Position numbers and translations under genes: made by a program | Shown: positions 1 through 64,000 of the stretch, one piece after another | Numbering within the stretch: position 1 is the first letter of the stretch | Layout of the letters: each line of letters begins with the position of its first letter | DNA from: a virus | Strand: one strand, 5' to 3' | IMG/VR virus record: IMGVR_UViG_3300047557_001530 | Location: 96,001-160,000 of that record | Length of the DNA: 64,000 bases | The notes under the pieces: model-generated | Database searches by the model: none | The model's input: only the letters and a program-made list of their open reading frames with translations | Told to the model about the DNA's origin: nothing

Positions 1-2
1 AT

Positions 3-428
3 GCCACAAATGGAATTGAGCCGCCTAGAGATTACTTGTCCGTTAAGAAATCAAAGAAAGGACCTCTTAAGCAGATTGTCCCCAGTTATCAAACTCTCAA
101 AAATGCTTATACGCTTCTTTGGGATATGCCTAACAATACTGGTTATATCAATATTGTTGCTGTTATGCAGAAGTTCTTTGATCAAGCGATTTCTGGAAAC
201 TGGTCGTATAATCCAGAGAATTATGCCGATAATGAAGTTCCTACTTCGGTAATGGCTCAAGACTTCCTCAATACTTATAAGTATGGATGGAAAACTTCTT
301 ACTATCAAAATACATATGATGCTAAGAAGGATGAAGTTACCGAAGATCGACGCCAGCAAGATGTCGAAGATATGCTCAATGATTTGTTAAACCTACAGGA
401 GGACGATTGTGACAGTTGTAAAATTTAA
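3..428 (+). CDS. nrdA: Ribonucleotide reductase class Ia alpha subunit, C-terminal part (truncated by window start)
   Basis: ATNGIEP, QKFFDQAISGN, GWKTSYY and C-terminal CxxC (DCDSCKI) motifs; directly upstream of nrdB. Confidence 0.97.
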   Translation, partial: ATNGIEPPRDYLSVKKSKKGPLKQIVPSYQTLKNAYTLLWDMPNNTGYINIVAVMQKFFDQAISGNWSYNPENYADNEVPTSVMAQDFLNTYKYGWKTSYYQNTYDAKKDEVTEDRRQQDVEDMLNDLLNLQEDDCDSCKI

Positions 429-1593
429 ACTCAACGAAGAACCCATGAGCCACATTCAAGGAATGACTGTATTCAATACAGAAGAAGTCAATACTCTAAA
501 ACAACCGATGTTCTTTGGTGCCCCCTTGGGGGTCCAAAGATATGATCAATTTAAGTATCCTGTCTTTGATAAACTGACTCAACAACAACTTGGTTATTTC
601 TGGAGACCTGAAGAAGTTTCTCTTCAGAAAGATCGTGCTGATTATCAAACTCTTCGTCCTGAACAAAAACACATTTTCACTTCTAACCTTAAGTACCAGA
701 TCCTCTTGGATTCTGTACAGGGGCGTGGTCCTGGGATGGCTTTTCTTCCTTACTGTTCACTACCTGAGCTTGAATCTTGTATGACGGCGTGGGAATTTAT
801 GGAGATGATTCACTCCCGTTCATACACTTATATCATCAAGAATGTGTATCCAGATCCTTCAGAAGTTCTTGATACTATTATCAATGATGAGCAAATCCTT
901 CAACGTGCTCAAAGTGTAACTAAGTCATACGACGAATTCATTCAAGCTGCTCAGGATTATTCTTCTGGTAATCAATGGCAGCATCAACTTGAAGGTGTTC
1001 CTGCTGCTAAAGAAACTCTTTATGAACTCAAAAGAAAACTATACCGTGCCATTGTTAACGTTAATATTCTGGAAGGTATACGCTTTTATGTCTCGTTCGC
1101 TTGTTCTTTTGCCTTTGGCGAACTCAAACTCATGGAAGGAAACGCCAAAATCATCGGACTAATTGCCCGTGATGAATCACAACATCTTGTAATCACACAG
1201 AATATTATTAATAAGTGGCATAGTAATGATGACCCAGACATGCTACAGATTGCCAAAGAAGAAGAGCAAACTGTTTATGATATGTTTAGGCAATGTGTTG
1301 AGGAAGAAAAATGTTGGGCAGATTATCTTTTTAAAGATGGTTCTATGATTGGTTTGAATGCTAAATTACTTCAAAAGTATGTTGAGTGGACAGCTAATCG
1401 TCGCCTCAAAGCAATTGGTCTCAACCCAATCTTTGATGCTCCTTTGAATAACAATCCTCTTCCCTGGACTGAACATTGGCTATCTTCTAAAGGTCTTCAA
1501 GTTGCCCCACAAGAAACAGAAGTTGAATCTTATGTGATCGGTGGTCTTAAACAAGATGTGAAAGAAGATACTTTCGCTGGATTCCAGCTTTAA
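409..1593 (+). CDS. nrdB: Ribonucleotide reductase class Ia beta subunit
   Basis: FWRPEEV, EMIHSRSY, LEGIRFYVSFA, IARDESQH, VAPQETE motifs; uninterrupted. Confidence 0.98.
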   Translation: MTVVKFKLNEEPMSHIQGMTVFNTEEVNTLKQPMFFGAPLGVQRYDQFKYPVFDKLTQQQLGYFWRPEEVSLQKDRADYQTLRPEQKHIFTSNLKYQILLDSVQGRGPGMAFLPYCSLPELESCMTAWEFMEMIHSRSYTYIIKNVYPDPSEVLDTIINDEQILQRAQSVTKSYDEFIQAAQDYSSGNQWQHQLEGVPAAKETLYELKRKLYRAIVNVNILEGIRFYVSFACSFAFGELKLMEGNAKIIGLIARDESQHLVITQNIINKWHSNDDPDMLQIAKEEEQTVYDMFRQCVEEEKCWADYLFKDGSMIGLNAKLLQKYVEWTANRRLKAIGLNPIFDAPLNNNPLPWTEHWLSSKGLQVAPQETEVESYVIGGLKQDVKEDTFAGFQL

Positions 1594-1602
1594 ACTGAAT
1601 AG

Positions 1603-1629
1603 ATAAATACCTCCGAAAGGAGGTTTTTT
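1603..1629 (+). terminator. T4-type late promoter (ATAAATA) followed by an intrinsic terminator hairpin
   Basis: ATAAATA 1603-1609, then CCTCC-GAAA-GGAGG plus T run. Confidence 0.75.
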
Positions 1630-1632
1630 ATT

Positions 1633-1971
1633 ATGAAAGTGCAATCAGCAAAAGCGAAAGGTCGCCGTCTTCAACAATGGGTTCGTGATAAACTTATCGA
1701 AATGCTTGATGTCCATCCTGAAGATATTGAAAGTAGATCTATGGGTGCTGGTGGGGAAGATTTAATTATGGCACGAGCTGCCAGACAAAAGTTTCCTCAC
1801 AGCATTGAATGTAAAAATGTAGAAAAGTTAAATGTTTGGGAAGCATATGAACAAGCCCAAGCAAACTCAGGTGATTATGAACCAGTCCTTGTCATGAAAA
1901 AGAATGGCAAAAAGCCATTGGTTGTAGTAGATGCCGAGTATTACATTCAACTTCACGGAGAAAAACAATGA
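1633..1971 (+). CDS. PD-(D/E)XK nuclease, Holliday-junction-resolvase-like
   Basis: N-terminal SAKAKGRRLQQ, GEDL and IECK motifs. Confidence 0.7.
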   Translation: MKVQSAKAKGRRLQQWVRDKLIEMLDVHPEDIESRSMGAGGEDLIMARAARQKFPHSIECKNVEKLNVWEAYEQAQANSGDYEPVLVMKKNGKKPLVVVDAEYYIQLHGEKQ

Positions 1972-2672
1972 AAATTACTTTACAAAATTTCTTTGAACAC
2001 TTTGATAAGAATAATCCGAATCATGTAAAAGCAGTACAAATGTTTCTACATGCCCTAGAAAAAGCAGCACCAGAAGAACTAGAAGATACTTCTGGCTGGG
2101 TCAAAACATTCAGAACACCTGTTCAAAAACAAGCAACAAATATTTTAGAAAACTTTCCTTGGTTTCCTCAGACAGACAACTACAGGGATGCACAAAGAAC
2201 TTGTAATAGTTCTGCCTGTGCTATGTGCTTAGAATATTTAAAGCCAGGTACACTCAAAGGACCTAAAGGTGATGATGCTTATGTTCAAAAAGTATTTGCT
2301 ATAGGTGATACCACTGACCACACGGTTCAAACTCGTGTGTTGATGTCTTATGGTATTAATTCTGCTTTTAGATATAACTTAACATTTGATGAACTCGATA
2401 AGCAACTTGCAGCCAAGCGTCCAGTTGTTATTGGAATCCTTCACAGGGGAACCCTAGCAGCCCCTACAGGAGGCCATATGGTTGTTGTGATTGGGAAGAC
2501 GCCCGCAGGCGATTACATCGTTCACGACCCTTATGGCAGCCTTAACGACGGTTATACAGGACCTGTTACAAATGGCAGGGGTGCGGTGTATAAGCGTAGC
2601 GATCTTGTGCGTAGATGGTGTCCTGCAGGAAATGATGGTTGGGGTAGAGTTTTTGATGCTGTAAAAAAGTAG
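1968..2672 (+). CDS. C39-like (papain-fold) peptidase, probable endolysin N-terminal part
   Basis: FPQTDN...RTCNSSACAM (Cys), GGHMVVVIG (His), VHDPYG (Asp). Confidence 0.85.
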   Translation: MKITLQNFFEHFDKNNPNHVKAVQMFLHALEKAAPEELEDTSGWVKTFRTPVQKQATNILENFPWFPQTDNYRDAQRTCNSSACAMCLEYLKPGTLKGPKGDDAYVQKVFAIGDTTDHTVQTRVLMSYGINSAFRYNLTFDELDKQLAAKRPVVIGILHRGTLAAPTGGHMVVVIGKTPAGDYIVHDPYGSLNDGYTGPVTNGRGAVYKRSDLVRRWCPAGNDGWGRVFDAVKK

Positions 2673-2704
2673 AAAGTTCTATCCCTCAAGCTGGGATAGA
2701 ACTT
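2663..2704 (+). other. Programmed -1 ribosomal frameshift signal
   Basis: A_AAA_AAG in frame at 2663-2669 immediately before TAG; perfect 12-bp hairpin AAGTTCTATCCC-tcaagct-GGGATAGAACTT at 2674-2704. Confidence 0.85.
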
Positions 2705-3145
2705 ATACGTGAGTTTGAAGGATGTCATTTACATGCCTATCCAGACCCAAAAACTGGCGGACCTCCTATTACAATTGGATGGGGAAGTACTAAAGATTTT
2801 AATGGTCAATCATTTAAAATGGGAAGGACAATAACACGAGAATATGCTGATAAACTTTTAGAATTTGATATTAAAAACAGATTCCTTCCTTATCTAGAAA
2901 AAATTCCTTATTGGGGAGAAATGAATGACAATCAACGGGGAGCACTTCTCAGCTTTGCTTATAATCTCGGTGCTGGCTTTTATGGCGGAGTTGGTTTTAA
3001 TACTATCTCTCGCAATTTACGTGAGAAAGATTGGTTATCAATCCCAAAAACATTAGAATTGTATCGTGATCCTGGCACTAACGTAGAAGCAGGATTACTG
3101 AGGAGAAGGAGAAGAGAAGGTTCTTTGTGGTTAGGAATAGGGTAA
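2669..3145 (+). CDS. GH24 phage lysozyme domain, reached in the -1 frame of the peptidase ORF
   Basis: The -1 frame reads VESSIPQAGIELIREFEGCHLHAYPDPKTGGPPITIGWGST before the ATG at 2819, then NQRGALLSFAYNLG...GLLRRRRREG. Confidence 0.9.
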   Translation, partial: VESSIPQAGIELIREFEGCHLHAYPDPKTGGPPITIGWGSTKDFNGQSFKMGRTITREYADKLLEFDIKNRFLPYLEKIPYWGEMNDNQRGALLSFAYNLGAGFYGGVGFNTISRNLREKDWLSIPKTLELYRDPGTNVEAGLLRRRRREGSLWLGIG

Positions 3146-3469
3146 AGCAATACCTTCGCTTAACATTTTTTCATTTAATGTGACAGGATCGCCAACAAGA
3201 TAAAGAGTGCCAAGTATTCTTCCATACTTGTCCTCTTTTGTTGTTTCAATAATCCACTCTCCTTCACGGGAGAGTTCTTTTTTTAGCCATTCTTTTGCCG
3301 ATAGACCTTTTTCTTTCTCTGCTAGGTCTTTGGTTCTAGTTTCGGCAGCATTAATATCTTTTAGTCTTATTCTTTGAGAGAGTGTGATACCAAAACCTAA
3401 ATCAATATCAACATCAATAGTGTCGCCATCAATGATTCTCTTGATCTTCTTGATCTTGTATTGATACAT
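3131..3469 (-). CDS. Staphylococcal-nuclease-like (thermonuclease) protein
   Basis: IIDGDTIDV, RIRLKDINAAET, DKYGRILG motifs. Confidence 0.85.
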   Translation of the reverse strand: MYQYKIKKIKRIIDGDTIDVDIDLGFGITLSQRIRLKDINAAETRTKDLAEKEKGLSAKEWLKKELSREGEWIIETTKEDKYGRILGTLYLVGDPVTLNEKMLSEGIALPYS

Positions 3470-3578
3470 CTTTCATCTCCAAATATGCTAACCTTAATAT
3501 GTAGTAAATTATCCAAGCAGTGAATACCAATCCACTGCCAAGTATAATAACTACTCCCCAAGGAAAATCGTGAATCAT
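3429..3578 (-). CDS. Small membrane protein (49 aa; not in the ORF track)
   Basis: MIHDFPWGVVIILGSGLVFTAWIIYYILRLAYLEM..., one hydrophobic helix, start overlaps the upstream stop. Confidence 0.55.
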   Translation of the reverse strand: MIHDFPWGVVIILGSGLVFTAWIIYYILRLAYLEMKDVSIQDQEDQENH

Positions 3579-3781
3579 TTTTTAACTTCTCTCAAAATCT
3601 CCATCATTAAATCTTGTTGTTTTTCAGAATCATTCTTCATTTCTTGAAGAGTTTTTTCCATCTGAATAATTTTTTGCTCTTGAACTACAGTCTTTTGTTG
3701 AAGACCCCAAAAACTTGTTACACCACCAATGATGGCAGCTCCTATTAGAGATGTTGCTATCGTGCCCATATTGAGTTCCAT
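3575..3781 (-). CDS. Small protein with N-terminal TM helix and coiled coil
   Basis: Hydrophobic N-terminus followed by Q/E/K heptads; tight operon packing. Confidence 0.6.
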   Translation of the reverse strand: MELNMGTIATSLIGAAIIGGVTSFWGLQQKTVVQEQKIIQMEKTLQEMKNDSEKQQDLMMEILREVKK

Positions 3782-3782
3782 T

Positions 3783-3977
3783 TTAATATCTACCTTCCTG
3801 TTTATGTATCCAAGTTTTTAATTCGTGAAGATATTGTCTAAGTTGATCTGCTTTTTCTAGATGCCATTTATCACCACTCTTGAAATACTCTTGAGTGTGG
3901 TTGTCTATTGCTTTGAGAATATTATGTATTGGTGCGTTCCAAGGCTCACGTTTGGGAGTATTCCATTCTCTTGGCAT
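3783..3977 (-). CDS. Hypothetical cyanophage protein
   Basis: ORF with GGAGG upstream, tight packing. Confidence 0.7.
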   Translation of the reverse strand: MPREWNTPKREPWNAPIHNILKAIDNHTQEYFKSGDKWHLEKADQLRQYLHELKTWIHKQEGRY

Positions 3978-4084
3978 ACTTCACTTTTTTTACCTCCATT
4001 CTTTGCCTTCTTCGCAGTAGCATTACCTTGATTTTGCTTTGGTTTCTTGGCAGCTTTGCTACCTTTGTTCTTTTCCTTAGACAT
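3905..4084 (-). CDS. Small basic protein (MSKEKNKG...KKAKNGGKK)
   Basis: Lys-rich ORF downstream of a minus-strand ATAAATA late promoter; 3' end uncertain. Confidence 0.5.
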   Translation of the reverse strand: MSKEKNKGSKAAKKPKQNQGNATAKKAKNGGKKSEVCQENGILPNVSLGTHQYIIFSKQ

Positions 4085-4122
4085 GATTCGGTATACCGAT
4101 ACACTAATATTTATGTGGGGGG

Positions 4123-4151
4123 TTGACAAGAGGCTAAATAGATGCTATATT
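4123..4151 (+). promoter_or_regulatory. sigma70-type promoter with embedded late promoter
   Basis: TTGACA-17nt-TATATT; CTAAATA within the spacer. Confidence 0.75.
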
Positions 4152-4199
4152 ATGAATTCCTCACATGTGGGGATCACATCATGAGAGAGTGAGTGACAA

Positions 4200-4268
4200 T
4201 TAGAGCCCAGGAAGGTGCCCCCCGAGAGGGGCGGTGTACCCCCCTTCTATTGGGATGTAGAGTTCTAT
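4200..4268 (+). ncRNA. Candidate structured 5' leader of the rlpA-like gene
   Basis: Nested helices TAGAGC/GTTCTA, CCA/TGG, GAAGG/CCTTC, GCCCC/GGGGC with a GAGA loop; GC-rich in an AT-rich genome. Confidence 0.5.
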
Positions 4269-4276
4269 TCAATTAA

Positions 4277-4639
4277 ATGCTTTTTAAAACCCTGTCTATT
4301 CTCGCCATTGCTACTGTAGGACTGGCACCCCTTCAAGCAAAGGCATCGAGCGGATGTTCCCTCGCATCACATTATGGAGTTGGTGACGGATATCACGGTC
4401 GCACCACCGCTAACGGTGAAAGATATAATGCTTACGGTCATTCCACAGCCCACAGATACCTTCCTTTTGGAACACGTCTCAGGGTAACTAACCAAGCGAA
4501 TGGCAGATCTGTAATTGTTCGTGTGAATGATCGGGGTCCTTTTGTGGGCGGACGATCACTTGACCTTTCTTATGGAGCATTCACTACTATTGCTTCTCCT
4601 GGTCAAGGCGTTGCCCGAGTCTGTTATTCCCGAGTATAA
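4277..4639 (+). CDS. rlpA: RlpA-family lytic transglycosylase (double-psi beta-barrel) with signal peptide
   Basis: ASHYG, HGRTTANGERYN, TAHRYLPFGT, VRVNDRGPF, LDLS motifs. Confidence 0.92.
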   Translation: MLFKTLSILAIATVGLAPLQAKASSGCSLASHYGVGDGYHGRTTANGERYNAYGHSTAHRYLPFGTRLRVTNQANGRSVIVRVNDRGPFVGGRSLDLSYGAFTTIASPGQGVARVCYSRV

Positions 4640-4651
4640 CAGCATAAATAT

Positions 4652-4675
4652 GGGGGAGGTATCTCCCCCTTTTTT
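4652..4675 (+). terminator. Intrinsic terminator
   Basis: GGGGGAG-gtat-CTCCCC plus T run. Confidence 0.75.
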
Positions 4676-4676
4676 A

Positions 4677-4973
4677 ATGTCTATTCAAGATTTACCAGAT
4701 GATGAAAAAGATGCTATTGATATTTTAGCAAAAGCTGGATACCTCAAAGCTTCCAATGATAAAATTGAAGTATCTTTAGAATCATCAAATACTTTAAATA
4801 TTCAACCAAAGGGAAATGTTTTTGGAGCAAAAGTAAAAGTAGAAAATGATGGAAGCATCACACCTACTCTCACTTTCGACACAAAAAAATTAAGAGATTC
4901 TAAAAGAATAGATGCTAAATCTGCTGTAGATCAAGCACTAGAAGATTATCTGAATGGTGGAGGCAATGTTTAA
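4677..4973 (+). CDS. Hypothetical protein
   Basis: ORF from MSIQDLP, downstream of an ATAAATA late promoter. Confidence 0.6.
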   Translation: MSIQDLPDDEKDAIDILAKAGYLKASNDKIEVSLESSNTLNIQPKGNVFGAKVKVENDGSITPTLTFDTKKLRDSKRIDAKSAVDQALEDYLNGGGNV

Positions 4974-5439
4974 ATTATTTGAAGTTAAGGAAGGAAAATT
5001 AAAAATTTTACCTTCATTAAGGTTTAAAAATATTGGTGGGTTTATTATAATTTCAATTGTTGCAATTATAATTGCTAACTTATCAGGAGCATTGAAAGTA
5101 AATGAAAGAGATCTTTGGAAATTTTATAATCTTTTAATTAATAGACTTGGTTTACAACAGGAACTACCTGACATAAGAGATCATGAAAAACAACTTGACG
5201 CTCAAATTGAATTGGAAGTTGATAAAGCAATTCGTGATTACGAACGCTTGACAGGAGACGATGGAACTGTTAGAATACCACCACCACGACGTTCCGAGAA
5301 ACCAGTAGACACCTCGGTGTGCTACACTCCTGAATGTCAAGCACTTGGAGGAGAAATCCGAATCTGTGCTCCATGGGTTCCAGATTGCCCCTTGACAAAC
5401 CAAGAACAATCTGGTACAATAAACAAGTTGTCTCAGTAG
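4966..5439 (+). CDS. Hypothetical membrane-anchored protein with Cys-rich C-terminus
   Basis: One TM helix; CYTPECQALGGEIRICAPWVPDC; stop codon lies inside tRNA-Arg. Confidence 0.7.
   Translation: MFKLFEVKEGKLKILPSLRFKNIGGFIIISIVAIIIANLSGALKVNERDLWKFYNLLINRLGLQQELPDIRDHEKQLDAQIELEVDKAIRDYERLTGDDGTVRIPPPRRSEKPVDTSVCYTPECQALGGEIRICAPWVPDCPLTNQEQSGTINKLSQ
5392..5420 (+). promoter_or_regulatory. sigma70-type promoter for tRNA-Arg/Val
   Basis: TTGACA-17nt-TACAAT. Confidence 0.85.
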
Positions 5440-5552
5440 CTCAGTGGAATAGAGCAACCGCCTTCGGGAGTTCCGAGTGGACTTAATGGGGAGCATTACC
5501 CTATACTCTCATAAGCGGTCGGTCGCTGGTTCAAATCCAGCCTGAGACGCCA
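5430..5552 (+). tRNA. tRNA-Arg(UCU) interrupted by a 46-nt insertion (5466-5511) between anticodon nt 35 and 36
   Basis: Acceptor GTCTCAG/CTGAGAC, G73, encoded CCA; D-loop with A20; anticodon stem ACCGC/GCGGT; removing 5466-5511 gives loop CT-TCT-AA. Confidence 0.9.
5466..5511 (+). other. Miniature structured tRNA intron-like element, copy 1
   Basis: P1 GGGAGT/ACTCTC, P2 TCC-GAGT-GGA, linker CTTA, P3 ATGGGG-AGCATTA-CCCTAT, terminal A; homologous to 41685-41729. Confidence 0.85.
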
Positions 5553-5624
5553 GGGCGATTAACTCAGCGGTAGAGTAATTCCCTTACAAGGAATGAGTCA
5601 CTGGTTCGATTCCAGTATCGCCCA
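5553..5624 (+). tRNA. tRNA-Val(UAC)
   Basis: Cloverleaf GGGCGAT/ATCGCCC; loop CT-TAC-AA. Confidence 0.95.
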
Positions 5625-5641
5625 TTACATCTATAAATATT

Positions 5642-5929
5642 ATGGACAAAGAACGATATTTAAAACTTAGAAAAGAACTTGACGATATAAAAGGAATGTT
5701 GAGAGATGTTAGTTATCAGATGCAAGAATTGCGGGAAAGTATTAGAGGAGCATCCTTCCCAACTACGATGCTGTCAGTGCCCCAACCTTACCAGCATCCG
5801 TGGTGGACATATCAGCGGTATGGATCTGTCGTTGGTGGAAATAATCTCGGGAGCCAAGTCCAAGCGTCAGGATCAATCGATCTTGACGAAACAAGATCTA
5901 GAATTTCAGGAACAACGAAAGCAGCGTAG
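5642..5929 (+). CDS. Hypothetical protein (overlaps the next ORF in another frame)
   Basis: ATG directly after TATAAATA late promoter; coiled-coil-like N-terminus. Confidence 0.45.
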   Translation: MDKERYLKLRKELDDIKGMLRDVSYQMQELRESIRGASFPTTMLSVPQPYQHPWWTYQRYGSVVGGNNLGSQVQASGSIDLDETRSRISGTTKAA

Positions 5930-5960
5930 AGTTCGTAGACTTGACTTTGAAGTAAGATAG
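5706..5960 (+). CDS. Zinc-ribbon-like cyanophage protein
   Basis: CKNC...CCQCPN; basic C-terminus RRVRRLDFEVR. Confidence 0.7.
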   Translation: MLVIRCKNCGKVLEEHPSQLRCCQCPNLTSIRGGHISGMDLSLVEIISGAKSKRQDQSILTKQDLEFQEQRKQRRVRRLDFEVR

Positions 5961-5969
5961 CCCTATAAT
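5941..5969 (+). promoter_or_regulatory. sigma70-type promoter
   Basis: TTGACT-17nt-TATAAT before tRNA-Pro. Confidence 0.85.
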
Positions 5970-5979
5970 GGGCTCATAA

Positions 5980-6051
5980 CGGGGTGTAAGTCAGCGGTAG
6001 ACGGCTTGCTTTGGGAGCAAGAAGACACTGGTTCGATCCCAGTCACCCCGA
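5980..6051 (+). tRNA. tRNA-Pro(UGG)
   Basis: CGGGGTG/CACCCCG acceptor, A73; loop TT-TGG-GA. Confidence 0.95.
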
Positions 6052-6069
6052 TTGTCATTACGACATACC

Positions 6070-6264
6070 ATGATTGAAATTACACAAGATGAATTTGAAA
6101 GCAACTTTGATGCCTACATGGATCGAGTTGAACAAAACCAAGAAATGTTTCTAATCAGACTACCTGATGGTAGAGGTGTTGTGATGGCACCTGTTGATGA
6201 AGAAACTAAAGAAGTTTTTGACAACGTTATTCAAAAAAATTATGTCCCTGAACTCACAGATTGA
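6070..6264 (+). CDS. Phd/YefM-like antitoxin-fold protein
   Basis: MIEITQDEFESNFDAYMDRVEQNQEMFLIRLPDGRGVVMAP matches the Phd/YefM beta-alpha-alpha-beta-beta pattern. Confidence 0.6.
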   Translation: MIEITQDEFESNFDAYMDRVEQNQEMFLIRLPDGRGVVMAPVDEETKEVFDNVIQKNYVPELTD

Positions 6265-6499
6265 AACTGCGAAAGATGCTGTAAGTAAAGCACTTATCAC
6301 AGCACTTGAAAATAAAAATGAACTTGTTGTTAGCAAGTTAATGAATTGCTATACAAGTTTGAGTACGATTACTGTTGCCGATACGTTTGCATCGTCATCG
6401 AAATATAAAATTGATTTTGGCGGTGGAATTTATACAAACAATTATAACATTCCTTGTTCTATGAACGATGATGTAATTTCATTCACTGGTCTGGGTTAG
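6242..6499 (+). CDS. Hypothetical protein
   Basis: ORF from MSLNSQIETAK. Confidence 0.6.
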   Translation: MSLNSQIETAKDAVSKALITALENKNELVVSKLMNCYTSLSTITVADTFASSSKYKIDFGGGIYTNNYNIPCSMNDDVISFTGLG

Positions 6500-6516
6500 A
6501 CTTTAAACTTACCCTG

Positions 6517-6741
6517 GTGGAGCCAATTACCCTAAATGCTATGTCAGAAGTTAACATGAGGTTTGTCGAAGAACTCGACACAGGTGACAAAGTAATCACG
6601 TATTACAGCGTGAAAGAGATTGACAATCGATTCTACTACGTGTATAATGATGTCAATCACGGTCCTTACGAGGACTTTGACGATGCTGTGGAAGCAGCTT
6701 ATGAAGATTTGATTCTTCAAACAGTCACGGATGGACTATAA
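6517..6741 (+). CDS. Hypothetical protein
   Basis: ORF; HGPYEDFDDAVEAA motif. Confidence 0.6.
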   Translation: MEPITLNAMSEVNMRFVEELDTGDKVITYYSVKEIDNRFYYVYNDVNHGPYEDFDDAVEAAYEDLILQTVTDGL

Positions 6742-6895
6742 CAGCACTGGTCGGGACCCCCTCGATTGTCCTCGTCGGATTGGACATTAAATATGCCGAC
6801 TGGTGCGGATGGGGTTTTTAACTCCCGCCGAGTTTCCAATTTTCTCGTAATCAAAATTGGTGGCGAGCCTGCTCACGGGGATTGACCGTCCCCAC
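6722..6895 (+). ncRNA. manA-like structured RNA
   Basis: Recognised from memory of cyanophage manA RNAs: ATATGCCGACTGGTGCGGATGGG...CCCGCCGAGTTTCC...GGTGGCGAGCCTG; next to a tRNA; boundaries approximate. Confidence 0.65.
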
Positions 6896-6898
6896 CCT

Positions 6899-6970
6899 GC
6901 GAGATTAATTCAGTGGTAGAATGTCAGCCTTCCAAGCTGAACGTCAGGGGTTCAAATCCCCTATCTCGCT
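6899..6970 (+). tRNA. tRNA-Gly(UCC)
   Basis: GCGAGAT/ATCTCGC, U73; loop CT-TCC-AA. Confidence 0.95.
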
Positions 6971-7016
6971 TGCCCACTATGGGCTAAATAAACCTTGTAG
7001 TTAATTATACAATACT

Positions 7017-7898
7017 ATGATGATTCGTTCGTTTATTGCCGCTGGTGTTGCTGCCGCTTCTATGGCTGCTCCTGCTATGGCACAAGTTACCAGTGTTAAG
7101 CAACTGAGTGATGTTCAACCTACCCAGTGGTCGTATCAAGCGATTACTAATCTTGTTGAGCGTTATGGTTGTGTTGCTGGTTATCCCAATGGCACTTTCC
7201 AGCCTGGTCAACCTGCTACCCGTGCTGAGCTTGCTGCTCTCACGAATGCTTGCCTCGACCGTATCACTGAGTTCTACAGTGCTGCTGATGCCGCTCTGGC
7301 TGCTGCTCTCCGTGCTGAGTTCGCTAAAGAAATCGGTGCTACCAATGCCCGTGTGAGTGCTCTGGAACTCGCTGCTGCCCGTAAGGCACAAGGAGTTGGT
7401 AACTACCTTGGTGCTGGTGTACTTCTTAACAAGCAAGGTGTTGCTGGCAACGGTTACACCGAGAACCGTACTATCTCTGGTGCTACCATTCAAGGTCGTT
7501 ATGCTGTGAAGACTTTCAGCAATCAGAATGCTGTTGCTGTTCGTCCTTATGCTAACCTTGTCGGTACTCCTGCTGGTCAGATCGGTGCTGGTGGTGGTGC
7601 TCTCCTCTCTTATGATTGGAGCATTTCCCGTGCTGCTTCTGGTGTGAGCCGTGCTAACATCTACACTGGTGTTGGTTATCAAATTCCTTTCGTGAACGAT
7701 ACTGCTGCTAACTATCAGTCTGCTGTTGGCGAGAAGGGTCAAGTTGTGCTTGCTCTGGGTATCGAAGGTCGTCTGACCAACTCTCTCGTTGGTTTTGCTG
7801 ATCTGAAGTTCCCCACCACCAACGCTGCTAATAGCTATGGTGCTACCAATGGGACTTATTCTCCTGTGTTCACCACGGGTCTCGGCTTCAAGTTCTGA
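7017..7898 (+). CDS. SLH-domain outer-membrane beta-barrel (cyanobacterial porin-like)
   Basis: Signal peptide; SLH motif LSDVQPTQWSYQAITNLVERYGCVAGYPNGTF; amphipathic strands; C-terminal Phe. Confidence 0.85.
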   Translation: MMIRSFIAAGVAAASMAAPAMAQVTSVKQLSDVQPTQWSYQAITNLVERYGCVAGYPNGTFQPGQPATRAELAALTNACLDRITEFYSAADAALAAALRAEFAKEIGATNARVSALELAAARKAQGVGNYLGAGVLLNKQGVAGNGYTENRTISGATIQGRYAVKTFSNQNAVAVRPYANLVGTPAGQIGAGGGALLSYDWSISRAASGVSRANIYTGVGYQIPFVNDTAANYQSAVGEKGQVVLALGIEGRLTNSLVGFADLKFPTTNAANSYGATNGTYSPVFTTGLGFKF

Positions 7899-7910
7899 TT
7901 TGCTGACACT

Positions 7911-7945
7911 GGGGGGTTGACAAACCCCCCTTTCCCATATATACT
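7911..7945 (+). promoter_or_regulatory. Terminator-like hairpin overlapping a sigma70 promoter
   Basis: GGGGGGTT-GACA-AACCCCCC-TTT; TTGACA-17nt-TATACT. Confidence 0.75.
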
Positions 7946-7972
7946 AGTGTAACAATTCTTAATAAATCTACA

Positions 7973-8176
7973 ATGACTGTAACGACTAATGAATTTGGCC
8001 AACAAAATATGTGGGCTAAGGAACCTGAGATGGTCTATCAAGAATACAATCGTAAGGGTCTTTTGACCCCTATGCAAACTACGGAGATGTACAATGGACG
8101 CTGGGCTATGGTCGGTATTATTGCTGGGGCTATTTCTTATATTAGCACTGGCAAACTATTCTTCGGGATCTTCTGA
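7973..8176 (+). CDS. hli: High-light-inducible protein
   Basis: TEMYNGRWAMVG...TGKLFFGIF chlorophyll-binding motif. Confidence 0.92.
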   Translation: MTVTTNEFGQQNMWAKEPEMVYQEYNRKGLLTPMQTTEMYNGRWAMVGIIAGAISYISTGKLFFGIF

Positions 8177-8189
8177 CAATTGATTGACA

Positions 8190-8276
8190 ATGACTGAAAT
8201 TTTGTTTACAATTACAGGAGTCAGCTTTTTAGTTCTGCTGGCATATTCTGTAGAAAAACTTTGCGAAACTTACTAA
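8190..8276 (+). CDS. Very small membrane protein (28 aa)
   Basis: [28 protein letters not shown]; stop overlaps the petF start. Confidence 0.55.
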
Positions 8277-8569
8277 TGACTACCTATAACGTTACACTCC
8301 AATCCCCTGACGGCACTGAACAATCTTTTGAATGTCCTGAAGATCAGTACATTCTTGATGCTGCTGAATTTGCAGATATCGATCTTCCTTTTTCTTGTAA
8401 GGCAGGTGCTTGCTCTGCCTGTGCTGGTAAAGTGATTTCTGGGGAGATTGACAATGAGGAACAATCTTTCCTGGATGATGACCAAATGGCAGATGGATTT
8501 GCTCTCCTTTGTGTGGCATATCCTAAATCCAATTGTGTAATTCTCACTGAGCAGGAAGAAAACCTGTGA
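8276..8569 (+). CDS. petF: Plant-type [2Fe-2S] ferredoxin
   Basis: [13 protein letters not shown]...LLCVAYP. Confidence 0.97.
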
Positions 8570-8730
8570 GTGCTGGAATGCTAGGGCAATTAAGTCTTGC
8601 CCTTCAACAACTCGTAGAAGAAGGTGTCTGGTCTAACGATGACGAACTTAAAGTTTGTATCGCAGGCACTTTAAAAAAAGACAAATTTATTGTTATTCAG
8701 AACACTACTAAAAGAGGAGAAACAAAATGA
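8566..8730 (+). CDS. Hypothetical protein (54 aa)
   Basis: GTGA/ATGA overlaps with petF and hli. Confidence 0.55.
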
Positions 8731-8846
8731 AATTCGGATTTACCCCTGAGGCTGAGATTCTCAACGCACGTCTGGCAATGCTTGGGTTTGTAATTGCTAT
8801 TGGTACTTACTTCACTACTGGGCAAATTATTCCAAGTGTTTGGTGA
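8727..8846 (+). CDS. hli: High-light-inducible protein (39 aa; not in the ORF track)
   Basis: [39 protein letters not shown]; GAGGAG RBS. Confidence 0.92.
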   Translation: MKFGFTPEAEILNARLAMLGFVIAIGTYFTTGQIIPSVW

Positions 8847-8866
8847 TTAAAAAATAAATAAAAGAT

Positions 8867-8889
8867 GAGGTCGAGAGACCTCTTTTTTT
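8867..8889 (+). terminator. Intrinsic terminator
   Basis: GAGGTC-GAGA-GACCTC plus T7. Confidence 0.85.
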
Positions 8890-8926
8890 ATGCAGATAAA
8901 TAATATTTAAACGGGTTATTGTCTCA

Positions 8927-11900
8927 ATGTCTAGACTAAGAGCTGATAGAGTTGTCAACAAAAATGCAAATGGTCCTTTTGAAGCAAGTGAAGGTATTAA
9001 AATACCATTAAATAAATCAATTACTATTGGAACTGATAGTGGTAGCACTGGGGACTTTTTAAAAAAATTAGGTAATAGTTTAGAATGGGGTAGTATTCCT
9101 CCCGCATCTCAAGCAGAACTTGGATTAGTTTATATTGGATCTGGATTAAATGTAGATGAAAACGGATTACTTACCACGCAATTTGATGGCACTCTTGGTG
9201 ATTTGCAAGATGTTGATATAACTACAGATCCTCCAGTTATAGGGCAAGTTTTAAAATGGAATGGTACTAAATGGGTTCCTAATACAGATGCAGTTTTTTC
9301 TGGAGACTATCTAGACTTAATCAATTTACCCGAATTAACTTTAAATGCTATAACTGAAAATGGTAATGCCACGTTGAATGAAATTCTTATTGGTGGGTTG
9401 GGAGTTTATGATCCTACTAATACAGATAGAAATAGTTTTTATGAATGGAGCGGTGATACTTATAATCAATATATTGAGACATTAACTAATCTAGGTAAAT
9501 ATAATATTACCATTGATGGTAATACAATTCTTTATGTTCATACCAAATCTGGGGATAATAATCCAGGTGTTGGAATCAATAAAGTTCCTGCGTTTAAAGG
9601 TCTTGATGTAGCAGGTAATTTTGGATTGAATGGTAGTATTCATATTAATGAAAGTATTAGATATGTACAATCATTGGTTCCAGAATCTACTGCTACCAAT
9701 ATCGATTTAGGATCAACTACTAGATTGTGGAGATCTGGATATTTTCAAACTAGTGTATTGATTGGTTCTGGCACAGATACTGGAACAGCCAATCAAAAAC
9801 TTCAAGTTACTGGTGGTGCTTATGTTTCTGATAATGTAGGTATAGGATACACAGCACCAACAGATAAGTTGGCAGTTAATGGCAATGAATATGTTAATGG
9901 AAACATTACTTTAACTGGCGAACTTCGTGGTCCTTCTGTATTTGTAATTGATCCAGCGGTAGTTGGAAACAATACAGGAACAGTTCAAATTAAAGGTGAT
10001 CTTCAAGTTGATGGAACGACCACCACAATTAATTCTACGATTACAAGTATTGCTGACCCTATCGTAGAACTAAGAAGAGGCAATTCTTTATTAGGTGCTG
10101 ATGGTGGCATTCAAGTTAACTTAACGACCAATGGCACTGGCACTGTTACTTCATACCAGAGAGTACAATGGAACAATAGCAATACTCGCTGGGAAACAAC
10201 TGACGGCACTACACCAAAACCAATTGTTAATACTGTAGATAACTTTACTGTTGGTGGTACATTTACTTTTAACAATAACGTCACTTTTGGTGACGTAGTA
10301 ACTGACACTATTACAGTAAACTCACAGTTTGTAAATGGAACTAAGCTTAGAACTGCACAAAATATAAGCAACACTCTTGCATTGGCAGCATATGATGTTG
10401 ATGGAACATCCTATACAGATTTAATTACATTAACTGCATCTAATACACCAACACTAACACTGGTTTCTACTGGAGTTGGTTCTATTAACAACATGAACAT
10501 CGGTGCTACTACAAGAGCTACTGGTGCGTTCACAACTCTAGATGCTAATAGCACAACAACGATCAATCCAGCAAACGCTAACGTATCTATTACTCCTTCT
10601 GGAACTGGAGTTTTAACAATTTCTTCTGGTGCAGTTGGTTCAATTAATAATGTAAATATCGGTGCCACCACTAGAGGCACTGGTGCTTTCACAACTCTAG
10701 ATGCTAACGGTACTGTTATTCTGGGAGATGCTTCTGCAGATACAGTTACTGTAAATGGAACTTCTACGTTTAATGCTGATGTTACCTTAAATACTAATCT
10801 TACTATAGGAAATGCTGATACTGATACAGTCACTATTTCTTCTCAATTTGCTGCAAGTACCCAACTTAAAACTTCCAAGGGAACAAATGAAACATTAAAT
10901 ATTGCAGCTTATGATGTAGATGGAACTGCGTATACTAATTTAATTACTTTAACTGCAGCGAATAATCCTTTACTAACAATTAGTTCTGTTGCTACAGGTA
11001 CAATTAATAACATGAGCATCGGTGCATCTACTAGAAGCACTGGTGCTTTTACTACATTGCAAGCAAATAGCACCACCACAATTAACCCAGCAAACGCTAA
11101 CGTATCTATTACTCCTTCAGGAACTGGGGTTTTAACTATTTCTTCTGGTGCTGTAGGTGCTATTGACAATGTAAATATCGGTGCCAGCACTAGAGGTACT
11201 GGTGCATTTACAACATTAAATGCTAATGGTGATGTTACTCTCGGTGATGCATCAACTGATAACGTAACAGTAAATGCAACTTCCACATTCAATTCTAGCG
11301 TTACTTTATCTGGTGTAACTTCTAATTTAATTGTTGGAGGTGAACTTCGTGGTCCTTCTGTATTTGTAATTGATCCTGCTGTTGTTGGTGATGATACAGG
11401 TCTTGTCAGAATTAAAGGTAATCTTGAAGTTCTTGGTACAACCACAACTATTAACTCAACAGTAACTACAATTGCAGATCCTTTCCTTGAACTTCGTAGA
11501 GGTAATTCTTTAACCGCTGCGGATGGTGGTATTCAAGTTAATTTAACTACAGACGGTTCGGGAAATGTTACTTCATCTCAAACTATTCAATGGAATAATT
11601 CTTCATTGAGATGGGAAACTACCGATGGTACTACTGCAAAACCAATCGTTAATACAGTAGATAGTTTTACATTTGCGAGTTCTATTTCTTTTGATGCAAA
11701 CGTAACATTAGGCAATGCTGTATCTGATACGATTACTGTAAACTCACAGTTTGTAAATGGAACTCAATTTAGATCTTCGCAATCAAATGGCAACACACTT
11801 GCAATTGCTGCATATGATTTAGATGGAACTACTTATACTAATTTAATTACATTAACTGCATCTAATACTCCAACATTAACATTAGTTTCTACTGGTGTTG

Positions 11901-13441
11901 GTAGTATTGATAACATGAATATTGGTGCTACTACTAGAGGCACTGGTGCTTTTACAACATTAAGTGCCAACAATACCGTTAGCTTGTCTCCTGTTAATAA
12001 TAATGTAACTATTTCTCCTACAGGCACAGGAGTTTTGACGTTATCTTCTGGTGCTGTAGGAACTCTTGACAACGTAAACATTGGTACTACCACAAGAGGT
12101 ACTGGTGCATTTACTACTCTTAGTGCTAATGGTAATGTAATTCTAGGTGATGCTTCTGCGGATACTGTAACTATTAATGGAACAACAACCATCAATGCCC
12201 CACTAACATTTACAGGTGCTACATCACACTTAACATTAACTGGAGAATTACGTGGTCCAGCCACGTTTATTATTGACCCAGCAACTGTTGGTGATGACAC
12301 TGGAATAGTTCAAATTAAAGGAAATCTTGAAGTTCTTGGAACTACTACAACAATTAATTCTACAATCACTACTATTGCAGATCCAATTGTTGAACTTAGA
12401 AGAGGAAACTCTTTAACCGCTGCTGATGGTGGCATTCAAGTTAACTTAACAACAACTGGTGGCGGAGTAGTATCAACATATCAAAGAATTCAGTGGAACA
12501 ATACAAACACTCGTTGGGAAACTACTGATGGCACTACTGTAAAACCAATCGTCAACACAGTAGATAGCTTTACTTTTGCTAATACAATTAATTTTAACTC
12601 TAATGTAACTATTGGAGATGCTGTTTCTGATGTTATTACTATCAATTCTCAATTTGCAAATGGTTCAGAATTAAGAACAGGAACTTCTAGTGGCAATAAT
12701 TATTCTCTTGCAGCATATGACGTAGATGGTGCCGCTTATGCAGATTTAATTACCTTAACTGCATCTAATACACCAACTGTTAATATTATTTCTACTGGTG
12801 TTGGTACTATCGATAATATGAATATAGGTGCTACCACAAGAGGAACTGGGGCATTTACAACTTTAGATGCGAATAGTACAGTTGTATTATCTCCAGCAAA
12901 TGCTAATGTAACTATTTCGCCATCAGGAACTGGAACTGTTACAATTTCTCCAGCGGGTGGATTGACAATTGCTCCAGCTACATCACTATCTATCTCTCCT
13001 ACAGTGGTGGGAACTATCAACAATGTAAACATTGGTGCCACTACTAGAGGTACTGGTGCATTTACAACTTTAGATGCTAATGGTAATGTAACATTAGGAG
13101 ATGCTTCTGGTGATGCTATTAATATTAATGGTACTACTTTAGTAAATGCCCCTATGTCATTTACTGGGGCTGCTTCGCATCTTACTTTAACTGGAGAACT
13201 TCGTGGTCCAGCTTCATTTATCATTGATCCAGCTACAGTAGGAGATGATACAGGAACTGTTACAATTAGGGGTAGTTTAACAGTTAATGGTGTTAATACT
13301 GCAGATAGACTAAAAAATACTGCTGCTCCTGCAACTGCATCGTCTACAGGAACTGCTGGCGACATTAGATATGCTAGTGGATTCCTGTATGTTTGTGTTG
13401 CTACAAATACCTGGCAGAGAGTGGCGATTGCTACTTGGTAA
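8927..13441 (+). CDS. Long repeat-rich fibre protein (1504 aa)
   Basis: Late promoter ATAAATA; G/T/N-rich; four GELRGP modules and many NIGATTRGTGAFTTL repeats; C-terminal GDIRYASGFLYVCVATNTWQRVAIATW domain. Confidence 0.8.
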   Translation: MSRLRADRVVNKNANGPFEASEGIKIPLNKSITIGTDSGSTGDFLKKLGNSLEWGSIPPASQAELGLVYIGSGLNVDENGLLTTQFDGTLGDLQDVDITTDPPVIGQVLKWNGTKWVPNTDAVFSGDYLDLINLPELTLNAITENGNATLNEILIGGLGVYDPTNTDRNSFYEWSGDTYNQYIETLTNLGKYNITIDGNTILYVHTKSGDNNPGVGINKVPAFKGLDVAGNFGLNGSIHINESIRYVQSLVPESTATNIDLGSTTRLWRSGYFQTSVLIGSGTDTGTANQKLQVTGGAYVSDNVGIGYTAPTDKLAVNGNEYVNGNITLTGELRGPSVFVIDPAVVGNNTGTVQIKGDLQVDGTTTTINSTITSIADPIVELRRGNSLLGADGGIQVNLTTNGTGTVTSYQRVQWNNSNTRWETTDGTTPKPIVNTVDNFTVGGTFTFNNNVTFGDVVTDTITVNSQFVNGTKLRTAQNISNTLALAAYDVDGTSYTDLITLTASNTPTLTLVSTGVGSINNMNIGATTRATGAFTTLDANSTTTINPANANVSITPSGTGVLTISSGAVGSINNVNIGATTRGTGAFTTLDANGTVILGDASADTVTVNGTSTFNADVTLNTNLTIGNADTDTVTISSQFAASTQLKTSKGTNETLNIAAYDVDGTAYTNLITLTAANNPLLTISSVATGTINNMSIGASTRSTGAFTTLQANSTTTINPANANVSITPSGTGVLTISSGAVGAIDNVNIGASTRGTGAFTTLNANGDVTLGDASTDNVTVNATSTFNSSVTLSGVTSNLIVGGELRGPSVFVIDPAVVGDDTGLVRIKGNLEVLGTTTTINSTVTTIADPFLELRRGNSLTAADGGIQVNLTTDGSGNVTSSQTIQWNNSSLRWETTDGTTAKPIVNTVDSFTFASSISFDANVTLGNAVSDTITVNSQFVNGTQFRSSQSNGNTLAIAAYDLDGTTYTNLITLTASNTPTLTLVSTGVGSIDNMNIGATTRGTGAFTTLSANNTVSLSPVNNNVTISPTGTGVLTLSSGAVGTLDNVNIGTTTRGTGAFTTLSANGNVILGDASADTVTINGTTTINAPLTFTGATSHLTLTGELRGPATFIIDPATVGDDTGIVQIKGNLEVLGTTTTINSTITTIADPIVELRRGNSLTAADGGIQVNLTTTGGGVVSTYQRIQWNNTNTRWETTDGTTVKPIVNTVDSFTFANTINFNSNVTIGDAVSDVITINSQFANGSELRTGTSSGNNYSLAAYDVDGAAYADLITLTASNTPTVNIISTGVGTIDNMNIGATTRGTGAFTTLDANSTVVLSPANANVTISPSGTGTVTISPAGGLTIAPATSLSISPTVVGTINNVNIGATTRGTGAFTTLDANGNVTLGDASGDAININGTTLVNAPMSFTGAASHLTLTGELRGPASFIIDPATVGDDTGTVTIRGSLTVNGVNTADRLKNTAAPATASSTGTAGDIRYASGFLYVCVATNTWQRVAIATW
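9917..13280 (+). repeat. Diverged intragenic tandem modules
   Basis: GELRGP-coding starts near 9917, 11339, 12242 and 13193; the first module carries an extra internal duplication. Confidence 0.85.
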
Positions 13442-13468
13442 CAAAAGGACAGTTGATCGACTGACCCC

Positions 13469-13501
13469 TTGACAGGGGAGGGAACCCGTGCTATTATAAA
13501 T
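13469..13501 (+). promoter_or_regulatory. psbA promoter (sigma70-type plus late)
   Basis: TTGACA-17nt-TATTAT overlapping TATAAATA. Confidence 0.8.
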
Positions 13502-13561
13502 ATTGTTAGGAAATGGAAACATTTCTTAACATACTTTTTAAACCTTACTGTCTTAATAACT

Positions 13562-14641
13562 ATGACTGCTACTCTCGCTCAAAAGCGTGAAAGCAACACT
13601 TGGGAACAGTTCTGTGAGTGGGTGACTTCTACCAACAATCGTCTTTACGTTGGTTGGTTTGGAACTCTAATGATTCCTACCCTGCTCGCTGCTACTATCT
13701 GTTTCATCGTTGCCTTCATTGCTGCACCTCCCGTTGACATCGACGGTATTCGTGAACCTGTTGCTGGTTCACTTCTTTATGGAAATAACATCATCTCTGG
13801 TGCTGTTGTTCCTTCTAGCAATGCTATCGGACTTCACTTCTATCCTATTTGGGAAGCTGCTTCTCTCGATGAGTGGCTATATAATGGTGGACCATTTCAA
13901 CTGGTCGTCTTCCACTTTCTGATTGGTATCTATGCCTACATGGGTCGTGAATGGGAACTATCTTACCGACTGGGTATGCGTCCTTGGATTTGTGTTGCCT
14001 ACTCTGCACCCGTTGCTGCTGCTTCTGCAGTGTTCCTGGTCTATCCCTTTGGTCAAGGATCCTTCAGTGACGCAATGCCTCTTGGGATTTCGGGAACTTT
14101 CAACTACATGCTTGTTTTCCAGGCAGAACACAACATTCTTATGCATCCTTTCCACATGTTGGGAGTTGCTGGTGTCTTCGGTGGTTCTCTTTTCTCTGCT
14201 ATGCACGGATCTCTTGTCACCTCTTCTCTCGTCCGTGAGACGACAGAAACTGAGTCTCAAAACTATGGATATAAGTTTGGACAAGAAGAAGAAACCTATA
14301 ACATCGTTGCCGCCCACGGTTACTTTGGAAGACTCATCTTCCAATATGCCTCATTCAATAACAGTCGTAGTCTACACTTTTTCCTTGCTGCTTGGCCTGT
14401 TGTTGGCATTTGGTTTGCTGCTCTGGGTGTTAGCACTATGGCATTCAACCTGAACGGCTTTAACTTCAATCAGTCACTGGTTGATTCTCAGAATCGTGTG
14501 ATTAACACTTGGGCCGATGTGCTTAACCGTGCCAACCTTGGCTTTGAGGTAATGCATGAGCGTAATGCTCACAACTTCCCTCTAGACCTTGCTGCTGCAA
14601 ATACAACCCCTGTTGCACTCACTGCACCAGCTATCGGTTGA
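13562..14641 (+). CDS. psbA: Photosystem II D1 protein
   Basis: Full-length D1 from [10 protein letters not shown]; MGREWE (E130 type); [13 protein letters not shown]; no intron. Confidence 0.99.
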
Positions 14642-14661
14642 CATGCCTTCTAGACGGTTTC

Positions 14662-14687
14662 AGGAGCCCTTAGGGGCTCCTTTTTTT
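14662..14687 (+). terminator. Intrinsic terminator
   Basis: AGGAGCCC-TTAG-GGGCTCCT plus T run. Confidence 0.9.
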
Positions 14688-14741
14688 ATGGGGTCAGCAG
14701 CTCAAGATACAATAAAAATTGTTTTGTAATCAAATTAACAC

Positions 14742-14770
14742 TTGACAAATCGCTAGGAATGCCCTACAAT
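14742..14770 (+). promoter_or_regulatory. sigma70-type promoter
   Basis: TTGACA-17nt-TACAAT. Confidence 0.8.
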
Positions 14771-14793
14771 ACAGGAGTGAATTTTTATTAAAC

Positions 14794-15471
14794 ATGACAA
14801 AGTATAACGTGTGGATTAGTTGTGGGGAAAGTTCGTGGCACCGCACATATTTTAATGAGTTAGGTGCAGTTGAGTTAACTCCTGAACAAATTGAAAAGTA
14901 TTTTACTTTTAGTGAGGATGGCGAAATTGATTTTGATCCTGATGTGTTAGCAGAAGCATCTGATAAAGATTGGGATGATGAAGACAGAGATTTTCCTACT
15001 TGGGATACAATTACTGATGGTTGTATTTGCTGGGGTCCTGATGTAGACGATCAAAACATCGGTGTATGTTTAGCTGATGATGAAAGTGATGAAGAAAAGC
15101 AAATATGGGTTAAACCACTTTCCGCATTAACTTTCTATACCAGAGAAGAGATTGAAGAGAAAATGCCAGAAGAAAATGAAGAAACTGGAGCTATTTGTAG
15201 AATAAATTATGAACTCTGTGGTAAAGAAGGCGTTTGGATTCTTTATAATTCTTATGAGAGGGGTGGTTATATTGGAGAATTTGAATTGCCAGATGATGTT
15301 GAATTTGATCCGTCAAAATTAGTTGTAAATATAGAAGAAGTTGCAGAAACTTGGACTATTGTAACTGGCATCGAATATGCTGGAGAAGACATTTATTGTG
15401 ATGGAGATACAACTGGAAAAGGAATTGATTGGCATGTTTATTACAAAGACAATCTTTATAGTTTTAAATAA
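14794..15471 (+). CDS. Highly acidic hypothetical protein
   Basis: Long ORF, strongly D/E-rich. Confidence 0.75.
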   Translation: MTKYNVWISCGESSWHRTYFNELGAVELTPEQIEKYFTFSEDGEIDFDPDVLAEASDKDWDDEDRDFPTWDTITDGCICWGPDVDDQNIGVCLADDESDEEKQIWVKPLSALTFYTREEIEEKMPEENEETGAICRINYELCGKEGVWILYNSYERGGYIGEFELPDDVEFDPSKLVVNIEEVAETWTIVTGIEYAGEDIYCDGDTTGKGIDWHVYYKDNLYSFK

Positions 15472-15476
15472 TTAAT

Positions 15477-15737
15477 ATGAATATTAAAATTTACACAGTT
15501 AACGGTTGCGTTTATTGCGAAAAAATTAAAGAACTTATGAGGAGAGCCGATGTAGAATATAATACTATTCTTGTTGGTAAAGATATTTCAAGAAATGAAT
15601 TTAAAATGAAATATCCTTTTGCTTCTGGGTTTCCTTATACTATTATTGATGAAGAACCAGTTGGAGGTTTAGTAGAAACAGTAAAACTTTTTGTAGAAAA
15701 AGGTTTAGTATCATCAAAGAAAAATGCCGAACAATGA
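15477..15737 (+). CDS. nrdC: Glutaredoxin
   Basis: IKIYTVNGCVYC...FPY...VGG. Confidence 0.85.
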   Translation: MNIKIYTVNGCVYCEKIKELMRRADVEYNTILVGKDISRNEFKMKYPFASGFPYTIIDEEPVGGLVETVKLFVEKGLVSSKKNAEQ

Positions 15738-15888
15738 TCAAACGCCCATAAATAAAGGTGTGGAGCTAATGCTCAGGAGGGTTGCTAAAGAACCTAAAAC
15801 ATTTGGTTTAAAATTATTCAAACAATTTTCCCTCCGAAAAAAACAATTCTTTTTTAGATTTGAATTTACGTGGAGGGACTTAAACTAA
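15724..15888 (+). CDS. Hypothetical protein (54 aa; not in the ORF track)
   Basis: MPNNDQTPINKGVELMLRR...; fills the gap between neighbouring ORFs. Confidence 0.55.
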   Translation: MPNNDQTPINKGVELMLRRVAKEPKTFGLKLFKQFSLRKKQFFFRFEFTWRDLN

Positions 15889-15911
15889 CCAAGTCACTCG
15901 GAGAATTAAAA

Positions 15912-16148
15912 ATGGAATCGCCTACAATCCTCTTTTTTATGGGCTGTTTTGTAGTTCTGTTTCTTATAGTTGGAATTATAGCTGGTTGGTTTATCAACGA
16001 TATTGTTTATAATTTCTATAACAAAAATAATTCTCTTCAGCTTCATCCAGAAATGTATGATGACCAAGGAATTGTTATTAACGAAGAGCTACTCGCTGTA
16101 ACCTTTATTGACGAAGAAGAGGAAGAAGAAGAGGATGATTATTATTGA
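15912..16148 (+). CDS. Small membrane protein with acidic tail
   Basis: GGAG RBS, TM helix, HPEMYDDQG motif. Confidence 0.7.
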   Translation: MESPTILFFMGCFVVLFLIVGIIAGWFINDIVYNFYNKNNSLQLHPEMYDDQGIVINEELLAVTFIDEEEEEEEDDYY

Positions 16149-16998
16149 CATGAATCAGGTTATGATTAGTAACCTGATGGCACAACTTAAAAAAGATGAA
16201 CTAAATGAAAACTTAGTTCGTCATATGGTTCTCAAAAGTTTAGTTGCTTATGAGAGACAATACAAAGAAGAATATGGTGAAGTTGTTTTAGCTTACGATA
16301 GTAAACATTACTGGCGTAAAGACTTCTTTCCCTACTACAAATACAATAGAAAAAAAGATCGTAAGAGTTCTGGATTAGATTGGCATTCAATCTTTGATGT
16401 TCTGAATAAAATTCGTGATGAAATTAAAGAATACTTTCCATACCGAGTAATGGAAGTATTGGGTGCAGAAGCTGATGATGTTATCTCTGTACTGTGCAGA
16501 CACAAGAAACCGAAAGAGAAGATTCTAATTCTTTCTGGAGATAAAGATTTCATTCAACTACATAAGTATCCTGGGGTATATCAATACAATCCCATCATGA
16601 AAAGTTATATCATTTCAGACAATCCATATGCTTTTATAAAAGAACATATCATTAAGGGAGATAAATCAGATGGTATCCCCAACTTTCTTTCTGATGATGA
16701 TACTTTTGTCGCAGAAAAAAGACAAAAACCAATCAGTCAAAAGAAATTGAATGTATGGGTAGACCAAGACCCAGCCATGTTCTGTAAAACTAAATCAGAA
16801 ATTGATAATTACTATCGTAATAGAACACTTATTGATTTAGATTATGTTCCAGAAGATTTAGAACAAAAAATTCTGGTTGAATTTAATGAGCTAAATACAA
16901 TTGACAAACAAATTCCTTTAGAATACTTTCAGAAAAATCAACTTAATGATCTGATAGAAGTATTCTATTTTCGTAGTTCATCGCCATTTAAGAAATGA
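16135..16998 (+). CDS. rnh: T4-type RNase H / 5'-3' exonuclease
   Basis: IIIDMNQ, YWRK..FPYYK.NRK, AEADD, SGDKDF, GDKSDGIPN. Confidence 0.93.
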   Translation: MIIIDMNQVMISNLMAQLKKDELNENLVRHMVLKSLVAYERQYKEEYGEVVLAYDSKHYWRKDFFPYYKYNRKKDRKSSGLDWHSIFDVLNKIRDEIKEYFPYRVMEVLGAEADDVISVLCRHKKPKEKILILSGDKDFIQLHKYPGVYQYNPIMKSYIISDNPYAFIKEHIIKGDKSDGIPNFLSDDDTFVAEKRQKPISQKKLNVWVDQDPAMFCKTKSEIDNYYRNRTLIDLDYVPEDLEQKILVEFNELNTIDKQIPLEYFQKNQLNDLIEVFYFRSSSPFKK

Positions 16999-17429
16999 GA
17001 CTGTTAATTTCCGAAGTGCTCCAGAAAGTGAGCAATGCTAAGACCAAAGCAGAAAAGATTAAAATTCTTCATGAACATAATACTCCCGCTCTACGTTCTC
17101 TTCTCATCGCCAACTTCGATGAGAGCGTAGTTTCTATGCTTCCTGAAGGTGAAGTTCCATTCACACCAAATGATGCTCCAAAAGGAACAGAGCATACTGT
17201 TCTTGAACATGAGTACCGCAAACTTTATCTATTCTTTAAAGGTGGAACTTCTTCCATCAATCAAACCACCAGAGAAAATCTTTTCATTCAACTTCTAGAA
17301 GGGCTACAAGAAGAAGAAGCCAACCTACTAGTACTTGTAAAAGATAAATCTCTAGGCAGAAAATATAAAATTACTCGTGCTTGTGTAGAAGAAGCATTCC
17401 CCCAAATTAAATGGGGAGGACGTAGTTAA
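16995..17429 (+). CDS. Conserved T4-like phage hypothetical protein
   Basis: LLISEVL...LPEGEVP...RENLFIQLLEGL, typically follows rnh. Confidence 0.75.
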   Translation: MRLLISEVLQKVSNAKTKAEKIKILHEHNTPALRSLLIANFDESVVSMLPEGEVPFTPNDAPKGTEHTVLEHEYRKLYLFFKGGTSSINQTTRENLFIQLLEGLQEEEANLLVLVKDKSLGRKYKITRACVEEAFPQIKWGGRS

Positions 17430-17683
17430 TGGTTATTCTTCATCAAAACTGTGAACCCGAACTAGCAAATGATAGGTCTCTTCCCTATACTGCTTACCTC
17501 GTACATTATGAACTTGATGGAGCATTATGTTATGATCTAGTGATTCCTAGAAATAAAGTAGAAATATTTGATTACTATTGGGATCGATATAGAGAAGGTT
17601 TGAAATGGTTTAAACAATCCGAAGGGAGAGTAAATCCCAAACTCTGGGGAATAAAAAATAAAGAAGAAAAAAAGAAAAGATAA
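17429..17683 (+). CDS. Conserved cyanophage hypothetical protein
   Basis: DRSLPYTAYLV...IFDYYWD...GRVNPKLW. Confidence 0.75.
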   Translation: MVILHQNCEPELANDRSLPYTAYLVHYELDGALCYDLVIPRNKVEIFDYYWDRYREGLKWFKQSEGRVNPKLWGIKNKEEKKKR

Positions 17684-18010
17684 ATGGGAAAGCATTATTT
17701 ACTAAACCTTTACGGGTGCTCGTTGTCTCTTTTAGACAACGAGTTTTTTCTCTGTGATTTACTAGAGAATGCTGCTGAAGCATGTGGTGCTCATGTGTTG
17801 CAAACAATGTCACATCAATTTGAACCCCAAGGCGTAACAGCAATTTGTTTACTTTCTGAAAGTCATATCAGCATTCATACTTGGCCAGAAAAAGGAGAAG
17901 CTGCAGTAGATGTATTTACCTGCGGAGAATCTGAACCCAAGATTGCCTGCGATATTATTATTCAGCAACTCATTGCTAAAGATTATACTTTAGATTTTAT
18001 AGAAAGGTAA
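17684..18010 (+). CDS. speD: S-adenosylmethionine decarboxylase proenzyme
   Basis: HQFEPQGVT...LSESHISIHTWPE...DVFTCG. Confidence 0.96.
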   Translation: MGKHYLLNLYGCSLSLLDNEFFLCDLLENAAEACGAHVLQTMSHQFEPQGVTAICLLSESHISIHTWPEKGEAAVDVFTCGESEPKIACDIIIQQLIAKDYTLDFIER

Positions 18011-18020
18011 CAAATGTTAC
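18007..18020. promoter_or_regulatory. NtcA-box-like palindrome
   Basis: GTA-ACAAATGT-TAC (GTA-N8-TAC), extended palindrome GGTAACA..TGTTACC. Confidence 0.65.
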
Positions 18021-18044
18021 CGAATTATTCAAATATATAAAATA

Positions 18045-18153
18045 CGTTCATCCCTCTGGGACGGAAGTAAGCCGACTCGGAACGCATCGTTCATTTACAA
18101 AATTCTACACAAAGTATCGAATTTTGTAAACGGAAAAGCCGACTGAAGGAACG
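18045..18153 (+). ncRNA. Tandem glutamine riboswitch aptamers (glnA / Downstream-peptide type)
   Basis: CGTTCA-TCCC/GGGA-CGGAAGTAAGCCGACTCGGAACG, then CGTTCA-long hairpin-CGGAAAAGCCGACTGAAGGAACG, upstream of a YRG-motif gene. Confidence 0.8.
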
Positions 18154-18184
18154 CTCTTTAACATAACACTTAAGGAGAACCCTA

Positions 18185-18343
18185 ATGTCACAAGCAACCT
18201 ACAGAGGTTGTCAGTACAACACTGACGTACCTAAGCAAGAATATCAGCGTTGGTATTCGCAAACTCACGCACCAGCACATCCACAGAATACATATCGTGG
18301 TGTTGCCTACCGTCCTTGCAACAACCAGGAGGTAGCAAAATGA
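18185..18343 (+). CDS. DUF4278-like small protein (52 aa; not in the ORF track)
   Basis: AAGGAG RBS; MSQATYRGCQY...TYRGVAY with two YRG motifs. Confidence 0.8.
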   Translation: MSQATYRGCQYNTDVPKQEYQRWYSQTHAPAHPQNTYRGVAYRPCNNQEVAK

Positions 18344-18423
18344 ACTGGCTAAATGTGATTCGCAAACAAATATTAAAACAAAATAAACTTAAACAAGCAC
18401 AACTTGCAATGGCAATGAAATAA
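18340..18423 (+). CDS. Small basic peptide (27 aa)
   Basis: AGGAGG RBS, ATGA overlap; MNWLNVIRKQILKQNKLKQAQLAMAMK. Confidence 0.6.
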   Translation: MNWLNVIRKQILKQNKLKQAQLAMAMK

Positions 18424-18429
18424 TTTACT

Positions 18430-18464
18430 GAGGGGTTGACACCCCTCTTTTTTTGTGTTATGAT
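18430..18464 (+). terminator. Intrinsic terminator overlapping a sigma70 promoter
   Basis: GAGGGGT-TGAC-ACCCCTC-T7; TTGACA-17nt-TATGAT. Confidence 0.8.
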
Positions 18465-18487
18465 ACAGACAAATCTGCTTTGATACT

Positions 18488-18790
18488 ATGGCATCATTAA
18501 AGCGGGCTACCAAGATGCTTACTAAAGCATTAGATAACCCAAATTATTCTTACGACCAATATGTTGAAATTCTCAAGCGTCGTCATGAAATTAAGAAACT
18601 ACGTAAAAACCTACAAGACTATGAGCGAGCAACCCGTGGATTTGGATACACAATTGATCCAGCGATCTTTGAACAATCAATCGGTGAAACTAGTGACAGT
18701 GACACCGAATGCGGAAGAGACGATGGCGTATGTAGCGAGAGTCAGCAATCCGAACAACCAGGACAACCCGAAGATCTCGGGGCTGCTTAA
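18488..18790 (+). CDS. Hypothetical protein overlapping the thyX 5' end
   Basis: First ATG after the promoter; helical N-terminus ending RGFG. Confidence 0.6.
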   Translation: MASLKRATKMLTKALDNPNYSYDQYVEILKRRHEIKKLRKNLQDYERATRGFGYTIDPAIFEQSIGETSDSDTECGRDDGVCSESQQSEQPGQPEDLGAA

Positions 18791-19313
18791 GTATTGTATT
18801 CAGCATGAACATTGGTCTGTATTTGAACAAGCATACATGACCCTAGAGATCAATACTACTCGGGGTCTGGCGGCACAAATACTACGACATAGATCCTTCA
18901 CATTCCAGGAATTTTCTCAGCGATATGCTGATACCAATCTTCTGACAGAAGAGATTCCTGTTCCTGATCTTCGACGGCAGGATACAAAAAATCGTCAGAA
19001 TTCTATTGATGATCTTGATCCTGAATTAGTAATTGCATTCCAGCGTCGTACTAAGATGTTGTTTGCCGAGGCACAAGAACTATACACAGACATGCTTGGT
19101 GCTGGAGTTGCTAAAGAGTGTGCTCGGTTTGTACTTCCACTTGCTGTTCCCACAAGAATTTACATGACAGGATCTGTACGTTCGTGGGTACACTATATAG
19201 AATTGAGGTCCGCTAACGGTACTCAAAAAGAGCATATGGAAATTGCTCAAATGTGTAAAGAAATTTTCGCTACACAATTCCCAACTGTCGCTGAAGCTTT
19301 GGAGTGGATCTGA
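18621..19313 (+). CDS. thyX: Flavin-dependent thymidylate synthase
   Basis: HWSVFE, QILRHRSFTFQEFSQRY motif; start uncertain. Confidence 0.96.
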   Translation: MSEQPVDLDTQLIQRSLNNQSVKLVTVTPNAEETMAYVARVSNPNNQDNPKISGLLKYCIQHEHWSVFEQAYMTLEINTTRGLAAQILRHRSFTFQEFSQRYADTNLLTEEIPVPDLRRQDTKNRQNSIDDLDPELVIAFQRRTKMLFAEAQELYTDMLGAGVAKECARFVLPLAVPTRIYMTGSVRSWVHYIELRSANGTQKEHMEIAQMCKEIFATQFPTVAEALEWI

Positions 19314-19555
19314 TGCCTACTTATCCTGTAATTCATAAAGAAACTGGAGAGAAACAAGAACTCTACATGTCTATGGTAGAGTATGATCAGTGGAAAAAAG
19401 ACAATCCCGATTGGGATAAAGATTGGTCTGCTGGTGTCGCTGGTGTCGGAGAAGTCGGAGACTGGAAAGACAAGATGAGCAAAACTCACCCAGGTTGGGC
19501 TGATATTATGAAGAACAAGGTGGCTAAAGCCCCTGGTTCTCGTGTTCAATGGTAA
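19313..19555 (+). CDS. Conserved hypothetical protein (FmdB-like N-terminus)
   Basis: MPTYPVIHKETGE...GWADIM...APGS; usual position between thyX and phoH. Confidence 0.7.
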   Translation: MPTYPVIHKETGEKQELYMSMVEYDQWKKDNPDWDKDWSAGVAGVGEVGDWKDKMSKTHPGWADIMKNKVAKAPGSRVQW

Positions 19556-19575
19556 ACTAATCACTATAAACAACT

Positions 19576-20328
19576 ATGCCAAGAGCAAGAAAAAGAAATA
19601 CTCCAGACCTTAATGGTATGAGTGCTAAGCAAATGAGAAGAAAGAAGCCAATCAATTCTGATTATCTTCTTGAGATCGAACCTCTCACAGAAAATCAAAC
19701 TAAAATGTTTGAAGAGTATGGAACAGGTCAAAACATCTTTGCTTACGGTTGTGCTGGAACAGGCAAAACATTCGTTGCCCTTTACCTTGCTCTTCGTGAT
19801 GTTCTAGATGAAAAATCACCTTACGAAAAAATTTATATCGTTCGCTCTCTAGTTGCAACTAGAGAAATTGGTTTCCTTCCTGGTACGCACGAAGACAAGT
19901 CATCACTTTATCAAATTCCCTATAAGAATATGGTGAAGTATATGTTTGAGATGCCAGACGATCCTTCGTTTGATATGTTGTATGACAATCTCAAACAGCA
20001 GGAAACAATCAGTTTCTGGAGCACTTCTTTCCTTCGTGGTTCTACTCTAGACAATTCAATTATTATTGTTGATGAATGTCAGAACCTTAACTTCCACGAA
20101 CTTGATTCAATCATGACTCGTGTAGGACAAGATAGTAAGATTATGTTCTGTGGTGATGCTAGTCAGTCAGACTTGCAACGTACCAACGAGCGTACTGGTA
20201 TCATTGATTTCCAACGCATTCTTCAGAACATGGAAGAGTTTTCTCTTATCGAATTCGGTATTGAAGACATCGTTCGTTCTGGTCTTGTGAAGTCTTATCT
20301 CATCGCTAAAATTAATTTGGGAATGTAA
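19576..20328 (+). CDS. phoH: PhoH-family ATPase
   Basis: GCAGTGKT, IGFLPG, FLRGSTL, IIVDECQN, GDASQSDL, DIVRS. Confidence 0.96.
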   Translation: MPRARKRNTPDLNGMSAKQMRRKKPINSDYLLEIEPLTENQTKMFEEYGTGQNIFAYGCAGTGKTFVALYLALRDVLDEKSPYEKIYIVRSLVATREIGFLPGTHEDKSSLYQIPYKNMVKYMFEMPDDPSFDMLYDNLKQQETISFWSTSFLRGSTLDNSIIIVDECQNLNFHELDSIMTRVGQDSKIMFCGDASQSDLQRTNERTGIIDFQRILQNMEEFSLIEFGIEDIVRSGLVKSYLIAKINLGM

Positions 20329-21015
20329 ATGAAAATTTTTAATCATGTTGGGCTGATTGAGCCTATTGAAATGAATACTGTTATGATTGAAGGTCGGAGG
20401 TATTATAATACTCCGACTGGGAAGAAGCACAAATCAGTCACCACCGTGATTAGCAACAACCCAAAAAAGAAAGAGATAATTGCTAAGTGGAGGGCGAGAG
20501 TTGGGGAGGAAAAAGCAAACCGAATCTCCTCTCGCTCCACTACTAGAGGCAATCGCTATCATAAATTGGTAGAGAATTATCTCAACAATGAACATGATCC
20601 AAATCTTTATAAAGAATATCCTTTGGTTTGGATTATGTTTGATTCCTCTCGTAAAATTCTTGATAATATAAATAACATATACTTACAAGAGGCTGGCTTA
20701 TATTCTGATTTCCTTGGAATCGCTGGTCGTGTAGATTGTATTGCTGAGTACAACGGTAAACTTTCTATCATCGACTTCAAAACATCAGCCGAAGAAAAGA
20801 AAGAAGAATATCTTTACGATTATTATGTTCAGGAAACAGCATATGCTTGTATGCTACAGGAACTTTATAATCTGAAAGTGGAACAGTTAGTTACAATTGT
20901 TGCTTGTGAAAATGGTGAAACACAAGTAAGTATTCAGCCTCCCAAAAAAGAATATCTTATTAAACTACAACAGTACATTCGGGAATACGAAGAGAGGTAT
21001 GAAAGAAATATTTGA
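20329..21015 (+). CDS. PD-(D/E)XK exonuclease (Cas4/RecB-like)
   Basis: SVTTV, WRARVG, AGRVDCI...IIDFKTS, Q..AY. Confidence 0.88.
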   Translation: MKIFNHVGLIEPIEMNTVMIEGRRYYNTPTGKKHKSVTTVISNNPKKKEIIAKWRARVGEEKANRISSRSTTRGNRYHKLVENYLNNEHDPNLYKEYPLVWIMFDSSRKILDNINNIYLQEAGLYSDFLGIAGRVDCIAEYNGKLSIIDFKTSAEEKKEEYLYDYYVQETAYACMLQELYNLKVEQLVTIVACENGETQVSIQPPKKEYLIKLQQYIREYEERYERNI

Positions 21016-21244
21016 AAACAATTTTATGACGCCTACCAAATTTGCTCAGGAGGTTGAAAAAATAGCTCACGAAAATTCAATGAATTATATTGATGCTATT
21101 ATTCACTACTGCGAACATAACGAAATCGAAATTGAATCAGTGCCCAAACTGATGTCAAAGCCACTAAAAGAAAAACTTAAATACGACGCTCAGAAGCTCA
21201 ACTTCATGAAGAAAACTTCAAGAGCAAAACTCATGCTTGTATAA
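20999..21244 (+). CDS. 33: Late-transcription coactivator gp33
   Basis: FAQEVE...YIDAIIHYCE...LKEKLKYDAQKLN. Confidence 0.88.
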   Translation: MKEIFENNFMTPTKFAQEVEKIAHENSMNYIDAIIHYCEHNEIEIESVPKLMSKPLKEKLKYDAQKLNFMKKTSRAKLMLV

Positions 21245-21246
21245 CT

Positions 21247-21588
21247 ATGGGAAATTTTTTTAAATCCGAAATGGTTCGGGGTGATCTTCAAGAAATGGCA
21301 GAGCTTCAACAGTTCTGTATGAGATCTATGGTTGCTTTTCCTGTTCTTACAAAAGAAAAAAAGCTTCAATACTTTGAAGTGATGGAGCAACTAATTGAAA
21401 AACAAAAAATCTTTCATGCCCGTGTGTGTTTGAGTGATGACCCAGAGGCACAGGAAATGGCAGAGAGTATGAAGCAAGCTGCTATCATGCTTGGTGCCAC
21501 TCCCAATCAGACCATGGGAGCTATGTTTGATGACCTTCTTGAAAAGGTCCGTGTCATGAAACAGCAACTAGAGGCTCAGGGGGATTGA
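21247..21588 (+). CDS. Conserved cyanophage hypothetical protein
   Basis: FFKSEMVR...LIEKQKIFHAR..LSDDPEA. Confidence 0.75.
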   Translation: MGNFFKSEMVRGDLQEMAELQQFCMRSMVAFPVLTKEKKLQYFEVMEQLIEKQKIFHARVCLSDDPEAQEMAESMKQAAIMLGATPNQTMGAMFDDLLEKVRVMKQQLEAQGD

Positions 21589-21667
21589 CGCTCCCTTGAG
21601 CCTGTGATATGATGTCTAGGTGATTCAGCGTCACACAAGCCAAATCCAATTTATCCGAGAAAATCCT

Positions 21668-22552
21668 ATGTCTTTTGCTGATCTTAAGCGTAAGTCCCAG
21701 AGTAACTTTGAGTTCCTTCAGAAAGAACTTGAAAAGTCCAGCACCCAATCTGGTGCCGACGATAGGCTCTGGAAGCCCGAACTTGACGCTTCTGGTAACG
21801 GGTATGCTGTTATCCGTTTCCTCCCCGCTCCCGAAGGTGAGAGCGTACCCTGGGCAAAGGTTTACAACCACGCCTTCAAAGGTCCTGGTGGTTGGCTGAT
21901 TGATGGTTGTCCCACCACCAATGGTGATAAGTGCCCCATCTGTGCTGCCAACACACGTCTGTGGAATAGTGGTCATGAATCCGACAAAGCCATCGCTCGT
22001 GATCGTAAGCGTAAGCTTTCCTACTACAGCAACATTTATGTTGTGAACGATCCCAAGAACCCCGACAACAACGGCAAGGTTATGTTGTTCAAGTATGGTA
22101 AGAAGATCCACGACAAGATCCTCGCCGCCATGCAGCCCGAATTCCAAGATGAAACTCCTATCAACGTGTTTGATCTTTGGGAAGGTGCTAACTTCAAAAT
22201 CAAGATCCGTACCATTGGTGGTTACTGGAACTATGATGCTTCTGAATTTGGTTCTCCTGCTGCTCTGAGTCAAGATGATGATGAACTGGAAGCAATCTGG
22301 AAGCAAGAGTATTCTCTTGAAGCATTTACTGCTCCCAGTGAATTCAAGAGCTATGAAGAGCTTGAAAATCGCATGAGTGTTGTTCTGAATACTGCTCCTG
22401 AAGTTCGTCAGGCTCAGTATGAAGAGGAAGAAGAACCCGCTGCTGTTGCTACTGCTACGGTTGCTCGTGAACCTGATCTTCCTTCGTTCAAATCTAACGA
22501 TGATGACGATGATGCTCTGAGCTACTTTGCTCGACTGGCTGAAGAAGATTGA
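21668..22552 (+). CDS. 32: Single-stranded DNA-binding protein gp32
   Basis: MSFADLK, GNGYAVIRFLP, CPIC, acidic C-terminus; promoter TTGACG-17nt-TATGAT at 21585-21613. Confidence 0.96.
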   Translation: MSFADLKRKSQSNFEFLQKELEKSSTQSGADDRLWKPELDASGNGYAVIRFLPAPEGESVPWAKVYNHAFKGPGGWLIDGCPTTNGDKCPICAANTRLWNSGHESDKAIARDRKRKLSYYSNIYVVNDPKNPDNNGKVMLFKYGKKIHDKILAAMQPEFQDETPINVFDLWEGANFKIKIRTIGGYWNYDASEFGSPAALSQDDDELEAIWKQEYSLEAFTAPSEFKSYEELENRMSVVLNTAPEVRQAQYEEEEEPAAVATATVAREPDLPSFKSNDDDDDALSYFARLAEED

Positions 22553-22560
22553 TACAACGA

Positions 22561-22583
22561 AGGGGGCTTACGCCCCCTTTTTT
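22561..22583. terminator. Terminator between convergent gp32 and gp53
   Basis: AGGGGGC-TTAC-GCCCCCT plus T run. Confidence 0.8.
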
Positions 22584-23232
22584 ATACTCCAGTTTTTTTC
22601 AACTTATTGGATATGTAATCGCTAGATTGAGTATACATATTTGTTTTTCTAAAATCAGAAAGAAACGCATCAAGATACTCTGGTCTTAGTAAATAGATTT
22701 CTCTTTTCTTTTCGTTTTCTTGACTTTCGTATTCAAACGCAGTTACAGGATACGACAGTTCACTTCCAGGAATACTTTTAATTTCATCTCCGTCCCAATA
22801 CTTGAATGGTCTATTGTAAAATGTCTCGTCAACAATTATATTTTCTTTAAGAACTAAATCTCCATTGCTATTTCTGTATTCATATGTTTGATAATGATGT
22901 ATTTCAGAATATGGATCTTCGTAAATTGATTCGCAATATTTTCTTAAAGCATATTCACTCATTGGCCAATCAAATAATGGATTAATTATGTTGTTAGTTA
23001 AAACAATTATCCAATCAAAAAAAGGATCTCCATATGCTTTTTCTGCTAAGGTGTCTAATCTTTCGCCTTCAACTATAGAGTATTGTTTAAAGAAAGTTGC
23101 ATAAGAAAATACATCAGGATTAACCTGATATCTTCTGAAGAAATTTTTAGCTACAACAAAGTCTGAATTAGAAAATGGATAACTAATTGGCTTTGTATCG
23201 TATTCTATATTAGGAATATTTTTAAAGTACAT
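22582..23232 (-). CDS. 53: Baseplate wedge protein gp53
   Basis: MYFKNIPN, GERLDTLAEKAYGD...WII..N, ENEKKR.I.L. Confidence 0.9.
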   Translation of the reverse strand: MYFKNIPNIEYDTKPISYPFSNSDFVVAKNFFRRYQVNPDVFSYATFFKQYSIVEGERLDTLAEKAYGDPFFDWIIVLTNNIINPLFDWPMSEYALRKYCESIYEDPYSEIHHYQTYEYRNSNGDLVLKENIIVDETFYNRPFKYWDGDEIKSIPGSELSYPVTAFEYESQENEKKREIYLLRPEYLDAFLSDFRKTNMYTQSSDYISNKLKKTGV

Positions 23233-23233
23233 T

Positions 23234-24319
23234 TTAGAAAGTTGGTCCGTCTTCGTTGATTTCGCTTGCAAATAGGATCTTCATTTCTCTAAAAGTAATT
23301 TTTAGTTGTGTTGCTACAGGAGATCCATCACTATATGTAGCATAAGAACCATCTGGAGTATAATTTATTGACACATCAGTAATCGCAGATAATTTATATT
23401 GAGGCAAGAAAGGATGAAGTCCTGATCCTTTCATAAATGTAACTTGGCATACGTCTGGTATAGTTAATAAATTAGGAGAATTATTTTCAAATCCAAATAT
23501 TGCTTGTCCCCCAAATGATGGTAGCATTGATTTTTTAAATCTATTACAAATTTTTCTAATGGTTTTTGCTTCTCCATCTGTTCTTGGAGTCATTTTAAAT
23601 GATAAATCAAATCCTCTAAGATCTGGAGACTCATACATCATTTCTACGTTTGGATTTAACACAGTACCACTGACTCCACCCATTACTTGATTTATATTAA
23701 CATTAGCATTTAATGTTTCATTTATAGATTTTGTTATTTGATCAAACGCCATTGTTTTTATCATCCCAGGTACTGATTGAATTCCTGTAGGTATAGCACT
23801 TAGATTTGTTCCAGCTAAATTTAACAATCCTGCAGTTAATGTACCAAATCCAGCTCCTCCCCACTTGGCACTGTATTGAGCTTGAACATCCTCTGGCATG
23901 TATAAAATTATTGGAGGACTAGTTGTTTTCTTACCTATTCCTGATTGAGCATACAAATCATAACCTGAGTTTCCACTGTCTATATTTACACTCCCATCTC
24001 CTCCTTGCCCTCTTCCGAATGGGGGATCGTATTTAAAAAAAGTAAAAATTACATAGTCAGATTTATCATCTAATAAGTCTGATGGATACCTTAAAGCTTG
24101 ACTTTTATTTTCTCTGGGGGCTGTAAATTTTATAACATTATCTGATTTTGGTGGAGTATATCCAGAAGAAGAACTACTAGAATTTGGGTCATTTACTTTA
24201 GTTCCTTGGTTTATCAAAGCTTGATTTGCAGTAGAACCTGCGTTACCTCTATTCTTAAATCCATCACCACTGTCATAGAATAAAGATCTTCCTTCGATGT
24301 AGTATTCTCCTTTTGCCAT
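23234..24319 (-). CDS. 48: Baseplate tail-tube cap gp48
   Basis: LRYP, ILYMP, NPNVEMMY...LRGF, YTPDG, PVATQLKITFRE. Confidence 0.85.
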   Translation of the reverse strand: MAKGEYYIEGRSLFYDSGDGFKNRGNAGSTANQALINQGTKVNDPNSSSSSSGYTPPKSDNVIKFTAPRENKSQALRYPSDLLDDKSDYVIFTFFKYDPPFGRGQGGDGSVNIDSGNSGYDLYAQSGIGKKTTSPPIILYMPEDVQAQYSAKWGGAGFGTLTAGLLNLAGTNLSAIPTGIQSVPGMIKTMAFDQITKSINETLNANVNINQVMGGVSGTVLNPNVEMMYESPDLRGFDLSFKMTPRTDGEAKTIRKICNRFKKSMLPSFGGQAIFGFENNSPNLLTIPDVCQVTFMKGSGLHPFLPQYKLSAITDVSINYTPDGSYATYSDGSPVATQLKITFREMKILFASEINEDGPTF

Positions 24320-25188
24320 TACTTGACTCTCTCTATGTCTTTTTTATCAGAACCTTTTACAATACGAATACCTTTTATTCTATCATTCCAATATTGCTCG
24401 ATCTCTTCCCAAACATATTCTTTAGGATATTCAATTCTTCCGCCCCCCTTCATAAGAACAAATTCTTCAACTGGAAGAAATATAGCAGTTTCCCATTCTT
24501 GTTTGGCAAGATCTAAGAATAAACTTTTACACCTTTTATTTAAATATTTATGAATAATCTTTTGAGGAATGTCTATTCTTCCTTCTTGTAATTTATTGAT
24601 AACTATTTGTCTTCGTTTTGGTTTTAGGTAATGTAAATTTGCCCCATAAAATTCTGAGCCGTGAACACTTAAAACATATACTAATGGATACTTATCGTAA
24701 TATGGTAGGCTTTGAGTCTCTGCTTGGTATTCGTAAAAGTATAAGTGACCAGGAAAAACTCTTCTTCTTAAAACATTTTGATCCTGATACACCAGAGCAT
24801 CAACAGACTCCATCTTTTGTTCGATGGTCATTCTATTGTTTTCTGTGGTATACTTATCCCCTATTGATCTTAACGCAGACTTATACCATGTGATACTTTT
24901 TGCTTCTCCTCCAGTAAGTTCTTTTATTTGTTCAAAAATAGTTTTATAATTTTTCTTTAAAAATTCTTGATAACCTTTCGTAGCTTTAACTGCTTCAGCA
25001 AGTTCCCTCATATCTTTATATGAGGAATATCTTTTTATACCATACTTAGAAGCTAAAGCACGAATTTGATCTCTAGTGTATGTGTCAGCAGAAAGACCTC
25101 CATCTAATTCGTGCCCTGTTAAATGACTCCATTTATCAACGTTGTCTTTTGCATTTGGTTTTGGCTTTAGATTATTCTTAGCTGCCAT
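24319..25188 (-). CDS. 2: DNA end protector gp2 with N-terminal extension
   Basis: LPYYDKYPL, GANLHYL, HKYL, AIFLPVEEF. Confidence 0.85.
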   Translation of the reverse strand: MAAKNNLKPKPNAKDNVDKWSHLTGHELDGGLSADTYTRDQIRALASKYGIKRYSSYKDMRELAEAVKATKGYQEFLKKNYKTIFEQIKELTGGEAKSITWYKSALRSIGDKYTTENNRMTIEQKMESVDALVYQDQNVLRRRVFPGHLYFYEYQAETQSLPYYDKYPLVYVLSVHGSEFYGANLHYLKPKRRQIVINKLQEGRIDIPQKIIHKYLNKRCKSLFLDLAKQEWETAIFLPVEEFVLMKGGGRIEYPKEYVWEEIEQYWNDRIKGIRIVKGSDKKDIERVK

Positions 25189-25189
25189 G

Positions 25190-25627
25190 CTATACTCCTA
25201 AATGGTCTTCCGTGAGGATTAAAAATTTCATTTGTCTATCTTCACAGAAATCTTCTGCTGCTTCCCATTTAGCACGATTTTTTATGTATGTTAGAACTTC
25301 TCTTTTCCAAGCAGCGGTTTTTCTTTTTGGTTTTTCTGTAGGACCAGTAACTTGTTTCTTTGGCTTGACTTCTATTAGATATTTACTAACCCTACCATCT
25401 TTGCTTTTCACTTTAATATAAAAATCTGGATAGTATCTATGCACTCTGCCATCCGTAGGGCAACGGTAAGGAATAATTATTTCTTCACTACCCCATTCTA
25501 TAATACTATTGTTATTATCACAAAATACCATAAACTTTCTTTCCCACATGGAACGATAGATGATCCTTGTGGGGTTCCCCCTATATTTTTTGGGGTTAGT
25601 GGGTTTATAGATTCCAGAGTATGCCAT
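25190..25627 (-). CDS. 4: Head completion nuclease gp4
   Basis: NPKKYRG, YRSMWE, WGSEE, HRYYPDF, IEVKP. Confidence 0.92.
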   Translation of the reverse strand: MAYSGIYKPTNPKKYRGNPTRIIYRSMWERKFMVFCDNNNSIIEWGSEEIIIPYRCPTDGRVHRYYPDFYIKVKSKDGRVSKYLIEVKPKKQVTGPTEKPKRKTAAWKREVLTYIKNRAKWEAAEDFCEDRQMKFLILTEDHLGV

Positions 25628-25658
25628 AAATAAATATATCCCTCCGAGTATATTTAGA

Positions 25659-26363
25659 GTGGCAGGATCAATTACCAATTTCATAAATGCTATCGCTAAA
25701 AATGGTGGCATGTCCATGTCAAATGGATATGACATTGAGTTTGATCTTAGTGGAACGCAAATTCAAAGTGTTCTAAGTCAATACAGTATTACGTTGCCAA
25801 GTGCAAATGATTCTGGAAATCCTGGTGCTTTGATTAATATGTTTTGCGATGAAGCACAGTTACCAAATAGTCAAGCTGCTACTGGACAAATTAATGGTAG
25901 ATATTTGGGCGAGGGTGTCGTAAATTATCCTCACACAAAACTAGTAAGTGACTTTTCTTTGACATGGATGTGTGATGCTAATATGGCACCATACAAATTT
26001 TTAATGGCGTGGTATAATTATATTTTTAATGGCGTAGAAAATTCTAATAGCATAGAACAACAGTCTCCAGATAGTCTCAAAGAATTTAAGCAAAACGCCA
26101 AACCAAAACTTCCAAATCGCTCAACAAGATTACACTATCCAAAAGATTATCAAGCTACTTTAAGAATAGCTAAGACAGAAAAAGGAAATAACGCACCCAA
26201 TAGTAGGGTTCCATTAGTATATGTTATGGAACAATGCTATCCATATTCCGTAGATGCTGTTCCTCTTTCTTATGGAACATCACAATTAACTAGGGTTACT
26301 GCCAATTTTTATTATAGCAAGCATACAATTTTCTTTGCAGACGTTCGTTCATTTAAGGGATAA
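25659..26363 (+). CDS. Tail-tube-fold baseplate protein (gp54-like)
   Basis: CDEAQLP, CYPYSVDAVPLSYG, VTANFYY; divergent late promoters in 25626-25656. Confidence 0.75.
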   Translation: MAGSITNFINAIAKNGGMSMSNGYDIEFDLSGTQIQSVLSQYSITLPSANDSGNPGALINMFCDEAQLPNSQAATGQINGRYLGEGVVNYPHTKLVSDFSLTWMCDANMAPYKFLMAWYNYIFNGVENSNSIEQQSPDSLKEFKQNAKPKLPNRSTRLHYPKDYQATLRIAKTEKGNNAPNSRVPLVYVMEQCYPYSVDAVPLSYGTSQLTRVTANFYYSKHTIFFADVRSFKG

Positions 26364-26390
26364 ATAATTAAACGATTTGACTAGAATAAT

Positions 26391-27104
26391 ATGGCATTAC
26401 CTAAAATTGGTTATCCTACATTTGAACTGCAACTTCCTTCCAACGGCAAAACAATTAAGTACAGACCTTTTATAGTAAAAGAAGAAAAGGTTTTACTATT
26501 AGCACTTGAATCTGAAGACGAAGCCCAGATTAAAGATGCGGTAAAAAATTTAATTAAAAATTGTGTCATCACAAGAATCAAAGTTGATGAACTACCTGCT
26601 TTTGATTTAGAATATCTGTTCCTCAGAATCAGAGCAGCATCTGTTGGAGAAATTGTCACCATGAATGTTGTCTGCAAAGATGACAATGAAACTCAGGTTG
26701 AAGTTGCTATTAATTTAAATGAAGTTGAGGTCTTTAAGCCAGAAGGTCATGTGAATAAAATTATGATCGGTGATGATATGGGTATTGTTATGAAGTACCC
26801 AAGCATGGATAGATTTATTGATGCAGAATTTTTAAATAAAGATATTAAAACAGAAGAAGTATTTGAATTTATTGCTGATTCAATTGATCAAGTCTTCACA
26901 AAAGAAGATGTCTGGGATTCTTCCACAACGTCAAGAAAAGAAATGGTTGAGTGGGTGGAGACACTAACCAATAAACAGTTTGAAGACATTCAAAAATTTT
27001 ATGAGACAATGCCAAAACTACAGCATAAATTTACTGTGAAAAATCCAAAGACTGGACTTGAATCTGAATATGAAATCGAGGGTATGCAGAATTTTTTCGC
27101 ATAG
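26391..27104 (+). CDS. 26: Baseplate hub assembly protein gp26
   Basis: MALPK, YRPFIVKEEK.LL, FDLEYLFL.IR..SVGE, FYETMPKL, EG.QNFF. Confidence 0.92.
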   Translation: MALPKIGYPTFELQLPSNGKTIKYRPFIVKEEKVLLLALESEDEAQIKDAVKNLIKNCVITRIKVDELPAFDLEYLFLRIRAASVGEIVTMNVVCKDDNETQVEVAINLNEVEVFKPEGHVNKIMIGDDMGIVMKYPSMDRFIDAEFLNKDIKTEEVFEFIADSIDQVFTKEDVWDSSTTSRKEMVEWVETLTNKQFEDIQKFYETMPKLQHKFTVKNPKTGLESEYEIEGMQNFFA

Positions 27105-27131
27105 CACTCTTCCAAAATAGTTTGGAAGGGT
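27092..27131 (+). other. Probable programmed -1 frameshift signal gp26 to gp51
   Basis: T_TTT_TTC at 27092-27098, 7-nt spacer, 11-bp hairpin ACTCTTCCAAA-atag-TTTGGAAGGGT. Confidence 0.7.
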
Positions 27132-27283
27132 ATTTTAAAACCAATTTTGCCTTGATGCAGCATCATAAATACTCTTTGACAGAGATTGAAAGTCTCATGC
27201 CTTGGGAACGTGAAGTATATGTTTCTTTGTTATTGCAACACATACAAGAACAAGAAGCTAAACGGGAAGCAGCTAACAGGTAA
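27098..27283 (+). CDS. 51: Baseplate hub assembly catalyst gp51 (-1 frame of gp26; not in the ORF track)
   Basis: SLEGYFKTNFALMQHHKYSLTEIESLMPWEREVYVSLL; first ATG (27155) lies inside the conserved block. Confidence 0.85.
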   Translation, partial: RIALFQNSLEGYFKTNFALMQHHKYSLTEIESLMPWEREVYVSLLLQHIQEQEAKREAANR

Positions 27284-30200
27284 TGAAAAATTCTGCCGAA
27301 AATAAATTTAATTTATCAAAAAGAGTAAGGCTACTCGGCAAAATTGTTGGCTATAATACTGCGTTTAATTTAGTTGGATCTAAAAAATTAGGGCAAGGTG
27401 CCTTTGGTACTGTATATTCTTCCAGAGGTGCTGCTGTTAAAGTTGCTCATGCTAAAGGTCAAAAGGAACTTAAGCATGAAGTTTCAATGCTTGAGCAATT
27501 AAAAGGTCTTAAGATAGCCCCACAGTTATTGGGCTCTGGAAAAGGATACGCTGCAATACAACAGTTTAAAGGTAATACATTAAATGATTCTGGAAATTTA
27601 AAAAGAATAAAAGAAGATCCAGTATTTGCTGATTATATTTTTAGAAAAATTGTTGAAGCAATGGGTGCATTGCACCGCAAAAATATTGCTCAAAAAGATT
27701 TACATGCAGGAAACATTTTTATTACTGATGACTACCAAGTAAAAATTCTTGATTATGGTCAGGCATCTAAAGGGTATCCTATAACATACTACGAAACATT
27801 TTTTGGTAGTAACTATGACCCTAAGCAAGGGGCGATAGGATTAATACATCATTTGTTTTTAAATACTCAATCGTATAAAACATATAAGAGAATATTAATT
27901 AATGCAATAAGAATTATATGCAAAAAGAAAGGAATTAGTTCTAAAATTGCATTGCAAAATTATGAAGCAATAGAAGGTAACGAAGAAAAGGAAACAGAAT
28001 ATTTTAATGTCTTAGAAAATTTAGCTCGTCACCCTGAGAATGATCAATCAGATGTAAGCAATTTTTACAGTGCTCTTGATACAGCATTAAAAATTAATAC
28101 AAAAAATCCTTTAAAGACAAAAAGAGTATCATCCAAAACTAGATTACTATCTACATCTTCTACGACAGCTAGAAAAATAAATCAAAAGTATTCATTGAAA
28201 GGAACTATTCCACAAGCATCTGAAGGTGGAGTATTCTCTGGACCAGAAAGTGGCTATCCAGTTATACTACATGGCACCGAAGCTGTCGTTCCATTGGATG
28301 ATCTTAACATACCTCCAGCAAGATATATTCAAGGGCAAGCTGGTGTTTGGGAGCTAGAATTTGAATCAGTTCTAGATCATGCTATTTACTTTGCTGGCAA
28401 GTCTCCATTCCCCAAAGGTGCTAAACAAGCAGAAATACTAGATTGGTTGCAGGATACTTTAGGTATTACCTGGAAAGATATTTCTGAACATCGTGATAAA
28501 ATTATGGATACGATACGTCAGCTAACCCCTGACGCATGGGAAGGAGGCAACTATCCATATTTACATATCCCTAGAGTCGATCCTGATTTTGAAATTGAAA
28601 CTTATGCAGATGCTGATGAAGAAGAGCCAGATGATCTTGATGATTTATTAAATGAAATACGAGATGAAGATGAAGACGAAGATGAGGCTGAAGGTTTAGA
28701 TGAATTACTTGATTTAATAAGGGATACATCTGTTTCTGATACAGAAGAAAAAGAAACAGAGAAAAAGATAGAACAAGCAAACGATATTGCTGAAGACATT
28801 CAGATTGATCCAGATGTTTTATCTGATCTTCCCCCAAGTTTGCAAGCATCTTTAGTTAAAGTAATTAATAGAAAAACAGGTGCTACTATTAATGCTGGTG
28901 ATAAAAAAGAAACAACATCTGCAATTACTAACACTAAAATATACAGATTTTTAACAAATAATTTATTAAAAATTGAAGGGCAATTAGATTCTATTAATGC
29001 TTCTATCAAAGAACAAAATATTTTACTGCAAACTAATTTAGATTTAAATCTAAAAACATTGCAATCGGTAGAAGAACAGGATGCATTGTTAGAAAGAAAA
29101 CTTGATACCATATTAGATCTTTATACTAATCAAACTTCTTTAATTAAAAAATACGAAGAAGATTTAAAGAGACAAGCAACTGAAGCTAGGTTAGAACAAC
29201 AAAGAGATTCTGCATTTACTACTGGATTCACTGACGTTGGTGGGCATACATTAGATTCAAATAGTTTACTCGGCAGATTGGTTAAATTTTTTGGTAAAAA
29301 AATAGCTGTAAAATTGTGGAAATTTTTACCATTAGCTATTAGATCAAGGGCTAAACTTTTAGGCAAAGCATTACGTCCAGGTAAACTACTTGGTAAAGTA
29401 GCTCAAAGAATAGCGGCAAAGAAAGCAGCAGACAAAGCAACTCAAAAAGCAACACAAAAATTTGTTGCAAAAGGTTTTGAACATATAGCATTACCAGCAT
29501 TAAAATCTGCTGACAATGTTGCTGCTAAAGGAGTACAAAAATCTGGCGGCAATTTATTGCAGAGAGCTTTGAGCAGTTCTGTAGTTCAAAAAGCATTGGT
29601 TAAAAAACTTGGTAAAGAAGGTGCAGAAAAACTTACAGTTAAGTTAGCAGCTAAATTAATTCCTGGTGTTGCTACGGCATATGGATTAGGAGAAGGTTTA
29701 GCTAGAATAATGATGGGTGATGTCAAGGGTGGATTCTTATCATTTGGTAGTGCAATACCTGTAGCTGGATATGGATTCGCTGCGGTGGATGTCTTGCGAG
29801 ACATTGATGTGGCTGCATACACGAAACATATTGAAGGACCAGCAATGTCTGGTAAACTTGGCGATGAACAGTTTGCTGCGTTCATTGCAGAGGCATTGGG
29901 AGTTACTGAAAATCAGTATGAAACAGGAACATTGAGTGCTAAACCTGGAGTTGCTATGCTTCATGGTACAGAATTGATTGTGGATAAAAATCAATCAGAA
30001 CAAATGAATCCAATGGCTATTGTTGGGGGCAGTTTATTAGCAGCAACAACAAATTATATTAACAGCATGGGTCCTCTCGCAGCATCTATAGCTCCTACAT
30101 TTAAGCAAGTTGCTGCTCCAATTGCAGAAGAATATGGTATTCCTAAAACATTTACACAAACAAAAGTTGGTGGAGCTTTACCTAATTTAAGTCAAGAACT

Positions 30201-31701
30201 TAAGAGAATAAAAGATAAAAGAAAACAAACACCAGAAGAAGAGCTTGAAGGCATTGAAAAAGATTTATTAGAGACACAGAATTCAGAATCATTTGCAGAA
30301 AAATTATTAAAGATATTGGATCCTCAAGGAAGATTCCAAGAGTTACTTAAAAATATAAACAATCGTCCTACTCCAACAGTCGATGGAGATTCTTTAATGG
30401 CTGAAGGTGGTTATGCCGTAGAAGCATCGGATGTTGGGGATAAATTTGGTGATAGAGGAGGAAAGCATAAAGGAATTGATATTGCTAGTAGCAAATTTAA
30501 AATGGGAACACCTATATCAATAATTAAACCTGGAGTTGTTGAGGATATTGGAAAACTTTCTGATGGAACTGGAGATCCTGGTGGATGGGGGAATTTTGTT
30601 GTTGTTAAACATGATGATGGATTATATTCTTTATATGGTCATTTGAGTGAAGTTAATGCAACAAAAGGACAAAGATTAGAACCATCTGCGAATGGAGTTT
30701 TCCCTGTTATCGGTAAAATTGGTAGCACAGGAAGATCGTCTGGTGCTCATTTGCACTTAGAAGTTGGAACTGGTTGGACAGGAGGAACTTTAAAAGGACA
30801 TATAAATCCACTTCCTATTGTAAATCAATTGATGCGTGGGGGCGGAAATATTAGAAAAGTTGATAGACCAACTGGAACACCAGTAAAAGTTGAAGGTCTT
30901 GGCAAACAAGGTGTTATGGCTAATAAGAATTTTGGTTCTACTTCTGGCGTAGGATCAAAAGGATATTTAATTGTTCCTGGTCATGCTGCTGGAGGAGGAG
31001 CACCTGGAGAAGCAGCTTTAGTTAAACAATTAGCACAAAATGCATACAGCAACTTAAAGCAAAAATATCCTGATGCAAACATTAAATATGTTGATGTAAA
31101 TTCTATGTTTGAAGATACTGAAGCTGGTTTTAATAAACAAAAGCAATGGTATAAAAAAATGGAGCAAGAAGGATGGGAAGTATTAGAAGTTCACATGGAT
31201 GCATCAATGGAATCTGGACAAGGAAGTGGACGAGGAGTTATTGTTCCTAAAGGAGAATTAAACGCAGTAGAAAAACATTTTGCAGAAAACTTTGGAGCAT
31301 TTCCTAGAGGGCATAGAGATCTAGCAGCACCAAATAGAGGAGCTAGTATTTTTGAATTAGGTAATATGTCTCCAGAGTTGCAAAGATCTGTTCAATCAGG
31401 ACAAGTAACAAAACAACAGTTAGATGCATTAACTTCTCCTTTTGAAAGATCTATTGCTGCTGGGTTAAATTTACAATCAATCACTCCTCCATCTGGTCAA
31501 CGACAAAGATTTGAATCGATGCAAGGTAAAGACAAAGATGCAGGCACTAAGCATTTAATCGTTAATCAAGCGACAAGACCTGCGGTTGGTGGTCAAGGAT
31601 CACAAAATATTACTTTTGTCCCTATGGGTTCTGGTAGATGGAGAACAGAAAATGAATACTCGGACACTATCAGAAGTCTTATTATGTCTAGATTACGATA
31701 A
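27283..31701 (+). CDS. Tape-measure/hub-like virion protein with N-terminal Ser/Thr kinase, M23 peptidase and amidase_3-like domains
   Basis: LGQGAFGTVY, AVK, QKDLHAGN, LDYG; HKGIDI, YGHL, HLHLEV; VPGH..GE, EVHMDA, FELGNM; position after gp26/51. Confidence 0.8.
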   Translation: MKNSAENKFNLSKRVRLLGKIVGYNTAFNLVGSKKLGQGAFGTVYSSRGAAVKVAHAKGQKELKHEVSMLEQLKGLKIAPQLLGSGKGYAAIQQFKGNTLNDSGNLKRIKEDPVFADYIFRKIVEAMGALHRKNIAQKDLHAGNIFITDDYQVKILDYGQASKGYPITYYETFFGSNYDPKQGAIGLIHHLFLNTQSYKTYKRILINAIRIICKKKGISSKIALQNYEAIEGNEEKETEYFNVLENLARHPENDQSDVSNFYSALDTALKINTKNPLKTKRVSSKTRLLSTSSTTARKINQKYSLKGTIPQASEGGVFSGPESGYPVILHGTEAVVPLDDLNIPPARYIQGQAGVWELEFESVLDHAIYFAGKSPFPKGAKQAEILDWLQDTLGITWKDISEHRDKIMDTIRQLTPDAWEGGNYPYLHIPRVDPDFEIETYADADEEEPDDLDDLLNEIRDEDEDEDEAEGLDELLDLIRDTSVSDTEEKETEKKIEQANDIAEDIQIDPDVLSDLPPSLQASLVKVINRKTGATINAGDKKETTSAITNTKIYRFLTNNLLKIEGQLDSINASIKEQNILLQTNLDLNLKTLQSVEEQDALLERKLDTILDLYTNQTSLIKKYEEDLKRQATEARLEQQRDSAFTTGFTDVGGHTLDSNSLLGRLVKFFGKKIAVKLWKFLPLAIRSRAKLLGKALRPGKLLGKVAQRIAAKKAADKATQKATQKFVAKGFEHIALPALKSADNVAAKGVQKSGGNLLQRALSSSVVQKALVKKLGKEGAEKLTVKLAAKLIPGVATAYGLGEGLARIMMGDVKGGFLSFGSAIPVAGYGFAAVDVLRDIDVAAYTKHIEGPAMSGKLGDEQFAAFIAEALGVTENQYETGTLSAKPGVAMLHGTELIVDKNQSEQMNPMAIVGGSLLAATTNYINSMGPLAASIAPTFKQVAAPIAEEYGIPKTFTQTKVGGALPNLSQELKRIKDKRKQTPEEELEGIEKDLLETQNSESFAEKLLKILDPQGRFQELLKNINNRPTPTVDGDSLMAEGGYAVEASDVGDKFGDRGGKHKGIDIASSKFKMGTPISIIKPGVVEDIGKLSDGTGDPGGWGNFVVVKHDDGLYSLYGHLSEVNATKGQRLEPSANGVFPVIGKIGSTGRSSGAHLHLEVGTGWTGGTLKGHINPLPIVNQLMRGGGNIRKVDRPTGTPVKVEGLGKQGVMANKNFGSTSGVGSKGYLIVPGHAAGGGAPGEAALVKQLAQNAYSNLKQKYPDANIKYVDVNSMFEDTEAGFNKQKQWYKKMEQEGWEVLEVHMDASMESGQGSGRGVIVPKGELNAVEKHFAENFGAFPRGHRDLAAPNRGASIFELGNMSPELQRSVQSGQVTKQQLDALTSPFERSIAAGLNLQSITPPSGQRQRFESMQGKDKDAGTKHLIVNQATRPAVGGQGSQNITFVPMGSGRWRTENEYSDTIRSLIMSRLR

Positions 31702-31723
31702 ATATTTCGTCAGGGTATTATAA

Positions 31724-34282
31724 ATGGCAGCTTTTACAGAAGGGTTTTCATATCATGGAAATAATATTGATGTAGTATCTAAAGTTATGGCCGCTCGTTC
31801 GATGGCGAAGGCTGAACGAGAGTATGCTGAAAAAACTTTAGCTGCCCAACAAAAAAATGTCCCCGATGATGATAAATTAAAGCTTGAAGATTTTGGTATT
31901 AAGAAAGGATACTTCTTTCGCAAAGCATTAAAGCATGAATTTGGTGGCGATTATTATTTAAGAAAAAAAGAAAAAATTTCTGACATTGTTTCTAGGGTTA
32001 AGTTACTAAAAAATCCTAGAAAGAATTTTTTTGAACTATTTGAAAAAAGAAAACCAACTACTAAATTTTCTAGATTTAGAAGTCAATTTGATTATAATTT
32101 TGAAACTTCTGATCCAGCAGTGCAAGCAAAGTCTCCAAAAATACCAGGAACAGCTAAGAAAATACAAAAAGCTACTGCTGGAAGTGGTAAACGAATTAGT
32201 AGAGAACAATTACTTGATTCTATTTCTGGAGTAGTTAAATCAATTGAATCAGTAGCAGACTCTATTCAATCATCTTCTTCTGAAGTTAAACGAAATATTA
32301 TATCATCTAATATAGCTCAAACTAATATTGCAGAACAATTAAAATCTAGAAATGATACTTTGTCTGATAAATTAGACAAAATTGCTGCTGCTATATCTCA
32401 ACAAACACAACTTCAAAAACAAACTGTAGATAAAAGAGAAGATCAACAAAGAGAAACTCGATTAGAATCTCAAAAAGATGTTGCAAGAACTATTACTCCA
32501 GATGATTTGACAACACCTGAAGATGAAAGTCTTCAAGATACAAATGTAGATAATGATATTACACCAACTACATCGATTACTAACATACAAAATTTAGTTC
32601 CTGATGCATATTCTCAAAGAAATGCTTGGCGTGAAGAAATGATGTCGAGAGCAAACATGCCACAACTAGAAAGAGGTGGCATAGTTTCTGGTCCTGATAG
32701 TGGTTATCTTGCCAAACTTCACGGCGATGAAATGATTGTTCCTTTGGATAATAATTATACTCAAGGGCAACCTAGTGCTGTTGATGGTAAGACAAGAAAA
32801 AAACCACAGATGTTTGAGAAAGGAACATCTGGAGTTGGTGGTAGATTTGGTTTTGGTACAACAAGAAATTTAGGAATTGGTAATACATTTGCTTCTAGCA
32901 TAACAAATATGTCACAACCATTAGTGGATGCGATGTCTTTACCAATGATGGTTGCTGGTGGTAGTGTTGTTGCAGCAACAACAAATCTTATGAAAAATTT
33001 AGGTGGTTCTGGAGAAGAATTGAGACCAGAAATTGAAAAGTTTTCTCGTCCAATATCAGATGCCTTTGGTGTTCCTCCAACAGTTATGAATAAAGCAAAA
33101 GCAGGAACAGTTAAAGGAAAGAAAGAAGAAGATAAAGCTGAAGAAGTATCTGGAGAATCTAAAAAAAATATTATTGCCAAAATGATGGATGGATTTGGAA
33201 AACTTCTTGAGAAAATGAGTAATAGTATTAATGAAACTCCGCCACAAAATCCACCTGGAGGAGGTGATCTATCGCCAGTAAATTTACAAGGATTTAGTCA
33301 GCAAGAAATTTCTGATCTTGGTAAAATGGTATATGCAGAAGCGGGTGCAGATCCAGCTGGATCATCTCATGTTTTAAATGCAATTCTTAATCGTTACAGA
33401 CAAGTAAAACAAGGAAAGGCAACTCCTCAAGCATGGGGAGTTAAAGAAGGAGTAACGGCACAAAATATGACAATTACTGATTTATTAATGGCGGAAAATC
33501 AATTTCAGCCAGTACGTGATGGTAGATTTGCTAAAGTTTCTGCCGAACAAGGAACTCAAGCCTTGAATGCAGCTATTGGTGCAGGCGGATTAGATCCAAA
33601 ACAAATATATGAAAAAGCAAAGGCTGCTGGCTTATCTGATGCAGAAGCTAAAATGTTAGCAACATCAGATACTTTTTATAATCCTACTGTAAGTTCAAAT
33701 AAACCTTTTAATGCTCCTGTTGTCAATACTGCCAACAAACATGCATTTATGGCGTCACCAAATACTGGATTTTCTCCCGCAGATTTAAATGCATTAACTG
33801 CTGTACAAAGAACACAACCACCAACAACGCAGCCATCAACATCACTTGGTCAACAGATCACTGAAAATTATGGTATGAATATTCATGATAAATTTTATTT
33901 CAAACTTGGTGGCGTTGAATATCATGCTTATAAGACTGCAAAAGGATTTGATTTCTATAAAGGAGGAACAAAAATAACTGATCCAGAAGAAGAGAGAAAA
34001 GTTATTCAAGGTTTTGTGAATTTAAAATCTCAAGCAATACAACGATCTGAAAATGCAACATCTTTGGCACCGCCATCAACAAGACAAGCAAAAATAGATC
34101 AAGCTCAGCAATTAAATAGAAGTACAGATTCAAGTGGTGCTTCAACCATTGCATATTTAAATCTACCTTCTGCTCAATCAAAACCATCGTTGAATACACC
34201 TCCACCAACTTCTAATACCACAACTATTGGTAGAGGTTACGATCCATTAAATCAATCTGGTCTTTATATCCCAACAGCATAA
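31724..34282 (+). CDS. Second tape-measure-like protein with a SleB/Hydrolase_2-like domain
   Basis: Coiled coils; GGIVSGPDSGY..LHGDEMIVPL; LGKMVYAEAG...VLNAILNR...NQFQPV. Confidence 0.7.
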   Translation: MAAFTEGFSYHGNNIDVVSKVMAARSMAKAEREYAEKTLAAQQKNVPDDDKLKLEDFGIKKGYFFRKALKHEFGGDYYLRKKEKISDIVSRVKLLKNPRKNFFELFEKRKPTTKFSRFRSQFDYNFETSDPAVQAKSPKIPGTAKKIQKATAGSGKRISREQLLDSISGVVKSIESVADSIQSSSSEVKRNIISSNIAQTNIAEQLKSRNDTLSDKLDKIAAAISQQTQLQKQTVDKREDQQRETRLESQKDVARTITPDDLTTPEDESLQDTNVDNDITPTTSITNIQNLVPDAYSQRNAWREEMMSRANMPQLERGGIVSGPDSGYLAKLHGDEMIVPLDNNYTQGQPSAVDGKTRKKPQMFEKGTSGVGGRFGFGTTRNLGIGNTFASSITNMSQPLVDAMSLPMMVAGGSVVAATTNLMKNLGGSGEELRPEIEKFSRPISDAFGVPPTVMNKAKAGTVKGKKEEDKAEEVSGESKKNIIAKMMDGFGKLLEKMSNSINETPPQNPPGGGDLSPVNLQGFSQQEISDLGKMVYAEAGADPAGSSHVLNAILNRYRQVKQGKATPQAWGVKEGVTAQNMTITDLLMAENQFQPVRDGRFAKVSAEQGTQALNAAIGAGGLDPKQIYEKAKAAGLSDAEAKMLATSDTFYNPTVSSNKPFNAPVVNTANKHAFMASPNTGFSPADLNALTAVQRTQPPTTQPSTSLGQQITENYGMNIHDKFYFKLGGVEYHAYKTAKGFDFYKGGTKITDPEEERKVIQGFVNLKSQAIQRSENATSLAPPSTRQAKIDQAQQLNRSTDSSGASTIAYLNLPSAQSKPSLNTPPPTSNTTTIGRGYDPLNQSGLYIPTA

Positions 34283-34286
34283 AATT

Positions 34287-35717
34287 ATGACACAACAGTT
34301 ACCATACGCATCTAGTTTTATTCTAAAAGCTGCTACCATTTATCAGGTAGGAACGGATAAGGCCATTGACATTACCAATATGGTAATACGTTTTGATTAT
34401 TTTGAAAACATTAATTACCCAACCATCTCAGGAACTCTTGGTCTTGTAGATAACGGATCAAACTTAATTGCATCTTTACCTATACAAGGGTTTGAAAAAA
34501 TTAAATTAGAATTAAAGACTGGAGAAGACAAAGAATATACCTATGAGTTTAGAGTTTATAAAGTTCAAAATCGTTTTGCTGGGGATAGATTTCAAACATA
34601 TACTTTGGGGTTGATATCTCTAGAGGCTATGTTAAATGAGGGAGTGCGAGTTGCAAAAACTTTAAAAGGAAAACCAGATAAAATAGTCAAAGAATTATTA
34701 GAAACAAATTTAAAAACTTCTAAGCCTGTAAATGTTGATCCATGTTTGTATAATATTATATTCAATCCAGGAAAAAAATCTCCATTTTCTATTATTGAAT
34801 CAATTAAAATGAAATCTGTACCCCAGGGATCTTCAACAAAATCATCTGGCAAATCATCATTACCTGGGAAAACGGGTGGTTCAGAAACAAGTGTCGTCTC
34901 TTCAACTTCAGCAACAAATAAAGGAGATTACTCAAAGGTTTCTGGGACTGCTGGATATTTTTTCTTTGAAAACAAAGATGGTTTTTATTTTAAATCTATT
35001 GATTCATTATGTTCTATTGATAAATTTAATGGCTCTAAACCAGTAGCAAAATACACACAAGAAAATGTTGATGTTGGTGGACCTCCTAACAGAAAAATTA
35101 TTGACATTGATTTCGTAGAAGAGATTGATATGATGAGTAAGTTAAGAATGGGAGCCTTCTCTTCTCTTGTTTGTTATTATAATTTTAGCACTGGGTCTTA
35201 TGAAGAATATGTTTATTCTTTATCAGATTCCTATCAAAACATGGGACACATGGGAACACAGCAAGGATTGCCTTATGGTCAAGCAGAGTTATCAAAGTAT
35301 CCTACTCGCATCATGAGTGTTTTATTAGATCACGAGACATGGTTTAGTGGAGAAGGTATAGCATCCCCTGAAGAAAAAGATGGTGCTGGTGGCAGCACTA
35401 CAAATTTCCCAGACTTTCAAAAAAGTTACATCTCCCAATCTATTTCTCGTTTAAATACATTACAAAATCAAAAAGTAAAAATTACTGTTACAGGTAATCC
35501 AGATTTAAAAGTTGGAGACAAGATTGAAATTGAAATACCAAATCAAATACCTACCGCACAAAGAAGAGAACAGAAATATGATGAGGAACATAGCGGAGTG
35601 TATTTAATCTCAGAAATTAACCATGGTTTTGATATTAAAAAAAGACAAATGAATACATTCATCACGTTAATTCGTGATTCATATGGCAAGAGAGACACCG
35701 CTTCTAAAGTAAAATAA
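34287..35717 (+). CDS. Baseplate hub protein (gp27-like)
   Basis: YFFFENKDGFYFKSID, GNPDLKVGD, SGVYLISEINH; directly upstream of gp5. Confidence 0.7.
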   Translation: MTQQLPYASSFILKAATIYQVGTDKAIDITNMVIRFDYFENINYPTISGTLGLVDNGSNLIASLPIQGFEKIKLELKTGEDKEYTYEFRVYKVQNRFAGDRFQTYTLGLISLEAMLNEGVRVAKTLKGKPDKIVKELLETNLKTSKPVNVDPCLYNIIFNPGKKSPFSIIESIKMKSVPQGSSTKSSGKSSLPGKTGGSETSVVSSTSATNKGDYSKVSGTAGYFFFENKDGFYFKSIDSLCSIDKFNGSKPVAKYTQENVDVGGPPNRKIIDIDFVEEIDMMSKLRMGAFSSLVCYYNFSTGSYEEYVYSLSDSYQNMGHMGTQQGLPYGQAELSKYPTRIMSVLLDHETWFSGEGIASPEEKDGAGGSTTNFPDFQKSYISQSISRLNTLQNQKVKITVTGNPDLKVGDKIEIEIPNQIPTAQRREQKYDEEHSGVYLISEINHGFDIKKRQMNTFITLIRDSYGKRDTASKVK

Positions 35718-35738
35718 ATAGTTAATAAAATTGTTGAT

Positions 35739-38627
35739 ATGGATCCAGTATTATCATCATTGTTTCCTGTTCATCAAATTGGTTCTGACGGATTCAATTG
35801 GTGGATTGGGCAGATAGAATCTAATAAAGATGATGACCCCAAAAAGTCTGGAAGATTTCGTGTGCGTATTGTTGGACAGCATTTAAAAGAATGTGATGCT
35901 GTTCCGACAAATGAATTGCCTTGGGCAAACGTAATGATGCCCGTGACAACACCATTCACAGATGGATTAACTACTGGTGCTTCGATTGGATTAGAACAAG
36001 GTAATTGGGTTGTTGGATTTTATCTAGACAACGATAAACAAAAGCCTATTATCATGGGTTCTGTTGGACATACGAAGGGAGCAACTATCCTTAAAAATGT
36101 TGATCCAAATCCAGGTAGTAAGTGTAAATCTTTTACAACATATATTTCAAACCAAGCTAATCCTAAAACAGATTGGCCTTCAGTAAGTCAAAAAGGAACC
36201 AATGAAGAAGGGGCAAATGTAATTGCAGCGGGAGAACCTGCTGCATCATACGGACATATTCCTGGGCAAGTTCCGCCAGTAATTGCTGCACTGCTTGGAA
36301 AAAGATCTGAAACAAATCCAACTGGTGCAAAGCACAAATATATTATTGCAGATCCTAAGTGTGGCAGTGAAGGTAATTTAAAGAGTGGTATCACTAGGAT
36401 TATTGGAGACCTATTAAAAGCAAACCAGGATGCTGGTGGTAGACTGGGAGACTATCTAGTTAGTAAAGCTAACGGAAAGTTGTATGATTATGTTGGCATT
36501 GCTAGATATCATATCGGTAGAGTAGTTACTCTAGTTAATAGTTTTATTGCTAGAGTTAAAGGTGAAATTGTACGTTTGTTGCGTGAAGGAATTCAAAAAC
36601 TTATTGATGCGTTGATTTTATTTGATGATCCTACGGGAAAAATTATTGGCAATACAGGTCCATTAGCTGATCCAGAAAAAGCTTTCAAACCTATTAGAGA
36701 GAAAGGAAACAGATTAAAGAAGATCAAAGAAATTTTTGATAAAATTTTTGCTGAACTTGGATGTAGTATCGAGGACGCAGCAGATCGAATTGCCCAGTGG
36801 TTATTTGATTTATTGTTTGGATTTTTGACAGATGTTTTCTATCAAGCATCATGTTTTGTGGAGACTCTTATTCAAGGAATTCTAAATCAAATACTTTCTG
36901 TGCTTGAAGGATTAATTAGCACAGTTTTAGGTCCTGTTCAACAACTACTATCTGTTTTAGCTAATCCATTAAACATTATTGGAAGTGCTATAAACAAAGT
37001 TCTATCTCTTCTTGGCATCTCTTGCTCTGGTCCTGGTGCAAAGTGCGAAAAGATTCAGGAAGTATCTGTAACTTGTGAAGAAGATGATACTGATGACAAA
37101 GATTTTCTTGACAAACTAATTGCTGATATCGAGAATGGTCCACTTGATTTTAATCAAGGAGTCTGTGATGAAGCAAAAGGATTGCCGCCAGAAGAACCTA
37201 CTGTGGTTGCTTTTGTTGGTGGAGTCTTCTCCAATCCTCCTACCACTACCACCTCTACGCCTCCTGGAGGCCCCGACACTCCATCTTCATTCTTCCCTGA
37301 GGCATATGATCCAGACGACGTTGTGGAGGCAGCAGAGCCTCCTGGAGATCTCCCAGAGGTAGTTCCTAATGTTCCAGAACAAGAATTTGAACCTCCTCTT
37401 CCAGAAAATATAGAGGATCCTTACTACGAAGTAGAAACAGATAAAAATGTTTATGTTGAAGGAGAAACAATTACTTATACAATTACAACTATTAACGTTC
37501 CTAATGGTACTAATCTGTCGTACACTTTATCTGGACCAACCATAACTGAAACTGATATTGTTGAAGGATTGGAAGGAACTTTTACTATTCAAAACAATAC
37601 TGCGGTAGTTCAAATTAATATTGCTTCTGATAATGTAGTTGAAAATATTCCAGAAATTTTAGTCTTTGAAATTAATAATACTACTGCCAACGCTACTGTT
37701 ATCATTGATTCTAATTATGTTTTAGTTCCTGGAATTAATGACGATGTAACATTAGTTCCAACATACAATGTTGTGTCTGATAAAATTCAATACACAGAAG
37801 GAGAAGACATTTATTATACCATTACTACAGAAAATGTAGATGATAATACTGTTTTATCTTATACATTATTTGGAAATGCTATTACCCCAGATGATGTTGT
37901 TGGGGAAAATTTATCAGGATCTTTTATTATTACAAACAATACTGCTAAAGTTGTAGTTGGATTACAAGAAGATATTGAACTAGAATCTAATGAAATTCTT
38001 ACCTTTGTTATAAATGGTACAGGTGTTTTCACTGACGTTACAATTATTGGTGAAGAAATTACAGAGGAAGAAATAACAGATGAGCCAAAGATTAATAAAC
38101 CTATAGCTGGTACTCCTATTACAGATTCTAATGGTTCTATTATCAGCATACCAATTATTAACAAAGGAGATCCATATCAAAAAGAACCAAAAGTAATTAT
38201 CGGTGGTAAAGGTTATGGTGCTACTGCTATAGCACTATTAGATAATGAAGGATTTGTTTCTGAAATTAGAGTGACACGCACAGGTGTAAATTATAAAACA
38301 AATACCACCGAAGATGCTGGTCTTGTATGTGTAGTTGATTCATATACATTAATTGCACCTGGAGTTGGTTATACATCGCCACCAAAAGTTTATGTTGATG
38401 GTGATGAAACACTAGCAGAAGCATTAATTAATGATGATGGTTATGTATTTGGTGTTAGAGTATTAGATAGAAGTAAAACCTATTCCAAATTGCCAAAAGT
38501 AGAAATTGTTGGTGGTGATGGAGCAGGAGCTAAAGTTATTGCTAATATAACTTGTCTAGATAAAGAAGATCTTGAGCGTAGAGGATACACTAAGATCGGA
38601 ACTGGTAAATATATTGATTGTCCATAA
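35739..38627 (+). CDS. 5: Baseplate central spike gp5, N-terminal OB-fold part with repeat domains
   Basis: WWIGQIE, DPKKSGRFRVRIVG.H, LPWA, VVGFYLD...PIIMG. Confidence 0.85.
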   Translation: MDPVLSSLFPVHQIGSDGFNWWIGQIESNKDDDPKKSGRFRVRIVGQHLKECDAVPTNELPWANVMMPVTTPFTDGLTTGASIGLEQGNWVVGFYLDNDKQKPIIMGSVGHTKGATILKNVDPNPGSKCKSFTTYISNQANPKTDWPSVSQKGTNEEGANVIAAGEPAASYGHIPGQVPPVIAALLGKRSETNPTGAKHKYIIADPKCGSEGNLKSGITRIIGDLLKANQDAGGRLGDYLVSKANGKLYDYVGIARYHIGRVVTLVNSFIARVKGEIVRLLREGIQKLIDALILFDDPTGKIIGNTGPLADPEKAFKPIREKGNRLKKIKEIFDKIFAELGCSIEDAADRIAQWLFDLLFGFLTDVFYQASCFVETLIQGILNQILSVLEGLISTVLGPVQQLLSVLANPLNIIGSAINKVLSLLGISCSGPGAKCEKIQEVSVTCEEDDTDDKDFLDKLIADIENGPLDFNQGVCDEAKGLPPEEPTVVAFVGGVFSNPPTTTTSTPPGGPDTPSSFFPEAYDPDDVVEAAEPPGDLPEVVPNVPEQEFEPPLPENIEDPYYEVETDKNVYVEGETITYTITTINVPNGTNLSYTLSGPTITETDIVEGLEGTFTIQNNTAVVQINIASDNVVENIPEILVFEINNTTANATVIIDSNYVLVPGINDDVTLVPTYNVVSDKIQYTEGEDIYYTITTENVDDNTVLSYTLFGNAITPDDVVGENLSGSFIITNNTAKVVVGLQEDIELESNEILTFVINGTGVFTDVTIIGEEITEEEITDEPKINKPIAGTPITDSNGSIISIPIINKGDPYQKEPKVIIGGKGYGATAIALLDNEGFVSEIRVTRTGVNYKTNTTEDAGLVCVVDSYTLIAPGVGYTSPPKVYVDGDETLAEALINDDGYVFGVRVLDRSKTYSKLPKVEIVGGDGAGAKVIANITCLDKEDLERRGYTKIGTGKYIDCP

Positions 38628-39712
38628 TGGCACCGAGAACTCCCTTACAAAAAACTTCTGCAGTACAACAAAAACTGCAGCAAAAAGGACCAGCAAGACC
38701 TGCTGGTGCTGATGCATTAGAACCAGGACAAATAGCAACAGATGCATGTTATGTCATAGCACAGAAACATGGATGGACTTTAGCAACATATAAAAATGAA
38801 GATGGTTCTTCTGGTGCAGTAATGACTAACGGAGAAGCAGCGATTCATTTTGATGCTAACAACCGTATTATTATTGCTACAGGAGATCCTTCTCAAGGTG
38901 GTTGTGGAGGACAAGTTGTTATCAATGCTTCTGAAAGATTAGAGACAAGTAAAACTCAAACCATTCACATCACTGGCACTCCAAATGAAGAGCGTGTTAA
39001 AGGTAGCGATGGTAAAGAAGAGGTTAAGAAGAGACCTGCATATTCTTTGATGGTTGAAGGAGACATTGCAATTGAAGCTGCTGGAGAAGTAAGCATTGGT
39101 GGTAGTAATGTAACAGTTGTATCTAAAAATGTTTTAACATTAAAAGGAACTGAGATTAATTTAGAAGCAGGTAATGGTGGAGGAAAAGTTAATATTCATG
39201 CTGCAGACATCAGTAAAAATATTGCTTTTGAAAAAAATGTTAACACTGGTGGGTCTCACTCAGAAGTTAAGGGAGAATTTACAGTAAACCAAAAGTCTAA
39301 TCCTGGTGCAGTAACAGCGTTTAACACTTTGGGTTCTTATAATGTATTGATAAGGGGAGATTATAATATTAGTACGTTGGGACAATATCAGGTAAACGCA
39401 CTAGGCAATATTTTAATGTCGTCTACTAAAGGTGGCTTCGCTACTATAGGATCTGGTAAATATTTTTCGTGGGTTGGTGGCATTAAAGATGAAAATATTT
39501 TAGGAAAAAGTATTTCTACTTCTACCACACCACCAATAACAACTTATTCATTAAAACTAGGACCCAACAAAATAGGACTGCAAATTAATTCTACTGGATC
39601 AATTAATATGCAAGCCATTGGATCAGATGCTACAATTACTGCACCTACAGGAATTAATCTTTTTGCTGGTAAGAAATTAACCGCAGTTGCTGCTGCTATT
39701 TTCTTAAATTGA
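38627..39712 (+). CDS. gp5 C-terminal-like beta-helical spike protein
   Basis: Gly/Ile/Asn-rich beta repeats, ends IFLN; follows gp5. Confidence 0.6.
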   Translation: MAPRTPLQKTSAVQQKLQQKGPARPAGADALEPGQIATDACYVIAQKHGWTLATYKNEDGSSGAVMTNGEAAIHFDANNRIIIATGDPSQGGCGGQVVINASERLETSKTQTIHITGTPNEERVKGSDGKEEVKKRPAYSLMVEGDIAIEAAGEVSIGGSNVTVVSKNVLTLKGTEINLEAGNGGGKVNIHAADISKNIAFEKNVNTGGSHSEVKGEFTVNQKSNPGAVTAFNTLGSYNVLIRGDYNISTLGQYQVNALGNILMSSTKGGFATIGSGKYFSWVGGIKDENILGKSISTSTTPPITTYSLKLGPNKIGLQINSTGSINMQAIGSDATITAPTGINLFAGKKLTAVAAAIFLN

Positions 39713-39779
39713 AATTGAAAATTCAATTACATGAAATCGGGAAAAAATTTCCCAGGTAAAAATCATTAAAAAAGTTGAG
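39711..39779. repeat. A-tract-rich dispersed repeat, copy 1
   Basis: 54/69 ungapped identity (hand count) with 42170-42238. Confidence 0.85.
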
Positions 39780-39807
39780 TATAATTATCCTGAACCCTGA
39801 CAGAGCG

Positions 39808-39870
39808 ATCCTACTCAGGTTCTGAGATTTTGTCAAGGGGGTTGACAGACCGACCATGGGGTGCTACCAT
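39808..39870. promoter_or_regulatory. Back-to-back sigma70-type promoters
   Basis: Minus: TTGACA(39836-39831)-17nt-TAGGAT; plus: TTGACA(39842)-17nt-TACCAT. Confidence 0.7.
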
Positions 39871-39896
39871 AAATACATACACGGGTCGAGGAAACC

Positions 39897-40028
39897 ATGA
39901 AAGTTCCAAATTGGCAACACCACAGCAAGAAAGAACAGAAAAGGCACCTCAAGCCCCAGGCAATGAGAGATGCCAGAAAGCGTAGACAAGCGTTGAAGAA
40001 TCGATTGACGGCAACTGGCCGAATATGA
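39897..40028 (+). CDS. Small basic protein (43 aa; not in the ORF track)
   Basis: GAGG RBS; MKVPNWQHHSKKEQKRHLKPQAMR. Confidence 0.7.
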   Translation: MKVPNWQHHSKKEQKRHLKPQAMRDARKRRQALKNRLTATGRI

Positions 40029-40056
40029 AGCGTTTATAGTCTCTTAATCGCTTCAT

Positions 40057-40128
40057 GGGGGTATAGCTTAATGGTTAGAGCGGCCTGCTTATAACGGGTT
40101 AGTCTGGGTTCAACTCCCAGTATCCCTA
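40057..40128 (+). tRNA. tRNA-Ile(UAU)
   Basis: GGGGGTA/TATCCCT, A73; loop CT-TAT-AA. Confidence 0.9.
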
Positions 40129-40144
40129 TTGTTTGATAATTTTT

Positions 40145-40642
40145 ATGAATTTACAAATTATAGACAACTTGTTAGAACCAGAAGAGTTCAGACAGATCAA
40201 ACATCTTTTCAGTTGCAATTATTTTCCTTGGCATCGCAGTAAAGTGCTGGATGAACACGAATTAAATTGTGATATCTTAAACAATCTTCAGTTTGTTCAT
40301 GTGTTTTATCAAAACCATAGACCAATAGGAGAATACACAGAGATTCTTCGTTTCTTTTTAAATAAGATTAAGGTAAGGTCATTAGTTAAAGTTAAAGCAA
40401 ACTTGAATCCAAGAACAGAAAAAATTATTGAACATGGATTTCACACTGATTTTGATAATGATGATTCTAAAACAGCAGTATATTATGTGAACACAAATAA
40501 TGGATATACTTTATTTGAAGATGGCACAAAAGTAGAAAGCGTTGAAAATCGATTAGTAATTTTTGACGTAAATACTCCACACACAGGAACAAGTTGCACC
40601 GATTCGGAGTGTAGAATAGTTATTAACTTTAATTATTTTTGA
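40145..40642 (+). CDS. 2OG-Fe(II) oxygenase-like protein
   Basis: FHTD (HxD), distal HTG, RIVINFNY. Confidence 0.8.
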   Translation: MNLQIIDNLLEPEEFRQIKHLFSCNYFPWHRSKVLDEHELNCDILNNLQFVHVFYQNHRPIGEYTEILRFFLNKIKVRSLVKVKANLNPRTEKIIEHGFHTDFDNDDSKTAVYYVNTNNGYTLFEDGTKVESVENRLVIFDVNTPHTGTSCTDSECRIVINFNYF

Positions 40643-40643
40643 T

Positions 40644-40716
40644 GCTGGTTTAGCTCTCTGGCGAAAGCACTGCCCTCATAAGGCAAGACAGGTCGGTTCG
40701 ATCCCGACAACCAGCA
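40644..40716 (+). tRNA. tRNA with CAU anticodon (elongator Met or Ile2)
   Basis: GCTGGTT/AACCAGC; loop CT-CAT-AA. Confidence 0.85.
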
Positions 40717-40759
40717 CTTGACAATCTCAGCAAGACCTGCTATGATTGTCTCATACCAC

Positions 40760-40843
40760 GGGGATGTGGTGGAAGTGGTAGACACACCAGACTTAAAATC
40801 TGTTGGGCGTAAGCCCGTGGGGGTTCAAGTCCCCCCGTCCCTA
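40760..40843 (+). tRNA. tRNA-Leu(UAA), intron-less
   Basis: Long variable arm; loop CT-TAA-AA; promoter TTGACA-17nt-TATGAT at 40718-40746. Confidence 0.93.
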
Positions 40844-40876
40844 TTTCTCACTAAATATTTTGTAGTGGGAAATGTA

Positions 40877-41143
40877 ATGAAATACACATTATCTCAAGCA
40901 TATTGTTTTTATATGGGTGAGGTTGTGCGTATGTATTTCATACAAGGTCTTCCATATACTTTTGATGAATTACCTCAATTAATACAAGATCATCCTTCAG
41001 TTCAAACTGAAGCACTCGGTCATCGTGATTACGATGATGAAGATCTTTATAAAGTATCAAATTATTTAATTATGGAAGAAATGCATCCACTTATGTTTGA
41101 ATTGCCGATAGAAAATCCAGATTTATTACCTAAAGATGATTAA
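40877..41143 (+). CDS. Conserved cyanophage hypothetical protein
   Basis: MKYTLSQAYCF...MYFIQGLPYTFDEL...EEMHPL. Confidence 0.75.
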   Translation: MKYTLSQAYCFYMGEVVRMYFIQGLPYTFDELPQLIQDHPSVQTEALGHRDYDDEDLYKVSNYLIMEEMHPLMFELPIENPDLLPKDD

Positions 41144-41660
41144 CGAATTTTTTAGATTAATTGAGGGAAGATTTGAAAATAAAATTCAAGCAATGTCTCA
41201 TCCTTCAAAGTATGCTATGATTCGTGTCACCCATGTTAATTTGGGTGGCGGATTAATATATGGTGAACAAGCATACAATTATCAATTACATAAACCATAT
41301 CGTCAATTTGTTCTTGAACCTAAACAAGAAGATAATCAAATTAGAATTTATAATTACGAAATTATTGATAAAGAAAATTATACTGGATTTCAAAGGCTTG
41401 ACGAAATTGACCGTGATGTGCTAAAATTGAAACCTGGCTGTGATGTCGTGGTCAGTCAACAAGGGGAGTCTTTTGTGGGGGGTATACAAGGATGCGATTG
41501 TATGGTAGACTGGATGGGTCGTCAAACCTACCTCCAAAACGAAATTGAGTTGACACCAACTCACTATTACGTTATGGACCGAGGATTCTGTGCTGAACAC
41601 AAACATCAGCTTTGGGGTTCTAAATATGGTAGGTTTGAATTTGTTAGAATGCCTCTTTAG
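41136..41660 (+). CDS. cpeT: CpeT/CpcT-type phycobilin lyase
   Basis: N..QA..HP, EQAYNY...PYRQ, GCD, DRGF....WGS. Confidence 0.88.
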   Translation: MINEFFRLIEGRFENKIQAMSHPSKYAMIRVTHVNLGGGLIYGEQAYNYQLHKPYRQFVLEPKQEDNQIRIYNYEIIDKENYTGFQRLDEIDRDVLKLKPGCDVVVSQQGESFVGGIQGCDCMVDWMGRQTYLQNEIELTPTHYYVMDRGFCAEHKHQLWGSKYGRFEFVRMPL

Positions 41661-41767
41661 CTCAGTGGTAGAGCACCCGCCTTGGGTCTTGAAAGTTCTT
41701 TAAATAGGGAGCATTACCCTATAAGATCATAAGCGGGCGGTCATCAGTTCAAATCTGATAGGGGGCT
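41651..41767 (+). tRNA. tRNA-Thr(UGU) interrupted by a 45-nt insertion (41685-41729) between anticodon nt 35 and 36
   Basis: Acceptor GCCTCTT/AGGGGGC, U73; stem CCCGC/GCGGG; removing 41685-41729 gives loop CT-TGT-AA. Confidence 0.9.
41685..41729 (+). other. Miniature structured tRNA intron-like element, copy 2
   Basis: P1 GGTCTT/AAGATC, linker ..TTTAA, P3 ATAGGG-AGCATTA-CCCTAT, terminal A. Confidence 0.85.
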
Positions 41768-41875
41768 TTGGTAGTCGTTAGGCAGATAGCCTAGAAAGAC
41801 GCCAACTTCTACTCTGGGTATCTTCCAGAGCGTCGTATGGGGAAGGGTTGGAAACGTCCGAATCTTCCCCCACAT

Positions 41876-41950
41876 TGCGGGAAAGTGTAGTGGTTGCACA
41901 GGGGTCTCATAAGCCCCAGGTTGCTGGTTCGACTCCAGCTCCCGCTCCCA
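41876..41950 (+). tRNA. Initiator-like tRNA-Met(CAU)
   Basis: 1:72 mismatch (T/T), GCGGG acceptor, loop CT-CAT-AA, encoded CCA. Confidence 0.8.
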
Positions 41951-42023
41951 ACTCCTGTTAGTCTATTGGTAAGGACGGGTGGACAACACACATGGAAACT
42001 GGGTTCAATTCCCAGCCAGGAGT
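41951..42023 (+). pseudogene. tRNA-like element with non-canonical anticodon arm
   Basis: ACTCCTG/CAGGAGT acceptor, D-arm and perfect T-arm; anticodon region GTG-GACAACA-CAC lacks U33. Confidence 0.7.
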
Positions 42024-42068
42024 AACACCCCTCAAGCCTCTCAACGATGCTCAAACAGAGGGGTCACT

Positions 42069-42151
42069 GCCCAAGTGGTGGAACGGTAGACACAGCGGAC
42101 TTAGAATCCGCCGCCTTAAAAAGCGTGGAAGTTCAAATCTTCTCTTGGGCA
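42069..42151 (+). tRNA. tRNA-Leu(UAG)
   Basis: GCCCAAG/CTTGGGC; loop CT-TAG-AA; long variable arm. Confidence 0.93.
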
Positions 42152-42169
42152 CTTCGGATTCTGTAATCC

Positions 42170-42238
42170 GAAATTGAAAAACTAAATCCATGAAATGGGG
42201 AAAAAATTCTCCGCTAAAAAATCGTCAAAAAAGTCGAG
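42170..42238. repeat. A-tract-rich dispersed repeat, copy 2
   Basis: Homologous to 39711-39779. Confidence 0.85.
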
Positions 42239-42246
42239 GGTAAAAA

Positions 42247-42390
42247 ATGAGCTTACTTTCTAAAAAAGACCACGAAATGGTTATTGAAGCACTAGAAACC
42301 CTAATCCAGAAAAAGGAGGAATCTGACGATAAATTTCAATATATGAATTTACTCAATTGGGTAAAACTTAAATCTAAAGAAGTATTTTGA
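42247..42390 (+). CDS. Hypothetical protein (47 aa)
   Basis: GAGG RBS; MSLLSKKDHEMVIEALE...LLNWVKL. Confidence 0.6.
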   Translation: MSLLSKKDHEMVIEALETLIQKKEESDDKFQYMNLLNWVKLKSKEVF

Positions 42391-42391
42391 C

Positions 42392-42556
42392 ATGAAAATT
42401 AATTTGTGGCATTGCTCTGAAATGAAACAATGGAGGTGGACATTAACAGATGACCATCGACCTGTCGTAAAACAAGAATCTGGTCAACAGCCAGATTTAC
42501 GTGACGCCATGAATGATGTTGCTAATACTGTTGAATATCTTTTGAGTCAACAGTAA
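42392..42556 (+). CDS. Hypothetical protein (54 aa)
   Basis: MKINLWHCSEMKQWRWTL...QESG...LRDAMNDVANTVEY. Confidence 0.65.
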   Translation: MKINLWHCSEMKQWRWTLTDDHRPVVKQESGQQPDLRDAMNDVANTVEYLLSQQ

Positions 42557-42562
42557 TTTTAT

Positions 42563-42635
42563 TGGGGTGTAGCTCAGCGGTAGTAGCGGGATGCTGTTAA
42601 CATCTAGGTCGCAGGTTCGATCCCTGCCGCCCCAG
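42563..42635 (+). tRNA. tRNA-Asn(GUU)
   Basis: TGGGGTG/CGCCCCA, G73; loop CT-GTT-AA. Confidence 0.93.
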
Positions 42636-42820
42636 TTGCCAAAAAAAAGCAAAAAACTCTTATAAATAAACACATTAAAGGTCGAACATCATGTCTAACT
42701 TCAGCAAGCAATTTTATATTTTTATTGAGAGCGATTATCGTGAAGATATCGCTAAAATGCCCCTGCTTGCTCATAAGTGTAAACGATGATTTAACACTCG
42801 ATACATAAGCAAGATTTATA

Positions 42821-42859
42821 AGAGGGGCAGTTGACAAAACCGCCCCTCTTTTTTATTAT
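42821..42859 (+). terminator. Intrinsic terminator overlapping a sigma70 promoter for the tRNA array
   Basis: AGAGGGGC...GCCCCTCT plus T run; TTGACA(42831)-17nt-TATTAT. Confidence 0.75.
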
Positions 42860-42905
42860 GGTTACATCGGTGGGAGACCACCAGCACCTCGACAATTTAA
42901 CCTTT

Positions 42906-42978
42906 GGGTCTGTAACTCAGATGGTAGAGTAGCGGGCTTTTAACCTGTAAGTCGTCGGTTCGATCCCGACCAGACCCA
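42906..42978 (+). tRNA. tRNA-Lys(UUU)
   Basis: GGGTCTG/CAGACCC; loop CT-TTT-AA. Confidence 0.95.
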
Positions 42979-43016
42979 TCGACCGCCCCAGTTCGGTCAT
43001 TAAACATAAACTGTTT

Positions 43017-43107
43017 GGGAGAGTGGCTACTGTTGGCAATATGTGTGGCTGCGGTCTGTAAAACCGTTACATCGGAACCATCGGGGGTTCAATTCCCTCC
43101 TCTCCCA
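43017..43107 (+). tRNA. tRNA-Tyr(GUA) with enlarged D-arm
   Basis: GGGAGAG/CTCTCCC; loop CT-GTA-AA; long variable region. Confidence 0.85.
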
Positions 43108-43111
43108 CCTT

Positions 43112-43183
43112 GACCTTATAGTGAAGCGGTTATCACGCCACCCTGTCACGGTGGTATCACGGGTTCAAATCCCGTTAGGGTCG
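43112..43183 (+). tRNA. tRNA-Asp(GUC)
   Basis: GACCTTA/TAGGGTC, G73; loop CT-GTC-AC. Confidence 0.93.
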
Positions 43184-43186
43184 TAT

Positions 43187-43259
43187 GGTCCCATCGTCTA
43201 ATTGGTTAGGACGACGCCCTTTCAAGGCGTAAATGCGGGTTCAAACCCCGCTGGGACTA
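43187..43259 (+). tRNA. tRNA-Glu(UUC)
   Basis: GGTCCCA/TGGGACT; loop CT-TTC-AA. Confidence 0.93.
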
Positions 43260-43262
43260 CCT

Positions 43263-43335
43263 CGGGGAATAGCTCAGTTGGTAGAGCACTTGTCTGAAGA
43301 ACATGGTGTCGGTAGTTCAATTCTACCTTCCTCGG
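43263..43335 (+). tRNA. tRNA-Phe(GAA), atypical body
   Basis: CGGGGAA/TTCCTCG; loop CT-GAA-GA; one mismatch in the anticodon stem. Confidence 0.8.
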
Positions 43336-43337
43336 CT

Positions 43338-43468
43338 TGGGTTGCTGCCCGATATGAGAAACACTCCTGTATTTCTAGGATACGGTAGGGTGAAAACTCG
43401 GAATTACCTCTGCCCCGTCTCTTGGGGATGCGAATTGAGGAAAGGTAAAGGGAAGAGACAGCAACCCA
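43338..43468 (+). ncRNA. Unidentified structured RNA between tRNA-Phe and tRNA-Ile
   Basis: 10-bp closing stem TGGGTTGCTG/CAGCAACCCA, several internal helices, potential pseudoknot. Confidence 0.7.
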
Positions 43469-43472
43469 TATT

Positions 43473-43544
43473 GGAATCGTAGCTCAGTGGTAGAGCACTC
43501 GGCTGATAACCGAGCGGTCACAAGTTCAAATCTTGTCGGTTCCA
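43473..43544 (+). tRNA. tRNA-Ile(GAU)
   Basis: GGAATCG/CGGTTCC; loop CT-GAT-AA. Confidence 0.95.
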
Positions 43545-43579
43545 CTTGTTGACAAATTTAACTATATGTGGTATTATAA

Positions 43580-43646
43580 GTTTGGCGATACTGCCAAACC
43601 AGACCCTTCCGTGTGACTTTAAAACCTCTCCTTCGGGAGGGGTTTT
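43580..43646 (+). ncRNA. Candidate small RNA with its own promoter and terminator
   Basis: TTGACA(43549)-17nt-TATTAT; hairpin GTTTGGC/GCCAAAC; unpaired CAGACCCTTCCGTGTGAC; terminator CCTCTCC-TTCG-GGAGGGG-TTTT. Confidence 0.55.
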
Positions 43647-43699
43647 ATTGTATAAATACTTTCAAGAAGAAAGCACACAAATAGTAGGTCTGAGTAATT

Positions 43700-46600
43700 A
43701 TGGCTCTTACAAGACTTGATAATCTTTACTCAAGCAAAACTGGCAAATATCTATACGTATCTCCAGATGATTTTAACGCCACTGACGAATTAGATAATAG
43801 AGGTAATTCTCCTCTTCGTCCCTTCAAAACAATTCAAAGAGCCTTTATTGAAGTAGCTCGTTATTCATACCTACCAAACGCAGAAGATAGGTTTGACCAG
43901 TTTAGCATCATGTTGATGCCTGGTAATCACTATATCGATAACCGCCCAGGTGTTGCGGAAGTAACAAATAAAGAGCCAAGATATTTTGATGGTGCTGATC
44001 TAATTGAAGCAAACCGTCAGGAAATTATTGATCGTGCATTTGCACAAATTGCAATTGACTATAATGAAGTTTCTTGGGGAACTGATTGGGTAGTTCCAGG
44101 TGATGTTACGGAAAATTCTTTAAATAGATTTTTTGATGCTTATCGTTTAATTCAAAAAAATCGCACAGAGATTATTCAAACAGCATATCAAGGTATGCTT
44201 GATGCAAACCCAGGATTTGTTGTTCCTGGTACTCCTGGTGTTGATGATATTAAATGTCAAAGAGATATTGGATATTTTATTGATGCCATTTCTCTAGACG
44301 TTTGCCTTGGCGGTGGAAACAAATATACCAGAAAATTTGTACAAAATTATTTCAATGCCGCTGGCAATTCCTGGCTAAGCAACACTTTAGAAGGTGAAGA
44401 GCAGCAATCTATTGATGCTTTTGCTGCAGCAAGAGACGAAATGAATGCTGCATTAACAAATCAACTAACATATAAAGATTTAAGTATTACTGTTGATCCA
44501 GTAACAAATGACAACGAAAGTGTAAATTCTTGTGCAAACGTAAGATCATTAGTATTTTCTCTTTCTCAAATTGTACTTGACGTAATTGAAGATGGTAATT
44601 TAAATGATCTTCCTGGAGAAACTTCTGCTCCAGCAATTGGCGATGGGCAAAATATTTGTAAGCGTGATATTGGATATGTTGTAGATGCTATTATTTCAGA
44701 CCTCAAAACGGGCGGTAACAGCAATATTGTTCAAGCAGCTAGATCATATTTTGACAGAAATGGTCTACCTATTAGTAATGGGTTGATTGGAGAAGAAGCA
44801 CAATCAATTGTCGCATTTAACGCTGCAAGAGATATGATGAGAAAAGCGGTTTCTAACCGTTTATACTCAAAAGATTTAACTTTACTTGCTGGTCCTTCTG
44901 TAGCAAATGGATCTGGTTTAATTCAACCATTGCTTCCATCTGGTAATGAGATGGCTTGTGTTGATGTTCAAGACACAATTAGTTCTCTTATTTTAATTCT
45001 TACGACAGTTATTTCTGACGGCAATCTAAGCAGCCTCGATGAAATTGAAATTACTGGTGATATTCCTATCTTTAATTACAATCAAGCCCTAGAAGAGTGG
45101 AATGATAATAGCATTCTTGATCTCAGCAACCCAGATAACGTTCTTTACAAGTTTAATGCTACCACTGGTGGTGCTATTGTTCCTAGAGGTTGTTCATTAA
45201 TTGGTTACGACCTTCGTAGAACTATTGTTCGCCCTCTTTACGTTCCAGATCCTGCAGATGGAACTCAAGAAAGAACATCTATTTTCAATCTAACTGGTGG
45301 TTGCTATCTTTGGCAGTTCACTATTAAAGATGGCGATTTATCTGCAAATTCTCCTCTCTTTGATTCTACTGCTAATGTAGGTAAAGTATATTATCAGGCT
45401 GGAAATACTTTACAACTAGCAGTACCAGAATATTCTCACCACAAAATCTGCATCATGGAGTATGCAGATGGCGAAGAACTTGACAGATATTACACTAAGG
45501 TTGGTAGAGCTTTCTCTAGATTCCAACCAACTATTGATGATGGAGACTTTGAAGCCCTTGTACAAGAAAACCGTATTGTTGGTCCTCTTTCTGATACAAG
45601 AAGAATCGAAAGCATTAAGATTACCGATTCTACTCCAGCAGGAACGATTACTGTTCAGATAACTACAAAGATTGATCATGGTTATTTTGTAGATCAATAC
45701 ATTGCAATTCTAAACAATGGTCTAAGCGATCAATTAAATGGTACATTTAAAGTAACTCGTACAAACGTAGATGGCAATCCTAAAGTATTTGAGTACACAA
45801 TTTTAGGAAGCATTTCTGCACTTGGAAATAGTGAATTAGAAAGCGGTGCTACTTATACTGTAGCAAATGGATTGGATGCAAATGCAGTTTCTCAGGCAGA
45901 AATTGACTCGGTTGAATCTGCTTCGCCATATGTCTTTAACTGTTCAATTCGCTCCACTTGGGGCATGTGTGGTATGTGGGCAGATGGATCCAAGGCAACT
46001 GGATTCAAGTCTATGGTTGTTGCACAGTACACTGGTGTTTCTCTACAAAAAGATGACCGTGCATTCATTCGCTACGATAGATTTACCAATACTTGGAACC
46101 AAGCATCACTAACTGATGCTTTTGCTACTGTTCCTTATCATACTAAAGGTGATGCATACTGGAAGGATGATTGGAGAAACTTCCATATTCGTGCATCTGA
46201 TGACGCTTTCATTCAATGCGTTTCGGTATTCGCTGTAGGCTTTTTTGACCACTTCTTAATGGAGTCTGGTGGTGACATGTCAATCACCAACTCTAACTCT
46301 AACTTTGGTAATACTTCACTTCACGCTGTTGGATTTAAAGGATTTGCTTTTAACCAAGATAAGGGTGGTTATATTACTGACATTATTCCTCCTAGAGTTA
46401 TTAATACTGCTGCAAGTAATGAGTTAAAAATTCAGTATTATACTCTTGATATTCTTGCTTCAAATGATCAAGACAACCATACTAGAGTTTATATTGGTTC
46501 TGACGCAGCAACTGACCCAGCAAACAGACCAGCAGCTTCTGTAGCAGGTTATCGTATTGGTGCCAAGCAAGACGAAAAATTATATGTTAAACTTGATATT

Positions 46601-49600
46601 GGAACCGCATATTCTACTCTAGAACCAACTGGTTTTACTTCTTACACAGCATCACTAGAAACTCTCAATCCTAGCGGAATTCAGATTAATAACAGAGCCC
46701 AAGATGCTGCGGATAGAGTTGAAGACAATAAAGAATTTATTCAAAGCGAAGCTTATGAATACATTATTGCTAAGTACCCCGAACTATTAACAAATACAAA
46801 TATCACTATTTCTAAGTGTAAGCGTGATATTGGTTATTTTGTTGATGCAGTTGTTTCTGATCTAAGACTTGGTGGCAATATTAATACAGTACAAGCTGCA
46901 GAAGGATACTTTGTTGGTGGTTCTTTAGCTTATATTAATTCAGAATTGATTGAAACTATCGATGCACTTGATTATGTTAAAAACTTGAGCATCGCAGCGA
47001 TGCGTAATTTTGATTATTTGCGTACCACATGTTTAACGACGGCTGGATCTCCCATTGTTAATGTTGGAGATACTACAGGTTTAGTTATTGGAATGAAAGT
47101 TGAAGAATACACAACTAACAGTTTCTTGAATGGTAAATTAATTGAATCGCCTAATTTAATTACATCAAATATTTCATCTGGTACTTATATTAAAAATATC
47201 ATTGATTCTAATACTATTGAACTTGGTACTTTTGGAAGTAAATTAGATCAAGGTGCTTCCAAAAATGCTCTACAAAATTCATCAAATGCTTGGTTGTATT
47301 TTACTCTTGAAGATGGTGCTTGGTACGATCAACATTCTGTAGAGTTAACAACAGATCCATCATTAATACAAGCTACAGAATATCCAGAGTGTGTTGATAT
47401 TGCTACAACTATCACTCAATATTTTGATGATATTAAACTAACACTTAATCAAGGACCAAATACTGTTGTTAAAATTGAACCAGAAATTGATTATGCTGGT
47501 TTAACTCAAAGAGCCACTATTTTTACAATTAATACGGGAGGCAGTTCTTCTAATCCTCATACGTGGGAAACTGGAACACCTGTTAAGCTTATTCCCAGAG
47601 CAAGAGCTGGCACAAACCCAGATAAACGCTTAATTCGTCTTCCAAATGGATTTGAAACAAATACGAAGTATTATGTAATTGCTCCAGGAAGAAAAACAGA
47701 ACCATATGATTATTCTGGTACTACCTATTTCAACGGAGCAGATCAAACTAAATTAATGCTTGCTGCAACAAAAGAAAATGCTGCTGCAGGTATCTACATC
47801 TACTCGCCAGAAACAGAATCAATCGATCCTGATGTAGAAATTGTAGTCGAGCAGTATGTACTTGATGATGTATATGATCTTCACAAATATAAGTGTAACT
47901 TTACTGGCGGAGATACACAAAATATTGAAACAGATATTGCACACATTTTTGATCTTCCAAATGCTGCAGTACCTCCTCAAAAGGTATTCTTCCGTGTTGC
48001 CGAAGATATTTTAGATTCTGAATTACCACAAATTAGTGGTCAGGGTAACATTAATCCACAACAATATTATTATGTTCGTTATGTAACCAGCAAGAAGTTT
48101 ACTATTCACACAACTCATGCTGATGCAATTTCTGGCAACAACGAAGTCTCATTTGTTGGTGGAACTGGCAAAAACTTCTATGTATTTGCTAACAAGAGAA
48201 GAAGCCCACTTCTATTTGATGCAGAATATTCTATTGACGGAAACACAAGCGGATTGTGGTATTTACAAGTTCAAGATGAGTCTTCTGGTCTAACCCCAAG
48301 AACAGATAGTATTTTAACTCGTTTCCATGATATTACTGCTTACGGACCAGGAACAGGCAAGATTAGAACTCTAGATTCTTGGTATACTCGTGTTCAGGAT
48401 GCAAGATCTAAGGAAGATCGTGTTTACAGACTTCGTTATGTTATTCCTAAGTATCTTGAAACAGTTAGAGATCCTCTCAATGGGTTTGTTCTTAAGATTA
48501 GAACTGATGACAAGAGAAGACTCGTACCTCAAAGGATCGTTCTTGCTCCAGTAGCTGGAAATACACAAAATACTGCCGTATTTAAAAACCCAGTAGGATT
48601 CCAAGAAACGATTGGTTTAACGCAAAATGAATATGTTAATGATTTAATTAATCCTATTGATATTAGTGTATTTGAACAAAGTCCAGAAAAGCGTGTAAGT
48701 CTTTATGATCCATACGCATCACCAAAAGTAGTTGAAACAGAATCAAACATTGCATTTACAATACAATCTGCTAGAAAAGTAACTAATAATTATCTTGAAA
48801 TTATTGCTTTTGATCATACTATTATCAATCAATCTTTGAAAAATGAAACCTTTACTGTTGTTGAAATAAGTCAACCTCAGGGAGGAAGTGGAGCATTTAA
48901 CAGTGCATTAAATGCGGAAATAATCAACTGGAGTGGATTCTCTTCTGGATCTGCTATTGTACATTCGTATAAAACTGTAGGAAATAGATATTTCTTAGTT
49001 CTTCGTATTATTGAAGGATCTATTCAATACAGTCCTGTTATTGCAACTTCATTCAGTCAGATTAACAATCCATTTACAATTACTGCAAATCTAGTTGCAA
49101 AGGCAAATAGTGTAGGTGATCCAGAAGGAAAAGATAAGTCTGATCGCAAGGATTATCTTTACAGAGTTGATGGTGCTAATGTTTATACTTTAGTTCCTGG
49201 AGACTTCATTAATGATGATACTGGCAAGAGATATCAAATTGTTAGTGTTGAAGATGTAGGTAATCTTGAAGATACTTTCTATATCTTTGATATCAACGAA
49301 GTTCAAGAAAGAATTGCTGGTCAGCAAGACGGTATTTACTATCTAACTTGTGTAAGAGGAAATATTTCTCCATTCCCAACAAACCCAGGCGTTGGCGATA
49401 ACTTCAAAAACTATAAGTTCTCACAACCAATTTCTCAACTATATCCACAAAATTATAAAAACGACCCAGTTTGGTTTAAACAACTAAATCCTGCATATAA
49501 TGATGCTCCTATTGCCATTTCGGCGGCAGACAACTATGTTCATGGATTAGTAACAATTAATGATTCAAAGAGAAGCGAAACTAAAGAAGTTGTCTATGAT

Positions 49601-52600
49601 ATGATTGAGCAGCCAGCTCTTTCACGTTATGATTTTGTCAAGTCTGAAGAATTAGTTTCTGTGACACCAAATCCTATTGGTGGTTCAAACATTATTGAAG
49701 CACAAGAAGGTAATGCAACTTCTGGTTCTGAAAATAGAAGAATTCCAATTTCTGGTGATTCTGAATTCCCTCTAGAGCAAAAACTTTATGTAGAACTTCG
49801 TCGTCCATCGATTGCTCGTTCTGGAAACCATACGTTTGAATATCTTGGCTTCGGTCCTGGTAACTATTCAACTGGTTTCCCACTTCGTCAGGAAGTTGTT
49901 CTTTCAGATACTCAAGACTTCTATGCACAGTCTAAGCGTGAAGATGGTGGTATCGTATTCTACACGGGTCTAAACTCTAACGGCGATCTTTACATCGGTA
50001 ATAGAAAGATTAATGCTATTACTGGCGAAGAAACATTCTTAGAGCAAGCAATTCTTGAGGAGTCGGAAGATGATAGTGGTGACAACCTAGGATCTCTTGT
50101 TACGACATTTGACGTACCAGTTACTTTCAATGATCGTATCGTTGTTGAAGGTGATGCCAACTTTAACAATCCTGTCACAATTACGGTAGACGCAGATGAA
50201 GGTGTTGCGTTAAGAGTTACCAGCGTAGTTGATGATGAATTAGGAGATGATATTTCACTAAGCAATAAGCAGCATCAAAATAATAATGATGGTGACATTA
50301 CACTTGGCAAAAATAGAATTAATTCTGCAATCTATGGTATCATTCCAAGACAAATTCTTGGTAATGATGGTCAATCATATTCTATTAGAACTCATTATTC
50401 TGCATCAACTGGTCCTACCAATATTACTCCAGACCAAAATAAGAGATTCAATATTCTTCAAGAAGTTAGCTACAGCACAACCCAAAAACCAGAAAATGGC
50501 GATATCTTATTAAAAGGTAAAGAAGTTGGATTGTCTGGTTCTCTTGGTTGGATTTATGCAAACTATTTTACAGTAATTGGCAATTCTAATATTCAAAATA
50601 TTGTTAGTGATGGAACTTCATTAACAATAAATTGGATTCCTACAGTAACAAACCAGCAATTAAATGTTGTTCCAGGATCTAAATTAAGAATTTCTAGTTT
50701 TAATACTAATGCTAATCTAAATGGTACTTGGACTGTTCTATCTTCTGGATTTAACGCTAGTGCAAACTTCTGTAAGATTGTAATTACAATTTTACCAGCA
50801 AATGGCACAATTTATAACATTCCATCAAACTCTACATTTGAAATTTCTAGAGCTAACTGGAAAGAATATGGTGTAATTGGCAGTGAAACTCTCAGAACAA
50901 ATACAGAAACATTTGGTAGCTATAAATTAGGTATTAATACTATTGCTAGAGCATCTGATAGTGCATACACTAGAGGATTTGTAGACTCCGCAAGCGAAAA
51001 CAACATTGCTCCTAGAGCAAACTTAGATGTAGTTGGTGAAACATTTATTAGCGGCAAAAATGTAGCTATCACAGTAACTGGTGGGGTACAAACTAAAACC
51101 GAAACATTCTCCAACAATGCGTTGTTGGTTGGTGGCGATAGTTTAACTCCTGCAAATGCTGCAACATTGAGAGTTGCTACTACAAATAATGGTAGAGTTG
51201 GCATTAATGCCACCAACACTCAGTTAGATCGCTCGTTGGTTGTAGTTGGTAATGGTAGAATTACTGGTGATTTTAGATTTGAAAGTGATATAGAAGTTAA
51301 TGGTGGAGATATTACTACCACAAATACTACGTTTAATTTTGTAAATCAAAATACTCTCACTGCATTTAACGCTGGTGCTAATGCTACTAGTGTTGCTCTG
51401 TTCAATACAACAACTGGCAATCAAACAATTGATGTAGGAACATCAGCACTTACGACTACATTTAATTTACATACTGGGTCTACAAATTCAACTATCAATT
51501 TAGGAGTAGTTTCAAATACTCTAGCAACAAATCGTTCAAATATTACAATTGGTGGAGCTTTTAATAATCCTCCTCAAAGTATTTTCCGTGTAAGAAATTA
51601 CAGAACAATTTTTGATGGAAGATTAACAATTCGTGGTGGATTTATTGAAGTAGATGAAACAGTAAACAGCTTTACCATGTTCCCTGATGGGTTAACTGAA
51701 CTTAAGATTGCTGGCTCTGCAGGAACAGTAGAAATCGGTGGTGTTGCTGGTAGAACTACAATTAGGCACGGATTAAAAACTCTTGGATCTGCTATTTTTG
51801 AAGCTGATATTACTCAAAATGGTGGCTATAGAAATTCTAATGTTGGTGTTACAAGAAACATTTTTGGTACTATCAATATTGTACAAGTCTCTAGATCTGG
51901 TAATATTGCTAGAATTGTTACTGAACAAAGTCATCAACTAACTACTGGCGATACTGTAGAAATTAAGTGTAGCATTGAGACATTCAATACTGCAACTCCT
52001 GTAGCAGTAACTGTTGTAAATTCCACCACATTTACTTATGCTAATACTGGCACTTTTGTAGCCACCAGCACTGCTGCTACAGGTAGAGTATTGAGATCTG
52101 TTGGTCAATCGCAGCCAACAGGTTCTCTATCTAATTTAAACATTGACTACTATGCAGTAATTTCAGATTTTGCTGCTGTAATGAATGTTGATGCTGTATT
52201 GAACAACAAACTTCTAACAGCATCTCCTTATGTAACTGATAATGATCCAGTCAAGTTTACAGATGTTGGTAATTTAGCGGGTGTTAATTCAAATGATGTT
52301 TACTATGTAAAATCTTCTGATACATCAGGATTTACATTATCTTCAACAATAAATGGTCCTACACTTACAATTTCTTTACAATCTGGTACTACCAGCCCAG
52401 GAACTGCTAGAATCGTACTAGCAGGAACTACAGTTGATACTGAAGGTGATGAATATTGGGGAAGTGTTGATTATCAAAACGAGGATGGCACTTATACTTT
52501 ACCAATTAACAATCCTTCAAATATTGCTTCAAACCAATATCTATTAATTGGTACTGAAATTGTTCGTGTTGTATCTGACCCAACTCCAACAAGACCATTT

Positions 52601-54037
52601 ACAGTAAATGTATTACGTGCTCAAGATGGAACTGCACAAGTTGCTCATGCTGATGGAGAAAGAATCGTTCTTCTCAACAAGCAAGAAAATGCTTCATATG
52701 TTTTCCCAAATCCAGTAAGTCCAACATCTACAACTGTAAATATTGGAGAGCTATCTGCATTCCTACGTGTAAATGATATCTTTAGATTAAATAAAGGAAC
52801 TCAGTTTGATGAATTTGTAAGAATTAGTGCAATCAATACTTCAGATGCACAAACTTTCAGTATTACGAATGGAGATATTGGAAATGAAATAACTCCAAAA
52901 AATCCATTAGAATTGTTCAAAGTTATTTCTACCAGTGGAAATACACATATCATAGGTGATGTTATCATTGGATATAATACAAATTCTCCAGATGAAAATC
53001 AAACAAACACGATTGCGGTTGCTGATGCATTTGGTTTCAACTCCAGCACTTCTACAGGATCTTCTATTGCAACTTCTGGTGGTGGTAATTTAAAAGTTCA
53101 CAACTCAATTGAACTAAGTGGCAACACTTCTACAACTACTCCAGGAAAACAATATTTTGTAATTACAAATGGTAGTGCCCCTAGATTCTATGTTGAATCT
53201 GCAACAGGCAACACTAGACTATATAACGGTGCAAACCTAACTGTATTCAAAGATTCATTCTTTGCTGATGGAACATTTGATAAGTCTAGAACTGATATTG
53301 CTTCAAATATAGCATTCCAAGTTATTGGATCTACTGGTGACACTAAGATTGCTGGTACGTTAAGAGCAGGTGATGACTTTACAGTTGGAACATTACAAAA
53401 TCCTGCTAATGCAGAAACAATTAGTAATATATTTACAACTAGATTTAGTGTAGATGCTCAGACAGGAACCACATTTATTGGAAGACACTTAACAATTAAT
53501 GGTCTTTCTTCTGCAACTCCCGCTGAAAGTGTTGTGCCATTTGCTATCGATAACTTAGGAGTAAATGGAACAAATGAATTCCGTATTAAGCAAGATAGAT
53601 CTATTGATTCTTTCGGTGAGGATAGATTCTACAATAAGAATGGTGGTAGAAAGACAATCTTTGTTTCTACTCAAGGAAATACTGATGCAACTGCAGTAGA
53701 ATTGAGACCAAATTTACAATATGCAGTAAGACCAGCTTCAACCTTAATCCTAAAACTTCCTTCACAAGCGGTAACTGGAGATACGATTAGAATTGTAGAT
53801 GTTGGTGGAGCACTAAGCTTCTCGGTAAATCTTGTGGTCAGAGCACCATCTAACGTACAAATTCAAGGAAAACTTGGAGGAACAACTTTAGGTGGATTAG
53901 GTTCTGAGTACAGCAGTGGTGAATTAGTTGTAAATACTCCTAATGCTGCATTTGGTCTAATTTATATTGGGGATACGGATGGAGATGGTAATGGTGTTCC
54001 TGGAGAACAGCAAGGTTGGTTCCTAATGGAGATCTAA
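43700..54037 (+). CDS. Giant virion structural/tail-fibre protein (3445 aa)
   Basis: TATAAATA late promoter; MALTRLDN...PFKTIQRAFIE N-terminus typical of cyanomyovirus fibres; repeated C.RDIGY..DA...D...GGN modules. Confidence 0.85.
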   Translation: MALTRLDNLYSSKTGKYLYVSPDDFNATDELDNRGNSPLRPFKTIQRAFIEVARYSYLPNAEDRFDQFSIMLMPGNHYIDNRPGVAEVTNKEPRYFDGADLIEANRQEIIDRAFAQIAIDYNEVSWGTDWVVPGDVTENSLNRFFDAYRLIQKNRTEIIQTAYQGMLDANPGFVVPGTPGVDDIKCQRDIGYFIDAISLDVCLGGGNKYTRKFVQNYFNAAGNSWLSNTLEGEEQQSIDAFAAARDEMNAALTNQLTYKDLSITVDPVTNDNESVNSCANVRSLVFSLSQIVLDVIEDGNLNDLPGETSAPAIGDGQNICKRDIGYVVDAIISDLKTGGNSNIVQAARSYFDRNGLPISNGLIGEEAQSIVAFNAARDMMRKAVSNRLYSKDLTLLAGPSVANGSGLIQPLLPSGNEMACVDVQDTISSLILILTTVISDGNLSSLDEIEITGDIPIFNYNQALEEWNDNSILDLSNPDNVLYKFNATTGGAIVPRGCSLIGYDLRRTIVRPLYVPDPADGTQERTSIFNLTGGCYLWQFTIKDGDLSANSPLFDSTANVGKVYYQAGNTLQLAVPEYSHHKICIMEYADGEELDRYYTKVGRAFSRFQPTIDDGDFEALVQENRIVGPLSDTRRIESIKITDSTPAGTITVQITTKIDHGYFVDQYIAILNNGLSDQLNGTFKVTRTNVDGNPKVFEYTILGSISALGNSELESGATYTVANGLDANAVSQAEIDSVESASPYVFNCSIRSTWGMCGMWADGSKATGFKSMVVAQYTGVSLQKDDRAFIRYDRFTNTWNQASLTDAFATVPYHTKGDAYWKDDWRNFHIRASDDAFIQCVSVFAVGFFDHFLMESGGDMSITNSNSNFGNTSLHAVGFKGFAFNQDKGGYITDIIPPRVINTAASNELKIQYYTLDILASNDQDNHTRVYIGSDAATDPANRPAASVAGYRIGAKQDEKLYVKLDIGTAYSTLEPTGFTSYTASLETLNPSGIQINNRAQDAADRVEDNKEFIQSEAYEYIIAKYPELLTNTNITISKCKRDIGYFVDAVVSDLRLGGNINTVQAAEGYFVGGSLAYINSELIETIDALDYVKNLSIAAMRNFDYLRTTCLTTAGSPIVNVGDTTGLVIGMKVEEYTTNSFLNGKLIESPNLITSNISSGTYIKNIIDSNTIELGTFGSKLDQGASKNALQNSSNAWLYFTLEDGAWYDQHSVELTTDPSLIQATEYPECVDIATTITQYFDDIKLTLNQGPNTVVKIEPEIDYAGLTQRATIFTINTGGSSSNPHTWETGTPVKLIPRARAGTNPDKRLIRLPNGFETNTKYYVIAPGRKTEPYDYSGTTYFNGADQTKLMLAATKENAAAGIYIYSPETESIDPDVEIVVEQYVLDDVYDLHKYKCNFTGGDTQNIETDIAHIFDLPNAAVPPQKVFFRVAEDILDSELPQISGQGNINPQQYYYVRYVTSKKFTIHTTHADAISGNNEVSFVGGTGKNFYVFANKRRSPLLFDAEYSIDGNTSGLWYLQVQDESSGLTPRTDSILTRFHDITAYGPGTGKIRTLDSWYTRVQDARSKEDRVYRLRYVIPKYLETVRDPLNGFVLKIRTDDKRRLVPQRIVLAPVAGNTQNTAVFKNPVGFQETIGLTQNEYVNDLINPIDISVFEQSPEKRVSLYDPYASPKVVETESNIAFTIQSARKVTNNYLEIIAFDHTIINQSLKNETFTVVEISQPQGGSGAFNSALNAEIINWSGFSSGSAIVHSYKTVGNRYFLVLRIIEGSIQYSPVIATSFSQINNPFTITANLVAKANSVGDPEGKDKSDRKDYLYRVDGANVYTLVPGDFINDDTGKRYQIVSVEDVGNLEDTFYIFDINEVQERIAGQQDGIYYLTCVRGNISPFPTNPGVGDNFKNYKFSQPISQLYPQNYKNDPVWFKQLNPAYNDAPIAISAADNYVHGLVTINDSKRSETKEVVYDMIEQPALSRYDFVKSEELVSVTPNPIGGSNIIEAQEGNATSGSENRRIPISGDSEFPLEQKLYVELRRPSIARSGNHTFEYLGFGPGNYSTGFPLRQEVVLSDTQDFYAQSKREDGGIVFYTGLNSNGDLYIGNRKINAITGEETFLEQAILEESEDDSGDNLGSLVTTFDVPVTFNDRIVVEGDANFNNPVTITVDADEGVALRVTSVVDDELGDDISLSNKQHQNNNDGDITLGKNRINSAIYGIIPRQILGNDGQSYSIRTHYSASTGPTNITPDQNKRFNILQEVSYSTTQKPENGDILLKGKEVGLSGSLGWIYANYFTVIGNSNIQNIVSDGTSLTINWIPTVTNQQLNVVPGSKLRISSFNTNANLNGTWTVLSSGFNASANFCKIVITILPANGTIYNIPSNSTFEISRANWKEYGVIGSETLRTNTETFGSYKLGINTIARASDSAYTRGFVDSASENNIAPRANLDVVGETFISGKNVAITVTGGVQTKTETFSNNALLVGGDSLTPANAATLRVATTNNGRVGINATNTQLDRSLVVVGNGRITGDFRFESDIEVNGGDITTTNTTFNFVNQNTLTAFNAGANATSVALFNTTTGNQTIDVGTSALTTTFNLHTGSTNSTINLGVVSNTLATNRSNITIGGAFNNPPQSIFRVRNYRTIFDGRLTIRGGFIEVDETVNSFTMFPDGLTELKIAGSAGTVEIGGVAGRTTIRHGLKTLGSAIFEADITQNGGYRNSNVGVTRNIFGTINIVQVSRSGNIARIVTEQSHQLTTGDTVEIKCSIETFNTATPVAVTVVNSTTFTYANTGTFVATSTAATGRVLRSVGQSQPTGSLSNLNIDYYAVISDFAAVMNVDAVLNNKLLTASPYVTDNDPVKFTDVGNLAGVNSNDVYYVKSSDTSGFTLSSTINGPTLTISLQSGTTSPGTARIVLAGTTVDTEGDEYWGSVDYQNEDGTYTLPINNPSNIASNQYLLIGTEIVRVVSDPTPTRPFTVNVLRAQDGTAQVAHADGERIVLLNKQENASYVFPNPVSPTSTTVNIGELSAFLRVNDIFRLNKGTQFDEFVRISAINTSDAQTFSITNGDIGNEITPKNPLELFKVISTSGNTHIIGDVIIGYNTNSPDENQTNTIAVADAFGFNSSTSTGSSIATSGGGNLKVHNSIELSGNTSTTTPGKQYFVITNGSAPRFYVESATGNTRLYNGANLTVFKDSFFADGTFDKSRTDIASNIAFQVIGSTGDTKIAGTLRAGDDFTVGTLQNPANAETISNIFTTRFSVDAQTGTTFIGRHLTINGLSSATPAESVVPFAIDNLGVNGTNEFRIKQDRSIDSFGEDRFYNKNGGRKTIFVSTQGNTDATAVELRPNLQYAVRPASTLILKLPSQAVTGDTIRIVDVGGALSFSVNLVVRAPSNVQIQGKLGGTTLGGLGSEYSSGELVVNTPNAAFGLIYIGDTDGDGNGVPGEQQGWFLMEI

Positions 54038-54040
54038 TAA

Positions 54041-55150
54041 ATGGCATACGCAGATACTGTTAATTACAACACAATAAAATCTATGAGAGGATATCCCATA
54101 GGAACTATAATTCCTTGGGCTGGAGAAATTGATACAATTCCTTATGGGTGGATTACTTGCGGGGGATCCACCCCAGCAATATCAAGATACCCTCTTTTGT
54201 ATGAAGTTATTGGCAATACTTATGGAGGAACAGAAGGAAGTACGTTTAGAATTCCTAATTTAAATGATGGATCTTCTGCGGTAATGGACATTTACCAAGG
54301 TCATTTTAATTATCTTCAAAATGCTGGAGATGCTCACAAACCACAAAATACTAACAGAACTTTAGATTCTTTTTGGTCTATAGTTGGAGCTGCAGATAAT
54401 GGTAACAGACCAGGATCAACTCAAACAAATTGGCTATCTACAGTTGATGTTGTTGGTGAACAAGTATCTAGACCAGATGTTGTGGCTAGACATGGTGCAT
54501 TTTCTATAAGTGAAGGTGATGTTTCATTTACTTTTTCTGTAAATGAAAGAAAATTGAGTGATAGACACGTACCAAATCATTCTCACGATTATGAAGTAGA
54601 TGGATCTCCATCTTATTCTCGCAGAAGCAATTTAGCAACAATTAACTCAAACTACTTTTTTGATGATGGTGTTTGTGCTCTTTCTGGAACAAGAACAGAA
54701 GTAACTAGATCTACAAATGATCCGCCGATTGACGGAACACAAATGGCTAATGTTGGTGCATCAAATACAATTTCAACAACATTTAGAGCAGGTGGAGGTA
54801 ATATTATTAACGACCAACCTACGTGGGATGGACAAAATAGGGCTACTGGATTTAGCAGTGGAGATGGATTTAGTGGTGGTGATATGTGGTCAAACAGAAG
54901 TGGTACTAGATACTTTTGGAGTAGCTTGAGCCACGCAGAAAAATCTTTCTCTCAAATTAATGGACACTCCCATGGTTCTTTGGAATATAACTGGGTAAGT
55001 AAAATTAAAATAATTAATCCTGGTATTGTTTCTGATGTACGAACAAATACCGTTACAATTGATAATACCCCAGGCATTAACTTTGGATCTATAAATATGA
55101 ATAGTTCTACAGCTACTTTGACAATGAATTTTATTATTAAAGCTTTTTAA
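54041..55150 (+). CDS. Tail-collar-domain fibre protein
   Basis: PIGTIIPWAG...GWITC...YPLLYEVIGNTYGG...FRIPNL; HSH motifs; C-terminal FIIKAF. Confidence 0.85.
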   Translation: MAYADTVNYNTIKSMRGYPIGTIIPWAGEIDTIPYGWITCGGSTPAISRYPLLYEVIGNTYGGTEGSTFRIPNLNDGSSAVMDIYQGHFNYLQNAGDAHKPQNTNRTLDSFWSIVGAADNGNRPGSTQTNWLSTVDVVGEQVSRPDVVARHGAFSISEGDVSFTFSVNERKLSDRHVPNHSHDYEVDGSPSYSRRSNLATINSNYFFDDGVCALSGTRTEVTRSTNDPPIDGTQMANVGASNTISTTFRAGGGNIINDQPTWDGQNRATGFSSGDGFSGGDMWSNRSGTRYFWSSLSHAEKSFSQINGHSHGSLEYNWVSKIKIINPGIVSDVRTNTVTIDNTPGINFGSINMNSSTATLTMNFIIKAF

Positions 55151-55160
55151 GAATAAAGAC

Positions 55161-56093
55161 ATGGCATACTATAGCTTTGAAAAAGGAAAATATGGAGGTC
55201 CTTGTGGGGCAATTTTTCCTTTTTTCAGAACATTATCTGGACTATCTGCACTTGGAGAAGATTATTTAAATTATATACCAGCAGGATACTTGAAGTGTAG
55301 AGGACAAATTTTATCTGCTAATGAATATCCCAATTTAGCAAGAATATTGGGAGTTGGAAATTCCTGCATTTACAAAAAACCAAATAGTATTTTGCAAGAA
55401 CCAGACGAAGATGGAACTGGTGGAACTTTTCAATTGCCAGACTTAGGTTCAAAATACATTACTGGTAGTAGCACTTCAGGCACATATCAAAATACCACTA
55501 CAGTAAATCAAACGACGGGAGCTGAAATAGATAGAGCTGGCGTTGAAGTAGAAATAACATCTCAAGGACCCTCTGTAGAATTTAATTACACTGGTGATTT
55601 TAGAGTTCCTGGAAGAACCATAAATCTTACTGGTCAGATGTCTATATCATCACCACCAACATCTACAGATCAATCAACTGTTGCTATTGGACAAACATTA
55701 GCACATGGTCATAATTCTAGTTTTAGAATATCCAGAAGAATTAACTATCGTACTGATGCATTGAGACTTGCTAGATTTAGAAGAAGTAATGGTTTCTTTG
55801 GTTATTTGTGCCGTAGGGGAGCAAATGATACTAGATGTGTAGGTTCTGATCAATTCGGTCTTGCACATAAAGTAGTTTCTGCTCTTGAGGAAGGAACAGA
55901 CTCAGGAACAAATCATAGACATTTTGGTGTATTCCCTGTTAAAAATAGCGAAACTAAATCTGCTTCCACTAGAGATGTATTGATATCCGCTGGACCTTTG
56001 ACTACCACTGTAAATATTAATACAGCAAATACAGCAAAAATGGATGATATTGCACCAAAATTTATATTATGTGAATATTTAATTAAATATTAA
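55161..56093 (+). CDS. Tail-collar-domain fibre protein
   Basis: PAGYLKCRGQ...YPNLA.ILG...FQLPDLGSK; HGH/HRH; YLIKY. Confidence 0.85.
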   Translation: MAYYSFEKGKYGGPCGAIFPFFRTLSGLSALGEDYLNYIPAGYLKCRGQILSANEYPNLARILGVGNSCIYKKPNSILQEPDEDGTGGTFQLPDLGSKYITGSSTSGTYQNTTTVNQTTGAEIDRAGVEVEITSQGPSVEFNYTGDFRVPGRTINLTGQMSISSPPTSTDQSTVAIGQTLAHGHNSSFRISRRINYRTDALRLARFRRSNGFFGYLCRRGANDTRCVGSDQFGLAHKVVSALEEGTDSGTNHRHFGVFPVKNSETKSASTRDVLISAGPLTTTVNINTANTAKMDDIAPKFILCEYLIKY

Positions 56094-56108
56094 ATCAGAG
56101 AATAAAAA

Positions 56109-59100
56109 ATGGCAATTCAAATTAGTAGTTTAAGTCCAGTAAGTCCTGTAATACCTGCAGGTTCTACAGTAACTTTCGTTGTTACTGCAGCTGAAAGTGA
56201 GCCAGGGAGGCAGTTAGAATACGAATGGCAATTTTCTATTAATGGTGGATTGTCATATACGTCAAGTGGATTATTTAATAATACCAGTGATACTTTTACT
56301 ACTAGTCCTTTATCACAAAATCAATCTGGAATTTATTTCAGGGTAAAAGTAACAAGTTTAACTGGTTCTAATGTAAATGAAATTGTTTATAGTGATGAAG
56401 TACCTGCAATTGGAGACAGAATAGTAACTGTAGTTGCAGCTCCATCAATTACCACAACTGCAGAATATGAACCTTCGTATACTGTACCTGTAGCTTCAAC
56501 TTTAAACCTTGTTGTTAGTGCAACAATGTTGAATGTTGACATTAGCAATCCAAGTAATTTGAGTGGATTGAATATAGAATGGCAAGAAAGTTCAAACAAT
56601 GGTGATAGCTGGACAACTATAACTCCAGGAACATTTGGTCAATTTACTTATGCTATTACAACCGAACTCATACAAGCATCTAGTAGTCCTGTTGCTTATG
56701 TTAAACAGTCTACATTAAGTTTACAAAATATTACGTTTGCTAGCAACAACTATCAATATAGGGCTAGAATAACATATTCTGGTGCTAGCAATAGTCCAAC
56801 TATCGTAGCACCAACTACAATACTTGTAAACCCAACAATATCAATTATTCAACAACCAGGATTAAATCCTAATGATACTAAAGTTCCAGTTCAATGCTAT
56901 AAAACTTCTATATCAAATAGTGGAGAATTGCGTGTTAGTGTAGGAGCTTTTACTACATCTGGTCAAACTATCGCTTATGCTTGGGAATTTTCTGTTATAG
57001 ATTTTGATGGTAACGCTAGTGCATGGAATACTATTCAATATGGCATTGATAATTTTTGGTTTAGATATAAAACTGGAACTGGAGGATCTACGGATGTTCT
57101 TGAACTTCAAAGAGTAATATACTTTGAAAGAATTGGATTTAGAGTAACAATTTCTGGAAGTGCTGGAGAAGTTCCTGTAACTTCTGATCCTCATTACATT
57201 TACATGAAAGACATTCAGGTTTTACCTGAAAGCTTACCAAATAAAGAATCTCTAGAAGATTTTTATGATCCTGAAGTTGTACCAAATTCAGAAAGAGCTT
57301 TATACACACAATATCCAATTCAATCTGTATTGTATGAATCATTCTTAAATGTTGCAAGAAATACAGGATTGAATGGCGAAATTACAATGACTTTCCAAAG
57401 ACAAAATCCAGGTTCAACTACTTGGAGCGATGTCGGAATTTCTGCAACATATACTCCAATATATGATGTATACACAGCAACGCCAACTGATTCTATAGTT
57501 CCTCTAGAAATTACTTATACAACACCTCCATTAAGAATTAATTTAGACAATCAAGCAAGATACAGATTAAAAGTATTATCTACGGCTGTTTATACTTTAA
57601 GTAATAATGTAAAAACACTTACTCCGTTTTATACATCTTCTTCTACATTAACAATTTATAGAGCAATCTATATTACTTCTCAACCATCTGATATAACATC
57701 TTATAACAATCAACCAGCATCTTTCCTTGTCGGTGCTACTCCAACCAGTACAGCACCAATAACATATCAATGGCAAGATTCTACTTCATCAACTACTGGT
57801 TGGGCTAACATAGTTAATGGTGGAATATACAGTGGGGCAACTACAAATTTATTAACTTTATCTCAAGTAACTTCTGCACTCACTAGAAGATATTTTAGAT
57901 GTATTGTAAACACAACAAATACTCTTTCTTCTGCAACATCTAACACAGCACAGGTAAATATTCTTCGTGATGTATTCTCTTCTGTTGGTTCCTTAAATGA
58001 CTATAGTGTTGATGAATTTGACCCTATATCATGGACTGTAGAAGCTCAAAGTTTGAGCTTGGGGGCTATTTCGTATCAATGGCAAAAGAGCACCAATTTC
58101 ACCTCATCAAATCCTTCTGGTGCTACATGGACCAATATTGCAGGACAAACAACAAATACATATACAATAGCAAGTGTAATTAAATCAGCAGATGAAGGAT
58201 ATTATAGATGTAGATTAACATCTGCTGGGGGAGAAGTTACGTTTACAAATGCAGCTTTATTAAGTATTAATAAAGTAGAAATTCGTATAATTCAAAATAT
58301 ACCAACAACATTAACATTCTTGGAAGCTGCTGAAAATGAAAGAACTTTTACTGTTCAAGCTGTCGCTTCTAGAGGTGCTGCTCCAACTTATCAATGGCAA
58401 ATAAGACGAGTTGGTGATGCAGCATTTTCTGATTTAGGACTGGGTTATAATGGTCAACAACCAACAGGTTCAAGTTATACTCCAAGAGCTTTTGATGCTG
58501 TAATAGATACTGGGGCTAAAATTAGATGTGCAATTACTGCTGCCGAAGTTCCTGGCGTAGTATATTCAAATGAATGTACTATAAGTGTAAATAGAAGATT
58601 TTTCTATTTTGCTGATTCTGCTACCAAAAATGTGAACACAGGAGGAAATTTTGCTCTAGATTTATCTCCATCTTCTACTGGTGGAACACCTACATTCCAA
58701 TGGCAGATAAGCACTAACAATGGATCTACATGGTCTAATATTTCAGGAGAAACATCTTCTACATTATTCATCTCAAATGTATCTTCTTCTTTAAATGGGT
58801 ATCTTTACAGATGTCAAGTAACTCTTGCCAATTGTACTCAATATCAATATAGTAGAAACAATGTAGTTTTTATTGATGCAGCTTCATCTGTTGGTTTTAC
58901 TCAATCGGTTCGTCTTAATGTTCTTGCTGCAGCAATTAAACCAAGATATTACAGTAAAGAAATAGTAAAAACTGGAGCTGCAATTGGAACTGTCATTTGT
59001 GTTCCGAAACCTGCTGGTTATGTTAATGACCCTGCAGCAACTGGCGATGACATAACCAATTGGAAAGTTTCTTTAACTGGCGACATAACCACAAATGGAT

Positions 59101-60143
59101 CGACATCTTCTACAGTAACTAGTGGTTCCATTTATAGTGCAAATAAACCTTCGTGGGTTACTGACTCTAACTACAGATCACCAAAATGGCTAATTAACGA
59201 TGATAGATTCCCTGGGTTTATTGAATTAAGAGGACAATGGGTATTAAAATCTGACTTCCCTATGTTGTATAGAATTATAGGTGATACCTATGGTTCAACT
59301 TCTACTCTATTCAAATTACCTCTACCATATGGTAAAAAAATAATGGGAACGGGTAATGTAAACAATAATGGAGGCAATGTATCTATTGTGCCATTATACA
59401 CGCCTGCAGGAACTTTGGGTGGCGATAAGAATGAAGCTGGTTCTATTGGTGGTGTATGGAACTATATTAGATCTGCTCAACTTCCTCCTGGATCTCCAGG
59501 AAGCACTAACCAACCAGATGGAACTGCAGGAGAATCCAACGAAGAAACATTCTCTGTAGGAAATTTCAACACAACAGGATTTACTGAATGCGAAGGTGTT
59601 GCAGATACTTCTTTCACAGGATCATTTACTTTTACTGTAGGTCCTCTTTTGACAGCAAATATAGTTTCTGTGCCACCACACTCTCACATCGGTATTGTTG
59701 CTGGATTTATAGAAGGTTATATTGCTGACTCTGGTGGTTGTGAAGGTCTTGGTGTAATTAATCCACCTTTCTACGGGGTTGATTCTGCTGGTGGAGAAAT
59801 TCTCGACGGACCAGATGGAGTTCCTGCAGAAGAAAGAGGTTTACCACACTCTCATGGATTGAGCACTGCTCCAATAGCAGCGGGTAATAGTAGCTCTAAT
59901 CACAATGATGGAATAGGTGACACTTCAGCATCTGCTTCTATTACAACAACGACTGCAATTCAAACGACACCTGGATCTAGTGCTTCGTCAGCAAACGTAT
60001 TTCTAGAGCCAGCTCCAATCACATTAACCAATGCTTCACGACCAATTTTTAACTCTTCGTTAAGATTTTATTTGAGAAACAATGAAGAATTGCCAGTCAA
60101 TTCCAACTATTATAGAATGAAGTATATGATTAAAGCGTACTAA
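56109..60143 (+). CDS. Ig-like repeat protein with C-terminal tail-collar domain
   Basis: Repeated YQWQ...W..I.G...YRC Ig motifs; FPMLYRIIGDTYG; HSH; YMIKAY. Confidence 0.85.
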   Translation: MAIQISSLSPVSPVIPAGSTVTFVVTAAESEPGRQLEYEWQFSINGGLSYTSSGLFNNTSDTFTTSPLSQNQSGIYFRVKVTSLTGSNVNEIVYSDEVPAIGDRIVTVVAAPSITTTAEYEPSYTVPVASTLNLVVSATMLNVDISNPSNLSGLNIEWQESSNNGDSWTTITPGTFGQFTYAITTELIQASSSPVAYVKQSTLSLQNITFASNNYQYRARITYSGASNSPTIVAPTTILVNPTISIIQQPGLNPNDTKVPVQCYKTSISNSGELRVSVGAFTTSGQTIAYAWEFSVIDFDGNASAWNTIQYGIDNFWFRYKTGTGGSTDVLELQRVIYFERIGFRVTISGSAGEVPVTSDPHYIYMKDIQVLPESLPNKESLEDFYDPEVVPNSERALYTQYPIQSVLYESFLNVARNTGLNGEITMTFQRQNPGSTTWSDVGISATYTPIYDVYTATPTDSIVPLEITYTTPPLRINLDNQARYRLKVLSTAVYTLSNNVKTLTPFYTSSSTLTIYRAIYITSQPSDITSYNNQPASFLVGATPTSTAPITYQWQDSTSSTTGWANIVNGGIYSGATTNLLTLSQVTSALTRRYFRCIVNTTNTLSSATSNTAQVNILRDVFSSVGSLNDYSVDEFDPISWTVEAQSLSLGAISYQWQKSTNFTSSNPSGATWTNIAGQTTNTYTIASVIKSADEGYYRCRLTSAGGEVTFTNAALLSINKVEIRIIQNIPTTLTFLEAAENERTFTVQAVASRGAAPTYQWQIRRVGDAAFSDLGLGYNGQQPTGSSYTPRAFDAVIDTGAKIRCAITAAEVPGVVYSNECTISVNRRFFYFADSATKNVNTGGNFALDLSPSSTGGTPTFQWQISTNNGSTWSNISGETSSTLFISNVSSSLNGYLYRCQVTLANCTQYQYSRNNVVFIDAASSVGFTQSVRLNVLAAAIKPRYYSKEIVKTGAAIGTVICVPKPAGYVNDPAATGDDITNWKVSLTGDITTNGSTSSTVTSGSIYSANKPSWVTDSNYRSPKWLINDDRFPGFIELRGQWVLKSDFPMLYRIIGDTYGSTSTLFKLPLPYGKKIMGTGNVNNNGGNVSIVPLYTPAGTLGGDKNEAGSIGGVWNYIRSAQLPPGSPGSTNQPDGTAGESNEETFSVGNFNTTGFTECEGVADTSFTGSFTFTVGPLLTANIVSVPPHSHIGIVAGFIEGYIADSGGCEGLGVINPPFYGVDSAGGEILDGPDGVPAEERGLPHSHGLSTAPIAAGNSSSNHNDGIGDTSASASITTTTAIQTTPGSSASSANVFLEPAPITLTNASRPIFNSSLRFYLRNNEELPVNSNYYRMKYMIKAY

Positions 60144-60164
60144 ATACAAAAAAAGGGATTAATC

Positions 60165-61223
60165 ATGGCGACTAGGCTATTAACTGTAACATTAGAAGGA
60201 AAATACTATCAAGGAAGTATTCCTGTTAGAAAAATTACTTATTCTAACAGCAGTGTTGATTTGACTGAAGAAGAATATCAAGAAATTTTTTCACAGATTC
60301 CTTCTTATTGGAATACCGAAAATGATAAATTGATTCGTTTCATTGTATTCGATGATAAGAGTTATTTTTGTGAGCGTGAAAAAAACGTATTCAATTATTC
60401 GACCAGAGAAAAAGAGCCAAAAATCTACAAATTTGACTATGCAACTGATGAAGAAGCCCATGCATTATACAATTTTTTCGTAGAAAAATATGCAAAAATA
60501 AAGATTTCTAGAACTGAAAATCTTTATGATTCTATTATGAATCAAATTAAAGATATGTCTTTTGTGAAACTTTCTATGCTAGAGGCTAGAAATAAATTAC
60601 TCCAGCAAACTGACTATTTAATGATGTCAGATTATCCACTTGACGAAGAAGATCGTCAAAATTGGTCTGTTTATAGACAAGAATTGCGTGATTTAACAAA
60701 TCAAGAAGCTTGGATTAATAACAATATTATGGAAGTTGAAATGCCTGTAAGCCCAAGACCTCTAGATCAATTGGATGTACTAAGAAGCAGTGTAAGAGAT
60801 CTATCATCAATTCCTTCAGACTTAACACAAGAATTAATTCAAAATGTATCTGAAAATTCTGTAGAAGATATTATCAAAAATATTGCTCAAATTTCCGTTA
60901 AGTTTGAGCTACTTAAGAGCATTAGTAAATTAAGACTTCCAATCTTAGAATTTAATAATACAGAAGTCTTTGCTGCAGAACAAGATTATGAAACCTTCCT
61001 AAATGAAGTGAAGTATGATACAATACAAGAGTCTAGCTTGCCACAAAACTGGTGGGAAGCTGCGATATCAAACATTGATGACAAAATTTCTCAAGTTAAT
61101 GCTATGTTGAAAACATACAAGGTTGATTTTACGATCAATGATATTTTAAATTCTATTATCGAACAAAATAAAGTATCTGAACAAGATATGGAAGTAAATA
61201 ATATTCTTGAGGAGTTACTATGA
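60165..61223 (+). CDS. Tail-fibre assembly chaperone-like protein
   Basis: RNKLLQQTDY...DYPL...W..YRQELRDLT. Confidence 0.75.
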   Translation: MATRLLTVTLEGKYYQGSIPVRKITYSNSSVDLTEEEYQEIFSQIPSYWNTENDKLIRFIVFDDKSYFCEREKNVFNYSTREKEPKIYKFDYATDEEAHALYNFFVEKYAKIKISRTENLYDSIMNQIKDMSFVKLSMLEARNKLLQQTDYLMMSDYPLDEEDRQNWSVYRQELRDLTNQEAWINNNIMEVEMPVSPRPLDQLDVLRSSVRDLSSIPSDLTQELIQNVSENSVEDIIKNIAQISVKFELLKSISKLRLPILEFNNTEVFAAEQDYETFLNEVKYDTIQESSLPQNWWEAAISNIDDKISQVNAMLKTYKVDFTINDILNSIIEQNKVSEQDMEVNNILEELL

Positions 61224-61570
61224 AGTACGGACAAAATATTTTCATCGAAGATGATATTTTATTTCAATTAGCCAAAAATTCTGGTAAAATTGTAATGCAC
61301 ATAAAAGCAGTTGGTGCTATTGAATGCAATGATGAAGAAAAAGAACAGGAAGTATGGGATTTTTATTATGATAAATGCGATTTAAATGTTTTAAACATTT
61401 TAATGCAATTTAAAGAAGCGTATTGCTATTTTGATACACCAGACCAAGCAATAAACGCATATGATGAGTGGTTCCCTTCCAAAAAATTACTATTAGATGA
61501 AGAATCGCACTTATTTGTGAAAGTAACCTTAATGTCACCTGATGGATCTTTAGCAGCAGAAAATGAATGA
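61220..61570 (+). CDS. Hypothetical protein
   Basis: ATGA-coupled ORF. Confidence 0.7.
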   Translation: MKYGQNIFIEDDILFQLAKNSGKIVMHIKAVGAIECNDEEKEQEVWDFYYDKCDLNVLNILMQFKEAYCYFDTPDQAINAYDEWFPSKKLLLDEESHLFVKVTLMSPDGSLAAENE

Positions 61571-62498
61571 ATTAAATGAGATATATTATTCAAAAGATGA
61601 TTTTGAAAAAATTATAGAACTGTTTACAGAAAACAACGTTAAATTAGAATTTGAAAATCCAATTGTATTTCTAAATGCAATACAAAAAATTTCAAAATAT
61701 TGCATACAGAAAGAAATAGAGTTAGCATTTGAAAAATCAAAAATAGTATCATTAATCGAATTTGATATTCAAAATCGACAAGCCATTTCTACAGGAGCTG
61801 GCTATCCATATTCTAGTGTAAGCATTGTAAATGACGAGAAGATTAAATTGCATTTGAAAATATTATGTGAAATGTTTTCGTTTTATCCAAAAAGCATTAT
61901 TAACTTCTTTAGTTCTTACATGCTTATGAATTCCGTGAATACTAATCAGATAGAACAATATTATTATTGGGTCGAGTCTGAAATGTTATCAGATATTGAA
62001 AAGGATTCTTGGGAAGAAGTATTATCTATTTTTAATCTCTCAGAAAATACCATCAATTTTTTAGCAAATCATTATGAATATCTTTGTATAGATTATGTTG
62101 GGTTTGATTCTAAAAATCAATTATCTAAAGTAGGATTTTCTACTGCATTGCCCCTATTATTAAACAATAATCCATCTAATTATTACTTGGATTATAAAAA
62201 CTTAGATAAGGTACTAGTATTAATAGAAAAATTTTTTGGTACAAAAAATAGCTTTATATCTTTACAGTATTCTTGTCAAGAAGAAGACTATTTTTCTTTG
62301 GAAACGTTCATGCCTCCTTCTAAATCAAATGATTTCTTTGAAGAAATGCATGAATATGGCATCATATCAGATGATGAATACCAAAATTTCAAAGAAATGA
62401 ATATACCTAAAGAGTATATAAATTCAGTAGTAAAATTTAGATGGTCCAATAAGGATAAATTTTGTATTAAATTTTATCTAGAAAAATATGAAGACTGA
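61563..62498 (+). CDS. Hypothetical protein (very AT-rich)
   Basis: 311-aa ORF, no motif recognised. Confidence 0.65.
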   Translation: MNELNEIYYSKDDFEKIIELFTENNVKLEFENPIVFLNAIQKISKYCIQKEIELAFEKSKIVSLIEFDIQNRQAISTGAGYPYSSVSIVNDEKIKLHLKILCEMFSFYPKSIINFFSSYMLMNSVNTNQIEQYYYWVESEMLSDIEKDSWEEVLSIFNLSENTINFLANHYEYLCIDYVGFDSKNQLSKVGFSTALPLLLNNNPSNYYLDYKNLDKVLVLIEKFFGTKNSFISLQYSCQEEDYFSLETFMPPSKSNDFFEEMHEYGIISDDEYQNFKEMNIPKEYINSVVKFRWSNKDKFCIKFYLEKYED

Positions 62499-62576
62499 CC
62501 AGTTAGGAAACCGTCACATGGGACTTGACTGGCTCCTTTTTTTGTGTCATACTATCTGTATCGAAACGCCTTTGAC

Positions 62577-63803
62577 ATGCAACTCCGTCCCCACCAGCAA
62601 CGAGCACTGACTGCCCTCCAGAAATACCAGTTTGGACAGATCATCGCTCCGACTGGTGCTGGCAAAACTCTTATTATGATTTTCGATGCCATGCGTCGGA
62701 TGCGTGAGTCTACCACGCCCCAGACCATCGTGATCTGTGCCCCTCGTATTCTTCTCGCAGAGCAATTATCCAGTGAGTTTCTTGAGTTTATTGACGATGC
62801 TAATGTTCTACACGTTCATAGTGGAGAGACGCATCATAAAAATACCACCAACCCGCAGGTAATTGCTGCATGGGATGAGGTTGTTGATAACCACAAACTC
62901 ATCTTTACCACTTACAACTCTCTTCGTCGTTTGAACGAATCTGAGATCCATATTGATGTAGCTTATTATGATGAAGCACATAACGCAACTCGCACGGACT
63001 TTTTCGATTCTGTGGCATCTTGTAATGCTACTAACTATTATTACTTTACTGCTACTCCCAAGCATCGGCGTTCTTCGCTCGGTACTGGGATGAACAACAA
63101 GATTGTGTTTGGTCAGATCATCGCCAACGTTCCTGCACCAGAACTTGTGGATCAGGGAAGCATTCTGCGTCCTACCATTCAGATTCATGAAGTTGATTAT
63201 GAGCGTCAGAAAGGTCTCACCGCTGCCGACAACGACGCCAGCACCCTGATCGACATGATCGACGGACTGGACTCTAGGAACGCCCAGAAGGTGCTTGTGG
63301 CTGCTCCTAGCAGCAAGATCCTCTGGCAAATGCTATCGAGCACCAGCGTCCTTTCAGACCTCGCTGAGCGTGGTTTTGATGTTCTTCACATCACCAGCAA
63401 GTTTGGTGCTTATGTCAACCAAACTAAAGTTGATCGTGAGACTTTCTTTGACACCTTCAATACCTGGGGGCAAGATCCTGAGCGTAAGTTTATCATCTTC
63501 CACTACAGCATTTTGTCTGAAGGTATCAACGTCCATGGTTTGACCCACACTATTCTGCTTCGCAATCTTCCTATTGTGGAAATGGCACAAACCATCGGTC
63601 GTGTTATTCGTCTTAACAAAGATGATGCAAAAGATATTGCTGCTGGTAAGATTGCGGCAGGTAACTTCGATATGTACCGAAAGTCCACAGGGTTTGTGAC
63701 CGTCCCTGTGTTCAAGAACTACGGCAAGAAAACCCAGCGTCGTCTGGAAGAAGTCGTAGACACTATCTTTGTTCAAGGTCAACCCGCTATTGATGTTCGC
63801 TGA
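62577..63803 (+). CDS. Superfamily-2 DEAH helicase (ResIII-like)
   Basis: LRPHQ, APTGAGKT, DEAH, TAT, LSEGIN, QTIGRVIR; sigma70-like promoter just upstream. Confidence 0.9.
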   Translation: MQLRPHQQRALTALQKYQFGQIIAPTGAGKTLIMIFDAMRRMRESTTPQTIVICAPRILLAEQLSSEFLEFIDDANVLHVHSGETHHKNTTNPQVIAAWDEVVDNHKLIFTTYNSLRRLNESEIHIDVAYYDEAHNATRTDFFDSVASCNATNYYYFTATPKHRRSSLGTGMNNKIVFGQIIANVPAPELVDQGSILRPTIQIHEVDYERQKGLTAADNDASTLIDMIDGLDSRNAQKVLVAAPSSKILWQMLSSTSVLSDLAERGFDVLHITSKFGAYVNQTKVDRETFFDTFNTWGQDPERKFIIFHYSILSEGINVHGLTHTILLRNLPIVEMAQTIGRVIRLNKDDAKDIAAGKIAAGNFDMYRKSTGFVTVPVFKNYGKKTQRRLEEVVDTIFVQGQPAIDVR

Positions 63804-63810
63804 TTAACAA

Positions 63811-64000
63811 ATGTATGAAACCCTCACAGAATTTGAACGAGCCCTTGCTCGTTTTGGAGATAAAGTCGCCCTCATTGCAGGGCTTGAAATTGCGGATAAA
63901 ATGTCTCCAGAAGACGCTTATCAACAAATCAAAGAACTTTATAAAGAACTTAAGAAACTCCGTAAGAAAGAACGATCCGATTGGGATCAGCTTGACTACG
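63811..64000 (+). CDS. Conserved cyanophage hypothetical protein (runs off the window)
   Basis: MYETLTEFERALARFGDKV...AYQQIKELYKELKK. Confidence 0.7.
   Translation, partial: MYETLTEFERALARFGDKVALIAGLEIADKMSPEDAYQQIKELYKELKKLRKKERSDWDQLDY

Follow-up and report, generated by a model that had tools for sequence, protein, structure and literature searches.

The Escherichia coli dnaX gene makes two products, tau and gamma, with the help of an A_AAA_AAG heptamer, tRNA-Lys(UUU) and a 3′ stem-loop that lies a few nucleotides downstream. The same heptamer, again accompanied by a 3′ structure, serves the IS3 family (e.g. IS911 and IS3), where the short product OrfA and the fusion OrfAB differ in activity. 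Phage tail assembly chaperones (G and GT) depend on another conserved -1 frameshift at the end of an ORF, one that gene callers routinely miss; to our knowledge the T4-like phages do not use it. Finally, there are cyanophages that carry a cysteine peptidase and a lysozyme in one polypeptide, encoded by a single ORF without any recoding. In ACG-2014f the two domains are fused in frame, and in S-CREM1 (phrog_10051) they occur in the reverse order. The family to which the former arrangement belongs, phrog_3617, is one family of 405 positions over both halves, which shows that fused proteins of this kind exist.

Here we describe a locus of a T4-like cyanophage in which the same two domains are encoded by overlapping reading frames. 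We consider it highly likely, from comparative sequence analysis, that they are joined by a canonical -1 programmed ribosomal frameshift of the dnaX/IS3 type, with a 234-aa peptidase and a 392-aa fusion as its products. The window, by which we mean the whole stretch of 64,000 nucleotides that was analysed, comes from a metagenome-assembled virus record of 171 kb that is 88% complete. The features of interest are:

1968-2672, plus strand: 0-frame ORF encoding a 234-aa cysteine peptidase with a Peptidase_C39_2 match, ending ...AVKK-TAG
2654-2656, plus strand: TGA in the -1 frame, which confines a productive shift to 2657-2672
2663-2669, plus strand: slippery heptamer A_AAA_AAG, in phase with the peptidase ORF (codons GTA AAA AAG)
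2670-2672, plus strand: 0-frame stop codon TAG, abutting the heptamer
2674-2704, plus strand: predicted stimulatory hairpin with a perfect 12-bp stem, a 7-nt loop and a 4-nt spacer
2669-3145, plus strand: -1 frame ORF as read after a slip, 158 codons, comprising a linker and a GH24 lysozyme (PF00959 match)
2819-2821, plus strand: first ATG, GTG or TTG of the -1 frame, 34 codons past the catalytic Glu
42905-42980, plus strand: phage tRNA-Lys(UUU) found by ARAGORN, given for context only

The elements reported in a first-pass annotation of this locus were all recovered from the sequence. It had the peptidase ORF end in GTA AAA AAG TAG with the heptamer at 2663-2669, which is so, and it placed a perfect 12-bp hairpin 4 nt further on. 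The two arms of this hairpin (2674-2685 and 2693-2704) are indeed exact reverse complements, and the MFE of -20.4 kcal/mol (z -4.6) was not equalled by any of 200 shuffled sequences. Its 5′ arm falls within the linker and its 3′ arm within the lysozyme codons G-I-E-L. The -1 frame had been described as opening only after the TGA at 2654 and running to 3145; it is open from 2657 to a TAA at 3143-3145. There is also no ATG, GTG or TTG before the ATG at 2819, which lies 50 codons past the shift point as claimed.

This combination is rare in the phage itself. In the whole 171-kb genome only two sites have an in-phase A_AAA_AAG near the end of a long ORF that a -1 shift would extend by 30 codons or more. 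The locus has the attributes of a dnaX/IS3-type signal: an in-phase X_XXY_YYZ heptamer, an open -1 frame with a start-less part, a 3′ structure and, as described below, compensated changes in its stem. At 4 nt, the spacer falls short of the 5-9 nt that typically separate heptamer and structure. A search of Rfam gave only sub-threshold chance matches.

The likeness to dnaX lies in the identical heptamer, the 3′ stem-loop and the existence of two products. However, the dnaX shift truncates a protein, whereas the shift in the window would add a whole catalytic domain, and the 0-frame stop of the window abuts the heptamer, unlike that of dnaX. A further difference may be the Shine-Dalgarno-like stimulator upstream of the dnaX heptamer; we found no conserved element of this type upstream of the heptamer in the distinct cyanophage junctions that bear one. 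There is a GGGGT about 14 nt upstream, which is part of Gly-Trp-Gly-Arg codons. The third base of the Gly codon varies (GGT 18, GGA 13, GGG 5), and the protein sequence itself imposes a constraint on the motif. As in the IS3 family, two ORFs would be fused of which the downstream one is without an efficient start of its own, but the IS3 products are transposases and here we have cell-wall hydrolases of a lytic phage and a simple hairpin. The tail chaperones G and GT are likewise a short and an extended protein made by a -1 frameshift at the end of an ORF, although the slippery sequence is a different one and they are structural proteins rather than enzymes.

The -1 ORF encodes what had been recognised as the catalytic region of a lysozyme, and proves to hold a complete GH24 domain. 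It matches the PF00959 Phage_lysozyme profile with an E-value of 2.2e-21 and 76.9 bits (cut-off 22.3), covering positions 2-125 of 125, and it is the sole PF00959 match of the 88% complete genome record. Alignments with solved lysozymes begin at residue 6 of the latter, which falls on residues just past the 5′ arm of the hairpin. The ATG at 2819 is not a functional start, since it lies 34 codons past the catalytic Glu; a product initiated there would be devoid of the catalytic motifs that carry the Glu (EFEG), the Asp (YPDP) and the Thr (ITIGWG). Among 38 relatives the FE, DP and PITIGWGS residues are invariant. For 38 distinct sequences we obtained dN/dS values of 0.15 between the heptamer and the position of the window's first ATG and of 0.17 downstream of it, both rough, with dS near saturation. 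To judge by these values, the start-less stretch is evolving as coding sequence under purifying selection.

We scanned IMG/VR with the peptidase and found 80 loci of 67-92% amino-acid identity. Together with four isolate loci these make 84 related loci, and with the window a comparison set of 85. In 65 of the 85 sequences the peptidase is followed immediately by a lysozyme in the -1 frame; among the others there are two in-frame arrangements, one with reversed domain order and 16 with the peptidase alone. The 65 loci correspond to 49 distinct junctions, 45 of which have A_AAA_AAG in phase. The 0-frame stop follows the heptamer immediately in 37 of these 45 and one codon later in the remaining 8, and the -1 frame of the relatives opens just 10-31 nt ahead of the 0-frame stop. 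In 20 heptamer junctions there is no ATG, GTG or TTG at all ahead of the catalytic Glu, and the start-like codons found in the other heptamer junctions are scattered and unconserved. All four -1 junctions that have no heptamer (L027, L032, L043 and L047) have an ATG or GTG overlapping the stop.

A good example from an isolate is S-PM2: its peptidase ORF closes with GCA AAA AAG TAA, and once more the -1 frame holds a lysozyme that has no start codon. Here the A6 run and the stop are found in three records (AJ630128, NC_006820 and LN828717). A second isolate, S-SRM01, retains the heptamer and the -1 frame and has an ATG that overlaps the stop (caATGA). It is a member of a sub-lineage with its own ATG or GTG start overlapping the peptidase stop (S-SRM01, L017, L027, L032, L043, L059 and L073). 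This sub-lineage makes the two proteins separately, so fusion is not obligatory for function. In a quick peptidase tree, many branches of which are weakly supported, members of the frameshift class, 40 of the 64 distinct rows, turn up in all parts, and the peptidase-only and own-start forms are scattered among them.

The heptamer is conserved at the level of nucleotides, not of protein. The codon ahead of AAA AAG is GTA in 23 junctions, GCA in 21 and GAA in one, so that all 45 of these codons end in A, compared with 30% of the other GCN and GTN codons of these ORFs. Similarly, all 45 junctions use AAA AAG for the Lys-Lys pair; elsewhere in the ORF Lys is 67% AAA and 33% AAG. Natural in-frame fusions serve as a control: six of the seven distinct ones have no slippery heptamer, and three of these spell the Lys-Lys pair AAG AAG.

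The hairpin shows a corresponding pattern. In the 39 junctions without a start that overlaps the stop, it is found 0-7 nt past the heptamer with a median of -16.8 kcal/mol and a median z of -3.7, and 34 of the 39 fall below z -2. In the 10 junctions that do have an overlapping start the median is only -6.5 kcal/mol. The stem sequences vary by lineage, e.g. aagttctatccc/gggatagaactt in the window, aatcaacatcaca/tgtggtgttgatt in one lineage and gccaactaa/ttagttggc in another. The 3′ arm is always located in the codons of a conserved motif at the start of the lysozyme, G-[IV]-x-L, while the 5′ arm sits in the variable linker and tracks its sequence.

Running RNAalifold over all 39 junctions produced no single consensus structure, because the pairing register is shifted by one codon between lineages. 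The hairpins were judged instead by folds of the individual sequences, a swap test and counts of pairs per lineage. In the swap test, matched halves reach a mean of -17.0 kcal/mol compared with -7 to -9 for chimeras of different lineages. In the largest lineage, pairing holds in 98.6% of cells and drops to 30-49% when the register is slid, and there are three doubly compensated pairs; the window's own group has 90.3% paired and three compensated pairs. The alignment of homologous loci that the first-pass annotation had proposed as a check thus returns both a kept heptamer and compensatory changes in the stem.

Close relatives also offer what may be regarded as natural experiments, in which the same junction takes an A7, a U8, a stop-start overlap or an in-frame form. 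Locus L084 has A7 (GTA AAA AAA GTA GAA) and has kept the hairpin, and its in-frame junction is exactly the predicted transframe junction (...VKK-VE...). Either the fusion has become genuinely 'fixed' in this locus, or its contig contains a homopolymer error. In S-CAM7 and two IMG/VR relatives, a group with 56% identity to the peptidase of the window, the peptidase ends GTT TTT TTT CCA CAG TAG and is followed by a start-less lysozyme in the -1 frame and a different hairpin (gtagaacc/ggttctac) of about -18 kcal/mol. By sequence, the T8 run and hairpin of this group read as a second slippery sequence with the same purpose.

How would such a junction work? A ribosome translating the peptidase ORF would meet A_AAA_AAG with the 0-frame TAG next in its A site and the hairpin 4 nt ahead. 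A fraction of ribosomes would slip back by one base, with tRNA-Lys re-pairing from AAA-AAG to AAA-AAA; tRNA-Lys(UUU) is the tRNA species that slips on this heptamer. The slip would be helped by the downstream hairpin and by the adjacent stop, the 'shifty stop' effect of the older E. coli literature. Reading would resume at the GTA at 2669 and continue through a short linker into the complete GH24 lysozyme. Termination would thus yield the 234-aa peptidase, and frameshifting a peptidase-lysozyme of 234 + 158 = 392 aa; these predicted lengths agree with the 234 and roughly 392 aa of the first-pass annotation. For the window phage the fusion would be the only route to an active lysozyme.

Very probably, then, the window phage, S-PM2 and about 45 distinct relatives make their lysozyme only upon a one-base back-slip at A_AAA_AAG. 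We infer the slip itself, its efficiency and the existence of the fusion protein from patterns in the genomes. The reading as a dnaX/IS3-type signal, which had been proposed from the window alone, gains support from the conservation of the heptamer, the covariation of the hairpin, the purifying selection on the start-less stretch and the related in-frame fusions. The two products would presumably be made at a fixed ratio.

It is conceivable, though we think it unlikely, that the frameshift is instead a regulated timer of lysis whose efficiency changes during infection. As the phage tRNA-Lys(UUU) accumulated, it might, for instance, displace any host tRNA with a firmer reading of AAG, and the fusion would then be made only late. 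An influence of this tRNA on slippage is speculative. Lineages that repeatedly swap between A6G slippage, U8 slippage, stop-start coupling and in-frame fusion would, on this account, be retuning the timing.

We regard it as distinctly unlikely that the lysozyme is started separately, either from a non-canonical codon (e.g. an Ile ATC or ATA in the linker) or by termination and reinitiation after the TAG, with the heptamer being incidental. A free lysozyme is evidently viable, as the sub-lineage with an ATG or GTG overlapping the stop demonstrates; an Ile-Pro pair recurs in many linkers, and sixteen loci have the peptidase alone. Yet a separate start would leave unexplained why 45 of 49 junctions carry an in-phase heptamer with a conserved third base ahead of it, and why heptamer loss is confined to junctions that have a start. 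Nor does it account for strong hairpins occurring only where no start overlaps the stop, or for the invariant -1 relationship with a -1 frame that is open across the heptamer. Moreover, purifying selection acts on the linker codons that precede any Ile codon, and one whole lineage (VETPTNN...) is without the Ile-Pro pair.

Slippage on the heptamer could also be transcriptional rather than ribosomal, with RNA polymerase adding one A within A6, or one U within the T8 of the S-CAM7 group, to produce some in-frame mRNAs. The shift site is a homopolymer, and a T8 falls in the range of known RNA polymerase slippage, which makes this reading more plausible for the T8 variant. As a general explanation we give it little chance. 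Appreciable slippage by RNA polymerase takes longer runs than A6, and such slippage requires neither the conserved phase of the run nor the trailing G nor the adjacent stop. The covarying hairpin 0-7 nt downstream is the hallmark of ribosomal frameshifting.

A simple homopolymer error, with a true sequence of A7 and an ordinary in-frame fusion, has next to no chance of being correct. The genome of the window is a metagenome-assembled record and L084 does read A7 in frame. The first-pass annotation had named an A7 in relatives as an observation that would speak against the frameshift, and among about 50 distinct junctions L084 is the only instance. The A6 and the stop are found together in 45 distinct junctions from many independent metagenomes as well as in the isolate records of S-PM2; in-frame relatives do not keep the heptamer; and the hairpin covaries. 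This comparison with the relatives makes a sequencing error very unlikely.

We give no more credence to the proposal that the hairpin and the A run serve the convergent genes of the minus strand (3131-3977) as an intrinsic terminator, beside a decaying remnant of a lysozyme: a scan does call a terminator on the minus strand (2704-2674, a 12-bp stem and then TCTACTTTTT) and minus-strand genes converge on the locus in both the window and S-PM2, but the phase and the missing start would both go unexplained, and we rejected it because the T run begins 5 nt past the stem and about 430 nt beyond the minus-strand stop, because the signal is uncorrelated with the strand of the downstream gene (plus in 20 and minus in 17 of the junctions without an overlapping start), and because about 60 loci have an intact lysozyme ORF, for which the rough dN/dS is 0.15-0.17.

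If ribosomal frameshifting is indeed at work, it is a deeply conserved -1 frameshift of the bacterial type in the cell-wall lysins of phages, for which our full-text searches found no published case. The mechanism is a textbook one, familiar from dnaX and the IS3 family; what appears unreported is the class of gene and the joining of two enzymes by recoding. A full-text search returned no published frameshift in a cyanophage peptidase-lysozyme gene among the papers it covered, and there may be others beyond these.

The lysis genes of T4-like cyanophages are poorly defined, and the locus is of practical importance for their annotation. Gene callers systematically give a dead fragment of the lysozyme, or nothing, at this site. 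That they would yield a truncated, dead lysozyme had been predicted from the window, and this is literally what is found in S-PM2, where the lysozyme is annotated as a 72-aa 'putative lysin', and in the GenBank record of S-CAM7, where it is a 90-aa 'lysin'. Both are probably full two-enzyme proteins. The predicted peptidase-lysozyme fusion is missed by the public annotations of the relatives. Since the full lysozyme is missed, counts of cyanophage lysins in metagenomic data are biased.

One of the in-frame fusions merits a separate remark. ACG-2014f keeps an A_AAA_AAG that is followed by an immediate stop in the -1 frame (KKV*) and, 5 nt downstream, by a GC-rich hairpin of 8 bp. A truncating frameshift as in dnaX was considered for this phage and rejected, given six other distinct in-frame relatives without the heptamer; in view of these six, the heptamer of ACG-2014f is probably a relic.

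The peptidase half matches the PF13529 Peptidase_C39_2 profile (E-value 2e-10, 41.8 bits, cut-off 24), and residues C79, C84, H170 and D187 are invariant in 28 relatives. Inspection of the N-terminus gave no sign of a signal peptide or a transmembrane segment. The fusion partner, and the homologues annotated as endolysin or lysozyme, suggest an action of the products on the peptidoglycan of the host during lysis, and with it a possible role as an endolysin rather than in another wall-degrading function. A sequence search of the PDB with the peptidase gave nothing significant. In a fold search with its AF2 model (pLDDT 75), papain-like folds come out on top with TM values of about 0.45-0.5, and the matches include the C39-like peptidase 3erv and staphopain.

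Closely related peptidases do not always share the same junction with the lysozyme. In the peptidase tree, two pairs of relatives (L056/L070 and L063/L078) have very similar peptidases, yet their hairpins are of different types and so are their linkers, the stretch between slip site and lysozyme. This mismatch points to recombination in the region of the frameshift junction (at the junction itself or close by), or alternatively to rapid linker turnover. Further relatives carry variant forms of the locus:

L085:1880-1950, T8 variant of the peptidase / -1 lysozyme junction in Synechococcus phage S-CAM7; likewise in L086 and L087
L060, about 1005-1030, and L067, about 2167-2190, peptidase-only loci
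L084:2187-2260, A7 junction variant, in-frame fusion
L004:2013-2045, in-frame fusion with the heptamer, in ACG-2014f

The S-CAM7 group has the same order of peptidase and -1 lysozyme as the window, with a T8 slippery run (GTT TTT TTT CCA CAG TAG) and a hairpin that differs from that of the A_AAA_AAG form. The S-CAM7 lysin appears in GenBank as a truncated, 90-aa protein. The peptidases of L060 and L067 end ...GAT GTA AAA TAA and no lysozyme is found downstream of either; these loci appear to have arisen from the frameshift form by loss of the lysozyme.

In L084 the A7 run creates a natural in-frame peptidase-lysozyme fusion, with a hairpin of -22 kcal/mol still present; the A7 reflects either true reversion or a homopolymer error of the contig. 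The in-frame fusion of ACG-2014f retains an in-phase A_AAA_AAG, followed 5 nt downstream by a GC-rich, 8-bp hairpin, and its -1 frame stops immediately (KKV*). This combination is a dnaX-like truncating geometry; the heptamer is absent from 6 other distinct in-frame relatives.

The features below belong to the window's own genome:

L111:1070-1231 (genome record, about 89969-90130), second in-phase A_AAA_AAG site, 6 kb before the window
window 5553-5624, tRNA-Val(UAC), reading GUA, the first codon after the predicted slip
window 42905-42980, tRNA-Lys(UUU), the tRNA predicted to slip
window 3256-3275, + strand, terminator-like hairpin and T run, 110 nt past the lysozyme stop

A genome-wide scan, requiring a -1 extension of at least 30 codons, identified L111 as the sole other site with an in-phase A_AAA_AAG close to the end of a long ORF. 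The upstream ORF, of about 310 open codons, is Lys/Glu-rich and ends GAA AAA AAG AAC TGA; the -1 extension is 51 codons, and a hairpin lies 6 nt downstream. Both tRNA genes are among the 16 in the window. The terminator-like hairpin, which sits within a convergent minus-strand ORF (3131-3469), may mark the end of the lysin transcript.

Follow-up and report, generated by a model that had tools for sequence, protein, structure and literature searches.

A miniature tRNA-shaped insert within the anticodon of two cyanophage tRNA genes and a possible third route of tRNA splicing

To our knowledge, self-splicing is the only mode of removal accepted for bacterial tRNA introns. In MALAT1 mascRNA and in mitochondrial tRNA punctuation, cleavage at +1 and after the discriminator base frees a tRNA-like element from a longer transcript. 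The flanks are not re-ligated in those systems, whereas the insert described here would need joining with single-base precision. RNA ligases that serve in tRNA repair are common among large phages. The processing of tRNA mimics in lncRNAs is mentioned in PMC4810234. In T4, Pnkp and Rnl1 repair tRNA-Lys cleaved by PrrC (PMC3400036); as proposed for our locus, an ATP-dependent ligase joins anticodon-loop halves, and the same gene kit is present. However, in T4 a host defence nuclease makes the break and nothing is removed, while here a gene-encoded insert would be excised and the ends would need no healing. The nearest relatives in print are the 'enigmatic' tRNA introns of Lak megaphages (Devoto et al. 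2019, PMC6784885, Fig. 4, Table S6), of which one may encode a tRNA according to the available part of that paper. The same part neither proposes nor shows an excision mechanism or splicing of these introns, and the available text of the Lak preprint places a T4-type RNA ligase in Lak genomes.

The window analysed here is a 64,000-nt stretch (C1:96001-160000) of a 171-kb linear virus record which is 88% complete. Since the record contains psbA, ferredoxin, CpeT and a wcaG RNA together with close protein matches to Synechococcus phages, we assigned it to the T4-like cyanophages. Rfam matches in the window are the wcaG RNA (6766-6874), a glutamine riboswitch (18043-18088) and an abiF RNA (42028-42064). 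At 43017-43109, ARAGORN called a tRNA-Arg(GCG), yet the anticodon arm reads GUA and Rfam did not pick the gene up at gathering score; it is probably a tRNA-Tyr with an unusual D-arm.

The tRNA-Arg(UCU) gene of this phage occupies 5430-5552 on the plus strand and is split within the anticodon. Exon 1 (5430-5465) runs from position 1 to C35 and exon 2 (5512-5552) from U36 to the encoded CCA, with a 46-nt tRNA-shaped insert, a putative intron, between them (5466-5511). When the insert was taken out, ARAGORN gave a clean call of a 77-nt tRNA-Arg(UCU) with A20, G73 and CCA. The spliced form aligned with the intron-less Arg(UCU) genes of cultured cyanophages (84% to S-SZBM1), which are followed immediately by tRNA-Val, and this alignment sets the junction at 35/36. 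Other registers, which would give the anticodons CAU or UAU, were ruled out by homology to the intron-less Arg(UCU) genes. A preliminary description of this DNA had proposed a 46-nt insert between C35 and U36 of an otherwise perfect tRNA-Arg behind a strong promoter. The ARAGORN call on the spliced form and the cyanophage alignment agree with it, and the sigma-70-type promoter-like site at 5392-5420 (plus strand, extended -10) scores 11/12. This site is positioned inside the 3' end of the upstream ORF. An intact tRNA-Val(UAC) (5553-5624, plus strand) follows directly, in the same gene order as in the intron-less cyanophages. Rfam detected a tRNA with about 46 additional bases in the anticodon loop at 5430-5552 and returned no family for the insert itself. 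ARAGORN missed the unspliced Arg gene, or mis-called it when the intron search was on, and the second split gene, tRNA-Thr, was likewise missed or mis-called. AGA makes up 54% of the Arg codons of the genome, and the 88%-complete genome contains no intact Arg(UCU) or Thr tRNA gene, only the split copies.

The tRNA-Thr(UGU) gene (41651-41767, plus strand) is interrupted at the same 35/36 site by a 45-nt insert (41685-41729) that is 67% identical to the first and has the same 6+6 bp layout. Three pairs of the closing helix differ between the two inserts in a compensatory manner. A 17-nt core of the Arg insert recurs exactly in the Thr insert, where 0.08 matches would be expected even at 3 mismatches, and close homologues occur in independent samples (L136 with 93% identity, L118 with 85%, and L258 and L255). 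Since the core recurs exactly and the homologues come from independent samples, the insert is neither a chance sequence nor an assembly artefact; it is real, conserved and unusual. Both split genes overlap the end of an upstream ORF by 10 nt (ORFs at window 4954-5439 and 41136-41660). A covariance model (R1) retained only 5 pairs and found no third copy in the genome.

The insert has the shape of the top half of a tRNA. Its acceptor-like helix is formed by a 5' strand (5466-5471), of which the first base corresponds to tRNA position +1, and a 3' strand (5505-5510) followed by a lone discriminator-like A (5511). The predicted RNase P cut falls at 5465/5466 and the predicted RNase Z cut at 5511/5512. 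The helix encloses a small D-loop-like hairpin with an N-R-G-U tetraloop (5472-5481), in which an A at the position-18 equivalent accompanies G55, and a T-arm-like hairpin (5486-5504) with a 6-bp stem ending in G-C and a 7-nt loop (5492-5498), all on the plus strand. In the folded precursor, pair probabilities were 0.83-0.96 for the closing helix and 0.75-0.88 for both hairpins, so that the ends of the insert pair and enclose two hairpins as first described; an alternative hairpin (5484-5488/5494-5498) had a probability of 0.04. The folding energy of the lone insert is ordinary (z -0.93), and therefore the structural evidence comes from covariation and not from energy.

Nine cyanophage-type members, laid out from their exon boundaries without an aligner, kept 53 of 54 closing-helix pairs and 54 of 54 pairs of the T-like stem. 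Within the same columns G-C, C-G, U-A and A-U alternate in a compensatory way, and slid registers gave 21-35 of 54 pairs. With 107 of 108 pairs kept, the conserved structured element of the preliminary description stands. All nine share one plan: the 5' strand of a 6-bp closing helix leads into a linker containing the N-R-G-U hairpin, then come a stem of 6 bp that closes a 7-nt loop and the 3' strand of the helix, and finally an unpaired base. The geometry of an RNase P/RNase Z substrate, 12 bp (6+6) from the T-loop to the helix end plus one overhang base, was found in 9/9. In a set of 24 short inserts taken from diverse phages, the location of the T-loop was used to predict the partners of the first six bases. 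Of these pairs, 119 of 144 form, against 59 +/- 5 (maximum 79 in 10,000) in the shuffled control; the search patterns had left this pairing unconstrained. A linker GG accompanies U55 in 12/14 and G55 in 2/10 of the inserts, counts that are indicative only as the sequences are related, and where position 55 is G the linker GG is replaced by AG. This 18/55 covariation suggests that the insert may keep the D-loop/T-loop elbow. The insert is thus a minimal tRNA mimic with an acceptor-like helix, a T-like arm, a D-loop-like hairpin and one discriminator base.

The window insert departs from a tRNA in its helices of 6+6 bp, instead of 7+5, and in its loop, where C56 and the purine at 57 are retained while A54, G55 and U58 deviate from a canonical T-loop. 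The loop at 5492-5498 is nevertheless homologous to the canonical T-loops of L062, L076 and L080. The tRNA body of L118 is identical to that of L080 and its insert has the same T-like stem, but it carries the deviant loop of the window, and this comparison ties the two loop types together.

The loop, with CAU in its middle, can also be read as anticodon-like, as would suit an insert from which no working tRNA arises. The RNA would then stay whole as a tRNA-shaped decoy or protein-binding RNA, or be cut without re-joining, and the insert would be a parasite tolerated in a tRNA gene that the phage can do without. We regard this as unlikely. Phage tRNAs are often dispensable, inserts move independently of the tRNA bodies, and splicing of the insert is a prediction from sequence. 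However, the homology to the three canonical T-loops and the stem shared by L080 and L118 rule out an fMet anticodon mimic. The anticodon halves and the cloverleaf are intact in 36 genes with compensatory anticodon-stem changes, and the exact +1 and N73 boundaries would be purposeless without excision. A decoy role is further disfavoured because the genome has no Ro60/TROVE gene of the kind expected alongside a Ro60-binding tRNA-like (Y-type) RNA.

Group I introns (RF00028) resemble the insert in lying inside the anticodon and in having endonuclease-carrying relatives (here L272). They are, however, hundreds of nucleotides long (over ~200) and have a catalytic core, a U at the 5' site and a terminal G, all of which are absent from the window insert. 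The base before the inserts is C35 (Arg) or G35 (Thr), not U, both inserts end in A, and no RF00028 match was found in the window or the genome. Bulge-helix-bulge introns of archaea and eukaryotes are also short, non-catalytic, placed in the anticodon arm and removed by proteins, as predicted here, but they are found mainly at 37/38 and depend on the splicing endonuclease, whereas the window insert is at 35/36 and is itself tRNA-shaped. Their motif has a 4-bp central helix and two 3-nt bulges at the junctions; in the required register that helix would form 1/4 pairs in Arg and 3/4 in Thr, and the fold is a 4x4 internal loop. The insert therefore belongs to neither type, as had been proposed at the outset, and it falls outside the intron and ribozyme families described in Rfam. 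In the same survey, tRNA-Ile(UAU) genes at L004, L011, L015 and about 40 further loci, several on giant-virus (GVMAG) contigs, carry ~40-nt inserts near 37/38 which are probably ordinary eukaryote-type introns.

A self-excising small ribozyme would agree with the compact, conserved three-way junction and with the known bacterial tRNA introns, which are self-splicing (PMC3400036). We consider it very improbable, since nearly every conserved position is explained by the tRNA-like structure. The insert has only 46 nt, with ~30 of them in helices, and its conserved unpaired bases are the D-loop/T-loop positions. It gave no group I, hammerhead, HDV-like, twister or other Rfam match, with none at E up to 10, and it has neither the U before the 5' site nor the terminal G. 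Moreover, relatives hold complete ordinary tRNAs at the same site.

Like the window insert, the Lak introns sit in the anticodon region of phage tRNA genes that are intact in other respects, and their T-arm and acceptor-like helix end just before exon 2. As far as the available parts of the paper go, the design of the Lak A1 'Tyr' intron matches that of L269, and on our reading this intron lies at 35/36 of an Asn gene. By our reading of Table S6, the Lak introns are ~80-115 nt long with a 25-30-nt leader, whereas the window insert has 46 nt and is leaderless; moreover, position 72 is the partner of its first base, and its loop deviates at A54, G55 and U58. The window insert is a leaderless, minimal relative of the barely described Lak introns. 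The new small intron class of the preliminary description is therefore not wholly unreported, because its longer relatives are the Lak introns (PMC6784885 Table S6); the part that stands is the minimal form, for which, as for any mechanism, we found no description in a literature search covering mostly journals outside subscription.

We scanned for tRNA halves 30-65 nt apart with the insert left unconstrained. The patterns required U36-A37-A38, and one scan additionally required a T-loop 12-15 nt upstream; neither feature therefore counts as independent evidence. When the inserts were removed in silico, all 36 products were called as tRNAs. Relatives with a canonical T-arm as the second hairpin were found in Arg (L062, L080) and Thr (L076) genes, and at the same site Asn, Lys and Arg genes hold minihelices whose ends are 4 nt long. 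The short inserts form a continuum with complete CCA-ended tRNAs, which are nested at 35/36 of Asn or Arg genes at L254:2158-2232, L278:1087-1159, L261:402-478 and L271:11234-11310. In longer forms, among them the published Lak introns, a leader of 25-30 nt precedes the tRNA-like part (L264, L265, L269, L273, L279, L285, L295, L298, L301, L304 and Lak Table S6). The leader resembles a small covarying pseudoknot with stems of 3 bp and 5-6 bp.

The cultured phage Atu_ph07 (MF403008; G016; L094, L119) has two split tRNA genes, a tRNA-Lys with a 48-nt minihelix (~68176-68258), where GenBank has no feature, and a tRNA-Thr with a 33-nt plain hairpin (335125-335192). In G009, an Arg(UCU) gene (C1 ~275618) is interrupted at 36/37 by a minihelix with a perfect N73-CCA at its end. 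An Armatimonadota MAG includes a contig, possibly from a phage, whose Arg(UCU) gene has an insert of the same kind (L415:3291-3369). Among 185,579 prokaryote genomes the close subfamily was not found, and a looser pattern gave one MAG contig. Across viral contigs, the exact 17-nt core gave one chance match in a coding region, the exact-flank pattern none, and the loop-anchored scan three already known members and chance matches only. At least two true members (L133, L136) stood amid ordinary tRNAs in the metagenome scan, and the family counts are lower bounds.

Identical tRNA bodies carry inserts that are 61% identical, and inserts 85-89% identical sit in bodies that are 81-82% identical. Since the histories of insert and body differ, the element moves or is exchanged. 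In L272:4750-5251 (minus strand), a ~500-nt anticodon-loop insert contains a PD-(D/E)XK endonuclease gene (PF11645, E 6e-33) and, after it, an entire tRNA, and L292 has an apparent HNH remnant, which suggests homing. The element probably arose from a whole tRNA inserted in the anticodon and was later trimmed. L062:5825-5867 and L080:2352-2395 show a 6-nt direct repeat, in which the last bases of exon 1 recur as the 5' strand of the closing helix; no such repeat is seen in the two inserts of the window.

From these comparisons we infer how the insert would be transcribed and excised, by which nucleases, how the exons would be ligated and what purpose this would serve. We propose a third route of tRNA splicing, in which host RNase P and RNase Z excise a miniature-tRNA intron and a phage ATP-dependent ligase seals the exons. 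The probability of this reading is roughly 0.55, jointly with its view of the family, which would range from 43-nt minihelices through whole nested tRNAs to endonuclease-carrying mobile forms in many phage lineages. The precursor would be transcribed from the promoter at 5392-5420, and the host would treat the inner element as a CCA-less pre-tRNA. RNase P would cut before +1 and leave a 3'-OH on exon 1, RNase Z would cut after N73 and leave a 5'-phosphate on exon 2, and the tRNA halves would be held together by the acceptor and anticodon stems. Such ends are a substrate of ATP-dependent ligases and not of RtcB. The phage RNA ligase, Rnl1 or the DRB0094-type, would then join C35 to U36 without end-healing. 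As the ends of the insert coincide with RNase P and RNase Z sites, a feature of the tRNA mimic that the preliminary description overlooked, a dedicated nuclease would be unneeded.

The known properties of the enzymes are consistent with the proposed route. RNase P uses the stacked T-stem and acceptor as a ruler that starts at the elbow, while RNase Z, which binds the elbow, processes precursors that lack CCA (PMC4810234). The acceptor and T stems suffice for RNase P, and minihelices serve as its substrates (PMC11221534). The cut of RNase Z falls after N73, the discriminator, leaving a 3'-OH on the tRNA side, and some enzymes cut after CCA (PMC7479834). Rnl1 joins tRNA halves of this kind (PMC3400036). 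Against the route, the insert departs from a tRNA in its 6+6 helix split and its deviant loop. The leader has 4 and the trailer 3 unpaired bases before the anticodon stem, and this shortness may hinder both nucleases. Many 4-nt overhangs are other than CCA, and the first pair is mismatched in those inserts. The 25-30-nt leader of the Lak-type relatives means that RNase P alone cannot set their 5' site; the pseudoknot-like leader is a candidate for setting it and is possibly catalytic.

The genome encodes Rnl1, PNK kinase, PNK phosphatase and a DRB0094-type ligase outside the window, 4.6-8.5 kb past its end (G000 C1:164627-168539). An ATP-dependent RNA ligase was found above cut-off in 9/9 mini-insert carriers at least 79% complete, and RtcB in 0/39 carriers. 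Among intron-less cyanophages chosen by tRNA similarity, 1/11 had an ATP-dependent RNA ligase; B23 and S-CREM1 have an RNA ligase and no insert of this pattern. The association of ligase and insert is confounded, as the controls are marine cyanophages and not size-matched phages. We compared the ORFs of the genome with the other carriers (tblastn E 1e-5), setting aside overlapping shadow frames and tRNA-region artefacts. The only ORFs common to at least two carriers and absent from S-SZBM1 and S-PM2 were the two ligases and the PNK kinase; Rnl1 matched 7 carriers and the kinase 2. The splicing endonuclease (PF01974) and RtcB (PF01139), as well as RNase Z, HARP, Ro60/TROVE and group I introns, are absent from the 88%-complete genome, and therefore the nucleases would be those of the host.

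The complete kinase, phosphatase and Rnl1 kit would also serve a different arrangement, in which an unrecognised endonuclease dedicated to the task, from the phage or the host, binds the elbow mimic and leaves cyclic phosphate and 5'-OH ends that PNK heals and Rnl1 seals, as they do when T4 repairs tRNA. The leader-bearing relatives and those with 4-nt ends other than CCA, which fit RNase P and RNase Z poorly, also favour it. Nevertheless, this seems rather doubtful to us. No candidate nuclease was common to the carriers and absent from the intron-less S-SZBM1 and S-PM2 (tblastn E 1e-5), the genome lacks splicing endonuclease, HARP and RNase Z domains, and the kinase matched only 2 carriers compared with 7 for Rnl1. 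A dedicated endonuclease also leaves it unexplained why both ends lie at tRNA maturation sites. The preliminary description had proposed self-excision or a dedicated endonuclease plus ligase; the ligase does co-occur, but no dedicated nuclease was found and self-excision is unlikely.

As the proposed route predicts, the overhang of the insert mostly follows the CCA convention of the phage's own tRNA genes. In this genome, 1/18 intact tRNA genes encodes CCA and the insert ends at N73. The overhang is 1-2 nt where tRNA genes lack CCA (encoded in 0/7 in G001, 1/11 in G003, 0/5 in G004 and 0/30 in G005) and 4 nt where CCA is encoded (26/28 in G010, 22/22 in G012, 5/5 in G011, and others), with G013 as an exception. 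This correspondence could mirror ancestry rather than mechanism. Positions 73-76 of the tRNA-Ala of this genome are the same four bases as the splice junction.

Under the proposed RNase P/RNase Z route, the element would move between tRNA genes and might persist because the tRNA-repair ligase of the phage makes it nearly harmless. As to the suggestion that the insert could hide the anticodon from host nucleases, a spliced tRNA would be exposed to them anyway. Splicing by tRNA-maturation enzymes and a ligase, which is not yet known for any tRNA, would be new in kind if true. Phages would then combine maturation enzymes borrowed from the host with a repair ligase of their own to splice tRNA, the 'enigmatic' Lak introns would be explained, and phage RNA ligases would gain a second job. 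Phage tRNA sets would be under-annotated, as the two genes missed or mis-called by ARAGORN and the Atu_ph07 gene without a GenBank feature illustrate. The insert would then represent a minimal, portable splicing module of less than 50 nt.

Follow-up and report, generated by a model that had tools for sequence, protein, structure and literature searches.

To our knowledge, tRNA splicing in bacteria and phages is known only through self-splicing group I introns. Such introns sit in bacterial tRNA anticodon loops (PMC3984707) and, as described there, share with the insert studied here a similar site, mobility and a patchy distribution; they differ in being about 200 nt or more in length and in possessing a catalytic core, an exon-terminal U and a terminal G, all of which are missing in our case. 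The tRNA introns of Lak megaphages, termed 'enigmatic', include one that 'may encode a tRNA' (Devoto et al. 2019, PMC6784885, Fig. 4, Table S6), and this remark is repeated in two sentences for jumbo phages (PMC13037316); the passages concerned in these two papers note the insert class and leave its mechanism ungiven. As far as those passages go, the Lak introns resemble our insert in that they interrupt the anticodon loop of a phage tRNA (including Thr(UGU)), are tRNA-shaped, end just past the acceptor stem, are gained or lost precisely and have no Rfam intron match. However, they are about 79-114 nt long, place a 5′ hairpin and an A-rich linker before the tRNA-like part and are best read at 36/37, whereas the insert described here comes from a cyanophage, measures 45 nt, begins flush with +1 without a leader hairpin, sits at 35/36 and has a variant T-loop.

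Archaeal and eukaryal tRNA introns (BHB; EndA plus RtcB or Trl1) are likewise short, located in the anticodon loop and protein-spliced, the last being what we propose here; in our case, however, there is no BHB, neither EndA nor RtcB was found in the phage, and a nested tRNA fold would set the junctions. T4 Pnk and Rnl1 repair tRNA-Lys cut by PrrC. That repair shares with our proposal an anticodon-loop break sealed by a phage ligase, but the break repaired by T4 comes from a defence nuclease and has to be healed, whereas here two programmed cuts would leave ligatable ends. Finally, tRNA-like RNase P/RNase Z signals occur in long RNAs, as in mascRNA, menRNA and mitochondrial tRNA punctuation. 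Signals of the mascRNA type match our insert in being small, elbow-bearing mimics of the acceptor/T-stem with no anticodon arm and with cut sites at +1 and after N73; they release their flanks, whereas here the flanks are two tRNA halves that would need rejoining. Processing signals of this sort are the subject of a general remark in PMC4810234.

A 45-nt insert in a cyanophage tRNA-Thr gene

The window analysed here is a stretch of 64,000 nt, bases 96001-160000 of a 171,368-nt phage contig whose genome (label G000) is about 88% complete; L-numbers denote loci fetched for comparison. PsbA, CpeT and T4-like core genes, together with wcaG, abiF and glutamine-riboswitch RNAs, identify the source virus as a T4-like cyanophage. 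The known cyanophage RNAs lie at 6766-6874 (wcaG), 18043-18088 (glutamine riboswitch) and 42028-42064 (abiF) of the window (Rfam). Two tRNA genes of the window are split by related inserts, with the following features:

41136..41660, +: cpeT (PF06206), the synteny anchor; its stop codon lies within tRNA positions 8-10
41398..41427, +: sigma70-like promoter match upstream of the Thr gene (10/12, extended -10; consensus match only)
41651..41684, +: 5′ exon of tRNA-Thr(UGU), positions 1-35, ending U34 G35, as placed by orthologous uninterrupted genes
41685..41729, +: tRNA-shaped insert of 45 nt, running exactly from tRNA-like position +1 to the discriminator
41685..41690, +: 5′ strand of the acceptor-like stem (P1), with G1-C72 and G2.U71; its first base is the predicted RNase P site
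41691..41698, +: mini D hairpin with a 2-bp stem and AAGU loop; A18 is 41694, G19 is 41695
41699..41703, +: variable linker (YUUA in the earlier note), 3-6 nt among sister inserts and varying in sequence
41704..41722, +: T-arm (P3 in the earlier note), a 6-bp stem plus variant T-loop
41710-41716, +: variant T-loop, A54 G55 C56 A57 U58 U59 A60
41723..41729, +: 3′ strand of the acceptor-like stem plus the unpaired discriminator A73 (41729); the predicted RNase Z site is directly 3′
41730..41767, +: 3′ exon of tRNA-Thr, starting U36 A37 A38; CCA is not encoded
5430..5549, +: tRNA-Arg(UCU), the paralogous host (copy 1), split at 35/36 as is tRNA-Thr
5466..5511, +: sister insert of 46 nt in tRNA-Arg(UCU), with the variant elbow A18.G55 and A54-U58; near-identical in L023, L024 and L029

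The tRNA-Thr(UGU) gene at 41651-41767 (+), corresponding to a 117-nt precursor, was recognized by the Rfam tRNA model (54.5 bits). ARAGORN missed it without the intron option and, with that option, miscalled it as tRNA-Pro(UGG) and copy 1, Arg(UCU), as Arg(UCG)—annotation tools misassign tRNA genes split in this way. Beyond the two split genes, no further Thr or Arg(UCU) tRNA genes were found in the genome, in which ACA accounts for 36% of the codons for Thr and AGA for 54% of those for Arg.

Four placements of the junction would give a canonical anticodon loop, namely 33/34 (Met), 34/35 (Ile), 35/36 (Thr) and 36/37 (Pro). The site is fixed at 35/36 by 73 uninterrupted tRNA-Thr(UGU) genes in 80 cpeT loci and by the insert-free Thr gene of L172, which is identical to the joined exons at 70 of 72 positions, the difference amounting to one compensated pair. 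The junction in tRNA-Arg(UCU) is likewise fixed at 35/36, by 25 uninterrupted orthologues; Met, Ile, Pro and Arg(UCG) anticodons are ruled out by synteny and body identity. The sequence, length and site that the earlier note had given for the insert in tRNA-Thr(UGU) are thereby borne out by Rfam, synteny and L172. Because the identical Thr insert is present in Logan contigs of SRR30127143 and SRR35355768, two independent assemblies, an assembly error can be excluded for it.

Features of group I introns were looked for directly. The 5′ exon ends in G35 (C35 in Arg) and the insert in CA, providing neither the base for a U.G pair nor a terminal G, and the insert lacks a P3-P7/P4-P6 catalytic core and gave no RF00028 match, with L185 (64.7 bits) as positive control. 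In the control, a group I intron about 200 nt long interrupts an orthologous cyanophage tRNA-Arg(UCU) at 34/35 (RF00028, 64.7 bits; L185, L186 3553-3830, +); the orthologous tRNA-Arg(UCU) is thus a target of two unrelated intron types, one base apart. Further candidate classes were tried and rejected: a group II intron (the insert starts GGUCU and ends CA rather than GUGYG...AY, with no domain V or Rfam match), a BHB (no register reaches 4/4 of the 4-bp central helix, the best being 3/4 in Thr only and 1/4 in Arg at the true junction), an HDV-like or theta ribozyme (the candidate P2 is not conserved, on inspection there is no room for P4/J4/2, and there is no Rfam match), a Y RNA/Ro60 module (no TROVE PF05731 in G000) and an IS200/IS605-derived element (no PF01797; only two copies, both in anticodons).

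The surroundings of the gene contain other RNAs worth recording. Three stacked hairpins between tRNA-Thr and tRNA-Met (41770-41875) are partly conserved in 17 related loci and have no Rfam match, and a 136-nt multi-helix RNA between tRNA-Phe and tRNA-Ile (43337-43472) is identical in L335, with no Rfam match at gathering score. At 41951-42024, ARAGORN calls a Leu(CAA) tRNA-like gene without a long variable arm or U33; it has no Rfam match and is conserved in 34 related loci, several at 93-98%. At 43017-43109, a tRNA whose loop reads Tyr(GUA) and whose D arm is enlarged is miscalled Arg(GCG) by ARAGORN; it is conserved in seven loci. Among the fetched loci, L216 has an unassigned ORF between cpeT and tRNA-Thr (1027-1371) with no counterpart in the window, and L024 a permuted tmRNA call (962-1261) beside its insert-bearing tRNA-Arg.

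Comparative evidence for a miniature tRNA fold

The two inserts of the window have a 17-nt word in common, the longest in 3000 shuffles being 11 nt. Folding energy alone is unremarkable (z -1.6 and -0.9 for the two inserts, not significant), and the evidence for structure is therefore comparative; the MFE fold agrees with the 12-bp stack of acceptor and T-stem. Between the two copies, the covariation in P1 reported by the earlier note is confirmed, with pairs 3, 4 and 5 altered on both strands and the G-C and G.U pairs at the junction kept. Its description of P3 was right in that one G.U becomes A-U and the loop is identical in both copies, but the loop it took to be invariant is a canonical T-loop in sister inserts.

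We collected these sisters by a scan independent of the insert sequence and by a T-loop scan. Both the length and the site and layout recur in Arg, Thr and Asn tRNAs with canonical UUCRANU loops (at the place of the T-loop in L201, L204, L205, L226 and L238), most of the canonical-loop inserts being from related cyanophages. Pairs were counted in nine sisters on a structure-segmented alignment; MAFFT misaligned the acceptor stem, and an RNAalifold-based model of the inserts captured the T-arm only. In total, 106 of 108 stem cells are paired, compared with a mean of 72 and a maximum of 86 in 5000 shuffles that ignore relatedness. In all nine, an acceptor-like stem and a T-stem of 6 bp each are stacked beneath a 7-nt loop, and in every one of them C61 to base 72 spans 12 nt and is followed by a single unpaired base. 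Homologues thus keep and covary both helices, which upholds the view that structure-level selection acts on a functional family.

A 2-bp hairpin with a conserved RRGU loop at 41691-41698 had been overlooked; across the nine sisters its stem is G-C/A-U or C-G/C-G. The G19-C56 contact is present in all nine. The five canonical members have G.U at 18-55 and U-A at 54-58; in the four with AGCAUUA loops these pairs read A.G and A-U—a joint switch that may reflect just one evolutionary event, or two. A control is available in the ordinary tRNAs of the fetched loci: the D-loop GG is missing in seven of nine tRNAs with G55 versus 22 of 1442 with U55, and the Ile and Val tRNAs of L291 combine AGCGUUA T-loops with AG in the D-loop. 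By these controls, the 'invariant loop' is a T-loop variant that occurs naturally and comes with a D-loop to match; a published description of an A18.G55 T-loop variant was not found, and the claim rests on these ordinary phage tRNAs. Ordinary phage tRNAs that have T-loops of the AGCG type and lack GG in the D-loop are located at 7608-7681 and 10544-10617 (-) of L291, 2846-2919 of L235 and 6506-6580 (-) of L233.

By comparison, then, the insert has the T-loop motif and the D/T elbow (54-58, 18-55, 19-56). Its T-loop is non-canonical, yet the elbow appears to be retained by a compensating change in the D-loop. Judged from the aligned sequences, the insert is a minimal tRNA mimic composed of an acceptor-like stem, a 2-bp D hairpin, a linker in place of the anticodon arm, a T-arm and a discriminator. 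Two structural suggestions of the earlier note did not survive this comparison. A pseudoknot or guide between the YUUA linker and the UAAG of the 3′ exon could form in both copies of the window, but close homologues disrupt it, the linker of the Arg-copy homologues reading CUCA in L023/L024 and ACAA in L029 with both helices retained. Nor can the G-C/G.U junction pairs and the invariant loop be read as ribozyme-like, the loop being a T-loop variant that is canonical in sisters.

Insert ends across a wider class

Inserts of this general design form a size series: at one end stands a nested tRNA-Phe that is complete (L219), at the other are forms of 43-46 nt, and between them lie forms of 58-73 nt whose D and anticodon arms are shrunken; the 45-nt cyanophage insert is among the smallest found here. 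A second insert group has a leader hairpin, as in Lak phages. The complete tRNA-Phe(GAA) of L219 lies in the anticodon loop of a tRNA best read as Arg(UCU) (4972-5121, +), and an Asn(GUU)-like complete tRNA lies in the anticodon loop of another tRNA in L277 (near 1815, -); both nested tRNAs are candidate young, unshrunk inserts.

For an analysis of the ends, we considered 28 phage inserts in which the nested +1 lies where a junction is possible. With the 5′ junction set at +1, the anticodon expected from the host body is obtained in 17 of 17 decidable cases; among the rest, the body vote is unreachable by any junction in two and unclear in nine. The junctions fall at 34/35 (7), 35/36 (16) and 36/37 (5): a site fixed at 35/36 throughout the family, as first supposed, holds for the cyanophage subfamily, and the wider class also uses its two neighbours. 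The 3′ overhang is 1 nt in ten inserts, 4 nt and NCCA-like in 13 (exactly NCCA in eight of these), 2 nt in four, 6 nt in one and 3 nt in none, and the base after N73 is U in 10/10 inserts with a 1-nt overhang. As predicted before the test, CCA is encoded in 4/61 neighbouring tRNA genes for the 1-nt group versus 73/78 for the 4-nt group, counts that overstate independence since the 1-nt group consists mostly of related cyanophages, one phage clade. L200 is an exception to this correlation, and the five of 28 inserts with 2- or 6-nt overhangs fall outside a simple N73/CCA rule. The exactness of the ends could also reflect the mode of origin rather than that of removal.

The insert is rare, being present in 0/73 Thr orthologues and, by pattern, in 0/44 related contigs. 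An exact-motif scan of viral contigs for the AGCAUUA hairpin gave no match, a scan of 185,579 prokaryote genomes no member of the insert class, and BLAST against GenBank phages matched the exon halves only; a flank-based scan returned 22 matches, all by chance.

Other unusual tRNA arrangements came to light in the fetched loci. Anticodon inserts of different design are a 28-nt hairpin in L199 (10969-11070, -) and a 44-nt insert in a tRNA of a bacterial genome (L152, 1318-1433). L121 has a Pro-like tRNA with a possible insert (near 1612, -), and possible long inserts with a tRNA-like 3′ end separate matching tRNA halves in L236 (689 nt) and L304 (576 nt). Orphan 3′ tRNA halves that start near position 37, directly after a complete tRNA, occur in many of L217-L334 (such as L247, L231 and L240); 97 matches have a perfect downstream T-stem, and a 5′ half was found for only 25. 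These orphans could be att-like remnants, halves that lost their 5′ exons, or halves joined in trans.

Proposed removal, origin and significance

We lean towards the reading that the insert is a protein-spliced intron, which host RNase P and then RNase Z would excise and a phage ligase would seal. RNase P would read the elbow and cut before G+1, the 5′ splice site, leaving exon 1 with a 3′-OH; RNase Z would then cut after the discriminator A73, the 3′ splice site, giving exon 2 a 5′-phosphate. The tRNA fold would keep the cut halves paired, and an ATP-dependent phage RNA ligase of the T4 Rnl1 type or the DRB0094/Rnl2 type would seal them without end-healing, producing a normal tRNA-Thr(UGU). 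Exons with a 3′-OH and a 5′-phosphate, as RNase P/RNase Z chemistry leaves them, are a substrate for an ATP-dependent ligase and not for RtcB. The insert junctions coincide with the +1 and post-N73 cut sites, and the trailer is UAA, not C or CCA. Both enzymes are present in cyanobacteria (PMC10989914). RNase P grips the elbow and uses the acceptor/T stack as its ruler, while RNase Z, which also binds the elbow, trims precursors devoid of CCA (PMC4810234), cutting after the discriminator, or after CCA if present, and leaving a 3′-OH, with suppression by a C after N73 (PMC7479834); the archaeal RNase Z enzymes tested required a mature 5′ end and tolerated missing arms (PMC7479834). Both nucleases may be hindered by how short the leader (4 nt) and the trailer (3 nt) are and by their closure through the anticodon stem. 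An experimental demonstration of tRNA splicing by RNase P, RNase Z and a ligase was not found in the literature, and in that on phage tRNA introns no mechanism was found for such inserts.

The phage encodes a T4 Rnl1 homologue (164627-165796; PF09511, E 6e-30; match to the T4 Rnl1 structure, E 8e-22) and a DRB0094-type ligase (167496-168539), together with a kinase of the Pnk type and a HAD phosphatase, each stand-alone; the set lies at G000 164627-168539, about 4.6-8.5 kb past the end of the window (counterpart in L169, 4828-8740). The KxDG motifs of the ligases are intact, as are the kinase and phosphatase motifs. Because this ligase/Pnk set is also present in insert-free freshwater relatives, we regard the ligases as a precondition rather than a signature; the set was not found in three near-complete related cyanophage genomes. 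An RNA ligase occurs in 8/10 near-complete insert-bearing genomes (in the other two, none above the cut-off was found) versus 5/13 comparison genomes and 1/4 insert-free cyanophages, a weak enrichment, drawn against a set made impure by genomes with orphan tRNA halves and between genomes of different size. RtcB was not found in any of 25 phage records, and EndA, RNase Z-like, TROVE, HNH, GIY-YIG, reverse transcriptase and Y1 transposase genes were not found in G000 (88% complete). That the product matters is suggested by the perfect host bodies, by a compensated T-stem change, by the status of the split genes as the sole Thr and Arg(UCU) genes found and by the heavy use of ACA and AGA.

It is unlikely, in our estimation, that the insert is trimmed or left in place and the halves are never rejoined, the gene carrying a tRNA mimic or a two-elbow decoy and the phage tRNA-Thr being dispensable. 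Such a decoy would soak up host tRNA-binding or anticodon-nuclease proteins, and G1, G2 and the G2.U71 wobble might flag the mimic for turnover. Phage tRNAs are often non-essential, which would suit this reading, as would the rarity of the insert in Thr orthologues and related contigs and the many orphan 3′ halves right after tRNA ends in other phages. It is, however, at odds with host bodies that stay perfect, with the compensatory T-stem change between insert-bearing Arg genes, and with the restoration, upon removal, of an exact 7-nt loop and the right anticodon in all 17 decidable cases.

The insert might also be an intron in which a dedicated phage endonuclease, or another elbow-reading host endonuclease, cuts one or both sites, with Pnk healing and Rnl1 sealing the ends. 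We hold this to be distinctly unlikely: the junctions lie exactly on the RNase P/RNase Z sites and track the CCA habit of each phage, and EndA, RNase Z-like, HNH and GIY-YIG genes were not found in G000, although the phage has a full heal-and-seal kit with many small ORFs of no known function nearby, some overhangs measure 2 or 6 nt, and RNase P or Z may be ill served by a leader and trailer so constrained.

A mobile miniature element acting at the DNA level (IS200/IS605-like, MITE-like or homing), which would knock out the tRNA and use its structure for single-stranded DNA transposition, seems improbable. Gain or loss is precise and without target duplication (L029 vs L172), and both window copies share the 11-nt context GCCTTS^TAAGC, which only 5/73 Thr orthologues have and which hints at transfer by short homology or at a sequence-specific step. 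A free-standing HNH gene, absent from the window, lies in the tRNA cluster of the closest relative (L335, 3564-4031). But the copies number two in the genome and are confined to anticodon loops, their conserved features are tRNA tertiary contacts, and neither a Y1 transposase (PF01797) nor HNH, GIY-YIG or reverse transcriptase genes were found in G000; homing, for its part, may explain spread but not removal. The Thr gene body of the closest relative is quite different from that of the window, implying turnover of tRNA cassettes as entire units.

A self-excising mini-ribozyme (HDV/theta-like or a group I remnant) guided by the YUUA/UAAG pseudoknot is very improbable. The 5′ junction does lie at the foot of a helix starting G-C, G.U, and the order P1-linker-P3-loop-P3-P1 is loosely HDV-like, but the pseudoknot pairing is lost in L023, L024 and L029, the loop is that of a T-arm, the exon-terminal U and the terminal G are both missing, and no Rfam ribozyme or intron matched even at E 10 in a search that detected the group I intron of an orthologue. 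Least probable of all is a role of P3 as a decoy that lures fMet-specific nucleases by resembling the anticodon stem-loop of initiator tRNA, for its 7-nt loop, central CAU and three closing G-C pairs in the window copies are countered by a G-C to A-U change in L029, by the lack of U33 and of a purine at 37 and by homologous loops that are T-loops.

Returning to excision by RNase P and RNase Z followed by ligation, we speculate that the insert began as a processed tRNA that became ligated into an anticodon loop after cleavage, was then fixed at the DNA level and was reduced to the minimal form that the enzymes can still read. An origin by ligation would explain both the exact ends and the variable sites; it would require a reverse transcriptase, which was not found in G000. 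Whether these inserts constitute a distinct kind of phage tRNA intron—removed by RNase P/RNase Z, sealed by a phage ligase and born by tRNA ligation into a nuclease-cut anticodon loop—is in our view evenly balanced.

To what has been noted before, this case adds a minimal-size cyanophage subfamily, a non-canonical T-loop compensated in the D-loop and the match between 3′ ends and CCA habit; the splicing route itself would be new, if shown. The locus offers a practical test case, with a 117-nt precursor, studied cyanobacterial RNase P and RNase Z, two ligases in the genome and natural double-mutant pairs (A18.G55 vs G18.U55). If the proposal is true, tRNA end-trimming enzymes and a phage ligase would together make up a protein-based splicing route, which would explain phage tRNA introns that have been 'enigmatic' since 2019. 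Phage RNA ligases would then gain a programmed substrate beyond repair, and tRNA supply would be conditional on a phage enzyme.
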